Assembly (NCBI GenBank): GCA_965649765.1
Contig: OZ287749.1
Location: 7,502,001-7,566,000 of the forward strand
Origin: Bispira polyomma
Lineage: Eukaryota
DNA length: 64,000 nt
Direction of reading: 5' to 3'
Shown here: positions 1 to 64,000 of the stretch, one piece after another
Layout of the letters: the number at the start of each line of letters is the position of its first letter
Numbering within the stretch: position 1 is the stretch's first letter
Program-made: the position numbers and the translations under genes
The notes under the pieces: generated by a model
The model's input: only the letters and a program-made list of their open reading frames with translations
The model's database searches: none
Told to the model about the DNA's origin: nothing

Positions 1-160
1 CAGTAGAACCTCTATTATCCAAACATGTTGTGAGAGCAAGGTTTAAAAACAATTGAAGAGGCAGTAAAAAGCAATATGAAACTTAAATTTGGTAGAGGAA
101 AATGAATTGATGAAAAAAAATATTTAGATCATAGAAGTTTGGATAATAGATGTTCTGCTA
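1..160. mobile_element. MITE family 1 (Tc1/mariner/pogo-type, TIR CAGTAGAACCTCTATTATCCAAAC)
   Basis: TIR at both ends; more than 10 related copies in the window. Confidence 0.7.
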
Positions 161-286
161 TATAAACTACCTATATCTCTCAAAGTATCGAGGTATAGGT
201 GATTAATATTGAATGTTTAAACAATATAAGTTTGGAACATTACAGTTCCCTTCTGTCTGTTCAGTGCCTATAACGTCGTACTCCTA

Positions 287-473
287 CACTAGAATCTCTA
301 TAATCCGAACATTTATTGTCTGAATATTCGAATATGTGAACACATTTCCACCCTCCCAAAATGATTTTTTTCTGCTGTTTTATACCAAAATGCCTCTTCT
401 ATTCAATGAGCCTTCTAATTATTCAAACAAAATCTTGCTGTCCCAACATGTTTGGATAATAGAGGTTCTATTG
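287..473. mobile_element. MITE family 1 copy
   Basis: Degenerate TIRs; opposite orientation to the copy at 1-160. Confidence 0.7.
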
Positions 474-2478
474 TGTTACTGTTGATGGCAAAACCATGTC
501 AAACATTAATGTAGTGGAAGTCCTACTGATTATAACTCTCTTGTGTTAATGGATTGATTACCCTTTACTCTATTTTTATATAGAACTTCATTATTTTTTT
601 TTCATTTTTTAACCATTGCTCTTCAGTAATATCGGTTAAGTGTCTGTCATTGAAGGTTGCTATTTTTGAACTAGACAAAGCTTTTCCCTCCTGCTATATT
701 TGGTAGACCCCATGTGACAGCACAAAGATGATAAATTGATTTTTTGTGCCACTCTAGTCTATTGTGTGGAATCTTAAAGCAAGCCCTGCAGTACTCAGTG
801 CTCAGTGATATAGCTTGATACAGTTAGCCCTAGTTAATGGTTAGAGAGAGATAGTGATAAGACTAAGTACATCAGCGATATTATTGGGTGGGTGATGTAC
901 TGCCATAGAGCATGCACAGACTATACTTGTAAAAATCACAGATCTGACACTGGGGTAATAGATTAGGGTACTGAATGTTAGTGACCAGTCTGAACGCCCC
1001 CGCATTAAAAGGAAATCTCAAGTCAGTACTGAGCCACAACAAGGGAGTCTTAAAGCATGCGAGAGTGTGTGTCAGTTGAGATAGAGGGGTGAATGACCTC
1101 CTATTTCAAATGTCTGAGGACAAGGGGGGTGGGGATGAAGGGTGAGAGGAGAGGGGGGGGACGTGGGGGGGGGAGCATAAGAATGTTTTGGTGAAAGATG
1201 TTACGCTTAAATTCATATTTAACTGACTTGTATGGGGTTAAAGTGAGATTGATTTTTCTCTAAAAAAAGGTATACACTAGACTGCCTGTACCTCAAATAA
1301 CCATTAGATGTTGAATTTCTTTATTCAACTAAATCAAATATTTGGTCCCAACATCCCTCAAAAATAGTTTTAAATTGAAATTAGTTGTAAGTTGAAGTTA
1401 GATTTATATCTGCCATAATATTACACATTTGATGTAGTCTACTATATTAAACAATGAAAAAATATCTTATTATTTTAATAATACCCAATTATTACCAATT
1501 AAACTGTTAAGCCTGAAATAGAAGAGGTTGATTTAAGGTCCAATTTAATGGTCTTTAAGATTGAACTTATTGAGATCAGCATTTTGGTCCAGGGGCCCTG
1601 GTGGTATTGGCCGTCAATCATTGTGTTTACTATTTACCCTTGCCCTCCTCTTTCAAGGACAACCGGCAGATGGCAGAAAGTACCCAGGGTCTTTTTGAGA
1701 CAAAAAGGGGGGCACAAATATACACACAAGAAAAAACAGACTGCTAGGACCTACATTGATTGGTGTTATAGTACACCAGGGCAATAAACTCAGTTATACC
1801 TGCTTTCTGGGCGTTACACCCCCATGTCATTAATAAGTTAAAGTGAGAGACAGAAAAAAAATAATTGTTAACTCGGCTGTTTGAAAAAGAATAGTGTCAT
1901 TTTGATGGAAATAATTGTTTATTAAATAGCTTTCAGGAAAATTAGGCCAATACACTAGATTCTAGTAGATTGATAATTCTCAGGTTGTGTTTTTTTTTTC
2001 TTGCCGGATGTAAAAATTGTAAATTAGTAATTGGATATGAATAAAATAGCAGTATGTAATGAGATGAACAGAGTGTTTTAACACAAGTGTTATTCAGTGT
2101 TGTTTTGCAGCATACAGTATGGCACAAAAAAAATGTCAATACGATCAATAGGTGGAATTAATATGGAGCCTTACATTATGAGGGAGTTATGTTTTTTTGG
2201 TTGGTTGACATTGAAAAAATAAGGTGGGACATGCAATATTAGCATTAAAGGATATACATATTTAATAATGTGTACTGTGGAAATGAACATCTAAAGTGCA
2301 GTGGTTTCTTATGAAGTAATTACTGCTTTAATTAATATGGAGTATTTCAACGATGTGGTTGTTGAAGTGATTGTGATAAAAACTACTAACGCGTAAAATA
2401 TGAACTTACTACATATTGGGTTGCAGTCTAATTATCTAATTAACTTATAATATTAGGGTACTAGTCTAACCAAAGACA

Positions 2479-2563
2479 ATGTACTCAAGATCCGAGTGGG
2501 GGTTAAAGCGGGGCAGTGAGGGAGGAGAGTACAGCTTTATGAAGAAAGTACAAGGAAAGAGGG
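2479..2563 (+). CDS. SYNE1: Candidate alternative first coding exon A (MYSRSEWGLKRGSEGGEYSFMKKVQGKR-D)
   Basis: ATG 2479, 28 codons + G, donor GTGAGT at 2564; phase 1 matches the exon at 16373, giving ...GKRDEQERVQKKTF. Confidence 0.6.
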
Positions 2564-3982
2564 GTGAGTATTGTAACTAGCTAACAGGGACAATGAAGGT
2601 GTGGGGGTAAATAGTAAGTACTGCCAAGTAGTAGTGATATAGAGGCTAGGGTACTTAATGCTAACAGGGACAATTAGTAGATGGTGGGTACTGCCAGATA
2701 TAGGGGACAAGCTATATACTGGTAAGTAAGTCACAGGGACATTGGGATGGAGTGGGTACTACCAACTGACAGTAACAGTTAATTTAGAGGATAGGGACAA
2801 GTACTGTCAAGTACAGGTACTGCTAGAATTAGTGGTATGGTGATTGGATCAACTCTTGATTTAGTGATCACACACAGATCCTCATAAACATCTATCTGTG
2901 GGTTCGTTTTGACATCTGATTATGTAAACTAACCTACAAGTCACATCTTTACCGATTTAACTATATTGCATCTCAGTTGAGAAATGCAAGAATATGCCCC
3001 ATATTAATGTGCCCCACATTTATTCCAAAAATAACTATCTCTTTAGCAACTATTCGGGGCTTTGTTCTTCATGTTAACCATATTATGTGTAAATTTTGCA
3101 TTTACTAACTTCGACATACATGATTACATTCATAGAATTACCTCCACAGAGGAGGTTATGTTTTTACCCATGTTCGTGGGTTTGGTAAAAGTTTGTCACC
3201 AGGATTACACCAAAAAACAACAACAAAGAACCACAACCAATTCACATGTTATAAGGTGAAGGGGCTGAATGGCCAAAGTAAGAATCCATTAAATTTACTG
3301 ATTTTGTGCCCCGAGGTGCCTTGGTAGAGGTTTGTGTTGTACTGAGTACCCTTACATTTTTTTCCTGTGTCATGTCTCTCAACTGACATTATCTTTTACA
3401 TCTAGCTCAGAGTTTAACTTATTTGTTATTGTATAATTTAGGAGTACATAATAATGAGAAACAGCTTTTCTGAGAAACAACATTATCCGATCTTGTTTGT
3501 GTATTGCTCTTCATATTTATGAACAAAATTTATTTTATTTTTTAAAGAAAATGTTGCTCCCACAAGGTTATAAGGCATTTGAACTTTTATTGCACAATTG
3601 TACAGCCATAAGACCGAAAAGGGGGGTCCTAATCGGACAGACATGGGATTACGAGATAGCTGATGGCTCGGGTGTAGGGACAAGTTTTCTTAGAAGAAGA
3701 AAGATATGGGAGCAGACAACTTTATCCTGGGGTTAATTCCTTCCATAGTTTTGGGGATACATCATAATGTGGTGGATCTGTCTAAATCTGCTGACAAATT
3801 CAAGCATTAAGCAAGGCTGTTTTAGACCTCTGCCAAGAAGGTGAATGTTTTCTCCCATTGGTTGATTTCTTTGTCTCTTGATGATTGTACAAAAAACTAT
3901 TGAAGCAATTTACATTAAATCTGGTATGGGGGCTATAGAACTAGAAGAATACATTGAAGTTTGGAGTGGATCTGGGTAAATT

Positions 3983-4210
3983 CGCTCTGCCACCTCTCTG
4001 GCCTGTTTCAGACAAAAGCTCAAAAACCTATTTGTTCGGCAAGGTCTTTCCACTTTAGTTGGTTCAGCGTCCCGGCGTCTCTATGGTGTTGACCTGTGCC
4101 TGTCTAAGGGATACATGGGCTATGATCATCGTCTAAATTTTCTTTTCCTTAAAATCGGTTCATCTTCTGAGAATAAGTGCTGTAAAAGTTTGATTAGGAT
4201 TATGATTTGA
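3983..4210 (+). mobile_element. 3' end fragment of an L2/CR1-type LINE
   Basis: Translates SATSLACFRQKLKTYLFGKVFPL*, the FKxxLKTxLF C-terminal motif; short UTR ending in a GATTAG/GATTAT tail. Confidence 0.5.
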
Positions 4211-5999
4211 CAGTCGGGCCCATGGAACACTAAACTTTATTTTTTATACTTTGATACAAGAATTGCACAAAAAATATGTTTTTCATGAAATTTGTTCGAG
4301 GGCTGAGACTTGGGTCAAGAAACCAATAAATTTTGCAGCACATTCAGGTAGGCTTACTTCTTGGCACTGTGTTAGTAGAGGTATATGCTCTACGGAGTGC
4401 TCTCAACTGATTGTTAAGAAAACTCACAGAGTCCCCAGTATCATGTTATTATTGGTGTGGAGATCTTGTTATTAAGAACTCCCCCCTTTTGTTATTGTTC
4501 TATAGTAATAACAGTGTCTTTATCAGTCCACACCTGAGTTAGTAAGTAGATGATAAAGGAGCTGCCATTGATATCTACAGACACTGATTATTACTGGGAT
4601 ATATACTGTACAACCAGAAAGCTTCGCTGCTATAAGATTTTCACTAATAGCCCCCCAATAAAATAATTTTCAGTTTTTGGTCACTATGTTTTGTCTAAGA
4701 AATGAATAAAAATTGATAGTTTTCATTTAGAATAATTATGGTCAATATTCATCATCATCATTAGTGAAAATAGCTAAATACAGTTTCCAGGAAAACTTTA
4801 CATTCTTACAGTCAGTATATGTATAGAGAACCTATTACATACATTCTCAAAATAAATTCCACCTCAGGTAAAGTCTGAATTCAGGCTCAAACAATAATTT
4901 ACAATGTGCTCATACCTATGTCATTCATAAAGAATATATATATATATATAATTAAAGTCTCACTCCATATTTGAAGTCGGCACTGAAATTTAAATATACT
5001 ATTCATATTTCTAGGTCATCCCCATGTGTAAGGCTTTAGCCGCAGCCTTCAATTGAGACTCAAATGTTGACAATGAATTCAAGTTTTAGTGTAGCTTAAA
5101 AAGACAGTGAGAACTGGTTTAATAATACACTTATTTTCATTTCCCGACATAATTTGAGAGCTTCCAATTTTTGCTTATTGCATCTATTTCTCTGTACTAC
5201 TTTATATAATATTATAATGTGCCAGTTGTACCTAAACTATAAAATAGTTTTGTTAATCAATGGCTATATATATATATTTTTTGGGACAGAATAATAAACT
5301 TAACAACCTATTTGTTGGATGGTTTGGATAAATTTAGTAAAACCATTTATAACTAGATTGGGAAATTTGCGATTATACTGTGAAGTCAGGTGTTAGGAGG
5401 AGAGTTTGACCAGGGTTCTGTTTTCAATAGAGACCTCCCCAATCTACACTTACTGTAAGAAGATAAACTGTGAAGGTAGCCCATTGAAAACAGTGAGTAC
5501 TGGATACACATGCTGATTGACTTCAGTTGTTGGAGTCCGGTAAATGCTTTTTTGTGTTTTAAAGGAATGATCACGATTAAAATTTACCATAGACTATTTG
5601 TTAAATTGTTTAGTGACAGCAATAAGATTTATTTTTGGGGAAATTTCTTTCATATTATATGTTCTAATAGTGCTGTCGAATTTGGGGAGGTTTAAGTGAC
5701 TTTGTAAGGCTGACTAAATGTACAAGTGGCTACTAGGATGTGTTAATTGCTATTAAAAATAAAGATTGTTCATTGGATTACGGATGTTTTCAATCTGGAT
5801 AATTCTGTACACTGCATTGAAAAAATTTTGAATTTGATAACCAAGTTTGGGATAAAATCAATTGTTTAACACAGCTGATGTTGTAAAAAATGTATTTGCT
5901 GAATAAATAAATAGAATTACGAGTTAGTTTAAGTACATGAATAATATAGTTTAGAATTTAATGGGAGAGTTTTAATTTGTCACAAGACAATAAATCATC

Positions 6000-7284
6000 A
6001 TGTGGTCGTGTCAGTTACATATTCTAAAAGACACCCTGGATTCTAACGACCAAACACTTGAATGCCGTAACATGTGTCAGCAGAAGTTAGTGGATGGTTA
6101 CCAAGGAGATTTGTACTGCAGTTGTCATAGGACACATTGTAAGTCAAAAGGACAGGTAGAAGTGAATCCACTCAGAAAATATGAAAGGAGTTGTGATGTG
6201 GGGTATAGTGCGTCTTGTATTCCATCAGAACATTCTGGAAATGCTGATAATGGCAAAGAAAATGGTGCATATTCGGCTACAACTTCTGAAGTCATAATTA
6301 GTCATTTTAAGATGCAGGAAAGCACCCATATAGTGTCTGCAGGGCATTATTGTCATCATACTGTCCGATGTTCTGCAGGTGAGATGGTTGATACTCCTGA
6401 CGGACTGGTAAGACATGGGGGTAACTCTGGTATAGACAGAGACGAGGCAGGAGATCATCCTCATGATACCGTACTATTTACTAAAGATGACATGGTTGGT
6501 ACTTCAGGAAGACTGATAAGACGGAGAGGTAATTCCGGTATAGACAATCCAATTAAGGCGGGAGACTGTTGTAGAGTATGTGGGAATCAAGGTAGTAATG
6601 GATGTAATGAAAGTGGGATGATTGATACTTCTGACGAACTGGTGAAACAGAGAGGCAATGTTGGTATAGACAGTGACAGCATGAATAACTCGGGAGACAT
6701 TTATAGAGTATGTCAGAATCGAAGTGGTAACGGGTGTAATGACAGGCCAAATAGATCATGCAGCTCTTGTGTGTCCAGGATGGAAGAAGCCAAAACAAAG
6801 TACGTGTATCACGAACCTGTCTGGTCACATGTCAAAGGTCAGGTGACTTCAGCTACTAAAGTAGCTGGACATCGGAGGTTAATGGTGAACAATGTGGTAC
6901 AGGTGCCGAGTAGAGTTGGTATGAAGCTGCAGGATCCTAGTCACTCAAAGTCAATGAAAAGTCAAGTTGAGAGTTGTAGATTTAGGGACACAAGAGGCAG
7001 TTATAGTGGGGATACTACAGGTGGCTTTAGTAGTCCTGGGGGGAGGTGTATGTCAAAGAAAGGCCAAGTTGAAAGTCATAAGTGTCACATATTTAGGGAC
7101 ACTGGAGACAGTTATAATGGGGATACTCTAACTACCTCAGGTGACTTTAGTAGATTTGGGGGGAGGTGTATGTCACTGAATCTTGTTCAGCAGTTTAGAC
7201 ATTCCAGTACAGAGACAATACAGAGTCTCAGCTCAACAGATCACATTCCAGATCCACTCAGTGAGAAGATAAGACTGCTGCAGT
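6000..7284 (+). CDS. SYNE1: Candidate alternative first coding exon B, 428-aa Cys/His/Gly-rich N-terminus ending SEKIRLLQ-Y
   Basis: Long ORF from ATG 6000; CAG T|GTGAGT donor at 7285, phase 1; the join gives RLLQYEQERVQKK, resembling nesprin RLQDEQE. Confidence 0.7.
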
Positions 7285-8085
7285 GTGAGTACTATATGCT
7301 ATATGTCTTCAGAGCTTTTAAACCAAAGATACCAGTGATAGTGGCCCGAAAATATAGAATCCCTGGGCCTCAAAAACCACAGAAAAAAACAAACTTTTTG
7401 GGGACTCCTATGTTGACATTCTTGATTTAGACCATCGGTTATTATCCTTTACCTTATTGTCACTTCCAAACACCCCCACCCCCCCTCCCCCCCAAAAAAA
7501 AGCAAAAAAAAGTGTAGTATAGAATACTCTCTAAACTTCGCAATTCTTAATCGTGATCCTTATGTACATATATTTTTAGAGCTTCTAAAACATGGACATT
7601 ATCACAAAATGTTTATTATGTCATAACTCATAAGCATTAGTGATAAATTGATAATAGTATACAAAGTAAGTGTTTAGGAAAGACTGAAAGTGGGTTATAA
7701 AACTGGTTTTAATAAGTATAAGAACTTATTCATGTGAGAATGAAACTGTTAGCATCCATTTGTAAAAAGTACAAGTGTATTAAGTTGTCTTATGCATGGT
7801 TAATGTAAGATGTTGAGTGTCAACAGAGTGCAAAAACTTACACCATTAGAGAACACAGCGACAAAAAGTGAAAAAAAATCCTATATCTACCCTAATAGAT
7901 TCCATATAAATCTCTCCCTTATGAATGAATTATGGTAGTAGCCAAAATAATGGGCGTGTGTGTTGGCCACTTGCTGTCAGTGGCAGGTTATGAACAAATT
8001 TGAACATCACATAAATATGTAAAAAGTGATGTTAGCTATTAGTGATCGGAAGTTATTCACATGGACACTTATATACGTTTAAATA

Positions 8086-8277
8086 CATCAGAACCTCAAT
8101 TATGCAAACTTCTATTACCGGTACCTAAATATTTTATTTTATGAACACAGTTTCACTCTCTTAAATTGTCTTTTTATTATTGATGTGTACTAAAGTGCCT
8201 CTTCTATTTTGCGAACATTCTATTTCCTGAACAAAATCTGTCTCTCCCAACATGTTTGGATAATGGAGGTTCTGCTG
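8086..8277. mobile_element. MITE family 1 copy
   Basis: TIRs, TA on both sides. Confidence 0.7.
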
Positions 8278-8633
8278 TACTGGTAAGAATACTTTCCCCA
8301 TTGGAGCAATTAAACAAATTACACAACAATAACAAAAAAAAGTTTTTTCCCCTTTTTAACATACAACTTTCATTGAATACTACAAAAAAAAAACCGAAGA
8401 AAAAAAAAAGAAGCTGAAATAGACAAAAAAAATGTGTTTGTTTGTAAACAAGTAAACAATATGTTATTTAACCTGTTGTACTGTAGTAACTTCTTTTTTG
8501 GCAAGTGTGTGAGTTTGTATCTGTGAGTGAGTTACTGTGTATATATCTGGCAGTGAGTTACTGTATGTATATCTGGGAGTTACTCCAGCTGACTTAGAGT
8601 GAGTATATCTGAGTGGCTGTCGGTCAATGAAGC

Positions 8634-8645
8634 GTATATATAAAG
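8634..8645 (+). promoter_or_regulatory. TATA-like element upstream of candidate first exon C
   Basis: GTATATATAAAG about 180 nt upstream of ATG 8819. Confidence 0.3.
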
Positions 8646-8818
8646 CCTGGGAGAGAGGAAGAAATAACCAAGTCTGACAGAAACAGGCCTTTGGCTGCAG
8701 GCTACAGAAAATTTGGCAGAAACATATACTAAATCTCTGGGTGTGTTTTTCGTTTCGTGGAAAGCAGGGATAGTTTCGTTATAAAGTGGGGCGAGTATTG
8801 TGGTTAGGGACTCGCGCC

Positions 8819-8885
8819 ATGATGACCTTGGTCAAGGTCACATTCGACCAGGATAGAGACTGGGGCTCTGGGAGGTGGGATTCAG
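8819..8885 (+). CDS. SYNE1: Candidate alternative first coding exon C (MMTLVKVTFDQDRDWGSGRWDS-D)
   Basis: GCCATG context, 22 codons + G, CAG|GTAGAT donor at 8886, phase 1. Confidence 0.55.
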
Positions 8886-9453
8886 GTAGATATTACCTGT
8901 GTGTCCATTGTGGTTCACTATTGTCCAGTAGCTGTCCACTAGATGTCCAATCTATGGACGTCTGAGTGTGTTATGATGTGATTAATGTTTGTACTTCTGT
9001 GTGTGTATGTCACATATTTTTCTTTACGTGTGACTGTGACAATGTCCTTGGTTGTATTTCAAAGCCTTGTCTGTTTCTCTGTAGCAATAATAAATTAGTC
9101 TTTATGATATAATATGGTTTTTAGTAAAGCCCAATATTATTGTTGTATAAGCAGTAGAATAACGTGAACTAAAGAAGAACATTAAATGCTTACTGTAAAA
9201 TTGATATATTGGGGGTAAGTTAGTTAAAGTAACAGTGTGGTTTTTTATGTGCATATGAAAGCACTTGATATATTAAAACTATCAAATTTAGTTCTTGTAC
9301 CAGATCTATCAGTAAATATAAAAAACAACTATAATATTAATGATGATTTACATTATAATTAATATCAGACCTATATTACATATAAGCAGCTCTTGATTAT
9401 CTCAATTAAAGTCATTGCGATATCATTATTCCCCATCTATAAACTGTCAAGTA

Positions 9454-9667
9454 CAGTAGAACTTCTATTAACCAAACTTCTATAATCCAAATATTTTTTT
9501 TTATAGACACATTTTAATTCTCTCAAAAATGCATTTTCCTATTGTTTTATATATAAATATTATGAAATATGCAACTTCTATTATATAAACCTTCTATTAT
9601 ATAAACCTTCTATTATCAGAACAAAATCTGGCTATTCCAAAATGTTTGAATAATAAAGGTTTAACTG
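9454..9667. mobile_element. MITE family 1 copy
   Basis: TA|CAGTAGAAC...AACTG|TA. Confidence 0.7.
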
Positions 9668-12600
9668 TATGTGAAACTGATCGTCTCTTTTCAAGATCAT
9701 TGAAGTTCAATGTTTACTGTTTTACCTTTGATTCAGTGCAGTTTTAGTGGCTAATTTCTTGTAACCACCTCCCCCTTCCTTGCCTCCTTGGAGAGTGTAG
9801 ATTCTAGGGTGACACCGTTGCCTGGAGGGTGTGGATTTTCTCGGGTAAAGGGTTTTACACCACGGCTGGTATTCTCAAAATACACTCATGCTTAAACTCA
9901 GATAAAGGGTTCTAAGTTGGGAATCCTTCTAAATGGAAATAACCTATACCTGTGACCATTCATTTTAATAGAGCTTTCAACACTGAATTCAAATATGAAG
10001 TCAGATTTTGGATATATTTCCTGTATCCAGAGTTCTATAGAGAATCCAGATTTTAGTTGAGTTTGATTTTGAGCTGAGTATACATTCGACAATACAAGTC
10101 CAGTACCTTTAGTTCAGTGCAGTTTTAAGGACATATCTTCTGCTTTAACCACCTGTGCTTTGAAAGAGCTCCAGAGATAGGTCTAATTGACTGCCGCTGT
10201 AGGATTGCTATTGTTACAGTAGTACAGGTTCAGAGGTCAGGTTATATGGAAGCTCCATCTATAACCTTCCCAAAGTCCTTGGCTGCTGCATCCAATTTCC
10301 CACTTGATTTGAAAATGTTGATACAGTTTCTATGATTGTTGGAGCAGGTAATTAAGTCTTATCAAGTGAGTGAAGGATTGTTTTGGTATCACTGGATAAC
10401 TTATTAAAGTGTATAAAAGGTGTAATGAAAGGGGGGAGGCATATTGTTTTTTGTGCTTTGCCGTTCACCATCCGGCTTGTGTTTTCTGGTTATTTAAAGG
10501 ACCAGTATTGCAGATATATTCACCAAATTTAATACATGTGTTTATCATAGGTACAGGTTGTTTGGGATTCACTTTGGAAAAACAAAATGGCATTAAGTTA
10601 AGACCTTTTTTGAATAGGACCCCAATAGAATACTAGTAGAAGAGTTATAAAAAGTGTCACTATTTGAATCCCCACCAAAAAAACTAGCTTTGTAAAGTTG
10701 TACGAGATGCTAGTTCAGTGCTTACTGAAGAAATAGGTCCTAAGAATTTTAGTTACATAAACGATCACTGACTTAAAGTTACATTTAATGTAAATTCTTA
10801 TAATCTTATTAAAATCGTATTCAGAAGTCTGTTATTAAGTGAACGACAACTTCTGAATAGATATTTGATTGACAACAAAATTATCTTGTTTTACTTTCTA
10901 AAATATAAGACTTCAAAATAAACACGTGTATTGTATTTTTTAGTTTTGTTAATTTTAAAATGAAAAAAGAAAAGAAAAGTACCCTAAACAACGTACAACA
11001 CCTTCACCACTTATAAAAGTCAAGTTGATGTTGAGTTAAATAGAGAGTATTAAAAATGGCTGTGTCTTCAACTATATGTAATAAGTTACAAAACCATTAA
11101 TATTACCTTGTTCTAACAAATGAATGTGAATATAATTATGTTTTGATGATAAAAATGTACTTTGTTGAACCTTTTTGTCAGCCAACAGCGTTTATTAGTC
11201 TCGAATTCTGTTTGTCGGCAAGCAGTTGACACCCCAAAAATATTATTTTAGTTTCCTTCAGTTCTCCGAAATAGGACATATTAATACACCAAAAATCCTT
11301 CATTTAAAAATGATATGTGAGGCTGTAAATTGAATGCTGCAAGTAATCTGTGGTGTGTGTTGTAGTGACTACAGCAAATCAGAAATCAAAGATATTATAT
11401 TTCAACAGTGGTTATGCCAATGTAAAAATCTGTCAAAAATTTCGTCAACTCAGTTTATTTACTTTAAGGCACATACACCAATAGTTTAAATAGATTTTTT
11501 TGTTGAGTATCTTAAAAATGTTGTTTACGAGCGTGTCTTTCACGCGACACCCTTTAGAAGCCATAGCATATTTACTCCTCTCTATTTGTAAATAATAAAT
11601 ATGGAACTTGCCTCAGAGCCATTTCTCGGTATTCAAATTTTGGTGAATTGGGTTATATCGTTTATATTTATACCTATTATACCAGTGGCTCTTGGATCTC
11701 TCTAAAGTCCACAGTAAACCAGTTGTCTTGTGCTCTCTTTTATCAATCCACTGCATTGTTTTCTTTTGTCTCTCTTGCTAATCTGATTTATAAAAATGGT
11801 ATAAACCCCCCTCATGACTGAGCGTACCATTGTTTTTTGGATCATCATAACCTTCTCCACAGATTTTAGCTGAAAGGACACAACGCTTTTAGCATCTATC
11901 TCCTTTTGTAGTACATTTTTTCTCGCGCTTTTAAAACGCTGGATGTTTGTAATTTAGAGCTCCCCTGTTACTCTTTGTGTAGTTAAGATTACATGCTTGG
12001 TTTAATTCATTTACTGGAGGAGGGTGTATTAGCCTTCCCAAATTCCACCAGATCTTATTGTGTCCAGCTCTCTCTATATAATGGTATACCATATATAATA
12101 TCTGTGTGTAATAAAGAAATCACTCTCTATGACCACTGAGAACACTTACTAAATCCAGTATAAATCAGGATTATCCAAGGTTTTTCTTTTTTTCCTGTAT
12201 CCAGTATACCATCTGTGTGGTATTTATTAACTTTTCCTTTTTTGATTGTTTCGTCAAACAAGGGACCCCGACTCTACTTAATGGCTGGTTATTATATAGT
12301 AGCTCTTGTTCATTGTGTCAATCTTATGTGGTGACAGGGTTTTATTTATGATTACCCATGTATAGTTTATGGAAACCCATAGTTTATAGCTATATATGTA
12401 TGTACATTGATCAAATACTGACAAATAAAGTAATGAAGTCCCCCCCTCCATGAAATAAAACGTGTTTATGCAAGAGGGGAGGGAATTGCAGTCTATTACT
12501 AGTGAATTAGCTGATAAAGTGTACAAAACAAGTATTGAATGATTGAGAGTTGAGGCATTATACAATTACATGTATAGGTGATAGAAAACCTGAGATAGAG

Positions 12601-12914
12601 ATACTGTATCTATTTCACATTGAGAAGTGTGGGTATATTATTGAGGGGGATGATTACATTTCTACTGCTGTGTAGTTTTATCACATTCTTGGGTAAAAAC
12701 CACAAGTAATTGCGTTACCTGTAAAAGGACTGAGGTCAGCTTTCATAGTGAACTAATTGACCAGTGGCAGTGGTTAATATAGTGGGGATAATAATGACGT
12801 AGGTGCATGACTGTGAATATTGACATCAGTGTGTGTTTGTGACATCAAAGTGAGTGTACTGTAAGTAGTGACACAGGTAGCAGCACTAAGTATTACCAGT
12901 CACACAGCTGCAAG

Positions 12915-12930
12915 ATGTGGGGCTATAAAG
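12915..12930 (+). CDS. Weak candidate very short first coding exon (MWGYK-D)
   Basis: AAGATG, 5 codons + G, AAG|GTATTG donor, phase 1; short enough to be chance. Confidence 0.25.
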
Positions 12931-13594
12931 GTATTGTGGGGATGTAAGGAAGAGACACTGATTGGATATTGTTTTATATAGAAAATAAGCCACTGCATTG
13001 AGAATATACACTGAAAAATATAAGACAAAGTGTAGTTATTAAATTAGTGAGGTTCATTGAGCAAGGATTTTGCAAAAAAGATATAAAAATATATGTAAAA
13101 AAAATCTTGAAGATATAGTGATTGTTGTAAATAATATGGATATGAACAATTATAGGTTATAAGTAAAACAAATCTGTGTTTTATAGTAAATGAGTATTTG
13201 TGCAGAATAAGGTAAATTCTGAAAAATTTCTGAGTTAAGTTTTATAAGATATCTGTATGGGTACTAATGGCAGAGCCATAAGTGATATCTAATTATATAG
13301 TAAGATATCTTAGCAGTCAGTTGTAACTTCTAATTGCTCACGTTTTAACCACAGGACACTTTCAACATCTAGAGTTGTACACATCTGTATGTTAAAAGTA
13401 TCGATTATAACCTTTACACACTGGGATACTTGACGACCTTTCAGTATTAATTAAAGACTGCCTTGTGGAATCTTAAAAGATTGAAACGTTTTTGTGACTT
13501 TGTGGAATATTAAGTCTGTGTAAAATTATTGTTGGATATTTGATAGTAGGGCATTTGGACACAATCCAGAGTATTATAGTACTATATAGAGAGA

Positions 13595-13745
13595 ATGAGT
13601 GAGGCTCTGATATCAGTGAGTACTGAGGACATTCAGCGGGAGGTCCAGTCACACAGGACACGGGCTCACTGGTACAAGGAGGACGGCCACAGTAAGGGCA
13701 GAACAACACTAGTACCTTGTGAGGTACAGACGTTGCTCAACAGAG
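13595..13745 (+). CDS. SYNE1: Candidate alternative first coding exon D (MSEALISVSTEDIQREVQSHRTRAHWYKEDGHSKGRTTLVPCEVQTLLNR-D)
   Basis: ATG 13595, 50 open codons + G in a GC-richer island, GAG|GTACAT donor at 13746, phase 1. Confidence 0.55.
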
Positions 13746-13900
13746 GTACATATTAAATAGTGTAGAATAAAAGGGGACAGTGCTACCTAGTGTGGTACTT
13801 ACCATGCTCAATAGAGGTACATAATAAATAGTGTAGAATAAAAGGAGATAATGCTACCTAGTGTGGTACTTACCCTGTTTAAGAAAGCTACATAAATAGT
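13734..13900 (+). repeat. ~71-bp tandem duplication spanning the donor of candidate exon D
   Basis: GCTCAA.AGAG|GTACATA at 13746 and 13817, degenerate third copy. Confidence 0.85.
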
Positions 13901-14592
13901 GTGTTGTATAGATAATTAAAGTGATTATCTTCTCCAAATCTATGTCAACCAATATAAAAATACCATGGCATCAATTACCTTGTGACCTGCATTACAATGC
14001 TAAAAAAAAGCTCACGTGTAGCTTTTTTCGCAGCGCAAAGCAGAGAACAAAACTGTACAAACACATGCCTTCTCAGTAATGGTAAGGCAAAGTCATATCG
14101 CACCGTACCGCAAGAGGGGAGGGGGATGTTGGGGATGACGGTACCTTATAGGGTAGACATCCTACTCCACATTGGTACATAATCAGTCTAATATGTGTAC
14201 AATGTATTGGAAAGCAGTGATACAGACCCATCTTCCTGAGAGGTGCATGTATATAACTGATGCACACTCAAACATGTGTAGACTACTTATGTGTAGACTT
14301 GTAGTACTAGGGAGAAGACTTACGTCGTTTTGGGTGTATCAATCATCTTCTGCGTGTTGTTTTGGTGTATCAATTATGTTCTGCAGAGATATAAATCAGA
14401 AGATGAAATGTCCTTAATATTGCAGGTGTTTTTATCGGTGAGAAAATGTGTCAGGCAGTGTCTGTGCTGTTTGATTACTATTATATTGGTCACCTGAAGG
14501 ATGACACCAACTAATTAAGAGCCACTGTCAGTGAAGTTGTTTCACTACTATAGAGTGAAAGAATCCGGACAGAGGTCAAATTGTCAATGTCA

Positions 14593-14699
14593 GGGGTGGT
14601 ATTCACAAAAGGACTAAGCCAAGACTTTGTCTTAGATTTAGTATACTTGTGCACTAGATCTGAGATAAGTCTTGGCTTAGCCCTTTGTGAATACCACCC
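14593..14699. mobile_element. MITE family 2, ~107-bp near-palindrome (TIR GGGTGGTATTCACAAA)
   Basis: Ends are reverse complements; related copies at ~19082-19190, ~25551-25673 and 44922-45773. Confidence 0.8.
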
Positions 14700-15996
14700 T
14701 AGGTTATTTGTTTAGACTAAGGCCCTCTGTGAATACCACCCTGGGTTATTTGTTTGGACTTAGGCCCTTTGTGAATACCACCCTAGGTTATTTGTTTAGA
14801 CTTGGGCCCTTTGTGAATACCACCCTAGGTTATTTGGTTAGACTTGGGCCCTTTGTGAGTACCACCCTGGGTTATTTGTTTAGACTTGGGCCCTTTGTGA
14901 GTACCACCCTAGGTTATTTGGTTAGACTTGGGCCCTTTGTGAGTACCACCCTGGGTTATTTGTTTAGACTTGGGCCCTTTGTGAGTACCACCCTAGGTTA
15001 TTTGGTTAGACTTGGGCCCTTTGTGAGTACCACCCTGGGTTATTTGTTTAGACTTGGGCCCTTTGTGAGTACCGCCTTGGGTTATTTGGTTTGACTTGGG
15101 CCCTTTGTGAGTACCGCCCTAGGTTATTTGTTTAGACTTAGGCCCTTTGTGAGTACCGCCCTGGGTTATTTGGTTAGACTTGGGCCCTTTGTGAGTACCG
15201 CCCTGGGTTATTTGTTTAGACATGGGCCCTTTGTGAGTACCGCCCTGGGTTATTTGTTTAGACTTAGACCCTTTGTGAATACCGCCTTGGGTTATTTGTT
15301 TAGACTTGGGCCCTTTGTGAGTACCACCCTGGGTTATTTGTTTGGACTTGGGCCCTTTGTGAGTACTACCCTGGGTTATTTGTTTAGACTTGGGCCCTTT
15401 GTGAGTACCACCCTAGATTATTTGTTTAGACTTGGGCCCTTTGTGAATACCACCCTAGGTTATTTATTTAGACTTGGGCCCTTTGTGAGTACCACCCTAG
15501 GTTATTTGGTTAGACTTGGGCCCTTTGTGAGTACCGCCCTGGGTTATTTGTTTCGACTTGGGCCCTTTGTGAGTACCGCCCTAGGTTATTTGTTTAGACT
15601 TAGGCCCTTTGTGAGTACCGCCCTGGGTTATTTGGTTAGACTTGGGCCCTTTGTGGGTACCGCCCTGGGTTATTTGTTTAGACTTGGGCCCTTTGTGAGT
15701 ACCGCCCTGGGTTATTTGTTTAGACTTGGGCCCTTTGTGAGTACCGCCCTGGGTTATTTGGTTAGACTTGGGCCCTTTGTGAGTACCGCCCTAGGTTATT
15801 TGTTTAGACTTAGGCCCTTTGTGAGTACCGCCCTGGGTTATTTGGTTAGACTTGGGCCCTTTGTGAGTACCGCCCTGGGTTATTTGTTTAGACTTGGGCC
15901 CTTTGTGAGTACCGCCCTGGGTTATTTGGTTTGACTTGGGCCCTTTGTGAGTACCGCCCTGGGTTATTTGGTTAGACTTGGGCCCTTTGTGAGTAC
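14680..15996. repeat. 42-bp tandem satellite, about 31 copies, derived from the right end of MITE family 2
   Basis: Unit TAGACTTGGGCCCTTTGTGAGTACCRCCCTRGGTTATTTGKT; first unit overlaps the MITE TIR. Confidence 0.95.
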
Positions 15997-16090
15997 TGCT
16001 ACAGGACCACAACTTGACTACAAAATCAATGTATCTTTCATCAGTCATGTTACTACATTTTTGGACTGTATGAATTAGGGCTCACGGTTC

Positions 16091-16324
16091 TTGTATGAGA
16101 GTGTGGGCCCGTAGGTAAAAATTAAGTTTATGGTGTCCCCTGGTTGACATTTTTATCTCTCGCTGTGTATTGTATGAGAGTGTGGTCCCGTATGTAAACA
16201 AGTTTATGGTTTCCCCTGGTTGACATTTTCATCTCTCGCTGTGTATTGTATGAGAGTGTGGGCCCGTAGGTAAAGATGTTTATGGTGTCTCCTGGTTGAC
16301 ATTTTCACTTCTTGTGTATTGTAA
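16091..16324. repeat. 76-79-bp tandem repeat, 3 copies, just upstream of the common CH1 acceptor
   Basis: TTGTATGAGAGTGTGG.CCCGTA at 16091, 16170, 16246. Confidence 0.9.
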
Positions 16325-16372
16325 TTTGTAACCCAGTTTTTGTACATGAAGAGTTTTCTATCTATATTTCAG

Positions 16373-16434
16373 ATGAACAAGAAAGGGTACAGAAGAAAAC
16401 CTTCACAAACTGGATGAACTCCTACCTCATCAAA
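16373..16434 (+). CDS. SYNE1: CH1 exon (D/Y)EQERVQKKTFTNWMNSYLIK
   Basis: TTTCAG acceptor, GTAAGT donor, phase 1-0; actinin-type ABS1 motif QKKTFT. Confidence 0.95.
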
Positions 16435-16858
16435 GTAAGTAGAATACAGTGGAACCTCTTTTAAGTAGAACTCTGTAAAGTCATTTTCTCTTTTATATTG
16501 AGAAAAAATTGTGGTTCCAGAGTGGGTTTTAAAAAAATATATATCCTGTTATGTGGATTTCCTGCTTAAGTACAGGTATTTTGCTGGTCTCTTGAGGTTT
16601 GACTTAAAGGGGTTCAACTGTATTTAATAGAGATGGATGCATTAGTTGACATCTGACAAGTAGAGCCAAATTTGTGGGAAAACATAAAAAAATAATAATT
16701 TAGGTTTGGGATGTATTAACAGTTTATTCAGTTAAATTGTTTTTATAATGCATTGATCGCTTGTTGCATCGAGTCCGACTGATCGATAATCAATGCAAAT
16801 AACATATTCCGACTGGCACCTTAAATAGTTCTATCCTACCTTTCCATCTAGCAGACAG

Positions 16859-17083
16859 GGGCATTGCGCTTCACAATCATTGGTCTCTCACCTCTGGGCG
16901 GCGTGAGTTCGAATCCCGTCGATGCCTATGTGGGAAAGGTGGTAGTTCCTTACTGTGGGCCGCTGGTTTCAGTGCAGAACCTTGACCATCTGTATGCAGT
17001 GTTTTCTCCAGTGTTTCCAACTACCCGTCCCAATATAACCTACTAAAAGGTACTAGAGTGGACGTTAAATATTCAAATTCAAA
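16859..17083 (+). mobile_element. tRNA-derived SINE family A, 5'-truncated
   Basis: B box GAGTTCGAATCC, TTCAAA tail, 16-bp TSD TCCATCTAGCAGACAG (16843, 17084); near-identical to copies at 55715 and 56214. Confidence 0.9.
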
Positions 17084-17471
17084 TCCATCTAGCAGACAGC
17101 CGGCTGTTGATGGCTGATATCCATCCTGTCACTCACTCTTTTATTTTCGGCCGCCATTAGGCGCCATCCAGTAAACAAACCAGAAAGCCCATATTTGCAA
17201 GATGAGGTATTTATTCTCATACAAATTGCCCACAAATCACACATATTTTGCCATAATTACAAAAAATTTTATATTTCTGTCTTGTCTTATGAATTAATCA
17301 AATCCTGAGATACATTAAGAGTACCATCTCATCCTATGAATTAACAACTGTTAATTTGGTTTGACTAGAAAAGGTTTAATATGTAGTTTAATACCGAGAG
17401 AAATGACCATATCTTCAGCGGGTCGTTTCTGTGACAGTTTTCAATTCTGTATACAAATCCTGTGTTTTCAG

Positions 17472-17567
17472 CATGAAACTCCACAGCGTGTTGAAGATTT
17501 GTTTAAGGATATCTCCACTGGTGTTCATCTGCTCTATCTCCTGGAAGTTCTCTCCAACGAGCGGCTG
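17472..17567 (+). CDS. SYNE1: CH1 exon HETPQRVEDLFKDISTGVHLLYLLEVLSNERL
   Basis: TTTTCAG / GTTAGT, phase 0-0, DLFxD..G..LL.LLEVLS motif. Confidence 0.95.
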
Positions 17568-17630
17568 GTTAGTATGGGATAAAAGGGGTTAATAAGTGTA
17601 CATTAACTTAAGTAAGTATAGTAGAAGCTC

Positions 17631-17950
17631 TATTCTAACATGACACGGCTGTGTCAGTGATTCTGATTGGCCGACAGCCTCGGTAAAAATAACCGTATAC
17701 CCATAGACGGAAATAGACTAATTTCCTCTGTAACTTACTCAATGGCCAGTTAATATAGTTCCTTCAATGACGCAATTATGCAGGTAAAAAAAAGCTGGAA
17801 TCAGGTAATAATTCTAATTTGTCATATTAGAATAGGAATAAACCATTCCAAAGCACGGTATACAGTAATTTTTACCACTCTTCGTGTTACTACGCCTCCA
17901 ATCGTGGTAAAAATTACCGTATACCATGCTTTGTCATTGGTTATTCCTAT
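17631..17950. mobile_element. Non-autonomous element with internal inverted repeat plus terminal long hairpin, nested in a MITE-1 TIR
   Basis: IR 17631-17645 / 17820-17834; ~47-bp-arm hairpin 17832-17878 / 17904-17950. Confidence 0.6.
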
Positions 17951-18410
17951 ATTATCTAAACTTTAGTGCTCTGAGTGCTTTGAAAAATCAAAACCGTGTC
18001 CCGGCAGGTAAACATGAAAAAAAATTCAATTTATTTTGTTTTATATCCCAGTTTTCTGGTGAAGCATATAACCAGGTGTACCATGACCTATAACTTTCAA
18101 CAGGAAATAATATCTCAAAAACATGTAAGACTCGTATGCACAAAATGTGTGCATAATATCATTTTTTGGTTTCATATATTGCAAAAATTAGATATATTTC
18201 AATGTTTTGAAGAAATATGACATGCATTCAAAGGAAAAAGATTAATATTTTCTCCAACCAGTACTGAACAATTCTTAGCGGTGATCTCTATATTTGTGCA
18301 AAACTGAACGAACACTAACACTACTAAATTTCGAATATCCAGATATTTATAACAAAAAATTTATATGAACTCAATTAGATTTAGATTTTCCTACTGCTTC
18401 ATACAACATA

Positions 18411-18581
18411 CAGTAGAACCTCCGTTATCCGAACATGTTTGGAGAGCAAGATTTTGTTTGGATAATAGAAGCTTTTTGAAATAGAAGAAGTGTTTTAGTT
18501 TAAAACAATAGGAAAATCTACATTTGGGAGAGTGAAAGTGTCTTCATGAAATTGAATATTCGGATAAAAAAGGCTCTACTG
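18411..18581. mobile_element. MITE family 1 copy
   Basis: TA|CAGTAGAACCTC...CTCTACTG|TA. Confidence 0.75.
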
Positions 18582-18905
18582 TACCCCATCTGTGGTATGA
18601 ACTTTTTATTATCCAAACAAAATTTGTTGTCACAAAATGTTTGCATAATAGAGGGTGTTGACTGGTAATACATTTGCCTTAATGTGACACATTTTCGGTA
18701 GAACCTCTATTGTCCAAACTGCTATTTTTAGAAATATTCAATTTTATTAACACAATGTTCTCCCAATCTGTTAGGATAATAGCGGTCCCCTGCACAAATT
18801 TTTGTTTGTCTTTTAAAATTGTAACATGTTTAGTTTTGTGTGGTTGCGGGAATCAGTTTGAAGAAGTTAATATATTTACTCACACAGTAATTGTATATTT
18901 TATAG

Positions 18906-18989
18906 CCAAAAGCAAAGGGGACCCGCACCAATCGGTTACATCACATCAGTAACGTGAAAACAGCGCTCAAATTCCTGGAAGACAGGCGG
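18906..18989 (+). CDS. SYNE1: CH1 exon PKAKGTRTNRLHHISNVKTALKFLEDRR
   Basis: TATAG / GTAAGT, phase 0-0. Confidence 0.95.
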
Positions 18990-19081
18990 GTAAGTGGGAG
19001 GAGTCAGAACTAGAAAAGCACCTAGAGTGCATATCTTTTCGAAGATGCAACAGTGCCAAAAAGTAAAAAAAATAGAGAGCT

Positions 19082-19190
19082 GGGCCCATATTCACAAAGG
19101 GACTTAGCCAGGTCTTAAGCTTACATCTAGCATAAAAGTATACAGAGTTAAGCCTAAGCCTTGGCTAAGTCGCTTTGTGAATATGGGCCC
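19082..19190. mobile_element. MITE family 2 copy
   Basis: GGGCCCATATTCACAAAG...CTTTGTGAATATGGGCCC. Confidence 0.75.
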
Positions 19191-19626
19191 AGATGATTTG
19201 TAAACTGTTTTTATTTAGCTCTGACCAGAAAAAGGGGGGTTTGAATACTCCTGATCTCAACGTGGAGTTATCACTGGCAAGCATGTACCAGTAGTAAGCT
19301 ATATCCATGGCGGATCCCGGAAATTAAATTTTTTTTGTGGATTGATTGTCTATAATAAATTTTTTTTGATTATTTTGTTGCCTACTGACAAGCAGTATAT
19401 AGGGTTACTTAGTACTTTGTTTGGTGTCAGAGATGTTGTCTTTTTAGAGGTCAAACTTTTTGTTTTTGGACAATAAGTCAAAAAATATTTGATGGATTTC
19501 ATTTGAATTTGGTATGTGGATGAATTTGGAGTTTGAGAAGGTCCCTATTTTAAAGTCGCCTTAAAGTCCTAATGACACAGAGATATAGGACGACTTTTAA
19601 AATGGATGCTTCTAAGCTGTCTATTA

Positions 19627-19800
19627 GGGTCGCAGTGACCTAGTGGTTAGAAGTGTTCACTTCACGAAATGCTGTTGAAGTTTGTCGGGTACTTGTCGTA
19701 AGACAGTGGTTTACAGGTGCTTCAGCACTGGTATCTTCCACTATTAAATCTGGCCGTCAAGATATAAACTAAGCTGTTGAAAGCAACATAACACCCAACT
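19627..19800 (+). mobile_element. Degenerate SINE family B copy
   Basis: GGGTCGCAGTGACCTAGTGGTTAG head; 3' part matches the 63504-63732 copy. Confidence 0.6.
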
Positions 19801-19981
19801 ACATTCTAATCCATCTTTTACTATGACATTAAAGGCAGAGAGAAACGCCACAATTCCATGGAATTTTTGTTACATGAAAAGTCTGGCGTGAATTGATATT
19901 ATTTGGCCAAAAGGTATTTTATGGATGTTTATAGCCATTACAGACCACAACTATTACATTGTGTCTGTTGTTTATTTTCAG

Positions 19982-20074
19982 ATCAAACTAGTCAACATTA
20001 ACTCTTCAGATATTGTAGACGGCAAACCCTCCATAGTTCTGGGTCTAATATGGACTATCATCCTTTACTTTCAA
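19982..20074 (+). CDS. SYNE1: CH1 exon [31 protein letters not shown]
   Basis: TTTTCAG / GTAAGA, phase 0-0, ABS2 motif. Confidence 0.96.
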
Positions 20075-20366
20075 GTAAGACACACACTTAAGATATGACA
20101 CTGTAAAATTTATCCTGAACTTTGTAAATGTTGCACAAAGCAAGGTTTTGTTTTGATAATAACATTTTCATAAAATAGAATTCATTTAATATAAAACAAT
20201 AGAAAAAGTACATTTCGAAGAGTAGATATGGGTTCATAATAATTGAATTCAGAATAATTGGATAATATAAGTTTGGATAATAGAGGTTCTACTGTAATAC
20301 GCAGTTTGTGTTGAAAGGGATGTTGAACTCGAAATAGAATAATGTGAATTTTGGTTAACATTTGTT

Positions 20367-22587
20367 TTTTTTTTTTTTATTTCTTTTTTTTTTACTTAAC
20401 TAAACGTATAAAATTTTTTTAACAATCTCTGCACACTTAAATAGTCACTGAATACATATGCTTATTGAAAAAAAATAAAATTTTTTTAAACAACAATAAA
20501 AAGATAAAGCAAAGCCTTGTTTTAAACCTCAATTTCTTAAATGTCTATACCTGTAAAAATATTTTCCCACATTACCCACCTTTTATTAAAGATATCGGTT
20601 TGAGAATTAATTATCGAGAGTGTCTTTTGTTCTAAAAATTTTCTTTTTGCTTCCTTCTGCAGGTAATAGATATTAAGTGGAAAGTTTTTCTTGGAGCACC
20701 AATAAATATATCTTCTTATTACCAAAAGTATCAAGTTCAATGGCCAAAAATGTCTGTCTAAAGATAGATAGCCAAATAGTTTTGTAGTGTTGCTCATTTT
20801 TAAGTGTATTCCTAGCTTATTTGTGATCCATTGTCTAACATTTTCCCATAGTTGAACAACTTGTGTGCAATCACAATACAAATGCTCAACGCTCTCTGCA
20901 TGTTGCTTACAAAAACTACATTCATTATTTGTTGATATTTTTAACTTTTTCAGATAATCTTTAGTTCCCAAAATTTTATAAAGGATTCGGCAATGAAACC
21001 GAATAAGTTTATTGTCCTGTATACTCTTAAAACATATTCTATAAACCAAAGCCCACCTATCTTCTATCTCAATATCTGTGTACTCATCTCTAAATATGTC
21101 TCTCCATATTATTTCGCAAAGTGGTTTTTCTTTTGGGTTGGCCCTATTGTAAACATTGTAAAATTTCTTGCATCCTTGATAACTTTGTATAACTGCATTC
21201 AAATGTAATGGATATGTTGGCTTTTCAAATACCCATGGAGACTTACTTGCATGCTTTGAAATAAAGGATTTAACATTTAGTTTTACTGTATAGTAGTTCA
21301 AGATGTTAACATTGCAGTTAAATTTGTGATTAATCTCATCAATAGTCAAAATTTCTCCATGTAAATCAATGATATCCCCTATCATATATATTCCACTTTT
21401 GTACCAATCTAAAAAAAATGTAGGGTTATCAAAAATATGCGAGTTTTACCAAATGCAAGTCCTCAAAATATCCGAATTAGAGGTGCAGGTTTGTTTCTTA
21501 CATAAATCTACCCAATATTCTAGAACATTTTGCCAAAACTTATTGTGGGTTTTTTTTTCAAAATTGTGTTATACCACTCATTGCCAAAGGTTGTGATATG
21601 GTTAATGTTTGTATACAGCTCATTAAATAATTTCCACCATTGAGAGCTTGATGAAGTTAGCAATTTTTTTTATCCAACTTACTTTGAGAGCTTTTTCAAA
21701 GTTATAGATATTTATCATTTTTATCCCACCTTGGATGTAGTTTGAACAAACAGTGGACCTCTTTATTTTGTCAGGTTTTCCATTCCACAAGAAATTATAC
21801 AAAATATTATTTAAAGTTTTCATAAAAGAATCTGACCTTTGTATTGATTTTAACAGGTGGATGGATACATTAAGAAATTATAGTTGTCTTTATTATTGTT
21901 ATTTTACCAAATGGTGTTAAATATCTATTATTCCATTTTTTTACTTCTTTCTTTATATTTTGTAAAGCTTTTTCATAGTTTAGCCCTGGTATTTCATTTA
22001 ATTTTGTTGAAAATTCAAGTCCAAGCATGGTAAATTCTGTCTTTCCCCATTCAAGTTTTACAGATACGTTTAGCTTATCTCTACAAAACCGTTTTCGACC
22101 GATCCAAATCATCTTTGTCTTCTCTTTGTTCATTCTCAAACCAGATATATTCCCAAAAATTTCTAAGGTGTTCAAAGCTGCTTGTAAGGAGTGCTGACTA
22201 CCATCTAGTAGCAAAGTGGTGTCGTCCGCAAACTGTGTTAGTCTAAATTCTGCCTTATCAATTACAATCCCAATTATATGTGTGTTTATTTTAATTAATA
22301 CTGCTAATATTTCGGCGGCGATTAGGAATAGATACGGTGAAATTGGGTCGCCTTGACGGCATCCTCTTTTTATAGGAATCTCTTTGGATAAAAATCCACA
22401 TTGTAAAACATAAGCCGTTATATCTGTGTTAAAAATTTTTATCCATTGCATTAGATTCTCACTGTAGCCAAAATATGTCAAAACTTTATATAAAAATTTC
22501 CAAGAAAGAGAATCGAAAGCCTTTTCAAAATCAATGAGCATCAAAAGGCCTTCAATGTTCTTAATTTCTGTTGCATGTAAAATATCA
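20367..22587 (-). mobile_element. 5'-truncated L1/Tx1-clade non-LTR retrotransposon (broken RT + C-terminal Cys/His region)
   Basis: RT motifs LIDFEKAFDS, RGCRQGDPISPYLF, QFADDTT; CSFC..ESVEHL..C; ORF split into three pieces; poly(A) seen as a T-run at ~20365-20393; TSD TTAACATTTGTT at 20355-20366 and 22588-22599. Confidence 0.93.
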
Positions 22588-22653
22588 TTAACATTTGTTA
22601 GATTTTGAGTCAATTTTAAGATGTTGAATATGCTTATCATTGACATTTCTTAG

Positions 22654-22838
22654 ATTGAAGAACACACAAAGATTCTCAGTGAACAGGCTCTAAATACACC
22701 GATGAGCAGCGAGACGAGTCTAACCAGCACAGACAGTGGCGCCCCGGCGGTGAAAAAGGCGAAGGCACAACCTAAAGTGTTAGCGCGGGGAGGAGCGAGG
22801 AAAACACTGCTAAACTGGGCACAGCGGGCAGTTACTAG
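22654..22838 (+). CDS. SYNE1: Ser-rich CH1-CH2 linker and CH2 first helix (IEEHTKILSE...GARKTLLNWAQRAVT-R)
   Basis: CTTAG / GTGAGT, phase 0-2; long linker typical of nesprin/calmin. Confidence 0.93.
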
Positions 22839-23018
22839 GTGAGTGGTTGTTATGGTATAAAGAGATTTACAGCGGATGGTTACTAGGTGAGTGGTTGTTA
22901 TGGTATAAAGAGATTTACAGCGGACGGTTACTAGGTGCGTGATTGTTATAGTATGAGGGGATTTACAGTGGGGGTTACTAGGTGAGTCTTTGTTATAGTA
23001 TGAAGGGATTATACAGGA
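22821..23018 (+). repeat. 48-bp array spanning donor 22839, 4 copies
   Basis: GTTACTAG|GTG at 22839, 22887, 22935, 22982. Confidence 0.9.
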
Positions 23019-24231
23019 GAACATCGTGTCGTCTCGATCCTTCATGTGGGAATGGTTTGTCAGGCATTTGCAGCAGGTTGGTGGTTTACAGTGCTTCACC
23101 AATATTTACTTAATATTTTAATAAACAAAAATTTCTGTTCTAGGTTGATCAACCTTGTATTATCATTATATATCCCCCTTCCCCCAAAAAATAAAATAAA
23201 TCTGGTTCTCCTTGCTTGTTCAGATAATGGAGGTTCTCTACTGCACACAATGTCTGGAGGGGGAGGGGGGGGTGAGGAAATAGGTTCATATGTGTGGGGA
23301 GTTAAATAGTGGTAATAATCGTAGTAATATGTATAAGAGATGTGGTTAACACATAGCTCAATGGATTTTACATGCTCATCTGTATTATCTTACAATTCTG
23401 TGATACATATCACTGTTATAACATTGTGAACTGCCTAAAGGCAAGATTTAGTGATACTAAGCTATATTTCAGTTAAATATTGGTATTTATTGACCAAAGG
23501 GGGGGGAGCTATGATTAGAGTGGAGGCCGTTATTACATAAAATATGGTAACCTAAATTTTATTTTCTGTACAACTTAAGAGATTGAGATTTTGTTTTATG
23601 GAAAGTTCTTCAATTTAAAAACCTAATTGTACCCTGTATTATAGTGTTAGACAACTTTGTGCATGTCTATGAAATTGAGTATGTGGATAATAGAGCTAAA
23701 ACTTTACTGGGCGGGTATTCACAAAGATTCTTTCTTTTAACCTTTTAGTTTGAGCAATTTAATTGGCTACAAATATTGTTTTAATGAGTGAGTAGCTGAG
23801 ACTAAAAAAATCATAAGAATTGCATATTTAAAATGTTTGTGATAATGGGACCTGGTAAAGTTATATTCTAGATAAAAGCCCCCATATAGGTCAATCCGTT
23901 GGAGGTCTTAAATGAGTGCATTATGTGGGGATTTAAGTACAGTGATCTTTACAGTAGACTCTGTGTGAATTGATTCACCGTCATTTGATTTTTGGTACAA
24001 TTCAAACCGAATATCGTGCACCAACTTTCCTTAGTATAAAATCACGGTCTAACTCGAAAGTTCAAAGTTTATTTTAGACACAAATCAAACCTAATTTGCT
24101 ATCCCAAGTGTGTATTTTACACTAAAATCTGAACAGATAGTATTAATGTTTATATTGGTGATATTACCTATTATATTTATTGCAGTATTTCCACTACTTC
24201 ATCTCGTCTGTTTGAAGATGTGATAGCTTTG

Positions 24232-24358
24232 GATAAAAAAATACCTAATATTGATGGAAATGCCTAATGTTGATGAAAATGCCTAATTTTGATAAAAATA
24301 CCTAATTTTGATGAAAATACCTCATTTTGATGAAAATACGTAATGTTGATGAGAATGC
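24232..24358. repeat. 19-bp minisatellite, about 6 copies
   Basis: GATGAAAATACCTAATTTT-type units. Confidence 0.85.
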
Positions 24359-24661
24359 ATATGTGGAGACTTCTACTGATTGGAATGAATCAGTCGTCAT
24401 TGGGGTGAAGTGGAAATAAAAATAATAAAAACAAATCTTTGTAGTGGATTGTTATCAGTGGTTCCTTTGTTCAAGTTAGCTTTTGTATGTTTAACTTGTA
24501 TGGTTTGAATGTGGTTAGATGTTTAAAATGGTAAATAAAGGAACATTTTAGAATCAATGGTCAGTGCATATATTTTTGTGAACTGATTTTACAAGAGAAG
24601 AATCATTTGTATTATCCAGATTAGTGAGTTGCATGGTTTGAGTGTGGGCCTCATCACCTTA

Positions 24662-25213
24662 TGCTGTGGTCACACTGGCCTTATGTTTCGATTTCACACA
24701 AAAATTGTCTACAAATAGCACATGTAAGTGAAACGTAAACATTTGCAGAGTGAACCTAGAATACTTAAGTAAATGTAAGCATGCGTGAGTAAGATGGTCC
24801 CTTAATATAAAAATTTAGAACTGCACAAAATTTAAGCATGTTTTGGGCGTTTACACCGATCTCCACTAAAACGGTTGGTGCGTTCGCGGGTAAAGTATGA
24901 TGCGTCTTCAATGCGTATATAACTTAAAGGACAGTAGTAAGACGTACTAAACATCAAAATAATATTTAAAATGAGAACGAGATCGAAACGTGTTTGGAAG
25001 CGTGGTTAACAATAGAAACATAATAGAAACGGCTATTAAAACATATTAAATGTGTGTACAAACTTGTACAAATATGTATAGAACGTGCACAAAATGGCCC
25101 AATACATTGATTTTTTGTTACGTTTTCCCGAATTATCACTTTGTTTATTTCCGTTTGCTTACATTTAAAATGAAGCAAACTCAAACACGAATGTGCTCAG
25201 TGTTACCACGTCA
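24662..25213. mobile_element. Non-autonomous DNA transposon with TTA flanks (PIF/Harbinger-like)
   Basis: TTA|TGCTGTGGTCACACTG ... CAGTGTTACCACGTCA|TTA. Confidence 0.5.
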
Positions 25214-25550
25214 TTAAGGACCCATGTTCTAACAACCCCTGTTAGCTCCACTGTTATTATTGTTTGATAAATTGATGAATAAGTCTTAATCAGAACTTTT
25301 AACCTTATATTCGGACAGAAAGTCAAGCGTCCATATTCTCTCTCAAAAAAACTCTACCTCAAACTCAGACTTAACTTAAGTGAGGGCCATGTGGAAGTCC
25401 TTCCATGTACAAATAACCCATACTTGTAACTGAATTAGTTGAGAGTTGAGAGATCGATGTAGCAGTTGACTGTGACAAATATAGTGATGCAACGAGTACA
25501 TAATTTGACTGTTTACTTTAAAGTAAAGAGTATTTGCCATTTAAAACCCC

Positions 25551-25673
25551 AGGAGCGGCATTCACAAAAGAGCTAAACCAAGACTCTGTCTTGGATCTAG
25601 TAGAAATTCTATACTTTTGTGCTAGATTTAGGATAATACATCTAGACCCAGCGCTTTTGTGTATAGCACCCCT
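25551..25673. mobile_element. MITE family 2 copy
   Basis: Same internal CCAAGACT.TGTCTT.GATCTAG and degenerate TIRs. Confidence 0.7.
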
Positions 25674-28600
25674 GGTGTAGTTTATACCCATTACGGTAGA
25701 GAGCAGCCTCTATACATAGAATACACATTATATGTCAGTGGAGGGCTTTCTATGAGCTTGTCCTGTCTCGCCCAATATTATTGGCTCTCTGTGTATGTAT
25801 GTGTGTGTGTGTATTTGTTTGAGTGTGCTTCAATCAGTCTTGGAGATCAATAACTACATCATATGTATATTAAGTACACAGGTATAGTCAGACCGTAAAC
25901 CTAAGAAATACTAACTTCGATAAAAATTGACAGGTGTATGTGTGTCAAATAACACCTCTTGTTGATGAGAGTTTTACTCGATAAAAGTAGCTAAAAAATA
26001 GTTTTCATGTGAAATTTTGAACGTTCACAGTATTAATTTGTGGTAATATTATAGTGATGAAGTATTTCCTGATGGGAATTTGTCAATGGACCTGTTTAAA
26101 ATTTTACAGTAAATTAACTTCTCAGAGATCTAACTAAAAATGAATGCAAGCAAAATATGATAACAAAGCATATTATAATATCAATGGAAATTTGGCATCC
26201 AACAATAGACCACTTAATGAGAGTTCAGGGAACACCATTTATAGCAAAGGATCTTAAACTCATGCTTAAATATAAATACCCAAATAAACAGAGATTTCCC
26301 TATCAGTGGTTATAACCTAGGCAAGTTGGTATTCATTTTAATAGAGCTTTCAGCGAGGAACTCAAAGGTGTGGTCAGATTTTAGATATCTTTATTTGTAC
26401 AGAAATTTACAGCAGGACAGATATTGTTTATTGTTTTGTTATATTACTTTAAGTTTGATAGTACCTGATAATTAGTACTGGCCCTAGTAAATGCTATTGA
26501 TTAGTTCTAAGCTGATCGGATTGGTAAAAAAAAATGTGCAAGGGTCGTAGGGTTAATAACATAGACTTTGTTTTTGTGCACTGTATGTAAATATGGTGTA
26601 TAAGTCCACAACACTAGAGTTTAGACCATTAATAGGAAGAAGATTCCTATCCTGGTGCCATAAATGGTGCAAAACGTGGACTTGAATTTCATTATATCAG
26701 AAAAAGAGGAGGTCAAATGAGTACTATTGAAAGTCTTCTACTTAACAGTGTACAGGGAAAATCATGTGAATGAGCATGAACACTAATGATTCCTGTAAAT
26801 GTCAAATTGACTTTGAGTTGGACCTTTTGATGTTTTAGCCGAGAATATTTGATTGCATAGCTGCATGTTTTTTACCCATTGATTATTCAGACATGTGTAA
26901 ATTGCCAGTGATGTAATGTAAGAGGCAATCCAAAAAAATAAAATTGACACACAGTGTACTATTACCTAAAATATACAATAAATAAATCAATGTTTTGTTA
27001 AAACCAGGGATGTCATATGATACTGTTAAAATACGGGATTTCTGTTCTCTCCAAGTCGTATGTAAATAAAATACTGGTGCTTTAACAGTTGAGGCCCACT
27101 AACAGTTTAAAGGCTTGCCCATTGTTTGACTGGAAATAGATCTTTTATTGTCGATTGCAATACAGTCAAATCCATTTAAGTAGAACTCTGATAAGTGGAA
27201 ATATCTTTTTAAGTAGAAGTTATTTTTAGGCCCAATTGCTGTATTTCTATTTAAAATTGACCCTGTGTTAAGTGGAATTTCTTCAAGCAGAACAAATTGT
27301 TATGATCCCTTCAGATTCGATTCTGATTCAGGTTCCACTGAAATATACTGGTCCATTTACTGTGTCTTTTTACCACAATATTCCTGATAAAATATCAATC
27401 TTAACCATTATATTCAGAAGTAGGTCATATAACTATTGGTGGGCCTTAAATGTTAAGTACCACTAGATTATTTCTTGTTTCTGGTAAGAAAAAGGTTTAT
27501 TTTTGAAATATACAAAAAAACCCAACAAACCCTGATCAATCTTTGGCCTGTGAAAACAGCCTTAATAGTCCAAAGGGGCCTTTATGTTTTGTAATTCTAC
27601 CAATTGTACCTTTGTGTCTGTGTGTACCCCCCCCCTCCCCCCCCTCCCTCCCCCCCCTTTTTTTTTTTTGCCAATATCAAAGACCAAAACCTTAAGCCAA
27701 AGACTAATTAAAGACTAAAAATTTTAATGAATACGGCCCCTCTCTGTTAATAGAGAAGGGGCTTTTATTGCAGAAATTACGGTATTACCTGTATCAAATT
27801 ACACAGAAAATCTATATCCCTTGCAGAGACCACACTTGATTACCGAGAAGTATTTAAATTTAATAAACCTGCAGCATTTTTGCTTTTAACAGCAGTCCAG
27901 TTTATGTATTTATTTGCCAGTGAAGATACCTTTGAACGAGTTGTACTTTATTATTGACTAGATGTTAATGCCTGATTGTGTCTCATCATTTATACATACA
28001 AGCTATTAAATATTTATATATGACAGGGGGGTGGGGGGGTGGCGGGGTGGCGTTCTGTTAATCTTACTACTGGAGAAGATATTTAAGAGGTCCTCACTCA
28101 CAATACTTAGCTTATAACACTTAAGAGCAAGGAAGACAATGTGTAAAACTTGAGTTTAGGTCACCTTAAAATATTGCTAGTGAGATTTATAATATAAAAC
28201 TCATGGTACACTTTTTCAGTGAACACAGTTGTGTAAAAAAAAGTTAAAAATCAGATATTTTTAGTATATAATTTGATATGCCTTTCATTGCCACAAAATC
28301 CACCTCTCCCAATATGTTTGGAGAATAGAGGTTCTGCGGTGTTTACAATCTACATATTAACTCAGATCTGACTTAAAAGCACATATCCTCTCTGTAATTT
28401 CTGTTTACAACATAATATATGGCTCTTTATCTTAATCAAGAGATTCTTATATGGTTGATATCAGGCATACTTGACACTTTCAGTGCTAGTTGTGCACAAA
28501 ATCACCTGTACACAGAAACTGTACACTTGAACATTTTAACTGGCAAATAATTTCACCTATTTTAACTAATCAATCGGAACAATAAGAATAAATTCAAAGT

Positions 28601-30110
28601 GAAAATTCTAATTTTCGCTGCGAATATTTTTGTTCTTAATCTTTTTTCGTTTAACAAATTACAAAAAAATTATTCCAAACCCAAGCAACATCCATACGTA
28701 TTCACAAGGTAATGAATAATTATACTACAATGTGTATATAAAAAAATAATCAAAATATTTTTTTAAACAAAAAATTGACCATTATTAAAGAAATAATTCC
28801 AGGGAATTTTCCCAAGATTAGTAAAAATTAGTGAATTTTTCTTCCACATGCGTACACTTTGTACCTCTTAATCTCCGGCCTGTATAAACTTTCACCCCGT
28901 TCCATTAACGAGATCAATTAGAAGTAAGTAGTACATATGTGTGTGTGTGTGTGTGTGTGGGGGGGGGGGGGGGGAATGGCAAAACCTGTACACTAAATGC
29001 CTGGTGGCGTTTAAGGCAATTCAGATTACAAGTCAACCAATCAGATTAGTGAGGGTCCCCATTCTGTACTTCTTATCATTTTTAGACACTGGATCCAGAA
29101 GGAAGGTTTTTTTTATTGTGTGTCTAAGAAGTATTGACAGTGTGTACACAATACCTGTGTCACGGATCAGAAGGTCGCCGGTCGTAAGGACATCCCCCCC
29201 CCCCCCCCCCCCCCCCTCTCTCTCTGGCATGTGTGTACACAATATGTGTGTGTATAGAGGATTGTAGACTTGTAGTGGATCCTGCTGAAGCCAATTGAAC
29301 AAACACTATAGAGACATCAGTCGTTTTCTTTTGGCTCGGGAAATGGAATTGTCCGCTTGAAAAAAGGCCACCCTGTTTAAAGGGGAGAGATATTCTAATT
29401 AATAAAAACCACATAACAAGCCTAAATATATAGTGGAGTAAATGTAGAGTCTTGTTGGATCCCGTGTGTGTATGTGTGTCTATTTAAGAATATTATAATG
29501 GAGGTGGGAGAGAGCTCAAAACTATTGATGAATATATTAGTGTACACACACACACAAGGGATTTTGTTAACAAACTAGAAATGTCATGCAAGTTGAATGT
29601 GTAGGGGATATTATGTGTGTTTGATGAATAGGAAATCCAGAGAAAAAAGAATTTGTTTTTGTAGTAGACAAAAATCTGGGAAATTATCATATTTTAGGCT
29701 GAAACATGCCTGTGTTTGACATGTATATTAGTTTGAGTGTGTATCTGTAAGACGGTCAGTACAAATATGGTGTTAGACATTAAATCTAAGGCAGGATAAC
29801 TTCAAAGATACACTAGAAGATTTGGTTATATTATAAGTGGTTTACATATTTCTGTTGACGGTTATTATCTGCTATATAAACTTTTTATGCTGGATAAACT
29901 GTCTGTGTTGTTGTGGAGTATAACTGTAAACAAGTATAAGCAATATCTGTGAAGTTTACTGCAGTTTAACTTTGCTGTAAGATTGACTGGAATTTCTCTT
30001 TTGTTGAGACTAATTAGAAGAAAGGATTACATACTGCTGACTGGGGATGGGCTACTTCCCTGGGCAGTGGTCAGTTCAGAGATCTGCACCCTGGGGGTGG
30101 ACAGTTGGAA

Positions 30111-30160
30111 GAGGGGCGGGGGTTAACGGTCACATGACGTGATAGACAGGAAGGCGGGGT
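30111..30160 (+). promoter_or_regulatory. Putative internal promoter elements (GC boxes, CRE-like TGACGTGA)
   Basis: GAGGGGCGGGGG, CACATGACGTGA and GGCGGGG in a GC-richer island about 500 nt upstream of ATG 30647. Confidence 0.3.
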
Positions 30161-30646
30161 CTCTGGGCAAATGTATCTGGGCACTGATATACCGTAACGA
30201 CCTTAAAAACCCTCTACTTCCTGTAAAACAAACACTAACTAACCCTCTTAAAAAACCCCTGCATAGGCTCACTTTTATATCTCTTGATATGGATCGTAAA
30301 ACTTTGTATGTGTGCAGAGAAAACCATATTACGCAAACTTGAGACGCGGTATTAACTTAGATACTTCTGCTATATTGTATAACTTAAAAACTTTTTGAAA
30401 ACTTTGTTGATTGCTTATTAGATAGTCTTGTTTGTGTGTTTTTTCTTCGCTTGGAAATGTTCAGTAAATTAGTAAGTTACTATTTGCAAGGATAGAGAGC
30501 AAAGGTAGAGGTAAACATCTTGTGATACCAATAAAACACTACATAATGGTAAAAAATATGTTCCAAAGTATAAAGTTTTAAGAGATTTACATATATAGAA
30601 AAAAACAAAAAACACTCTCACAAACTACCAGTTATTGTATTTGAAC

Positions 30647-32148
30647 ATGTCGTCACGACATACACCAATGGACGTAGAACAACGTCCCTCTACACCCGTT
30701 AAGTCTAAACGGTCATATGGTGCATCTAGGCGGGACGAGGAGGAGGATGTGGAGTCACATGATTTGAAACCAAAGAAACGTCATGACAGCAAGTATAAGT
30801 CGGACATAGCGATATCTCCGCATCGATACTACTCCCCATCAGGCCAGCCCCTGAGTGAGACCAAGGGGTACTCCCCGGAGAGAAGGGGCCATCTGCCCTC
30901 AAAAGGTGGGGGGCGCTCCCCGGAAAGGGGGCATCTACCCTCAAAAGGTGGGGGGCACTCCCCGGAGAGGGGGCCCCGCAGTAGTAGGACCAGCAACCGA
31001 CAGCACGACGGGAGTCATGACAATAGACCCTCTAAACAACATCACAGTAAAAAGATGGAGAAACCATCAGAGACAAAACACCGTCACTCTTCTGATACTG
31101 GTCGTCATAGGGATGAGGGAAGTCCACGACATCATCACCAACACCACCAGTATAGTACAGAGTACACTAAGTCTGATGGTAAGCGGTACAGCAGTAGTAC
31201 CAGGGACAGGCATGATTCTAAGGAGGACAGACAACACAGCAAGCATCCTCATCATCACGATAAGTCTCAGTCTCCGACACACAGGGAGATATCAGGGAAG
31301 TTTGAAAGACGGCTGGATGACAGTAGCCACCACAGCATTAGGCCTCAGTCTACGTCCATATTAGAAGGGAGCAGCAAGCGTACCCGTCCCAGTAGTAGGA
31401 CCAGTGAGCCGAGTGGCAACTTTGAGTATATCAGACCGTCGTCGAAGAGTCTGAGCAGAGAGGAGCTGCATTCTTCTGGTGGTGGTCACCACGGCGACAA
31501 GCATCGCCTAGAGAGAGGCAAGAGTCAGAGCACGGCCCAGTTGGAGAGGGTTGGCAGCAGCAGCTCGGGGCGGGAACAACGCAGTGGTCGCCATGGTGAC
31601 AAGCATCATCTGGAGAGAGGCAAGAGTCAGAGTACAGCACAGCTACACATGGTCGACGGCAGCAGGGAACGTCTTAGTGGTCGCCATGACTACCGCTCCA
31701 CGGACACCTTACTACACAAGAGGTCAAGCCGATCTAGTGCTAAGAGTATGGAGAACTTATTAGACCGGTCTGTGTCTCCGGCCCGTTCGGACACCAGCAC
31801 GGGAAGTAACAAGAAGCTCATGCTGAAGTACATGATACACGAGGTGCGGGAACTGAAGCGACAGATTGACCCAAACGAACCCGACATCCACATCCGTCAG
31901 AAAGGTCGAGGTCATGACCAGTCCGGATACGAGGGCTCTGGATCCGACCTATCAGATGGAGAGGGAGGGGGTGGGAGGAGTAGGCTGGGGCAGTCATTGC
32001 GGGAAGAACCACAGAGGAGGCAGCTACCCACTACCCCACAACAGCTCAACAGGACCTACCCTCCCAGGGAGAGGGCGTCTAAGGGGCACGGAAAGCATAG
32101 GAGTTTTACTAAGGAGGAGAAGAAACAGATGCTACAGCTTCTTAAAGA
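30647..32148 (+). CDS. Intronic ~500-aa Ser/Arg/His-rich ORF: probable internal first exon of nesprin (or a nested single-exon gene ending at TAA 32152)
   Basis: 1.5-kb GC-rich uninterrupted ORF from ATG 30647. It ends AAA GA|GTAATG, a phase-2 donor compatible with the acceptor at 34352. Confidence 0.7.
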
Positions 32149-33104
32149 GTAATGAGTTTATTATATAGAGTTATTTATTTGTATGTAGAGTTTTCTCTGT
32201 ATTCTTGGATTTTATATGTATTTGTTCTGTTCACCTAGCCACAAATTACGTTGATTCTATTATTTGATGTCACTTTACAGAAAACAAAGCATATTAAAAC
32301 ATAGGAATATTGTACTTTCACATATAAGAAATAATAATAATTATATTTCTCTAGCGTCAAGATTCAGTCAAGTGTCTGTTCCAAGGCGCTTTACAAATGG
32401 CAAGTCACTTAAAACACATACTCTTACAACTTATTTGTCAAGAAATATAATGGTGGCATAAATAAATAAATAAGTTTAATTTTTATCTAAAAGCGTCAAC
32501 AGAAACAGATGTCTTTTAGTAGAGGTTCCATAATGTTGGTGAACCGAAAATGCACAACCACCAAATGTTTTGCATTTTGACTTTCGAATCAAAAGTTGGA
32601 GCTTATTACTGGAGCAGGTTATCTGACAAAATTCCCTTTTTGTCTTGCTGTCCTAACATGTTTGGATCATAAAGGTTATACTGTACGTAATATTGCAAGT
32701 ATGTTTCAGCTTGATGCTGTCTCTTTGAAAATAGATCAATTTGTTTTTTGCTCACTTTTTTATTTGTGAGACAAAAGGATTAAGTTCAAACTCAATCAAT
32801 AGATTTCACCATTTTCTGTCAAAAGGGTTTCTCAATAAGCGTAATTGAATCAGAAAAAAGGTGGAATGGTAACAATGTGTACTTTATTCTATAGAAAAGT
32901 GTCAACTCCCACAATTCATTGGCTAACAAGGTTCACTAATGCATGGAAAGGCTTTTTTGAATACAGATTTAATGGCATTTGTGACAAATGACATTTGTAA
33001 ATAAAGTCTTGAGTTGTATGAATGCATGAGATTCATTGATTTTGATGGTCAATGTAAAGTCTTACAGACAATGATTATATGGAAGGTAGAATCTACTTGG
33101 TTTC

Positions 33105-33550
33105 AGTGTGCGTTTCCATGCAGGCAACTTTTTGAGGCGATCAGGCGACGGCCGACGGCGATTCTATCAGTTTCATTGATTTAAAACCAAGTGTTTCCAT
33201 GTGAGCAACGCCGACAGGCGACAGGCAATGCCAGGCGATTTTTTTCGCTACTAGGAACAAAAAAAAATCGCCTGGCATTGCTGTCGCCTTGTAAACATTG
33301 CCGATTTTGTTATAATAGCTCAAAAATTACTGAAGGTATAAATTTAATGAAAATATGGTGAGGAAGCTTATTTTATCGGGTATATTGTGCTATTTGTTGC
33401 ATCAGAATCGGTTTAGAAATGGTTAAGATATTCAGGTTTAAAACAGGTATCTATTTTCCCAAATAATTGTATAGAAACATAAAAATTAAAAATTGCCTGT
33501 TATACGTCGGCTGGTCGCCTCAGAAAGTTGCCTGCGTGGAAACGCTCACT
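33105..33550. mobile_element. Non-autonomous DNA transposon with ~40-bp TIRs
   Basis: GCGTTTCCATGCAGGCAACTTTTTGAGGCGA ... TCGCCTCAGAAAGTTGCCTGCGTGGAAACGC. Confidence 0.75.
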
Positions 33551-34351
33551 TATCTAGTGATAAATCAAGTGACAATGATTTTTAAACCTGACTCAAGCAA
33601 AAAGCTTGTTAGAATTTACTGCATGATATTTCTAATTAAATCTGATTTTCACACATTACATGGAATTTAATTTGTAAAATGACAAAGTTCTTTTCAACTA
33701 AGACTTTATATTAAGGTAATTTAAGTTTAAAATTTTTTCTTACAAATGCAGAACTTCACAACTGACAATTACAACTGAAGGGGGTGGGGGGGGGGATCTA
33801 TACAGAAATATTAAATAATGTAATTACTACATAAAAAGTGTACACCCTACATGTGCAAAAATGTAGACAGTCCACAGGTGAACTCCTGATATGGGACAAA
33901 AGTGATATGGGAATATTCAGTTTATTAGACACAAGCATACAGGACATTAGGGCATTTATGATATATATCTAACATCCAATGTTAATAGGTTAATACATTA
34001 AACATCTACTACTTATACACTAAGAGAGGTGACCCCCAAAGATTGAGGTTACCTAAAATTAATGTTAACTTGATACTAAAGTTAGCGAGGTTACTTAAGG
34101 TCACCTTAAGTTGTGTGGTGATCTTAACTTTAGTTATATTGTGGTTAGTTTAAGCAAGTTTGATGTAAGGTTACCTTACATCTGCAACCTTGTAAGGTAA
34201 ACATAAAGTTATAGGTTTTAATATTATTTATACTATATACTATATGTTACTAAATATACTGTCAACATATAACTATTAAAATGCCCTAAATATATATGCC
34301 ATGCTTATCAATGTACAGGTTTTACTGTATCAGTCTTTGTGTTTTTTATAG

Positions 34352-34548
34352 GAAATACGGCATAGAAGTGCGCGACTTTGGCCCGAGTTGGCGCGACGGA
34401 CATGCCTTTAATGCAATGATCCACAACATTAGACCCGAACTGGTGGACATGCATCGACTGCCGAACTACCCTAACAGAGAGAACCTGGAGCGAGCATTTA
34501 ATGCTGCGGAGCATGAGCTGGGGATTCCTCGCTTACTGGATGCTGAGG
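34352..34548 (+). CDS. SYNE1: CH2 exon KYGIEVRDFGPSWRDGHAFNAMIHNIRPELVD...LGIPRLLDAE
   Basis: TTTTATAG / GTAAGG, phase 2-1, classic CH2 motifs. Confidence 0.96.
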
Positions 34549-34960
34549 GTAAGGATTGCTCAGTTAAGTGGTCATTTATTGACTGTCCCCAACTTGGAGG
34601 ACTCTGAGGGTAAGGGTTGGTCAGTTAAGTGGTTGCTCATTGACTCTCCCCAATTTAGAGGACTCTGATGGTAAGGATTGGTCAGTTAAGTGGGCACTCA
34701 TTGACTGTCCCCAACTTAGAGGACTCTGAGGGTAAGGGTTGGTCAGTTAAGTGGTCACTCATTAACTGTCCCCAACTTAGAGGACTCTGAGAATAAGAGT
34801 TGGTAAGTTATGTGGTCATCAATTGGTCATCCTCTGCTTACTGGACTCTGGGGGTAAGGCTTGGTCAGTTGGTGATTCCCTTCTTACTGGACATTGAGGG
34901 TAAGGCTTGAGTAGTGACCAATTGGTGATCACCCTCTTACTGGAGCCTGAGTGTAAGGCT
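34523..34960 (+). repeat. 61-bp array spanning donor 34549, about 8 copies
   Basis: TGAGG|GTAAGG-like at 34549, 34610, 34671, 34732, 34854, 34900. Confidence 0.9.
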
Positions 34961-36049
34961 TTGCCAAGTCTCAAATGTACACCGTTTAAAATTGGCAGCT
35001 AATCTAAAATTTGCTATGAGATAGAGTAGAATTACGGGACGCTTGTTTGTATACAGGTGAAAATTCACGCGTAAGGGGCCGCAATTTCTATTGGCTATAG
35101 CTCAGCATCCACTGGGCGGATTCTCTTCAAATTTGGGACATATATGCAGCAGCCCTGGGAAATGTTTTTCAATATGGTGTCATCACATTTCAACTAATCA
35201 GAGAAGTCACATGACCAAAAACACAGGTTTTTAAAGGGGTGTGCTTGTCCGGATGATAACTTAAAAAGCGCTTAACCTATTCTCATGAAATTTGGCAAGT
35301 AGGCTTCTTGTATAGATGTCTGGACAACATTAACTTTTGGAACTGATCTGATACAAAATGGCTGTAACATGTACAAATTATGAGACTTAAATGATCCAAT
35401 CGCTTTTTCAAATGACATGCGTGCTTGTTGTGTCCTTGTAATGTTGCATTTTGCTGAAATAATTAAGTAAATTATTCATGTGTCGTTAGTGTAAAATTGA
35501 CAACATATCTAAAATTAGCACAAGAATTTAAAATATGATAATAGATGACAAAATAGTAGTTAAAGTATTAATAGTAGTTTATAGTGACAAAATGTACTGA
35601 TTACTGAGACTAAAATCCTATAGTTTCTTGAAGTAACTAAGAATTGTTTTGTCATGCTGCTTGTGTCCTTGTAATGTTGCATTTCACTGGAATAACAAGG
35701 TAAATTATTCATTGTGTTATTGTCGGGATGTATATATTCCTTTGTACAAAGAACAGCTGTGTTTATGTTACATCTTGCTTAAAAGATCAAATAATTACGT
35801 TGCACGCTTCTGAAAATAAGGTAATTGTCAAACCGACAAACAAAATATTAATAAATGATAATTTATAATCAAACGGCTGATGTTTTAAAGGTCTTTTGTA
35901 CTTTTTGACAAAAATGCCTACTTAATTAGTTATTTAATCTTTTCTAGTGAATTACGAAATTTAATTTAGATGGTGACCAGTCTTTCAACCTAAATTACAA
36001 CATAATTGTCAGGTTTTCCAGTTTTTACACTGGGAAAATAGGCTTAATA

Positions 36050-36227
36050 CACTGGAACATCTATTATTCAAACATGTTGGGAGAGAAAAAGATATTGTTC
36101 GGATAACAGAAGGTTCATAAAATAGAAAAGGCATTATGGTACAAGACTATAGGTGACAGTGAAACTGTGTTCATAAGTTGAATACTATATTCGGTAATTA
36201 GAAGTTTGGATGATAGAGGTTCAACTG
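36050..36227. mobile_element. MITE family 1 copy
   Basis: Degenerate TIRs and shared internal sequence. Confidence 0.7.
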
Positions 36228-36543
36228 TGATTAGGTTTTGGGCAGGATCCACTTCTATTGGTGCTACTGACCTAACCCCTTGACAGACTGTCACTCGCTG
36301 CAGGGGTCCCACAGTTGTCTCCTAATCGTCGTCACTTGTAGCTTTGTAATTATATTCCCTGTTTCTTCTTTGACTCTTCGGATCATGGAAGTTCAGATAA
36401 CAGAGGTTGTACTAGACAATGTTGTAACAAGCCTGAAAAGTCCATTATTTACTCCCATATTTTAGCAATAATTAACATATTATCAGTTTCTGGTGAGATG
36501 TGGCTGTATTGTGTACTGTATCGTGTTGTATGTTGTATCTTAG

Positions 36544-36647
36544 ATGTGGATGTGGACAAGCCTGACGAAAAGTCCATCATGACTTACGTGGCCCAGTTTT
36601 TGGAGAAGTATCCAGATCCAGATGTTGATTCCTCCTCTCAGGCAAAG
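36544..36647 (+). CDS. SYNE1: CH2 end DVDVDKPDEKSIMTYVAQFLEKYPDPDVDSSSQAK
   Basis: CTTAG / GTCAGT, phase 1-0. Confidence 0.96.
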
Positions 36648-38300
36648 GTCAGTGTGTGCATTCTGTGTGTGTTGGGGAGGATGGGTTACGTATGTGCATT
36701 ATGTATAGGGGGAGGGAAAGTTTCTGCTAGTACAATCGTAACTTCGTGCATGGCTGGGGCCATACTCACAAACATTTTCAGATTGCCATGTTTAAAAATT
36801 TCTCAGTTTCAGCCAGTCTGGTTCACAGTTTGACCAGACAATAAAATATCTTGATACGAAAGTCAAAGAATAAGAATATTTGTGAATATCAGCCCTGGTG
36901 TTGTTATAAAAAGGTCCATGGGACAAGCAGCAGTGGTTAAATTGAATGGTGAACTTTAAAAATTTGAAATTTTTATATTGTCTCAGTGCATCAAAATTAT
37001 CTGAAATTATCTAGTACATAGATGTTCATATTATCAGTTTCTAATAGCCAGTCATGTACAGTTTTGAATCTTTCAATTAACTTATTCTATAGATTTATAG
37101 TTATGAACTAGAATCTGTTTTTGATGATATTGGTGTTTAGCACTGATATTAAATGGTGCACAAATTTTATACACTACTGCATGTACTAGTATGAACACCC
37201 ACATAGCACATTATACCTGTGATAAAATATTGAGTATCAGGTTTAGCTGGCAAGTGATTCAGTAAATGTAATCTTGTATTTTAAAATAATTTTAATCATT
37301 ATAATCGTATGCATGTTAGTCTTAATTACTATTATTTTATCTAGCAGATGCATCCATTGGATACTTTAATTTACACACGGTTATGCCGCGAGAGATTTTC
37401 TTTGTTAAAATATTACAGATAGCCTTGTCAAATTTTAAACATAGGTTTACTGCTGTAATATCTTGCTCCTGCTGAAAATCTCAAGATGGCCGCAGCAACA
37501 GCTTATTTACAATTAATTTTACATCATTCGCAGACAAACTGTAAGAAATATTGTTACCAAATTTGGTATACAGTTTGCTTATATGTTAGTGGTCCTAAAA
37601 GTAAACACACAGACAATTTAAAGATTTTCTTTATTAACACTTTCAGAGTAAAACTATTGCAGATAGCCTCACCAAATCTTCAAATTCTGCATCCAAAGAA
37701 AGTTTTTAAAATGTAGATCCATCCAGTCATCTCTGTCTCATATCCACTTCACTTTAAAAGTCTTAATATTTACCTATCAACCAAACCATTTTGGCACACA
37801 ACATGCATCGCTTCTCCGATGCACTTTGTCTGTTATTTATTTATTACTATTTATTATTACTATTACCTTTTGATTTTAGAGCCGTTAAATGTAGTTGTGT
37901 ATCAATGAATGTTTGTCTTTCTTTTCTCTCAGATGTTGTCTTGTAGAGCCTATTGTAATTGTATACTGAGATCAATGTATTCTGTCACACATTAATATAC
38001 TGTAAATGCATGTCTATTCATTTGGTAATTATTATCTCTTTCATTTAAATTAAAGCAAACTTTTTTTTTTCAGTGTGTAAAATTGTTATCAAATATCATT
38101 GATTGTAGTATTCTAATTGTTATACTTGGTTTGTCTTCTGATTTTAGACATTAATATACATTTTACTGGTGCTATCAGTGTCAGTGTTTTCAGGACCTAA
38201 CTCAGAACTCAGTCATGTGGATATTGAAACAGGAAAAGGTGTAGTTTAAAAACTGTAAGATTTCAGCTTTTTGACGAAGGTGGATTTGAGTATTCAAGTA

Positions 38301-38486
38301 CAGTAGAACCTCGACTATCTGAATATATTTGGGAAAGCAAGATTTTGTTAGAAGCTTAATAAAATAGAAGATGCGGTTTTTATTGTATAAAACATTAGGA
38401 ATGCATGAAACTTGAGGAGAGTGGAAATTTGTTCAAAAATTTAAATATTTGAAATATTAGAAAGTTCAGATAATGGAGGTTTACTG
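38301..38486. mobile_element. MITE family 1 copy ending 30 nt before the giant-exon acceptor
   Basis: TA|CAGTAGAACCTC...GGAGGTTTACTG. Confidence 0.7.
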
Positions 38487-38516
38487 TTGTTTTTGCTCTG
38501 TCACAATCTCTTACAG

Positions 38517-41500
38517 CCGCAGCCTGAGCCCCTCTGCCTGTTTGGGCAAGATTCCACCCTCATAGCCCACCTCAGTCCCCATAGGCCCCAGTATGAGGAT
38601 CGCTATAGTCCCCTGCCCACCCCAGCCCCGAGACAACTCAGTCCGTCACTCTCCTCCCCTGGATCCCAACGGCTAGTCTCCCCGAGAGAAAACATGGCCA
38701 GATCTCAGCAGGAAGTGGGAGAGAATGTCCCTGAGACCCTGCCACCTTTGGGTCATACAAGGCCATCTGGCTCAGTAGCGTCTCAGGATTCAGGCCTATT
38801 AGGCAGCAGATCGGTGATTGCACACTTCAGACCATCCTCTCTGTCACTGAGTCCACAGTCTGTATCCAGTGCCACCATCCATCATCAGTCCAGCTGTAAA
38901 CTAGACATCATCTTGGCTTCTCCAAGGTCAGGGTGGAACAGGACCAGCACAGGTTCAGATGACCAGGTCTTTAGGTACAGCGACGACTTCCAATCAGAGT
39001 TCTCTTATGGCTTACCAAGGTCAGGGATGAAAATAGACCCTCAGAACGTGGACTTTGCAAAGAGTTTACACCAGGAGTTGCTCAAACTCCCAAGACGAGT
39101 TGAGAACCCCCGTTCAGCACCTTCATCCCCAACGCTTCAACGCAGACGAGCTTTATGTAGTACAGAGGATGTTCACTACCTGAGCAGTGGCCACAGAATC
39201 AAAAGCTACGAGTTTGGCGACAGTTCCTCCCTGTGTCATGGCAGACTGACTGGGGAGAAGTATTTTACGTACCCAGAAAGGTCTAGTAGTATGGAAGATT
39301 TGAACCCGCAAAGAAGAGTATTGAGCTGGTTGAATCTATCAGAGAATTACAACATACCTCCCCCTTCACCTGTACCTGAACATATACAGAAGATATTCAA
39401 TAGCCAGTGGGAGTTTAAGTCCACCACACCAGGTAAAAAGCCCTTAGAACATGCACCTGGTATACAGGCACACAGTATCAATGCAGTGGATATTCCAGGT
39501 GATACTTTAGATAACAATAATAGCACAGTTGAAGCAAGTCTACAAAACAAACCAGTGGGTGGAATGGAATCCCATGCATTTGATGCATCCTGTCTCAGTG
39601 TTGTTATCCCTGGAGAAGGTATGCTCTCAAGCCTAGATCCAAGCAGTAACTATACCTCACTACAAGAGTCTCATATTAAGGGCATACCTGTCTCACCTGC
39701 TTCAAGGCACACCTCAAATATAGCTACTGCTCAGCCGCAATATGCGATACTGCACAGTCCTTGTGATTCTTTAAGATCGATGTCTTCCTCCTCAGAATCG
39801 GATGTGTTAGAAGGGGGCAAGTCTAGAAGACATAGAAAGCTTATGAGCATACAGCTGGGTGAAGTCGTCACAAACAGGATCATTGAAACTGTAGAGGAGG
39901 TGATCTTGTCCATCGCAGAACCCAAAACAGGGGATGTTCAAGTAGAGTCTGTCAGTGAAGTTATAGAAGAGGTGAGAGGTGAAGAAGGTAAAGTAAGTCA
40001 AATACAAGGGGTGAACACCTCAGACCTGTTGCCTTATACCACAGAGGAAGAAGAAGTAGGTAATGTACATCTAGGGAGTACAAAGCTCTATGCAACTGAA
40101 CATATTGAAGAAAGTTTGATAGCAGAAAAGGAAGGCTTTAACCGCATTAACCTAGAAGTCAGGGTAGATGAACATGGTGGTGGGAATGAAGAATTGGCAG
40201 ATCTGAATATAGATGCCCTCAAGTCTGAAAAAACAAGACAAAGGAGCAAAGATGATATGGATACTGTACCAGGTGAAACATCTGACAGAAATGTTTCTGA
40301 GGATCTGGACATACATGTAGTTACAAATTGCTCCGATGGAGGGGAAGGAAAAAGTACAGATGAACTGGTAGGACAAGATCAGGAGGACAATAGTCTGGTC
40401 AGGAAAAATGGACAAATATTCCTAGATGAAGAACAGTTCCAAGTTGTGGAGTCAACCAAGAAAGATGAAGGTGAACCACCTGCTGTTAGAGACAGATTAC
40501 CAAGTACTGAAAGGTATGAGGAGCTTCTAGTTCTGGGGAAAAGCAGTAAAACTGTGACTGTTAATGCAAAGACTTTACATAGGGATGTCAAAATTATAGA
40601 AACATCAAGGGATGACTTCCAAATGCAAAATACAGTTAATGATAATACCAAAATTATTGGTAGCCAACAAGGTAGGAAGTCAGTGGGGACCATAAGTGAG
40701 AACCAAAAGTCAGATGCAGAAGATGTCAGTAAAGGTGGACAGAGTGAACATGATGAGGTCCAAAGTACAAGTAGTTCAAGAGATGTGAATTTGCAAAGGG
40801 ATAGGAAAACTCTTGAAGCACAAGATGTCAGTGATAATCTGACACAGTATGGAGAGAGTCAGGGTAAAGAACTGCCTGATATTGGAGGTACATCTTTGAG
40901 TACAGCTTCTAGTTACAAAGAAGGTACTGATATCTTGAAGGCAGGGAAAATAGCAGAAATCACTAAAATAGATGAATCTGGTAAAACAGATGTGGCTCTT
41001 GGTGAAATGAGTCTAACATTAGTTACAGCTGGAATTCAGGGAATTGGTAAAGAAATGGGCAAGACTGAACTAAAGAGTACAGAGAGATTTGAAGAGAAGA
41101 TAGTTCTAGTGATGGACAGAAGAAGGAAACGGATAAGACTGCCTTCAGGAAAAAGGTGGACAAGAAAAACTCAACTCTCAGAAATGTCTGTCAGGGTCAC
41201 GGAGGAAGTAGTTGAGCAGGAAAAAGAGGTACCTGATGTCAAGGCTGAACTGAAAGGAACAACAGAGAGTGATAGTATGGTTAAGTCAAAACATGGCATA
41301 GGGTTTGTTGATAGCCTGGTTACCAGTATATCAAATGGTAAAGGAAATGATATAAAGGAAGACACCATTGGAAGTGGTGAACCATCTGCTACTAATGTCA
41401 GCCCAGATACCCATAAAAAGGAAGAGTCTGACAATGACCAGTTGAAGCTGGATGTCTCTGTAGCAGATAGGGATACTGGAACGGATGCATCAACAGAAAA

Positions 41501-43901
41501 TAATGCTGTAGAAGTCACAGTTGATCAAACTGGGCTGAAAATTACTGAAATATTAGAAGATGAGACAGTTGAGGTAATAGATATTGGAGAATTTGATGCA
41601 GACATAATATTTCCTGTTGGGCATGATAACGGCATTAGTGAGGTTGTTGATGAAGATGCCAAAAACATGGCAGATGACAAAGATCCAGTGTCCAGTAATG
41701 CTATAGAGAATATAGAGGCACAAGATGGACAAAACGCTAATGATGTAAAAGATGAGGTATCTGCTATGAAAGGTAGAGATAGTGAAGACGATGAGTCCTT
41801 GGGTACAAAGGAAGGAGAGATCCTTCAGGCAGGAGGTTTAGGAAGCCCAGACAATGTGGGACAGAGTCTCCCTGGTGACATGGTAAGTCAGGAGAGCATA
41901 GAATCCAGGATTTTAGTCCCAAATGCAACACCACAGGGTTTAGAAGAGACTGGCACAACAGATATGACTGAAGGTGTATCAAAAGCTGAAGGGCCTATAT
42001 ATAGAGAGCCGGATACGATAAGCAAAGATATGGAGGATATTGTTGATACAATTGCTGAACTCAGTATTAAGGAGCAAGAGACTGGGTCACTTATTAGTGG
42101 AAGCTCAGTGGATGGGGTAACTGGTCAAGGGTCACCTGTACCTGAATTAAGTTTTACTATGAAAAAGGAAATGGGTGATGCTTCCCTAGATGAACCATCA
42201 GTAGAAGCCACTAGAGTGGATGATAGTGTCATTGCGTGCACCACAGAGGATACCCTAGTAGTTACCCTAGACAACCAAGATGGTCAGGGATCACCTGTAT
42301 CTGATTTGAGTTTAGCTATGATAAAGGAAATGGATGAAACTTCCCCAGATGAACCATCAGTAGAAGACATTGGAGTGGATGATAGTGTCATTGCATGCAC
42401 CACAGAGGATACCCCAGTGGGATCAGATGTACCTGATTTAAGTGTGACTCTGATGAAGGACATGAATGATACTTCCCCAGATAAACCATCAGTAGAAGAC
42501 ATTGGAGTGGATAATAGTGTTATTAAGCCCACTACAGAGGATACCCCAGTGGTTACCTATGACAACCAAGATGGTGAGGGATCACATGTACCTGACTTGA
42601 GTTTGACTCTGATAAAGGAAATGGATGATACTTCTTTAAGTCAGCCCTCAGTAGAAGACATTGGAATGGATGATAGTGTCATTGCTTGCACCACAGAGGA
42701 TACCCCAGTGGTTACCTATAACAACCAAAATGGTAAGCGATCACATGTACCTGATTTGACTTTGACTCTGATAAAGGAAATGGATGATAATTCTGTAAGT
42801 CAGCCCTCAGTAGAAGACATTGGAGTAGATGTCTGTGTCAGTGAGAGTATTACAGAGGATACCCCAGTGGTTACCCCTGAAAACCAGGATGTACCTAAAT
42901 TGATTGGGGAATTGGTGAATGAAATGGGTGATACTTCTCAAGATAAACTATCAGCAGAAGGTGCTGGAGTAGACATTGGTGTCAGTGAGTGCAATACAGA
43001 GGATAGTCTAGTTGTTGCGTCTGACAACCAGGATGGTCAAGAATCCTCTGTCCCTGAAATTGATGGTACTTCTCTAGATAAACCATCAGTAGAAAATACT
43101 GGAGTAGACACGGGTGTCTTTGAGTGTATTATAGAGGATATCCCAGTGATTACCCTTGACAACACAGATGCTACTCGGTCAGTGTTACATGATGGCAGAG
43201 AAGTGATTCGGGATAGCCCTGTACCAGTTGACCAAAAAGAGGCAAAACCTGAACAACGGCAGGCAGTAGGGTCGATGGATATGGAAGATGGTAGACCTAG
43301 TCAATCAGTGTTACATGATGGCAGAGAAACATCTTTGGATATCCGAATACCAGTTGACCATAAAGAGCCTGATCTACCAGAGGTGGTAGGGTCGGTAGAT
43401 AAGGGCAATGGTAGACCTACTCAGTTGGTTTTAACTGATGGTAGAAAAACATCTCTGGATACCTCAATATCAGTTGACCATAAGGAGCCTGAACTACCGC
43501 AGGTGGTAGGGTCGGAAGTATTAGAAGATATACCTACTCAGTCAGTGTTACATAATGATAGAGAAGAGATTCTTGATAGTCCTGCATCAGATGGCCATAT
43601 AGATCCAAAGCCTGAACAACTGCAAGTGGTTGGGTCGGTGGATGTTGCAGATGGTACACCTGATGGCAGAGAAACATCTCTGGATAGCCCTGTACCAGTT
43701 GACCACAAAGAGTCTGAACTACCGCAGGTGGTAGGATCGGTAGATGTAGCAGATGGTAGACCTACTCAGTCAGCGTTACGAGATGGTAGAGAAACATGTC
43801 TGGATACCTCAATACCAGTTGACCACAAAGAGACTGATTTACCGGAGGTGGTAGGGTCAGTGGATGCAGCAGATGAGAGCCCCTCACCAGACACCAAGGA
43901 G
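38517..43901 (+). CDS. SYNE1: Giant (5385 nt, 1795 aa) low-complexity, mostly acidic exon; cassette 38517-43901, or terminal exon reading to TAG 44006
   Basis: TTACAG acceptor in phase 0 with the 1839-codon ORF; GAG|GTGATA phase-0 donor at 43902; both flanking exons are phase 0. Confidence 0.75.
42123..43160 (+). repeat. Coding ~159-nt (53-aa) tandem repeat in the giant exon, about 6-7 degenerate copies
   Basis: GQGSPVPDLSLTxxKEMDDTSxDEPSVEDIGVDDSVIACTTEDTPVVTxDNQD units; first two start at 42123 and 42282. Confidence 0.85.
43170..43875 (+). repeat. Coding ~120-nt (40-aa) tandem repeat in the giant exon, about 6 copies
   Basis: PTQSVLHDGRETSLDxxxPVDHKEPELPQVVGSVDxxDGR units. Confidence 0.85.
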
Positions 43902-43924
43902 GTGATACACTATGTTAGTGCTAA

Positions 43925-44584
43925 GCATGCAGGCATGGAGGAGGTGGACTGTGTTTACCTTGTGGAGGGAGGTTTAGTGGCTGCTGCTTTTGTTGAAACG
44001 GCCTAGCATGTTTGGCTGGCATGGGCTGATGCAGTATTAAGACGTTAATCCTGTGTGTTTTCTAGCTTTGGTGAGAGCATAAGAATCCCTCTTTTGGTGG
44101 TGAAGCTTTGGAATGCTATAGTCTCTCATTACCATGCAGACCTCTAACATTCCTGCAGTTTATGCCTATATACTCCCACTCTTACAAGTGTTTGTCCAGG
44201 TTTTTATCAAAATGCAATACATGTTTTTTGAGATGCAAGTTTTCTTAAACTACACTGGTAATACAGTTTTGGTATGCAATATTTGGACCCTGAGTAGTTG
44301 AAATAATGCATGTGATAAAAAATACATGGACAAACATTTTGGGATAGTATTAAAACCTTTTGACTTTTTCAGGATAAGGAAACTCCCTGTTCATTACCAT
44401 TTTAAGCAATACCTTTATAATGCATGGGTGCATGTTGTATAGATAGTCTTATATTAAAATGTTCTACAGTGATTTTAACTAATGGTTTTAAGAAGCTTTT
44501 TCATGTTTGGGGGATTGTGGCTCTTATTGTTTTGTTATATATTTTATATGGTCATGTATTTTCTTTTTAGGGTTGTGGTGCATG
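43925..44584 (+). promoter_or_regulatory. Cluster of (T)GCATG Rbfox-type splicing elements downstream of the giant-exon donor
   Basis: GCATG at 43925, 43933, 44006, 44019; TGCATG at 44307, 44421, 44429, 44579. Confidence 0.55.
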
Positions 44585-44921
44585 AATATTAAACGTTTAG
44601 ACTTGTTCTAATGTACATTCCTCAATGGTCACCTCTGTATTAGTTTGACAGTGTCTCCAGCGCTGTCTTATAATAATCAATAGTTAATCTGAACACCCTG
44701 GCAGAGAATTTATTTGGATAATGAAATGTTTATAAATTAGAAGAATAATTTTAGTATAAGAAAATCGGCAAAATATCATTTTAGGAGAATGAAATTAAAG
44801 TCATGAAATCTAATATTAATGCAATACAAAATTGTTTCTATTGTAACAGCAGTTGACAGTGGCTGGTAAAGTTTAATATAGTTCCTTGTAAAGAAAATTA
44901 AGGTGGTACCAGAAATCACTC

Positions 44922-45773
44922 AGGGGTGGTATTCCAAAAAGGGCTAAGGCATGACTGTCTTACATCTAGTATACATTTGTGCTAGATTTAAGACAAAGTG
45001 AATACCACACCAGACTTACAAAGTGCTCGAGTACTAAAGTACTCAACCTTAGAAAACATTTATATTTTCTCTGAAGGAAAATAAATGTCTTTTTCTTGAT
45101 GCCGGGTGACCATTAAGTGGTGTCCAATGTGTTTTTATCTTCTGTATTGTGTTTATAAAAAACTCTACATCTTATTTATTATTTCTGTCCCCCCATCTCT
45201 GCATGGACTCCCACTGTTTGTCTGCTGTTTTGTCTGGTGAGCATATACCCAGCTAGCTTTGCCGTTTTGATGTTTGCTGTGGTGTGTATTTTGTGTGTTG
45301 CTAATTCCTTTGCTGTTCTCCCCCATTATTTTCTTGTAAATATGAGACTAAAACCTGTTATGAACATGGCCTCGGGTGTGGTATTCATGAACGAGCTGAG
45401 CCAAGTTTTGGCTTAAATCCAGTATACCTTTTGTCCTAGCTTTAAGCTAAGACTTGCCTAATTCTGTTAGTGAATACAGGCCTGGCGGCGGTATTCACAA
45501 GAAGGCAAAGCCAAGACTTTGTCTTAGGTCTAGTATACTTTCAGGCTAGATTTAAGACAATATCTAGACTTTGGCTCATTTATAAATACCGTCCCATGTC
45601 TACGGTGTTGTGGTTGTTATGACTCATCTTTAAACTTTATTGTTTGGGGATTAAAAATCTTAGGCGGTATTCACAAAAGGACTACAAGTCTAGACATTGT
45701 CTTAAATCTAGCACAAAAATATACTAGATCTAAGACAAAGTCTTGGCTTAGCCCTTTTCTGAATACTGCCACC
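44922..45773. mobile_element. Cluster of four MITE family 2 copies (~44922, 45374, 45484, 45663)
   Basis: Repeated GGTATTCAC/GTGAATAC ends with shared palindromic core. Confidence 0.7.
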
Positions 45774-48396
45774 GTAGCTCTTTAAACTTCTATATTTTTT
45801 TGTTTGTAATTGTATTCACTTGCCTTAAGACTTCTTGAATTTGGTATTTTAACCATTAAACCAAAACTTTGCAATAACCTTGCCTTTTAAATACAAGCAG
45901 TCTGTAAGTCCACACCTCCACAAGTATCATCTGGCGATGTATGATTGTAGGATTTGAGATAAAAACTTGTGGTTTGTGTCTCCACAGGTGCAATTTGAAA
46001 CAGGGATTACATTATTGGTACTACAATTCAATTTGGATTTAATATTGTCATGACATCACTTCTGTGCGATTTTTCTGTGGGATGCGAAATTTTCCGCTCC
46101 AGGAGTGAAAACTTTTATCGTGATCGCAAATAGTACAGTGGATTTATGTTTTTGTTTAAGAGAGTTGTATATATTTTTATAAAGAGGAAACAAATTGCAA
46201 ATCATGGTTCAGCAACGATGTTACTTGTGGAGATGTGGGGTTACACCCTAAAAAGCTTTGCAATAACTTTGCCTTCTTAAATACAAGCAGTCTCTTGTGA
46301 TATTTACAACCCAAAACTTCTGTATACTCGTCTGTATAGTTCAAATTGTGAGACAATTAACAACAAAGTCTTTTATTTTTTCCACCTCTGTCTTAACAAT
46401 GAGCTGTTTATTTTACAAGTTATATATTAACTTTTAATAACAAAACTTACAATTAACTGAATTACACTGCCTGTATATTTCATTATATCTCATAGAGGTG
46501 CTTGTTAAATTCTTTGAACCTATAAACGCTATGCACGGCAGTGATAATATTCAAGGGTTTTAGACCTAACACTATGCACTTGAGTTGTTAACGATCAAAC
46601 TATGCCATTAATTTGACGTATTGAAACCCTCTGCTATGATAAAGGAGCCAAAACTTTGTGGCAGATAAGATAAATAAGAGCTCATTACACTTTGTTCTTG
46701 ACAAGATCTAGGTATTTTATCAGACTAATTTGTAGAGATATCCAGATCATAGGTACATCTTAATTCAAATTCCGGTAGTAGTAAATGTAAATCAAGTGAT
46801 AAGCAGTTTTTTGTATGACACTGTAATATGTCAACAAGTAGAAAAACCTCTCTTAATTTGTGGCTTTGCTGTATGTATTATATCTGTGCAGTGATATAAA
46901 GTCCCTGATAACCAAAACCACTACAATGTACGTACAATGCTAATTCAACAAAGAAAGTTATGCAGTGTAGTTAATAGTACATAATATGAAGAAAGTTGTA
47001 CATTGTAGACCCGGGCCATAGTCACAAATGGTCTTAGCCTTAACCTTAAAATTTATGTAAAAATGTTTAAGACTACCTACTGTTAGTCTTAGTGTTAAGT
47101 GCAAATTTAAGACTCGAGAGAGATATTTTCTTACTATCATTGGGACTAAGACAAAAATCTTCCAAATTCAAAGACAAAAATCTTAAACTTAAGACCAAGT
47201 TTAGACTAACACTTTTTAAGAATACGGTCCATTGTTTATAAAAATCTCTGTTGTTCCATCAAACTAATGAGTACTATGAACTACATGTTACAGTTTAGAA
47301 GATGCCTAACATCAATATTGCACTTTAAAATTAGTGGGTACGTAAATCTTATAAATGGCAAAATTAGTTTAATATCACCTGAAGTCAGGACGTATCGTTT
47401 ACCAAGGAATGGAAAAATCTGCCCCATTAAAAAAATAAAACCAAAAGTGTGAACCGCTAAATTGATTACAAGTAACAACTGACTTAAACTGGTTCATCAT
47501 TGATTAATTAAAGGGTATTAACTTAAAAATGCCATTAAAATTGTTGTATAGGTTAAAATATGTACCATTTACAGCATCACTATGTTTGTGGTGTACATCG
47601 ATATCGGTCCCCAAAATCCCAAACAATTAAATATTAGCGATATTGATAAACAATTTAACCACTTGAAAATCCAAAAATACAAAACAATAATTTTCTATTA
47701 AGTTTCTTTAACATTTACTCGACCATTAAGTGCTGTTAGATTTTTGTATTCCTCACAAACTTGTTTTCTGTTGCTATACATGTATAACCAGCTCTCAACT
47801 TCCTCATATCTCCCCCGCTTTCCTTGTTATTACACTTTTTGCATTTTTTCCCTTTGTAAGTGTGTGTTAAACTGTGTTCACTTATTTCTTATTGCTTTGT
47901 AGTCAATATATATTTTTATATTATTCCAAAGATAACTTGGTATTTCTTGTTTTATTCTTTTATGTTAATTGGGAGACTAATTTCCTTTTTGTTGTTCTGT
48001 AACCTGAGCATGTTATATTATTAATTTCCAGACATTATATTAAAATTTGAAATGTCTCAGTAAACAGAACATCCAAAAATATGCATTTTTGTTTTTCCTA
48101 TTGTCCTGTTAAGACATATCATTAAATGTATTTTTATATCTTGACGGAATTGACAATTTAAATTTAAATCTAATGTCAATAAGATAAAGTCAAAAACTGC
48201 CCATCAAGCCCCTTCAGAGGGAAACTTGAAACTGTCTTCATAGGCATAAGGTAAGAGGTGCTGATAGACAGTAACACATACAGGACATGCATTCTTGTAG
48301 GGTATCTTTATGTGGGGGTCTTTATAGAAATATTCATGTGTAATACAGGTGGTCTCTTGATCAGGATTTAAAGCTCATTTGAAAAAGGCTGAGATC

Positions 48397-48612
48397 GGCC
48401 TCAGTGGCGTAGAGGTAACACTCTCGCCTCCCACATTTGCAATCTTAGGTTCAAATTTCGGGTCCTGGCTTGTCTGTGGGAAAGTTGGCAGTAGATTAAG
48501 TGCTGAATGCCACTGGTTTGCAGTTGCAGAAATCTTGACCAAGTACCCTGTTCAGTATTAATAAAATATTATCTTGTTTAGAGCAACGTTGAATGGTAGA
48601 ACCCCTAAATAA
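48397..48612 (+). mobile_element. Old tRNA-derived SINE (third family)
   Basis: A-box-like GTGGCGTAGAGG, B-box-like GGTTCAAAT, TGTGGGAAAG core as in family A. Confidence 0.45.
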
Positions 48613-48665
48613 AGTATGACTAAAAGGAGAGATTTTGATCTTTGTTTTCTGTGCGTCTTTTTCAG

Positions 48666-48821
48666 CTTGTTACTGATGTCAAACATCAGCTGGAGGAAGC
48701 GAGACGTCTGGCCGAGCAGGAACAGAGCGAGTTTGACGATCTGTGTGAGTGGATGAATGATGCACTCAATACACTGACCATAGTGGACAGGCCAGTGGAG
48801 GACAGAGACCAGGAGTATCAG
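48666..48821 (+). CDS. SYNE1: Rod exon LVTDVKHQLEEARRLAE...RDQEYQ
   Basis: TTTTCAG / GTAACT, phase 0-0. Confidence 0.9.
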
Positions 48822-49385
48822 GTAACTGGCCCTGTGACTGACCATATAGTGGACATACCTCAATACACTGACTATATAGTGGACAGACCTCCATACACTG
48901 ACCATAGTGGATAGGCCAGTGGAGGACAGAGACCAGGAGTATCAGGTAACTGGCCCTGTGACTGACCATATAGTGGACATACCTCAATACACTGATCATA
49001 TAGTGGACAGACCTCCATACACTGACCATATAGTGGTCATACCTCAATACACTGACCATATAGTGGTCAGACCTCCATACACTGACCATATAGTGGACAT
49101 ACCTCCATACACTGACCATATAGTGGACATACCTCAATACACTGACCATATAGTGGACAGAGCTCAATACACTGACCATATAGTGGACAGACCTCAATAC
49201 ACTGACTATATAGTGGACAAACCTCAATACACTGACCATATAATGGACAGAGCTTAATACACTCACCATATAGTGATATAGTGGACAGAGCTCAATACAC
49301 TGACCATATAGTGGACAGACCTCCATACAATGACCATATAGTGGACAAACCTCTATACACTGACCACATAGTGGATAGGTCAGTA
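48766..49385 (+). repeat. 124-bp duplication of exon end + donor, plus a 30-bp minisatellite derived from exon sequence
   Basis: Identical GAGTATCAG|GTAACTGGCCC at 48822 and 48946; unit ACTGACCATATAGTGGACAGACCTCAATAC. Confidence 0.92.
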
Positions 49386-49707
49386 GATGACAGGGATGAA
49401 AAGTACCAGATAATGAGGGGGAGTGTATGGTCATGAGGGTGTTTAACTTAGTAATGTGTGGGTGTACTAACTAGAGGTGGGTATAAATAACAAATAAAAC
49501 CAAGTGGTGGGTGCCAAATAGGGCCCAAAACAGTTCTATGTTTTAGCTACTAGCGATGTAAAATTTTCTTTAAGATTTGCAGAAAAATGGATTAGATCAA
49601 GATTTTAGGTTAATTAAAATACTGACTATAATAAAAGGCCAATGTTTTCAATAGGTGATGCGTTTTATCCCACACACTTGTACATTATACACCTGATGTA
49701 TTTGTAG

Positions 49708-49854
49708 CAATTCCAGACATTCCGAGAGGATTGTTTGGTCCACAAAGATGTGTACAGCAGATTCAAACACAAAGCAGACACCAAGACTTTCCTCATTATC
49801 ACAGAAGATCGCTGGACCTTCCTCAGTCAGATGTGGGGGACTGTCACTGACAAG
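49708..49854 (+). CDS. SYNE1: Spectrin-repeat exon QFQTFREDCL...QMWGTVTDK
   Basis: TTGTAG / GTGAGG, phase 0-0. Confidence 0.9.
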
Positions 49855-50397
49855 GTGAGGGGACCTAACGGAAATAAGGGGGAAGTGTTGAAGAAAAGAG
49901 CTTCTTTGTTCTGCATTGTTGTAAGTCGAGGGATCGGCAAAGTAGTAACAAAATATCATGGGCGGGGTATTTTCATATAGTTGTGTATGTGTTGAAAATA
50001 GGATTGATTGTTAGGTAGTGGATAAAATCCTTATTGATAACTAACAATAGTCATTGCTTGGGCTCTTAAGCTACAATATTAATGTGTTGTAGGTACATAT
50101 CAGGGTCGTAAATTAGACATATTTTATGTTTGGGCAGGACTTAGAGCACAAATTAGCAGTTGTATCGTTCCCGCCATAATAAATCAATTTGACATTGGTT
50201 TTACTTGTGAATCAAAATTTAGCACTTTAGGTTTGAAAACTAGTTGGGTTTTACGTAGCTTTGAACAGCTACGGTCATATCACAATCACCAGAATGAATA
50301 AAATATGCATTGGATATTGACAGTTATTCCAACTTTATAAAACATTGTTGATTCATAAAAGGACACTTTGGGCACATTTTCTGTTTCAAATTTCCAG

Positions 50398-50562
50398 ACG
50401 CGGTTATGGCAGTGGAAGCTGGACAGTAATCTACCGGGACGATTGGGTCAGATTGGTGACTGGCTTAACCGGGCGGAAGAGATGGTGGATAATGAAGTGG
50501 ACTACGCACAGCAACACGAAGACACAGTGCAAAATATACGACATAGGGTGGAGGAACACAAG
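50398..50562 (+). CDS. SYNE1: Spectrin-repeat exon TRLWQWKLDSNLPGRLGQIGDWLNRAEE...VEEHK
   Basis: TTCCAG / GTGAGT, phase 0-0; nesprin-type LDxxLPxxLGxIGxWL motif. Confidence 0.94.
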
Positions 50563-51335
50563 GTGAGTGTAAGATATAGGGCACAGGGTGGAGGGATATA
50601 AGGTGAGTGTAAAATATAGGGCATATGGCGGAGGGATATAAGGTAAGTGTAAAATATAGGGCAGAGGGTGAAGGGATAAAAGGTGAGTGTAAAATATAGG
50701 GTAGAGGGATACAAGATTGGAATAAAATATAGGTCATAGGGTAGATGGATACAAAATTAGTGTAAAATAAAGGTATTAGTGCGAAGGGATACAAAGTAAG
50801 CCAAAGGTATATGCACAGAAACCCGAAGACATGGTGCAGAAAATATGATACAGAGTAGAAGAACGCAAGGTGAGTGTAAAATGTAGGGCAGAGAGATATA
50901 AGGATGTATAAAATATAGGTCGTAGGCTGGAGGAATACAAGGTTAAAATCAAATACAAGTCATAGGGTAAAGGGATACAAATTTACTGTAAAATATATGG
51001 TGGATGGATGTTAGGATAGTGTAAAAAGTAGGTCATATGGGGGAGGGATACAAGGTTAGTATAAAAAGTAGGTCATAGGGTGGAGGGATATAAGAACGGT
51101 GTAAAATATAGGTCAGAGGGTGGAAGGATATTAAATATAGTGTAAAAAATAGACCATAGGGTGGAGGACTACAAGATTAGTGTAAAATACAGGTCATTTG
51201 GTGGAGGATATATGAACAGTGTAACATAGGTCAGAGGGAGAAGGAATATTAGTATGGTGTAAAAAGTAGACCATAGAGAGTAGGAATGAAAGAATAATGT
51301 ATAAAACATAGGAAATAAGTTGGAGGAATACATTG
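50531..51335 (+). repeat. 40-bp degenerate array spanning donor 50563
   Basis: AAG|GTRAGTGT at 50563, 50603, 50643, 50683; longer exon-end copy near 50813-50880. Confidence 0.9.
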
Positions 51336-51550
51336 TTACTGTCGCACAATGTGCCAAGTTGAAGACATGACATGATTCTTCCATGTGAAAATACTTAAAA
51401 AGAAACAGTTAAATTAGGTTACAATAATATAAAATTAATGTTGTACTAGTTTAGGTGGCGTAATAGAATAGTTCAGTTTTAATAATAGGAAAGAATAAAA
51501 CTTTTTTTTCTTTTTTCAAGGAGTTTTCATGTACGTTTGTCTATTTTCAG

Positions 51551-51832
51551 GGTTTTTTCAAAGATCTGGATGCCATCAAACAGGAGTTCAGCCATTATCA
51601 CCACACAGGGGCCTGTGAAGGCGCTGCCTGTCCCCGCCCTCAGCTAGAACGCATGAATGTACGCTTTAACGAGCTTACCGTGAAGGAAGTGTCATTACTA
51701 CGGCGACTGGAGTATGAGGAGCTTAAGTTCAGATTGCTGGCGTTCTTGGTGGTCGCCGAGGCCAAACTAAAGACAGTACAAGTGAAATACGGTCACCAAG
51801 AGGAAGTCTACGCAATGTTACAGGACTATATT
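51551..51832 (+). CDS. SYNE1: Spectrin-repeat exon GFFKDLDAIKQEF...LKFRLLAFLVVAEAKLK...MLQDYI
   Basis: TTTTCAG / GTAAGT, phase 0-0. Confidence 0.94.
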
Positions 51833-52930
51833 GTAAGTCTATGCAATGTTACAGGACTATATTGTAAGTCTACGCAATGTTACAGGACTATATTGTAAGT
51901 CTATGCAATGTTACAGGACTATATTGTAAGTACACAATGTTACAGGACTATATTGTAAGTCTACACAATGTTACAGGACTATATTGTAAGTCTACACAAT
52001 GTTACAGAACTATATTGTAAGTCTACACAATGTTACAGGACTATATTGTAAGTCTACACAATGTTACAGGACTATATTGTAAGTCTATGCAATGTTACAG
52101 GACTATATTGTAAGTGTACACAATGTTACAGGACTATATTGTAAGTCTATGCAATGTTACAGGACTATATTGTAAGTGTACACAATGTTACAGGACTATA
52201 TTGTAAGTCTATGCGAGGTTACAGGACTATATTGTAAGTCTACACAATGTTACAGGACTATATTGTAAGTGTACACAATGTTACAGGACTATATTGTAAA
52301 TCTATGCAATGTTACAGGACTATATTGTAAGTGTACACAATGTTACAGGACAATATTGTAAGTCTATGCAATGTTACAGGACTATATTGTAAGTGTACAC
52401 AATGTTACAGGACTATATTGTAAGTCTATGCGAGGTTACAGGACTATATTGTAAGTCTACACAATGTTACAGGACTATATTGTAAGTGTACACAATGTTA
52501 CAGGACTATATTGTAAATCTATGCAATGTTACAGGACTATATTGTAAGTGTACACAATGTTACAGGACAATATTGTAAGTCTATGCGAGGTTACAGGACT
52601 ATATTGTAAGTCTACGCGAGGTTACAGGACTATATTGTAAGTGTTACAGGATTATATTGTAAGTGTTACAGGACTATATTGTAAGTGTACGCAATGTTAC
52701 AGGACTATATTGTAAGTGTATGCGATGTTACAGAACTATATTGTAAGTCTACGCAATGTTACAGGACTATATTGTAAGTGTACGCAATGTTACAGGACTA
52801 TATTGTAAATGTACGCGAGATTACAGGCCTATATTGTAAGTGTACACAATGTTACAGGACTATATTGTAAGTGTGCGCGATATTAGAGGACTATATTGTA
52901 AGTCTACGCAATGTTACAAGACTAGATTGT
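51804..52930 (+). repeat. 31-bp array spanning donor 51833, about 36 copies
   Basis: Unit CTACRCAATGTTACAGGACTATATT|GTAAGT. Confidence 0.95.
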
Positions 52931-53139
52931 ACGTGAAAGAATTATTTTTGTATGTAGGTATTAGTGAGCCAATCAATACCTGTACGCAAAGTTACAGGAT
53001 TAAATTGTACCATTGCGTGTTTTAGATATTAAACTATGCTTCAATCTACTTTTGGATTCTATTTCTATGTCTACATTAACTGTGCTCCTAACACAAAGAC
53101 TGAAGCAATCTTTAAAGAATCACTTGATAATCTGATGTT

Positions 53140-53371
53140 AGGACTAAGACCTAGTTATGTCAGTACAGTATCCCAGTATTCCAGCCCTTTACTGATGTAG
53201 TCTGTTGTTGTTCAACACTAACACCTAGTTTTCTTAGTACAGTGAACAAGTATTCCAGCGGTGTACTGTTGTAGTGAGTTGTTATTTAACACTAAGACCT
53301 AGATTTCTGAGTAAAGTATCCCAGTATTCCAGCCGTATATTGATGTATGTTCTTTTTGTTATTGCAGGACT
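53140..53371 (+). repeat. 74-bp array, 3 copies, last copy supplies the acceptor of exon 53368
   Basis: CTAA.ACCTAG at 53144, 53218, 53292. Confidence 0.8.
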
Positions 53372-53464
53372 TTGTCCATGCCAAGAAGCTGTTTGACCAG
53401 TATGACATCACATACAAGGACTGTAAACACAGGGCAGAGGCCTACAAGAAACTGGAACCCAAGA
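53368..53464 (+). CDS. SYNE1: Spectrin-repeat exon DFVHAKKLFDQYDITYKDCKHRAEAYKKLEPK
   Basis: TTGCAG / GTGAGT, phase 0-1. Confidence 0.92.
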
Positions 53465-53482
53465 GTGAGTGACACAAAAATA

Positions 53483-53665
53483 CTGTAGAACCTTTATTAT
53501 CCAAATTTCTATTATCCAAATATTCAGTTTTATGAATTCCTATCCACTCTACCAAATTTCAGTTTTCCTATTGTTTCATACAAAAATGGCTCTTTGAGTA
53601 GAAAGAAGTTTATATAATATAAGTTTGCAGAGTAGGGGGTTTGTTGAATAATGGAGGTCCCACTG
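53483..53665. mobile_element. MITE family 1 copy starting 18 nt after an exon donor
   Basis: TA|CTGTAGAACC...CCCACTG|TA. Confidence 0.65.
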
Positions 53666-53739
53666 TAGGTGCATTGACATATAGAACCTAGCTAATGTAT
53701 ATAAGCTGTGCATAGTTGATATCAGTACTTTACGTCAAA

Positions 53740-54085
53740 ATACATGTCTTCTACAGGATAGTTATTTGTGGTTAATCTGCAAAGAACTTGAGTGTGTCAA
53801 CATGTCCCTTGATGAGGGGACCGGCTACCGTATATTGATGAATTTGTTTAACCTTGATGATAGATCTATGTTATATTCTCTAAAACTACATTGTCTCTTT
53901 CCCATTCGGTAGACTCCAAGGCACTTTGTCAAGTCCCTTGATGAGGTAACTAAGCTACTGTATATTAATTAATTAATTTACCTTGATGACAGATGTGTGT
54001 TATACTCTCTAGTAATACATGTCTCTTTGCCGTTCGGTAGACTCCAAGGAACTTGAGCATGTCAACAAGTCCCTGGATGAGGTGA
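53740..54085 (+). repeat. ~128-bp duplication spanning acceptor 54040
   Basis: TTCGGTAG|ACTCCAAGG at 53912 and 54040; more degenerate copy near 53780. Confidence 0.85.
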
Positions 54086-54246
54086 CCGCGCGTTGGCAGG
54101 TGCTTAAGGTCGAAATCACCTCGGCTCAGACCAGTCTAGAGGAGACCGTGTCTTACTGGAAGAGATACAGCGCCTGTGTGGACATCTTCCAGGTGTTCTT
54201 AGCAGACGCTGAGAAACTATTAGACCAGCCAGCTTATGAGAGAGGG
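54041..54246 (+). CDS. SYNE1: Spectrin-repeat exon (N)SKELEHVNKSLDEVTARWQ...PAYERG
   Basis: CGGTAG acceptor, GTAAGT donor, phase 1-0. Confidence 0.88.
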
Positions 54247-55224
54247 GTAAGTGAATCAGACTTGTAACTGCAGGGAAATGCTTCCAATTTTTTTTTTGCT
54301 CCATTTTGCATGATAACCTTTTCGTTAGAAACTGGTGTTAAAAGGACTTATTTTACTCAACTTTGGTTTATATATACTAATTGGGAGATGCACGAACAAT
54401 GGAGATTTTATGAACTAGTGTTAATGATGTGGCTGTGGATTAACCACTCTTCCTCCCCCGAAAATAAATAAATAAAAAATATTTAAAAAAAATCCCAATA
54501 TTTATGTTTTATGTGCATAAATATGTCTTAAGCGGTATTATGACCCGACTTGTATTATGAACACTTGTGCACCGTAAACCCATCTATGAATTCACTTTAG
54601 AGTATAGGTGAGTAAAAGGAATTGTGGGTGAGATATATTTGGTCTTGCAAGGGTTAATATGGTTACAGAAATTGGTATGGTGATTAGAGGGTCCAGTAGT
54701 ATGATATATATAGTAGATTTGCTGTAACTAAATTCAAAACATGTGGAATTCATTTGTACCTATAACCAATTTTGGGGTCTCAACATTCAATAATAGTACA
54801 CAGTTAATAAGTTAGGTTCCATTACAAGTTGGCCATATCTAAAACCACATTCTGTGTATATTTGTCATTGGACTAATATAGTCTGCTGTACTAAATTGTT
54901 TCCTAAACTGCAGTAAACAAAATCCTATGTTTTACAGAAACTAGTTAATAGCAAGTTATATGCCTGTTTGTAAGTTTTGTATTGATCGTAGTCTTGATGT
55001 TGTATCTTCTTTTTTCAGTGAATGAAATTTTTTTTTTAGTTTATTTAATTTTCTGTTGTGTTGCAACTCCTCTTGTATATGACATAGTAGTGAATATGTC
55101 CTAGTATTTGTGTTTTTTTTTGGTTATTTTAAATATTATGAGTTGTGGATATTGTGGTATTAGTTAGACAAACGTGTGTGTATATTTGTTTGTATATATA
55201 TTATATCCTTCCTTCATCTGACAG

Positions 55225-55260
55225 GAACAGCTAATGGCTGCAGCAGTGAGTCACTTTACA
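55225..55260 (+). CDS. SYNE1: Candidate 36-nt cassette microexon EQLMAAAVSHFT
   Basis: Pyrimidine tract + GACAG acceptor, perfect GTAAGT donor, phase 0-0, no stop. Confidence 0.55.
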
Positions 55261-55495
55261 GTAAGTGGTTAGACCAGCACACACCAAACACCTTATATAA
55301 CTGTTATAACATGTTCTCAATTGTCTAACCCTCGATGTACAAATTTTGTTAATCTAATCTGACTTTAGCTGCTTAAGTTAACTTCCATGCTAGCCGTTTC
55401 TGAGAGATAAACAGTTCTAGAAATTGATGTTTATTAATCCTCTAGCCATTAAGCTGAAATAGAAAGAGGAAGTCAATCTTCTCAACATGCTCCCC

Positions 55496-55646
55496 ACCTG
55501 CTTCATAATCACTGGCCTCTCACCAACGTGGGTTCGAATCTCTTTTGTCCCTTTGGACTTGCTGCAGGTCCGTGGTTTGTTTTCACCATTGAATCTGGCC
55601 ATCGTTATTTGACCTCAGTTGATGATAGTGATGAAAAACCCAACTA
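55496..55646 (+). mobile_element. Degenerate SINE family B copy
   Basis: CTTCATAATCACTGGCCTCTCACC...GGTTCGAATC...AAAACCCAACT. Confidence 0.6.
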
Positions 55647-55714
55647 CTTGCAAATTCCTTACCACGCTTCCAGATGATTTTCACTAGTACGGACATGGAT
55701 ATCCAAATGTCTAA

Positions 55715-55965
55715 CGGGTCGCGGTGGCCTAGTGGTTAGCAAGCATTGCGCTTCACAATCACTGGTCTCTCACCTCTGGGTGGCGCGAGTTCGAATCCTG
55801 TCGATGCCTATGTGGGAAAGGTGTTAGTTCCTTACTCTGGGCCGCTGTTTTCAGTGCAGAACCTTGATCAACTGTCTGCAGTGTTTCCTCCAGCGTTTCC
55901 AACTACCCGTCCCAATATAACCTAAACAGGTACTAGAGTGGACGTTAAATATTCAAATTCAAAAA
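55715..55965 (+). mobile_element. tRNA-derived SINE family A, full length
   Basis: A box TGGCCTAGTGG, B box GAGTTCGAATCC, TTCAAA tail, TSD CC(A/G)AATGTCTAA. Confidence 0.9.
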
Positions 55966-56213
55966 CCGAATGTCTAATATAGGTCCAACTTGCCTAAAAG
56001 TTTGCCTAAAGTATTAACCTTACCATACGTAAAGCTATAACCACAGAAGTACATTCTGAAAAAAACATTAGGTATGCCTATTTACATAAAAGGCTTCCAT
56101 TTGAAGTGTTGATAAATGGGGTAAAGTATCTATATATGAAATTCACAATGAGGTGGTAAAAAAATATCAATTCACCCATCATAATCATATCTTCACATTT
56201 GTCCAACAGAATA

Positions 56214-56492
56214 CGGGGGGGGGGGGGGGGGGGGGGCTGCAGTGGCCTAGTGGTTAGCAAGCATTGCGCTTCACAATCACTGGTCTCTCACCTCTGGGCG
56301 GCGTGAGTTTGAATCCCGTCAATGCTTATGTGGGAAAGGTGGTAGTTCCTTACTGTGGGCCGCTGGTTTCTCTGCAGAACCTTGACCGACTGTATGCAGT
56401 GTTTCCTTCAGCGTTTCCAACTACCCGTCCCAATATAACCTACTAAAAGGTACTAGAGAGTGGACATTAAAATATCCAAGTTCAAATTCAAA
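56214..56492 (+). mobile_element. tRNA-derived SINE family A with expanded 5' poly-G
   Basis: A/B boxes, tail, TSD TCCAACAGAATA (56202, 56493). Confidence 0.9.
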
Positions 56493-57927
56493 TCCAACAG
56501 AATAGGGTAGGTCGTCTAGTGTGAATTTTACAATCACCCAGAAAGCAACTTTCATGTACAAAGGTTAGGGCTGTTGAAATATTTTCATCCTAAATTTCTC
56601 TTAATGTCTACATATAGTGAGGATTAATCGTAATATGCCTAATGCCTAGTTTGGTTTAGGAGTAAATTGTATGATAGTAGATAATTCTAATGCTAGTGTA
56701 GCTAACATTACAGTATAGATAGATACAGCAGCTAACATAGGGTCATATAATATGGCAACATTCTAACATGTAACTCTGTTCTAGCTGTTCTTGTTATCTA
56801 ATACAGAAGGCGATTTTATTTGTTTTATTGAAGTTGGTGTAGGTATTTGTGTCTTAAAAGTATATTGTCTTTTATAGGGTTGTAATGGGCCCCAAAAATG
56901 TGGCCTAGTAATCGCAAAACGTGTAACCATTTTGCATTGGGGTACTAGTGCATTTAGTATGAACCAGTCCCAGAAACTACGATACGAAATCCAACGAAAA
57001 AAAAATAGCAAATATGTGTTGGAAATATTGAAAATTATTAGGACAACTTATAGTAGCTTAAAAAATTAGACCAAAATTATTATTGTTTGACGAAGTGAAT
57101 TAGGATTATCGGAGATAGTGTAATAGAGTTCAACTATAGAACATACACATTTTCGAGTCCCTGAATCGATAGTATCACTTCGGTTTCTTAACAAATTAGG
57201 CCCAATGTCGAGTAGCAGAGAGCACTATCTCACCCAAGTAGTCTTCCTATTTTGTCAACACTGTTTTAAATCAGCTGAGATACAAAGTGATTCGAAAACA
57301 TACAAGTTTTAGTTGTTTTCCAAAAATCTTGTATGAGGTACATGTAATTTGAAATATATTGTTGTCTAAAGCTAATGTATTATTTAGTTTTACCGACAAA
57401 ATTGTGCAGTTTTTTGGGGGTACCCTATATTCTCTTATTGATTGATGTACATTGTAGATGATTTTTTTTGTACAGATGTGTTTAAATTTGTCAGTCTTTG
57501 TGAATATTACCAATTTTGTATGTTTGTAAGTCTTTGGAAATAGATGCAGTTTATGTGTTCAAGTCCTTGTGTAAAATGTTCTGGTCATAGGTTATATCTG
57601 TATGTCTTTGTAAGATGTCATGGGTATAATGATAAAATCAGCCTGTGTGTTTACTAATATGGTTCAACATAGAACCTCCATTATTTGAACTGATTTGTCA
57701 ATTTTAGGAACTCTTTTTCAATCTCCAAATTTATGTTTTCATAAGGAGCCTTGTTAATGTGAAATTTCACAACAGAATCCTTGCAGCATGTTCAGATAAT
57801 AGAGGTTCTAATCTGCATGTTATTGCTCTGTTCTCTGTAAGTCTGTGTGATGTGGTTATTATTGTAAACGAGCCTCTATGTTTACTAATGATGGTAAATT
57901 ATACAAGTCACTTCTCTGTTTGTTTAG

Positions 57928-58047
57928 GATTTCTTCAAAGAAGAGAATTTAGAAAAGTGGAAAGAGAAACACAAGACGTTAGAAGAAGCCAGTAACTTCC
58001 TGATAGAAGTGGTACAAGAACCCATAGGCAGAGACATTAAACAGCAG
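57928..58047 (+). CDS. SYNE1: Spectrin-repeat exon DFFKEENLEKWKEKHKTLEEASNFLIEVVQEPIGRDIKQQ
   Basis: TTTAG / GTATGT, phase 0-0. Confidence 0.93.
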
Positions 58048-58074
58048 GTATGTGTTAGAGGAAGCCACGGCTAT

Positions 58075-58460
58075 TTTAGTCCATTATCTCGGAAATAGTG
58101 CAAGATACAGTGATTTTGAGCTCATTTTTGACCCACAGGGCTGAATCTGTTTTTGTCAACTTTTCCCCAAAAAATTTGATTTGGCGGCCCTGGAATTTCT
58201 GCATCTTTTTCAAAAACGTCTGTTATCTCTGAAACCATGCTAGTTATAGCAATTTCAAGTTTATTTTCAACCCATAGGGCTTATTCAGCTTATATGTCAT
58301 CTTTTAAAAAAATTTCCAATCTTGGTGGCCATCTAGAATTTTTGCGTCTTTTTCGGAAACGTCTGTTATCTCGGAAAGGATGCTAGATAGAGCCATTTAG
58401 AACTCATTTTCGACCCACAGGGTTGATTTTGCTTAAATGTCAACTTTTCAAACAATTTGA
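58075..58460. repeat. ~140-bp tandem repeat, about 3 copies (resembles Helentron-associated repeats)
   Basis: Recurrent TTATCTC.GAAA...GACCCACAGGG blocks. Confidence 0.65.
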
Positions 58461-58877
58461 AACATTGTACACTAAACAACTTCATTATTGTTTCAACTTT
58501 AGGGACGCTTCGATACAACAGAGGATGCCTGGACATTGATAAACACTAACATTATGAAGGCGGGTCGTTTACAGTGTGGAATTCTTTGCCAACTATCCTG
58601 TACCACTTCACGGCAACAATAAACTGCTATGGTCATGATATGATACTTGGTTGTTGAAAGCAACATAAAATTCAAAATAGAATATATCTTAAAAGTAAAT
58701 ACTGGATTCATGTTGCATTTGGCGTATGAATACATAACATTAAACCTTAAGGCGAACACTAAGAACCCTAATACTGTGATAGTCGGAAGACCTACTTTCA
58801 ATTTGGCCACAGAGTGTCAAGTGTGACTTTAAGAATTTAGCCAATTTTTCTTATTTGTTATTTCTCCTGTGCTGTAG

Positions 58878-59081
58878 GTCCTGTTTATTCAGCGCCGTTT
58901 TGATGAAGTCACTGAGCGAGCCAAGTCACTCGTTACACAGGAAGTGGTGGACAAATCGCGGCGTGAGTACAATGTGGGGCTGGACGGTCTGTCGCAGTGG
59001 TTACAGAGAAACGATGATTTGCTGCAGGAGAAACTACCGTGTACACATGCCGCAGTGAGGGAACATATACAGGGTCTAGAT
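58878..59081 (+). CDS. SYNE1: Spectrin-repeat exon VLFIQRRFDEVTERAK...REHIQGLD
   Basis: CTGTAG / GTAAGT, phase 0-0. Confidence 0.92.
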
Positions 59082-59571
59082 GTAAGTATTGGCAGGGGTG
59101 TGGTCTGGTAAACTGAGGGGTGCTAGGTTCAGATCCTGGTAGTGGTAGGGGAGTATACACAGGCCACAGTGAGGGAACATGTACAGGGTCTGGATGTGAG
59201 TATTAGGAGGGGAGTGGTCTGGTAAACTGAGGGGTGCTGGGTTTAAGTCCTGGTAGTGGTCTGGTAAATTGAGGGGAGGTTGGGTTCAAGTCCTAGTACT
59301 GCTCAGGTAATGATCTGGTAATCCGGGGGTGCTGGGTTCATGTCCTAGTTATGGTCTGGTAATGGTCTGGTAATCAGGGGGTGCTGGGTTCATGTCCTAG
59401 TTATGGTCTGGTAATGGTGTGGTAATCAAGGGGTGCTGGGTTCATGTCCTAGTTATGGTCTGGTAATGGTCTGGTAATCAGGGGGTGCTGGGTTCATGTC
59501 CTAGTACTGGTAGAGGAGTGTACACACGCCGCAGTGAGGGAACATGTACAGAGTCTAGATGTAGGTATTGG
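59040..59571 (+). repeat. Compound array spanning donor 59082
   Basis: CAGTGAGGGAACAT.TACAG.GTCT.GAT|GT at 59082, 59196, 59561, with inner ~52-bp repeats. Confidence 0.9.
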
Positions 59572-60017
59572 AGCCCAATTTCCAATTTGGCCAATCTAAA
59601 GGTGGGCTATACACTATCCTAGTGTTAGGTTCAGGTCCTTAGAGGGGAGTGGTTTGGTGTACTGAAGGGGTTGGGTTCAACTCTTATTACTGCCAGGCTA
59701 GTACTAATAGAGTAGCGGCAAGAAAGTTGATTCAATGTGATCAAGGGATTTATAACATGCTTAGGCAAAATAAACATACTTTGGGATAAAAATAACAAGG
59801 ATTTTAAGGCCCAAAAACTTCTCAGTTATTTCCTTTCTGTCATGAAAGTCAGTTGTTATCTATATATTATGTAGTCAGATTTCTATATTGACAGTTGACT
59901 TACATTTACCTTAATCTATAATATATAACCACTTTGACGAATCTATTAGCAAAGTGCTATATAAGAACGGCTTGTTATGTTGACTTAGAGTTTATCTACC
60001 TCCCTTTTCAATTGCAG

Positions 60018-60137
60018 ACATCTATGACTGAGGTTGAGGAGGTTGAGAACCAGTTCAAACAGCTCTCAAAGATGGCACAGGGTCTGGTGAAAGACTCTCC
60101 TCAGGCGGCAATACAGGAGATGTTAAGTCAGCTCAAG
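60018..60137 (+). CDS. SYNE1: Spectrin-repeat exon TSMTEVEEVENQFKQLSKMAQGLVKDSPQAAIQEMLSQLK
   Basis: TTGCAG / GTGTGT, phase 0-0. Confidence 0.92.
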
Positions 60138-60807
60138 GTGTGTACATATAAAGTCAGCTCAAGGTACATAACTACATATACAGAATTGTGGTCTGTGTGT
60201 GATAAGCAATGTGATAGAATCCTGTGTAAAGATCCTTCCAGGTAGTGGTACCACAGGACACTGAGAACCTTAGTTGATCATGTTGTAACTTGAACTAGGG
60301 GTGAGGTTGACCTCAGGTAAGTCCAGGTTCAGTGAGGTTTGAGAATACAAAGACTGCATTCACATTCCTGTGCTTTGTTCATCACCACAATTAAACTATT
60401 AATTAAGTACACATACCTATGATTTCCTCCTAGGCTCTAAATACAAGTGCTACTCCAGTGTATATCAGGAAGGAGGCCAGTTCCTACTATGGACTTGGCT
60501 GGCTTTTATGTAGAGAGGTAGCCGACTCGATAGTATGAGAGGAGTTTAGCAGAAAGTAGTTACCCAATGAGCTTTTACATTATAAATATGAAAAGAACTG
60601 AAGAGTCGTATATATATTTAGAGGTGACAAAGTTCTAAGTATTGATTATTGATTCGTGAGAAAGAAAATTGATGTTGTCCTTAGGCTTTGTGGATGTTGA
60701 CTAATGTGATACATCACAATACAAAACTATAAAATTACATTTACACTTAAAATTCTTTTATTCTCTTCTGTTGGTGCACACGTTATCAGCTTTTGTTTCT
60801 TGTTTAG

Positions 60808-61011
60808 GTGATAAAGGAGCGCCTAGTGCGCATAAGGCGGGAGATTCCTGAGCGTATGAAGCCTATGAAGTCCCTCGTGTCCCAAGTGGAGTCGTTAGAA
60901 CACGGCATCACTGACCTCAAGAAGTGGATCTCTGAGGGGGAAGCGTTACTGGACACGCATAAAGTGGATGGCAATATCAACACAGTGGAAGACAGGCTGG
61001 AGAAACACCAG
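60808..61011 (+). CDS. SYNE1: Spectrin-repeat exon VIKERLVRIRREIPERMKP...EDRLEKHQ
   Basis: TTTAG / GTAGTA, phase 0-0. Confidence 0.92.
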
Positions 61012-61342
61012 GTAGTAAAACACCCTGATTGTAAGTGTCTGGTCAAATTATGGCTATGTGTAACGGCTTTATTATATTAATAATACAAAGAATAGCAAGT
61101 TTAAAACAGAGATAAATGTGTTATCAAATTATATAACAAATATTTGTGTATTTTAGATATTATATATTTATATTCTAATTTGATGCAGTTCCTTGGTCAG
61201 CTCCAAAGTGATCCAAGTCTAGTTCCAACATGTGGTTACTTTCAATCAGTGACGCAAGGTTTATTTCTGTCACTGTGACTTTCAGTTGTGTTTTTTATCC
61301 ATGTGACTTTCCACACTTTTGTCTACTGTGTATGACTTTCAG

Positions 61343-61486
61343 GGATATTTCAAGGACATTACCTACTACAAACAAATGCTGGAGAGTAAGAACAAGGTGT
61401 TCCAGAGAGTAAACAAAAACGGGGCCAAATACCTGAATGTGAGGGAAATGGAGCAACAGATGGTGGAGTTAAACCACGCCTTTCAG
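61343..61486 (+). CDS. SYNE1: Spectrin-repeat exon GYFKDITYYKQMLESKNKVF...ELNHAFQ
   Basis: TTTCAG / GTGAGT, phase 0-0. Confidence 0.92.
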
Positions 61487-61720
61487 GTGAGTCAAAGTCA
61501 ATTTTATCAACTAAGTGGATGGAGGAACAAATAGTGGAGTTAAATCACACCTTTCAGGTGAGTGAGAGTCAATTATATCAACTAAGTTGATGGAGGAACA
61601 AATGGTGGAGTTAAATCACACCTTTCAGGTGAATCAAAGTCAAGTATATCAACTAAGTGACTTGAGGAACAGATGGTGGAGTTAAACCACACCTTTCAGG
61701 TGAGTCAAGTCAAGTATCTC
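61449..61720 (+). repeat. 71-bp array spanning donor 61487, 4 copies
   Basis: CCTTTCAG|GTGA at 61487, 61558, 61629, 61700. Confidence 0.92.
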
Positions 61721-62041
61721 AAATATACCTACTGAAATACTGAAAAATCACTAAATATTAATAATCTTAGTTCTGCTGACGATTAGAGTCAATTTTTGCT
61801 TTGTAAAATGAAAAACCCATTTCTATTTAATGCAGTGTATTAATTTAAAAAATATATTGTTTAGATCTAGATCTGCCTCTATTGAATATTTATAGAACCC
61901 GATGGTGACCACCTGTGTACGTACTGAATGCCCTGGTACCCAACATTATGTTTACCCCATTTAATTAAGATTTCCAACCCTTTCAAACAAAGGCGTGTGT
62001 GACTCCCTATGTATACTGTGTAATGTTTTTCCTGTTTCTAG

Positions 62042-62209
62042 CACTGTATCAGTCGCTCCAAGGAGTGGCAGGCCAAGTTGGAGCGTGGCCTTCACCTCTG
62101 GAGACAGTTACAGGTGTGTGCTCAGCCCGTGGAGGAGTGTGTGACTGAGGCAGAGAATGTTCTAGAACAAGAAGGAGATCAAGTGGATGAACTTATCGCC
62201 AGCCACAAG
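62042..62209 (+). CDS. SYNE1: Spectrin-repeat exon HCISRSKEWQAKLERGLHLW...LIASHK
   Basis: TTCTAG / GTGAGA, phase 0-0. Confidence 0.9.
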
Positions 62210-62423
62210 GTGAGATGGGTAGATGACACAGTTTTATTTAGATCTTAGTATTGGAGTATAGTAAGACCAGGGGGAGCTATGTCAAATTTAAAGTTATTTT
62301 ACCACGGTTTCTTGGGTGTAAAGCAAAGCCTGATATTTTTACTAATCCTCACAAACATGGCAATTTTACCACCATTTCTATTACATCACCACCAAGGCAA
62401 GTTTAATACTCGTGACTCCCAAC

Positions 62424-62722
62424 AGGCGGCATTTGACCTATTATCCCCTCTGTTTTGGCGGTATGTGACCTACTGTACCTTTCTTTACTTAGTATCTGAC
62501 CTATTTTTCCTCCTATTTAGACAGTATTTGACCTGGTTTACCTTTCTTCGGGTAGTATTTGACCTATTTTCCGTCTTCATTTACGCAGTTTTTGACCTGG
62601 TTTACCTTTCTTAAGGTGGTATTTGACCTGGTTTATCTTTCGTTAGACTGCATTTGACCTATTTCTTGTCTATGTAGGCGTTATTTGACCTACTTTTCTT
62701 TTTTGCTAGGCGGTGTTTGACC
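62424..62722 (+). repeat. ~33-bp degenerate array spanning acceptor 62709, about 9 copies
   Basis: AGGCGGT.TTTGACC + pyrimidine tract units; the last copy is the exon start. Confidence 0.8.
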
Positions 62723-62844
62723 ACATGGATGTGCGACTACTGCGTGAGTTTGAGAAGGCCGCCCAGGACTTGTTACAGGTGCTTGACGCTGAAGACAAAG
62801 TGGACTTAGAACAGAGTATGAACACCCTTTCAGAAAGGTGGCAG
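62710..62844 (+). CDS. SYNE1: Spectrin-repeat exon AVFDHMDVRLLREFEKAAQ...LSERWQ
   Basis: TTTTGCTAG / GTAAGA, phase 0-0. Confidence 0.92.
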
Positions 62845-63318
62845 GTAAGAAAGGAAAGACTCTCTCGGATTCTGCAGAATTCTAACACTCAGGCTCAGAT
62901 CAAAGGTGTCCAGATGGAGGGAAGTAACGACAAGTATGATTGCATAGTTGGATGCTGCGTAGAAAGCTCTTCTAACATCCATAGCTTATTTCTATCTTCA
63001 TGAGTTGCTCATAGCTCTCATTTGAAATGAGTTTAAATTGTGCCCTGAAATATATCTGTAGTAAAACTCACTGTCTCGGACAGGTTGCAGGTGAAAAAAG
63101 AATGGATCTCTAAAATCTGTAATAAAACTCACTGCAGGCTGCACTTATCCAAGAATTTAACACCAATTTTGAGAATCGTTGTTGAGATATTTGATATATT
63201 TTAGTGTACATCTTTCCAATGTATAAACTGTAGCACCTATGTTGTCTTCACCTCTGTAAACATTATATGATTAAGTATAGCACAGGTCAGCTTATACAAG
63301 GATATCTGTGCGTTTCAG

Positions 63319-63480
63319 GAGCTACAGCACCATGCACCTCTGCGCCTCCTACGCCTAGAGTTCCAGGTGCCAGAGGAAGTATTTCTGGGACACCTGGGCG
63401 TTGCCGAGGGAACGTTAGCTGAGGAAAAACAAGGACTAGAGGAGAAAGCGAGCATTAAAGACTTGCTGAGGAAACACAAG
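63319..63480 (+). CDS. SYNE1: Spectrin-repeat exon ELQHHAPLRLLRLEFQVPEE...DLLRKHK
   Basis: TTTCAG / GTAGAA, phase 0-0. Confidence 0.9.
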
Positions 63481-63503
63481 GTAGAAATGTTGTGAAAGGG
63501 AAT

Positions 63504-63732
63504 TTGAATTTATTTGGGTTTTACGTCACTTTCAACAGCTTAGGTCATATTATGAAAGGGCCATATCTAATGGTGGAAGAAAACAGTGCAGAACCACTGT
63601 AAACCACCGGCCTACGACAAGTACATGACAAACTTTTCCGGACGAAGGAATAAATGGGATGCGAACCCACATTGGTGAGAGGCCAGTGATTGTGAAGCAG
63701 GCGGTTCTAAACATTATGCCACCGTGGCCCCC
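63504..63732 (-). mobile_element. tRNA-derived SINE family B (shares head with family A)
   Basis: Reverse complement reads GGGGCCACGGTGGCATAATG...CTTCACAATCACTGGCCTCTCACC...GGTTCG...GTTGAAAGTGACGTAAAACCCAA. Confidence 0.75.
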
Positions 63733-64000
63733 TGTTTTGACAGAGAATTACAAGGTGTATTCGTCTTACAGGGAAGGACTTTATGGACTGAATTAGGAAA
63801 CATAAGGTTCAACTGCGACTTTTTGCAATGTTGTTAGATTTTCTGGTTGGAGGATAAATAATAAGGACTTCTAATGTGAGAAGGTCAGCACAGGGTTGAC
63901 AGTTCTGCATATGGCATCAACAAAGGTGCCTTGACTAACACTAAGTAGAGGGTTGTATGGGATTTTCTGGTTGGTTGTATAGTCGAACTTTGAAAATTCT

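Follow-up and report, generated by a model that had tools for sequence, protein, structure and literature searches.

A likely alternative first exon of nesprin-1 within the intron that splits its CH2 domain

We analysed a window of 64,000 nucleotides of Bispira polyomma DNA and found that a 501-codon frame on its plus strand is likely an alternative first exon of nesprin-1, predicted to splice to the exon that begins at 34352 and recurring in four distant lineages. Its place in the gene, its phase and the footprint of its donor are conserved among four lineages at saturation for synonymous changes, which supports an alternative first exon that would be spliced in phase 2. The original prediction of an internal first exon joining the CH2 exon is supported to this extent; the splicing itself we infer, because no junction-bearing protein or transcript was found.

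Nesprin-1 and the frame inside its CH2 intron

On its plus strand the window includes the 5' portion of a nesprin-1 gene (SYNE1/MSP300-type), the rest of which runs past the window end. Alignment showed that the CH1, linker and CH2 exons and at least 12 spectrin-repeat exons are collinear with gastropod and fish nesprin-1 records, so that the host gene has the N-terminal CH1-CH2 pair of nesprin type and a spectrin-repeat rod of which 12 exons align to nesprin records. A Pfam match to Spectrin_SYNE1 was also obtained, with an E value of 6.7e-6 under the curated cut-off, and the orthologous CH2 exon of locus L002, used as query, retrieved nesprin-1 records, the top named matches being gastropod proteins. 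The original prediction had drawn a parallel with spectraplakins; CH1-less spectraplakin isoforms do exist, according to the accessible parts of PMC3352950 and bioRxiv 10.1101/122010, but the host here is nesprin-1 and not a spectraplakin. The features discussed below are the following.

16373-16434, 17472-17567, 18906-18989 and 19982-20074, plus strand: the four exons coding for CH1 of nesprin-1, which the proposed isoform is predicted to lack
22654..22838, plus strand: canonical exon encoding the linker between CH1 and CH2 together with helix A of CH2, entered at a phase-0 acceptor and left at the phase-2 donor AG/GTGAGT
30047..30200, plus strand: GC-rich patch, a putative promoter within the gene, with a GC box and motifs resembling CRE/E-box
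30647..32148, plus strand: 500 codons and two bases of coding sequence of the likely alternative first exon, for a disordered Ser/Arg/His-rich head
31802..31873, plus strand: conserved helix of the core motif KKxMLKYMIHEVRELKRQxDP (aa 386-409), like CH2 helix A in its first half
32018..32038, plus strand: RxLPxxP class I SH3-ligand motif, aa 458-464 (motif definition from PMC10657410, PMC4536467)
32045..32065, plus strand: conserved LxxTYPP-type motif, with [TP][YF]P in 14 of 22 heads
32108..32149, plus strand: amphipathic terminal helix (aa 489-500), in which a Leu three positions ahead of the junction is nearly invariant
32149..32208, plus strand: weak phase-2 candidate donor GTAATG with an in-frame TAA, then a U-rich tract (54% T)
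32350..32500, no strand assigned: dispersed repeat whose A-rich tail holds AATAAA, identified from read depth and candidate matches
34352..34548, plus strand: shared CH2 exon with a phase-2 acceptor, Pfam CH at E 6e-14
36544..36647, plus strand: final CH2 exon, from homology to nesprin records

The frame runs from the ATG at 30647 to the TAA at 32150-32152 (501 aa), inside the phase-2 intron that splits CH2. It was covered by one contig in each of three DNA runs with 0 differences; the three runs, which behave as DNA, come from 2 samples of 1 study and are possibly the source of the assembly itself. A single copy of the head was found in the organism's own genome (1.035 Gb, 75 contigs). As foreseen in the original prediction, the head is basic and rich in Ser, Arg and His (17%, 12% and 8.6%, respectively, with a pI of 10.2) and disordered, the AlphaFold2 model built with 22 sequences having a pLDDT below 50 at 404 of the 501 residues. 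Two helices only are present in this model, at residues 386-407 and 489-500; the last 120 residues folded alone gave the same two helices with a pTM of 0.29, which is uninformative on docking. Pfam placed the window head in no family and gave 4 single stray matches among the 22 members, fold searches with the head led to no usable match (best Z 2.8), and the ESM Atlas search returned one 0.75 lead and one blank. We found also short internal duplications in the head (window 30890-31700): HLPSKGGG occurs twice (aa 82 and aa 96), as does a unit ERGKSQSTAQL (aa 287 and aa 321).

Other long frames and repeats were observed in the window. A 478-codon frame without Pfam match lies 5' of the CH1 exons (5994-7430) and contains, after ...KIRLLQ, a phase-1 donor T/GTGAGT near 7284 that fits the phase-1 acceptor at 16373; from its sequence it is probably another long first exon, for a CH1-containing isoform. 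Between the last CH2 and first spectrin exons, an acidic repetitive frame of 1853 codons (38445-44006), also without Pfam match, shows no consensus-like donor within its last 400 bases and may be an alternative terminal exon of an isoform that would combine CH domains with disorder in a calmin-like manner. The intron before the linker exon holds minus-strand fragments at 20537-22649 that, by their motifs, presumably resemble LINE reverse transcriptase. Intronic tandem repeats were seen at 14681-15934, 34549-34960 and 48558-49470, those after 34548 reiterating the donor-like AGG/GTAAG of the CH2 exon.

The two ends of the frame

The last 137 head residues, searched against 1.84 billion representatives, gave 17 homologues at E <=0.001, and none of the 10 looked up had an informative name. 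From a metagenome scan with 176 pattern matches, 6 loci were confirmed, and in 4 of these 6 fetched loci the ORF stands just 5' of the same CH2 exon: L002 repeats the window order (three CH1 exons, linker exon, ORF, both CH2 exons), and in L003, L005 and L006 the ORF lies 762-1090 nt ahead of that exon. The sequences of L004 and L007 end too early to reveal it. The window and the fetched loci represent four lineages, L004-L006 being mutually 86-93% alike; between lineages the head identity is 23-41% and the fourfold sites of the CH2 exon are saturated, with 2-6 of 13-15 alike. No junction-spanning protein was found among 100 candidates of 878-2505 aa, 17 representatives and 4 matches of 52-877 aa, nor among 110 CH2 matches of 292-2000 aa, which are mostly vertebrate nesprin-1 and none of which carries the head; three of the four protein ranges searched (top 2505 aa) are shorter than full-length nesprins.

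The last ORF codon overlaps GA/GTAATG at 32148/32149, and the phase match claimed in the original prediction was recovered, phase 2 being shared by the canonical donor (22838), the candidate donor (32148) and the acceptor (34351/34352), with an in-frame Glu as junction codon. All 22 aligned heads share one end position; the DNA ends NN/GTAA in 6 of 6 cases, and the junction codons are in frame in 5 of the 5 that are testable. Of the 18 proteins in alignment A1, 14 end at the aligned position; the remaining four all read on with Tyr, as expected from GTAY, an outcome with a chance of 0.007 if TAA were lost at random. The last residues of the heads (E, K, Q, T, M) allow a G-ending codon in 22 of 22, and L004-L006 keep the final G as ACG, a codon used elsewhere 3 times out of 44 in those three ORFs; over the four lineages the rough joint chance of a G before TAA is 0.024 under a plain stop. 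As GAG is the common Glu codon of the window ORF (27/37), the final G in the window alone says little. Judged from sequence, the shared end, the NN/GTAA and the Tyr read-through look like the footprint of a conserved splice donor.

The distance of this donor from consensus is a point on which the earlier reading made no mention. Both -1G and +5G are missing in 6 of 6 candidate donors, compared to 0 of 24 constitutive donors, of which 17 have -1G and 22 have +5G (Fisher p 5e-5, counted as 4 lineages); the 24 were located by homology, and the alignment end at 61441, which has no donor, was left out. Ranked by a small matrix among all GT of the window, the candidate donors come within the top 11-37%, and the window donor has a score of 1.5, near the bottom of the six. 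The T fraction is 0.39-0.54 after the candidate donors versus 0.20-0.41 after 22 constitutive donors, and L004 and L005 are 76% alike over the first 29 bases past the donor, then 35%. Since a stop followed by a 3' UTR would look alike, the weak donor and the T-rich downstream sequence are the chief evidence against splicing. Weak donors can be aided by a U-rich enhancer of TIA-1 type, and a donor helped in this way also fits the weak donor and T-rich tract. In the 5 ORFs of 5, no stronger phase-2 donor was found 3' of the core motif. Our reading is that the donor is genuine and kept weak, and that the in-frame stop would cleanly end any unspliced message. A bulged U1 pairing at the donor, which gave a better match in 2 of 4 lineages only, is not claimed.

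Concerning the sequence 3' of the frame, the original prediction had offered as its alternative a stand-alone gene using AATAAA near 32461. The hexamer is present, at 32461 and 32465, but in the tail of the dispersed repeat, for which 40 of 40 scored candidates match and the read depth is 374-600 compared to 9. An ATTAAA is found at 32293, 3' of the ORF stop. Poly(A) hexamers are near chance in the 5 complete introns (9 vs 6.3, 1 vs 0.9, 1 vs 2.4, 2 vs 1.6 and 3 vs 2.1), and the canonical signals counted across loci showed no conservation in place. The same intron contains a MITE-like element with 46-bp terminal inverted repeats (33105-33550) at a depth of about 60,000-94,000 versus 9.

At the other end, the GC box GGGGCGGGG announced in the original prediction was located at 30113, its only plus-strand copy in the window, together with the CRE-like TGACGT at 30135; such motifs are missing upstream in 4 of the 4 homologous loci checked, and no TATA box was found near the GC patch. 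A GC-rich patch at -600 to -500 is present in the window (58% GC) and in L002 and not in L007. L005 and L007 share a non-coding block of 100 columns, 95% identical, about 300-390 bp 5' of the ATG; the stretch from block to start is 41-56% identical, and the coding identity of 84% is under the 95% of the block. This block, at about 190-290 of L005 and about 2040-2140 of L007, is possibly a promoter or RNA element. An 11-mer common to it and to the window GC patch was rejected as being at chance level (25% of random stretches). An in-frame phase-0 AG lies 2-8 codons ahead of the ATG in 5 of the 5 loci with upstream DNA (CAG at 30631 in the window), with scores of -5.5 to +0.4 that are under all 23 constitutive acceptors (1.7-14.8). 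The MSSR start is also found in P0003. On these sequence features a first exon is favoured over an internal exon. Before the ATG, the interval 30289-30600 of the window contains five short upstream ORFs (7-17 codons) and a donor-like GTAAGT at 30471, which may point to a 5' UTR intron or to control of translation.

Helices and SH3-ligand motif of the head

The core motif is the most conserved part of the head and is internal, 82-280 residues before the end. On a helix-A profile, its KKxMLKYMIHEV half is the top window in 20 of the 20 heads holding the motif whole, with scores of 11-21, about half those of held-out true helix A (35 and 39), and with Trp replaced by Tyr; the shuffle p is <=0.03 in 19 of the 20 heads and 0.16 in P0003. 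The terminal helix in spliced register scored -2 to -18 on the same profile, the P0014 terminal window being mis-cut in this scoring with the core result unaffected. The helix-A likeness is a lead only, because the profile, made of 41 nesprin 14-mers, is mostly vertebrate and was chosen by a pattern favouring this match. A head profile matched helix A of vertebrate nesprin-1 weakly, at E 0.008-0.06. The position three before the junction is hydrophobic in the terminal helix and Val in the canonical exon.

The swap of the first CH2 helix proposed in the original prediction stands in so far as the canonical helix A, in exon 22654-22838, would be skipped; the look-alike is not the terminal helix but the internal motif about 100 residues upstream. 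The CH2 of the isoform would hence not be intact in the canonical sense, with a look-alike only being supplied. The likeness suggests that the exon arose by copying of the linker exon and that CH2 may be completed by the internal helix. Docking of the internal KKxMLKYMIHEV helix where helix A sat has, in our estimate, a little less than an even chance; it is rather unlikely that neither helix docks at this site, and unlikelier still that the terminal helix docks in place of helix A instead.

Between the two helices, RxLPxxP is found in 12 of the 22 heads, compared to 0.19 expected, and is missing in 10 of 22; the window copy, RQLPTTP, is at a site without helix or strand in the model. This class I SH3 motif binds RIM, CaV2 and Aplip1 to RIM-binding protein (RIM-BP), as described in the accessible portions of PMC10657410 and PMC4536467. 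As for the RIM-BP ligands in those portions, RxLPxxP often follows a basic run, and the RQLPQVP of RIM is close to the window RQLPTTP (PMC4536467, PMC10657410). Unlike for these ligands, the case here consists of the motif match, and RxLPxxP is a general class I SH3 motif. The motif in the head is likely an SH3 ligand; a neuronal role of the head would be a guess. A subset of the heads (P0007, P0013-P0016) has in common an extra loop motif, E[KR]x[YF][ST]K.

Alternative readings and the proposed isoform

Three other readings of the frame were weighed. If it were a stand-alone single-exon gene nested in the nesprin intron, the TAA would be a plain stop and the product a free disordered adaptor of 25-55 kDa; this agrees with candidate donors devoid of -1G and +5G in 6 of 6 loci, with 17 of 17 database homologues being stand-alone ORF calls, and with a U-rich stretch past the stop that could be 3' UTR, T or A after TAA and the ATTAAA at 32293 also fitting. 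It leaves unexplained, however, the G before TAA (even as the rare ACG), the Tyr in 4 of 4 read-throughs, the fixed end and the phase match; the hexamers are at chance and unconserved in place, the cited AATAAA belongs to a repeat tail, and the entries in the database resemble ORF calls on genomic sequence, from which splicing would not be visible. We consider this gene improbable.

Less probable again is an internal exon, mutually exclusive with the linker exon as its phase-0 to phase-2 tandem duplicate, by which CH1 would be retained and followed by a 500-residue spacer and a rebuilt CH2. The in-frame AG ahead of the ATG in 5 of 5 loci, the partly similar residues from AG to Met across loci and the helix-A look-alike, which suggests a duplication of the linker exon, speak for it, but these AGs score like random AGs, under all 23 constitutive acceptors, and both the non-coding block conserved upstream and the conserved Met start are in keeping with a first exon. 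An internal exon of 1.5 kb that is weak at both ends is unlikely. The window donor, by its score of 1.5, near the bottom of six, could also belong to a first exon of ancient origin with a donor that has degenerated in this species, the frame surviving as a remnant or as a head-only product; yet three other lineages are equally weak, the G is retained and the frame is intact with all its motifs, and we regard such decay as the most improbable of the readings, the common GAG (27/37) making the window by itself say little.

Under the preferred reading, an alternative first exon of nesprin-1, a putative internal promoter would start transcription ahead of a 1.5-kb coding first exon, and the conserved weak phase-2 donor would join it to the 34352 exon, giving a nesprin without CH1. 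With CH1 missing, strong actin binding would likely be lost, judging from the CH2-only spectraplakin isoforms, for which weaker F-actin binding is described in the accessible parts of PMC3352950 and bioRxiv 10.1101/122010. The exon would bring its own substitute for helix A, rebuilding CH2, and docking of the internal helix would loop out a disordered segment of 82-280 residues presenting the SH3 ligand, so that an SH3 scaffold, and not F-actin, would be the target of the isoform. With a donor that is weak and has a TAA in frame inside it, part of the transcripts may remain unspliced; that these give a head-only protein is possible but somewhat doubtful. The boldest version, in which an ancient invertebrate first exon rebuilds the split CH2 by an internal helix-A mimic, the loop shows an SH3 ligand of RIM-BP type, thereby turning an actin anchor into a synaptic-scaffold anchor, and the weak stop-holding donor toggles between a giant isoform and a free head competing for partners, is speculative and unlikely to hold as a whole.

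In the Shot C-type, MACF1a3 and dystonin/BPAG1 type 3 isoforms, similarly, CH1 is lost through an internal promoter with a new leading sequence (accessible parts of PMC3352950 and 10.1101/122010). In these descriptions, which give no position for the junction, the CH2-only spectraplakins keep CH2, whereas the nesprin-1 case would enter inside CH2, after helix A, and, unlike them as far as these descriptions go, the new exon has a look-alike of helix A at 82-280 residues from the junction, on its 5' side. The internal-promoter isoforms of nesprin-1/Msp300 resemble it in that many start exons and termination sites exist per gene (PMC3388047, PMC8616381 and PMC11230431, in their accessible parts); they are grouped there by having or lacking CH domains and none is described with part of the CH pair, though the supplementary isoform tables could differ. 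No description of a nesprin isoform of this type was found in the literature searched, which mostly consisted of papers open without subscription.

The frame would represent an apparently unannotated, deeply conserved isoform of nesprin-1, which would tie nuclei or organelles to an SH3 scaffold and not to actin. It would allow one to ask, in a natural setting, whether a helix from 100-280 residues away can complete a CH domain, and it would be a clean case of a donor that is weak across saturated lineages and contains a stop codon, in which switching between a giant product and a small one would be testable.

Follow-up and report, generated by a model that had tools for sequence, protein, structure and literature searches.

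The nesprin-like gene within the 64,000-nucleotide stretch of Bispira polyomma DNA analyzed here (in the following: the window) contains an intron in which the 5' splice site is not only present at the exon border but repeated dozens of times behind it. This arrangement raises the question which of the sites is used, how the array came into being and whether it serves any function. With TRF, a tandem repeat of period 31 is recognized at positions 51804-52931 (37.0 copies, 88% matches, score 1654). When the array is split at the donor, 36 donor copies are found between 51833 and 52898, 33 of them reading ATT/GTAAGT and three ATT/GTAAAT (slash at the splice junction), and a degenerate 37th copy, ATT/GTACGT, follows at 52929. 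The repeat unit is composed of the final 25 exon bases and the six donor bases, and 33 of the 36 units are 31 nt long, one comprises 29 nt and two comprise 22 nt. An earlier note on this DNA, made from the letters alone, had described the last ~25 nt of the exon plus GTAAGT as recurring every 31 bp, mostly as ATT/GTAAGT, and is borne out in this respect. Its count of about 35 consensus 5' splice sites is right as far as the copies are concerned, of which there are 36, whereas the consensus holds for positions +1 to +6 only, the exon-side ATT being mismatched. Seventeen unit types are present in the array, a seven-unit block is found in two copies, and divergence of the units is greatest near the 3' end. 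The array makes up 71% of the 1,535-nt intron, and the unique intron sequence amounts to 439 nt when counted from 52929. In a comparison of the exon end and the first units with the genome, all 15 matches (15/15) fell inside the array, in a search that skips common words. The array is of local origin from the gene's own exon and is not a dispersed element.

Table 1. Features of the array-bearing intron and its flanking exons (positions are those of the window).
Feature	Position	Strand	Basis or remark
Coding exon, 282 nt, phase 0/0, nesprin-1/SYNE1/MSP-300-like; final 25-29 nt are the repeat source	51551..51832	+	PF25034, homologues
AAGT microhomology in the exon, equal to donor +3..+6; start of the lag-31 match	51804..51807	+	Putative role in slippage
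First donor GTAAGT, probably the authentic one	51833..51838	+	PF25034 register, 12/14 long homologues
36 tandem units with 35 spare donors	51833..52928	+	TRF, unit splitting
Degenerate final donor copy GTACGT, probably what remains of the original start of the intron	52929..52934	+	Ancestral state suggested by relatives
Branch-like TTGAT, pyrimidine tract and strong acceptor (91st percentile)	53340..53367	+	
Next coding exon, 97 nt, phase 0/1	53368..53464	+	PF25034 positions 31-62, gene model

The identity of the host gene is helpful for deciding where the authentic junction lies. The 3' end of exon 51551-51832 matches positions 1-29 of the Pfam family Spectrin_SYNE1 (PF25034) and the exon following 53368-53464 matches positions 61-128; a calponin-homology exon is located upstream of the array-bearing exon. 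The gene as modelled spans more than 200 kb. One protein-homologue search with exon 51551-51832 yielded no matches. Named homologues are nesprin-1-like or MSP-300-like and stem from a bivalve, hemichordates, lancelet and shark, and the exon shares 39% identity with the B. belcheri protein. Because PF25034 continues across the junction and 12 of the 14 long homologues join directly at this point and have no extra residues, the first donor is in register and an insertion of three residues is not wanted. Of the remaining two homologues, the first contains about nine additional residues, and the second continues into its own intron. The junction 51832-53368, as already given in the earlier note, is right. 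Three close relatives, 88-92% identical on the protein level, extend 10, 27 and ~50 residues beyond the junction, and all three feature V-S after it, as does the gene studied here, and lack the array. V-S in the relatives fits an ancestral GT[AG]AG[TC] donor and, judging from these relatives, the intron position appears to be old and the array to be lineage-specific. Very long low-complexity open frames are situated between the CH domains and the spectrin repeats, at 38445-44006 (1,853 aa, with internal coding repeats of 132-159 bp) and 30599-32152 (517 aa), and are likely giant alternative exons.

What would happen if one of the spare donors were used can be read from translation. Donor 2 adds 31 nt and leads to a stop at the junction itself, donor 3 causes a frameshift with a stop after 67 codons, and any product of donors 4-37 runs into a TAA at codon 22. 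No later donor yields full-length nesprin, and splicing likely proceeds from the first one. When compared with the U1-ideal motif, exon-side ATT (-3 to -1) contributes no ideal base and the whole site matches in 7 of 11 positions. Among 565 modelled donors in the genome it ranks at the 4.6th percentile in a simple position matrix, which is probably too harsh on donors with T at -1; of 30 such donors, 16 read GTAAGT. Since the exonic part of the donor is weak and the 33 GTAAGT copies do not differ in score, leakage to spare donors is plausible. A RNA structure hiding the spare donors was considered and rejected (z=+1.36, 95 of 100 shuffles fold as well), and so was a coding use of the array, which has stops in all six frames and a longest open stretch of 50 codons.

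As to its origin, the array was likely founded by slippage duplication across the exon-intron boundary, putatively at AAGT. The lag-31 match begins exactly at AAGT 51804, and these 4 nt are common to the exon and donor positions +3 to +6. The microhomology slip put forward in the earlier note fits provided that the ancestral donor read GTAAGT, a state suggested by the relatives, though the homology is limited to these 4 nt: the CTA following the donor was produced by the duplication and does not represent prior homology. Growth would then likely have occurred by unequal exchange in multi-unit steps, to which the repeated seven-unit block points. Exon definition or an oriented scanning like that in human F7 may account for the choice of the donor nearest to the exon, and leaked transcripts would be removed by nonsense-mediated decay. 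On the basis of the sequence, we consider it highly probable that the array is an intronic minisatellite of 36 units that arose by boundary slippage and unequal exchange and is near-neutral, with the first donor in use. Near-neutrality is likely because splicing likely uses the first donor.

The array belongs to a known class that comprises human boundary minisatellites, lancelet mirages and chicken exon stuttering. The human cases given in the available part of PMC1557585 include F7 IVS7 (37 bp, 5-9 copies), CBS IVS13 (15-20), IFI6/6-16 intron 2 with 25 pseudo-sites, LMNB2 and PDGF intron 4. In F7, LMNB2 and PDGF the first donor alone is used, whereas two extra sites are used in CBS and IFI6 (PMC1557585). 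Just as in these minisatellites, the first unit spans the exon-intron boundary and the donor is repeated unchanged along the intron. In contrast, the 36 copies exceed any case in the accessible text of PMC1557585, the unit is mostly exonic here (25 of 31 nt as compared to 4 of 37 in F7), and use of the first site, described for F7, is a prediction here. Lancelet mirages have been described for Adh3, BflGb6/BflGb9, troponin C and PGBD5, where splicing is undisturbed according to the available parts of PMC3087553 and PMC3902484. They share with our array and its neighbors the tandem boundary copies at either end, an invertebrate host, units of 10-160 bp and diverged cluster ends, but are single loci in those excerpts, while a rate over many genes was measured here. 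Chicken exon stuttering (Hron et al., 2026; PMC12954441) is defined structurally by a lateral part of a coding exon together with the splice site that is tandemly copied into the adjacent intron, as far as the available part of that article goes, and the same is found here, with the exon's last 29 nt carried exactly by two units. The dot-microchromosome is the setting of the phenomenon in chicken and not part of this definition; the GC-rich setting is not encountered here, as the array lies on a 108-Mb contig and GC in the window is 0.29-0.49 per 2 kb. Repeated donors do not appear in the available part of PMC10078293.

Several functional readings have to be weighed against near-neutrality. 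Leakage could act as a dosage dial, such that spare donors divert transcripts into stop-containing forms and copy number tunes nesprin via nonsense-mediated decay. A weak first donor followed by identical copies, the non-productive nature of every alternative and the two extra sites used in CBS and IFI6 (PMC1557585, available part) are all in line with this idea. On the other hand, F7 uses solely the most upstream site, even against stronger pseudo-sites (same source), and the array is absent in all three close relatives. In addition, a deficit of in-frame spare donors in the gene sets described below (15/77 as opposed to 171/514 in the intronic control, P=0.005, post hoc; two in-frame cases had been absorbed by the gene model) does not lie in the predicted stop-free class and was not replicated: with 6/18 in the replication set, against a prediction set beforehand, avoidance of in-frame spare donors is unsupported. 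We hold a dosage dial to be unlikely. Even less can be said for recursive splicing or the inclusion of 9-nt pseudo-exons (three residues) via internal AG. The earlier note had called the pseudo-exons formally present because of TTACAG in each unit, and the array a possible substrate for recursive splicing. TTACAG does occur 35 times in 51804-52931, 9 nt upstream of nearly every donor, and the highest-scoring of the internal sites lies at the 16th percentile of real acceptors, compared with the 91st for the true acceptor. However, the 34 internal sites that were scored have a median of 4.5 (real acceptors: median 9.1, 5th percentile 4.3), the pyrimidine share is 0.5 versus 0.69-0.81 at real acceptors, and neither yTnAy nor CTRAY branch motifs are present in the array. 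Recursive-splicing sites consist of an acceptor abutting a donor (AG/GT) within a long intron, whereas AGGT[AG]AG occurs 0 times in this intron of merely 1,535 nt. Microexons are characterized by a strong branch point and a pyrimidine tract upstream and by inserted residues that are conserved in homologues; the 9-nt pseudo-exons have a weak AG and no branch motif, and the insertion is missing from the homologues, 12 of 14 of which have no extra residues. Both variants are very improbable.

A comparably small probability is assigned to the proposal that the array works as a U1 snRNP sponge, or as a local loading pad shielding the long transcript from premature polyadenylation. Six contiguous U1-matching bases in each of 33 copies, the length of the gene and two ATTAAA hexamers directly after the array would agree with such a role. 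Yet only 7 of 11 U1-ideal bases match, AATAAA is lacking in the intron and the donor is not selectively retained, the hexamer being no better conserved than the remainder of the unit (variable positions 1/6 vs 13/25, P=0.18). Moreover, an intron is short-lived, and its 36 sites amount to little relative to the U1 pool of the cell. The sponge suggested in the earlier note is left unsupported. That a short repeat was inflated during assembly is hardly conceivable at all, even though no short-read contig spans the array and the short-read runs, three in number and all from one study, are perhaps from the assembly's own sample. An artefact is unlikely because the short-read contigs hold unit variants as well as the left junction and the array's right end, and the 17 unit types form an ordered structure. 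In two of the runs, X1 and X3, coverage of introns is even and exon joints are absent, so that both behave as DNA; they agree with the assembly. A near-neutral minisatellite spliced from its first donor is the reading we retain.

The array is one of several: of the 20 donors modelled in the window, 7 carry copies. The six further donors of the same gene are duplicated into their introns at 22821-23016, 34543-34960, 48766-49375, 50526-51330, 59042-59570 and 61448-61722, with units of 48, 61, 124, 40, 114 and 71 bp, respectively, and a 30-bp exon-derived array follows the donor copies at 48.8 kb. On the acceptor side, the start of exon 54041 recurs at 53913 (53780-54060), and a degenerate 31-bp array (62424-62710) that resembles the acceptor of exon 62710 is situated directly before it. 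A 45-bp array at another nesprin donor (L018:6915-7115, G000:C2:7582915-7583115) is in frame, free of stops and equipped with two intact GT copies. Use of the second GT would add 15 residues; the gene model chose the second, and homologue matches end at the first. A donor array of five 128-bp copies (L031:4194-4847, G000:C2:7710194-7710847) includes one unit whose in-frame 78-nt segment has an acceptor-like site as well as a donor and is a candidate exon of mirage origin, in the sense of the model in the available part of PMC3087553. Repeats of other kinds are present as well. An array of 31 copies of 42 bp (14600-15996) is clear of modelled exons and continues a short dispersed element also found near 44930-45760. 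Two minus-strand ORFs (302 and 259 aa) in an intron at 20537-22649 are presumably fragments of a reverse transcriptase from a non-LTR retrotransposon. An element of ~250 bp with a very high copy number resides at 55716-55965, 56230-56490 and 16860-17080, and its copies exhibit many C-to-T and G-to-A differences at CpG positions, suggestive of CpG methylation in this genome.

How common are such copies at exon edges? The nesprin gene was modelled over the window plus 200 kb, and 140 of 154 exons were used after 14 doubtful ones had been dropped. A word of 16 exon and 8 intron bases, searched in the own intron, recurs at 32/140 donors and 7/140 acceptors (0.03 and 0.02 hits expected from the intron-swap control, so that chance does not account for this level at donors). 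Donors represent the first unit of a local duplication in 31/140 cases as compared with 2.4% of deep-intron positions (P=5e-21), and acceptors do not differ from this background. For dynein heavy chains, 560 exons were predicted at 14 loci, of which 461 had paralogue support and 429 entered the analysis; like duplications are found at 48/429 donors and 59/429 acceptors versus a background of 2.9%, and in a replication set of nine loci (329 exons predicted, 187 kept) an intact spare site is present at 18/187 donors and 24/187 acceptors. The preference for donors in nesprin (31 vs 7 of 140, P=4e-5) is not general since it is not seen in the dyneins (48 donors vs 59 acceptors, P=0.30), nor does it appear in the replication set. 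A drive by GC content was likewise rejected: GC of duplicated deep-intron positions is 0.355 vs 0.346 in the dyneins and 0.395 vs 0.352 in nesprin, an effect that is weak at most. The density of duplication starts is 2.4-3.1 events per kb within the final 50 bases of exons, compared with 0.9 per kb in deep-intron sequence. Much of this excess may be due to neutral survival, and a conserved exonic source copy together with growing arrays that pile up against exons could generate much of it without any special mechanism; the starts at exon edges, about threefold denser, are not obviously predicted by pure neutrality.

For comparison with chicken we applied a screen in the style of the exon-stuttering study (blastn-short, restricted to the plus strand and to hits of 20 nt or more that score at least 42.1 bits, with thresholds taken from the available part of PMC12954441) to introns between two kept exons on 10 contigs, without manual curation. 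Exon-edge copies are found in 24/125, 54/353 and 16/131 introns, in total in 94 of 609 predicted introns, a rate that is provisional because the sample consists of large conserved genes and of gene models predicted in this analysis. One hit was distal, and shuffled sequences scored 26.3 bits at most. In 154 of 195 hits the copy starts within 1 nt of the exon border, and the median length is 32 nt. In the accessible part of the chicken study, 190 of 5,572 dot-chromosome introns are affected, more than 90% of the copies start at the exon border, their median is 36 bp with 1-44 copies, and the phenomenon is concentrated on GC-rich dot chromosomes and was not detected in the majority of other vertebrates (Hron et al., 2026; PMC12954441). 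Here, in contrast, the affected introns are located on large chromosomes and have a GC content of ~35%. It is a tentative and rather doubtful idea that exon stuttering is spread over ordinary, AT-rich chromosomes in this genome and four to five times as frequent as on the dot chromosomes of chicken, with a threefold edge excess that stems from a mutational process linked to splice sites or exon chromatin and not from survival alone. Should it hold, the 36-donor array would be its extreme product. A literature search, in which most subscription journals lay outside the scope, revealed no genome-wide rate of exon-edge copies for an invertebrate.

Taken by itself, the array matters little, being a long example of a class known from humans, lancelets and chicken. 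The genome-wide rate matters more. Exon-edge copies mislead gene predictors, and a copy was picked in three places in the models used here. If the rate is true, exon stuttering needs neither high GC nor microchromosomes. If about one in seven introns carries spare sites, an RNA-seq set could test the rule that the site nearest to the exon wins, for donors and acceptors, and if the stuttering reading is true, ~15% of the introns of this genome would constitute a natural test bed for exon-nearest choice at both intron ends.
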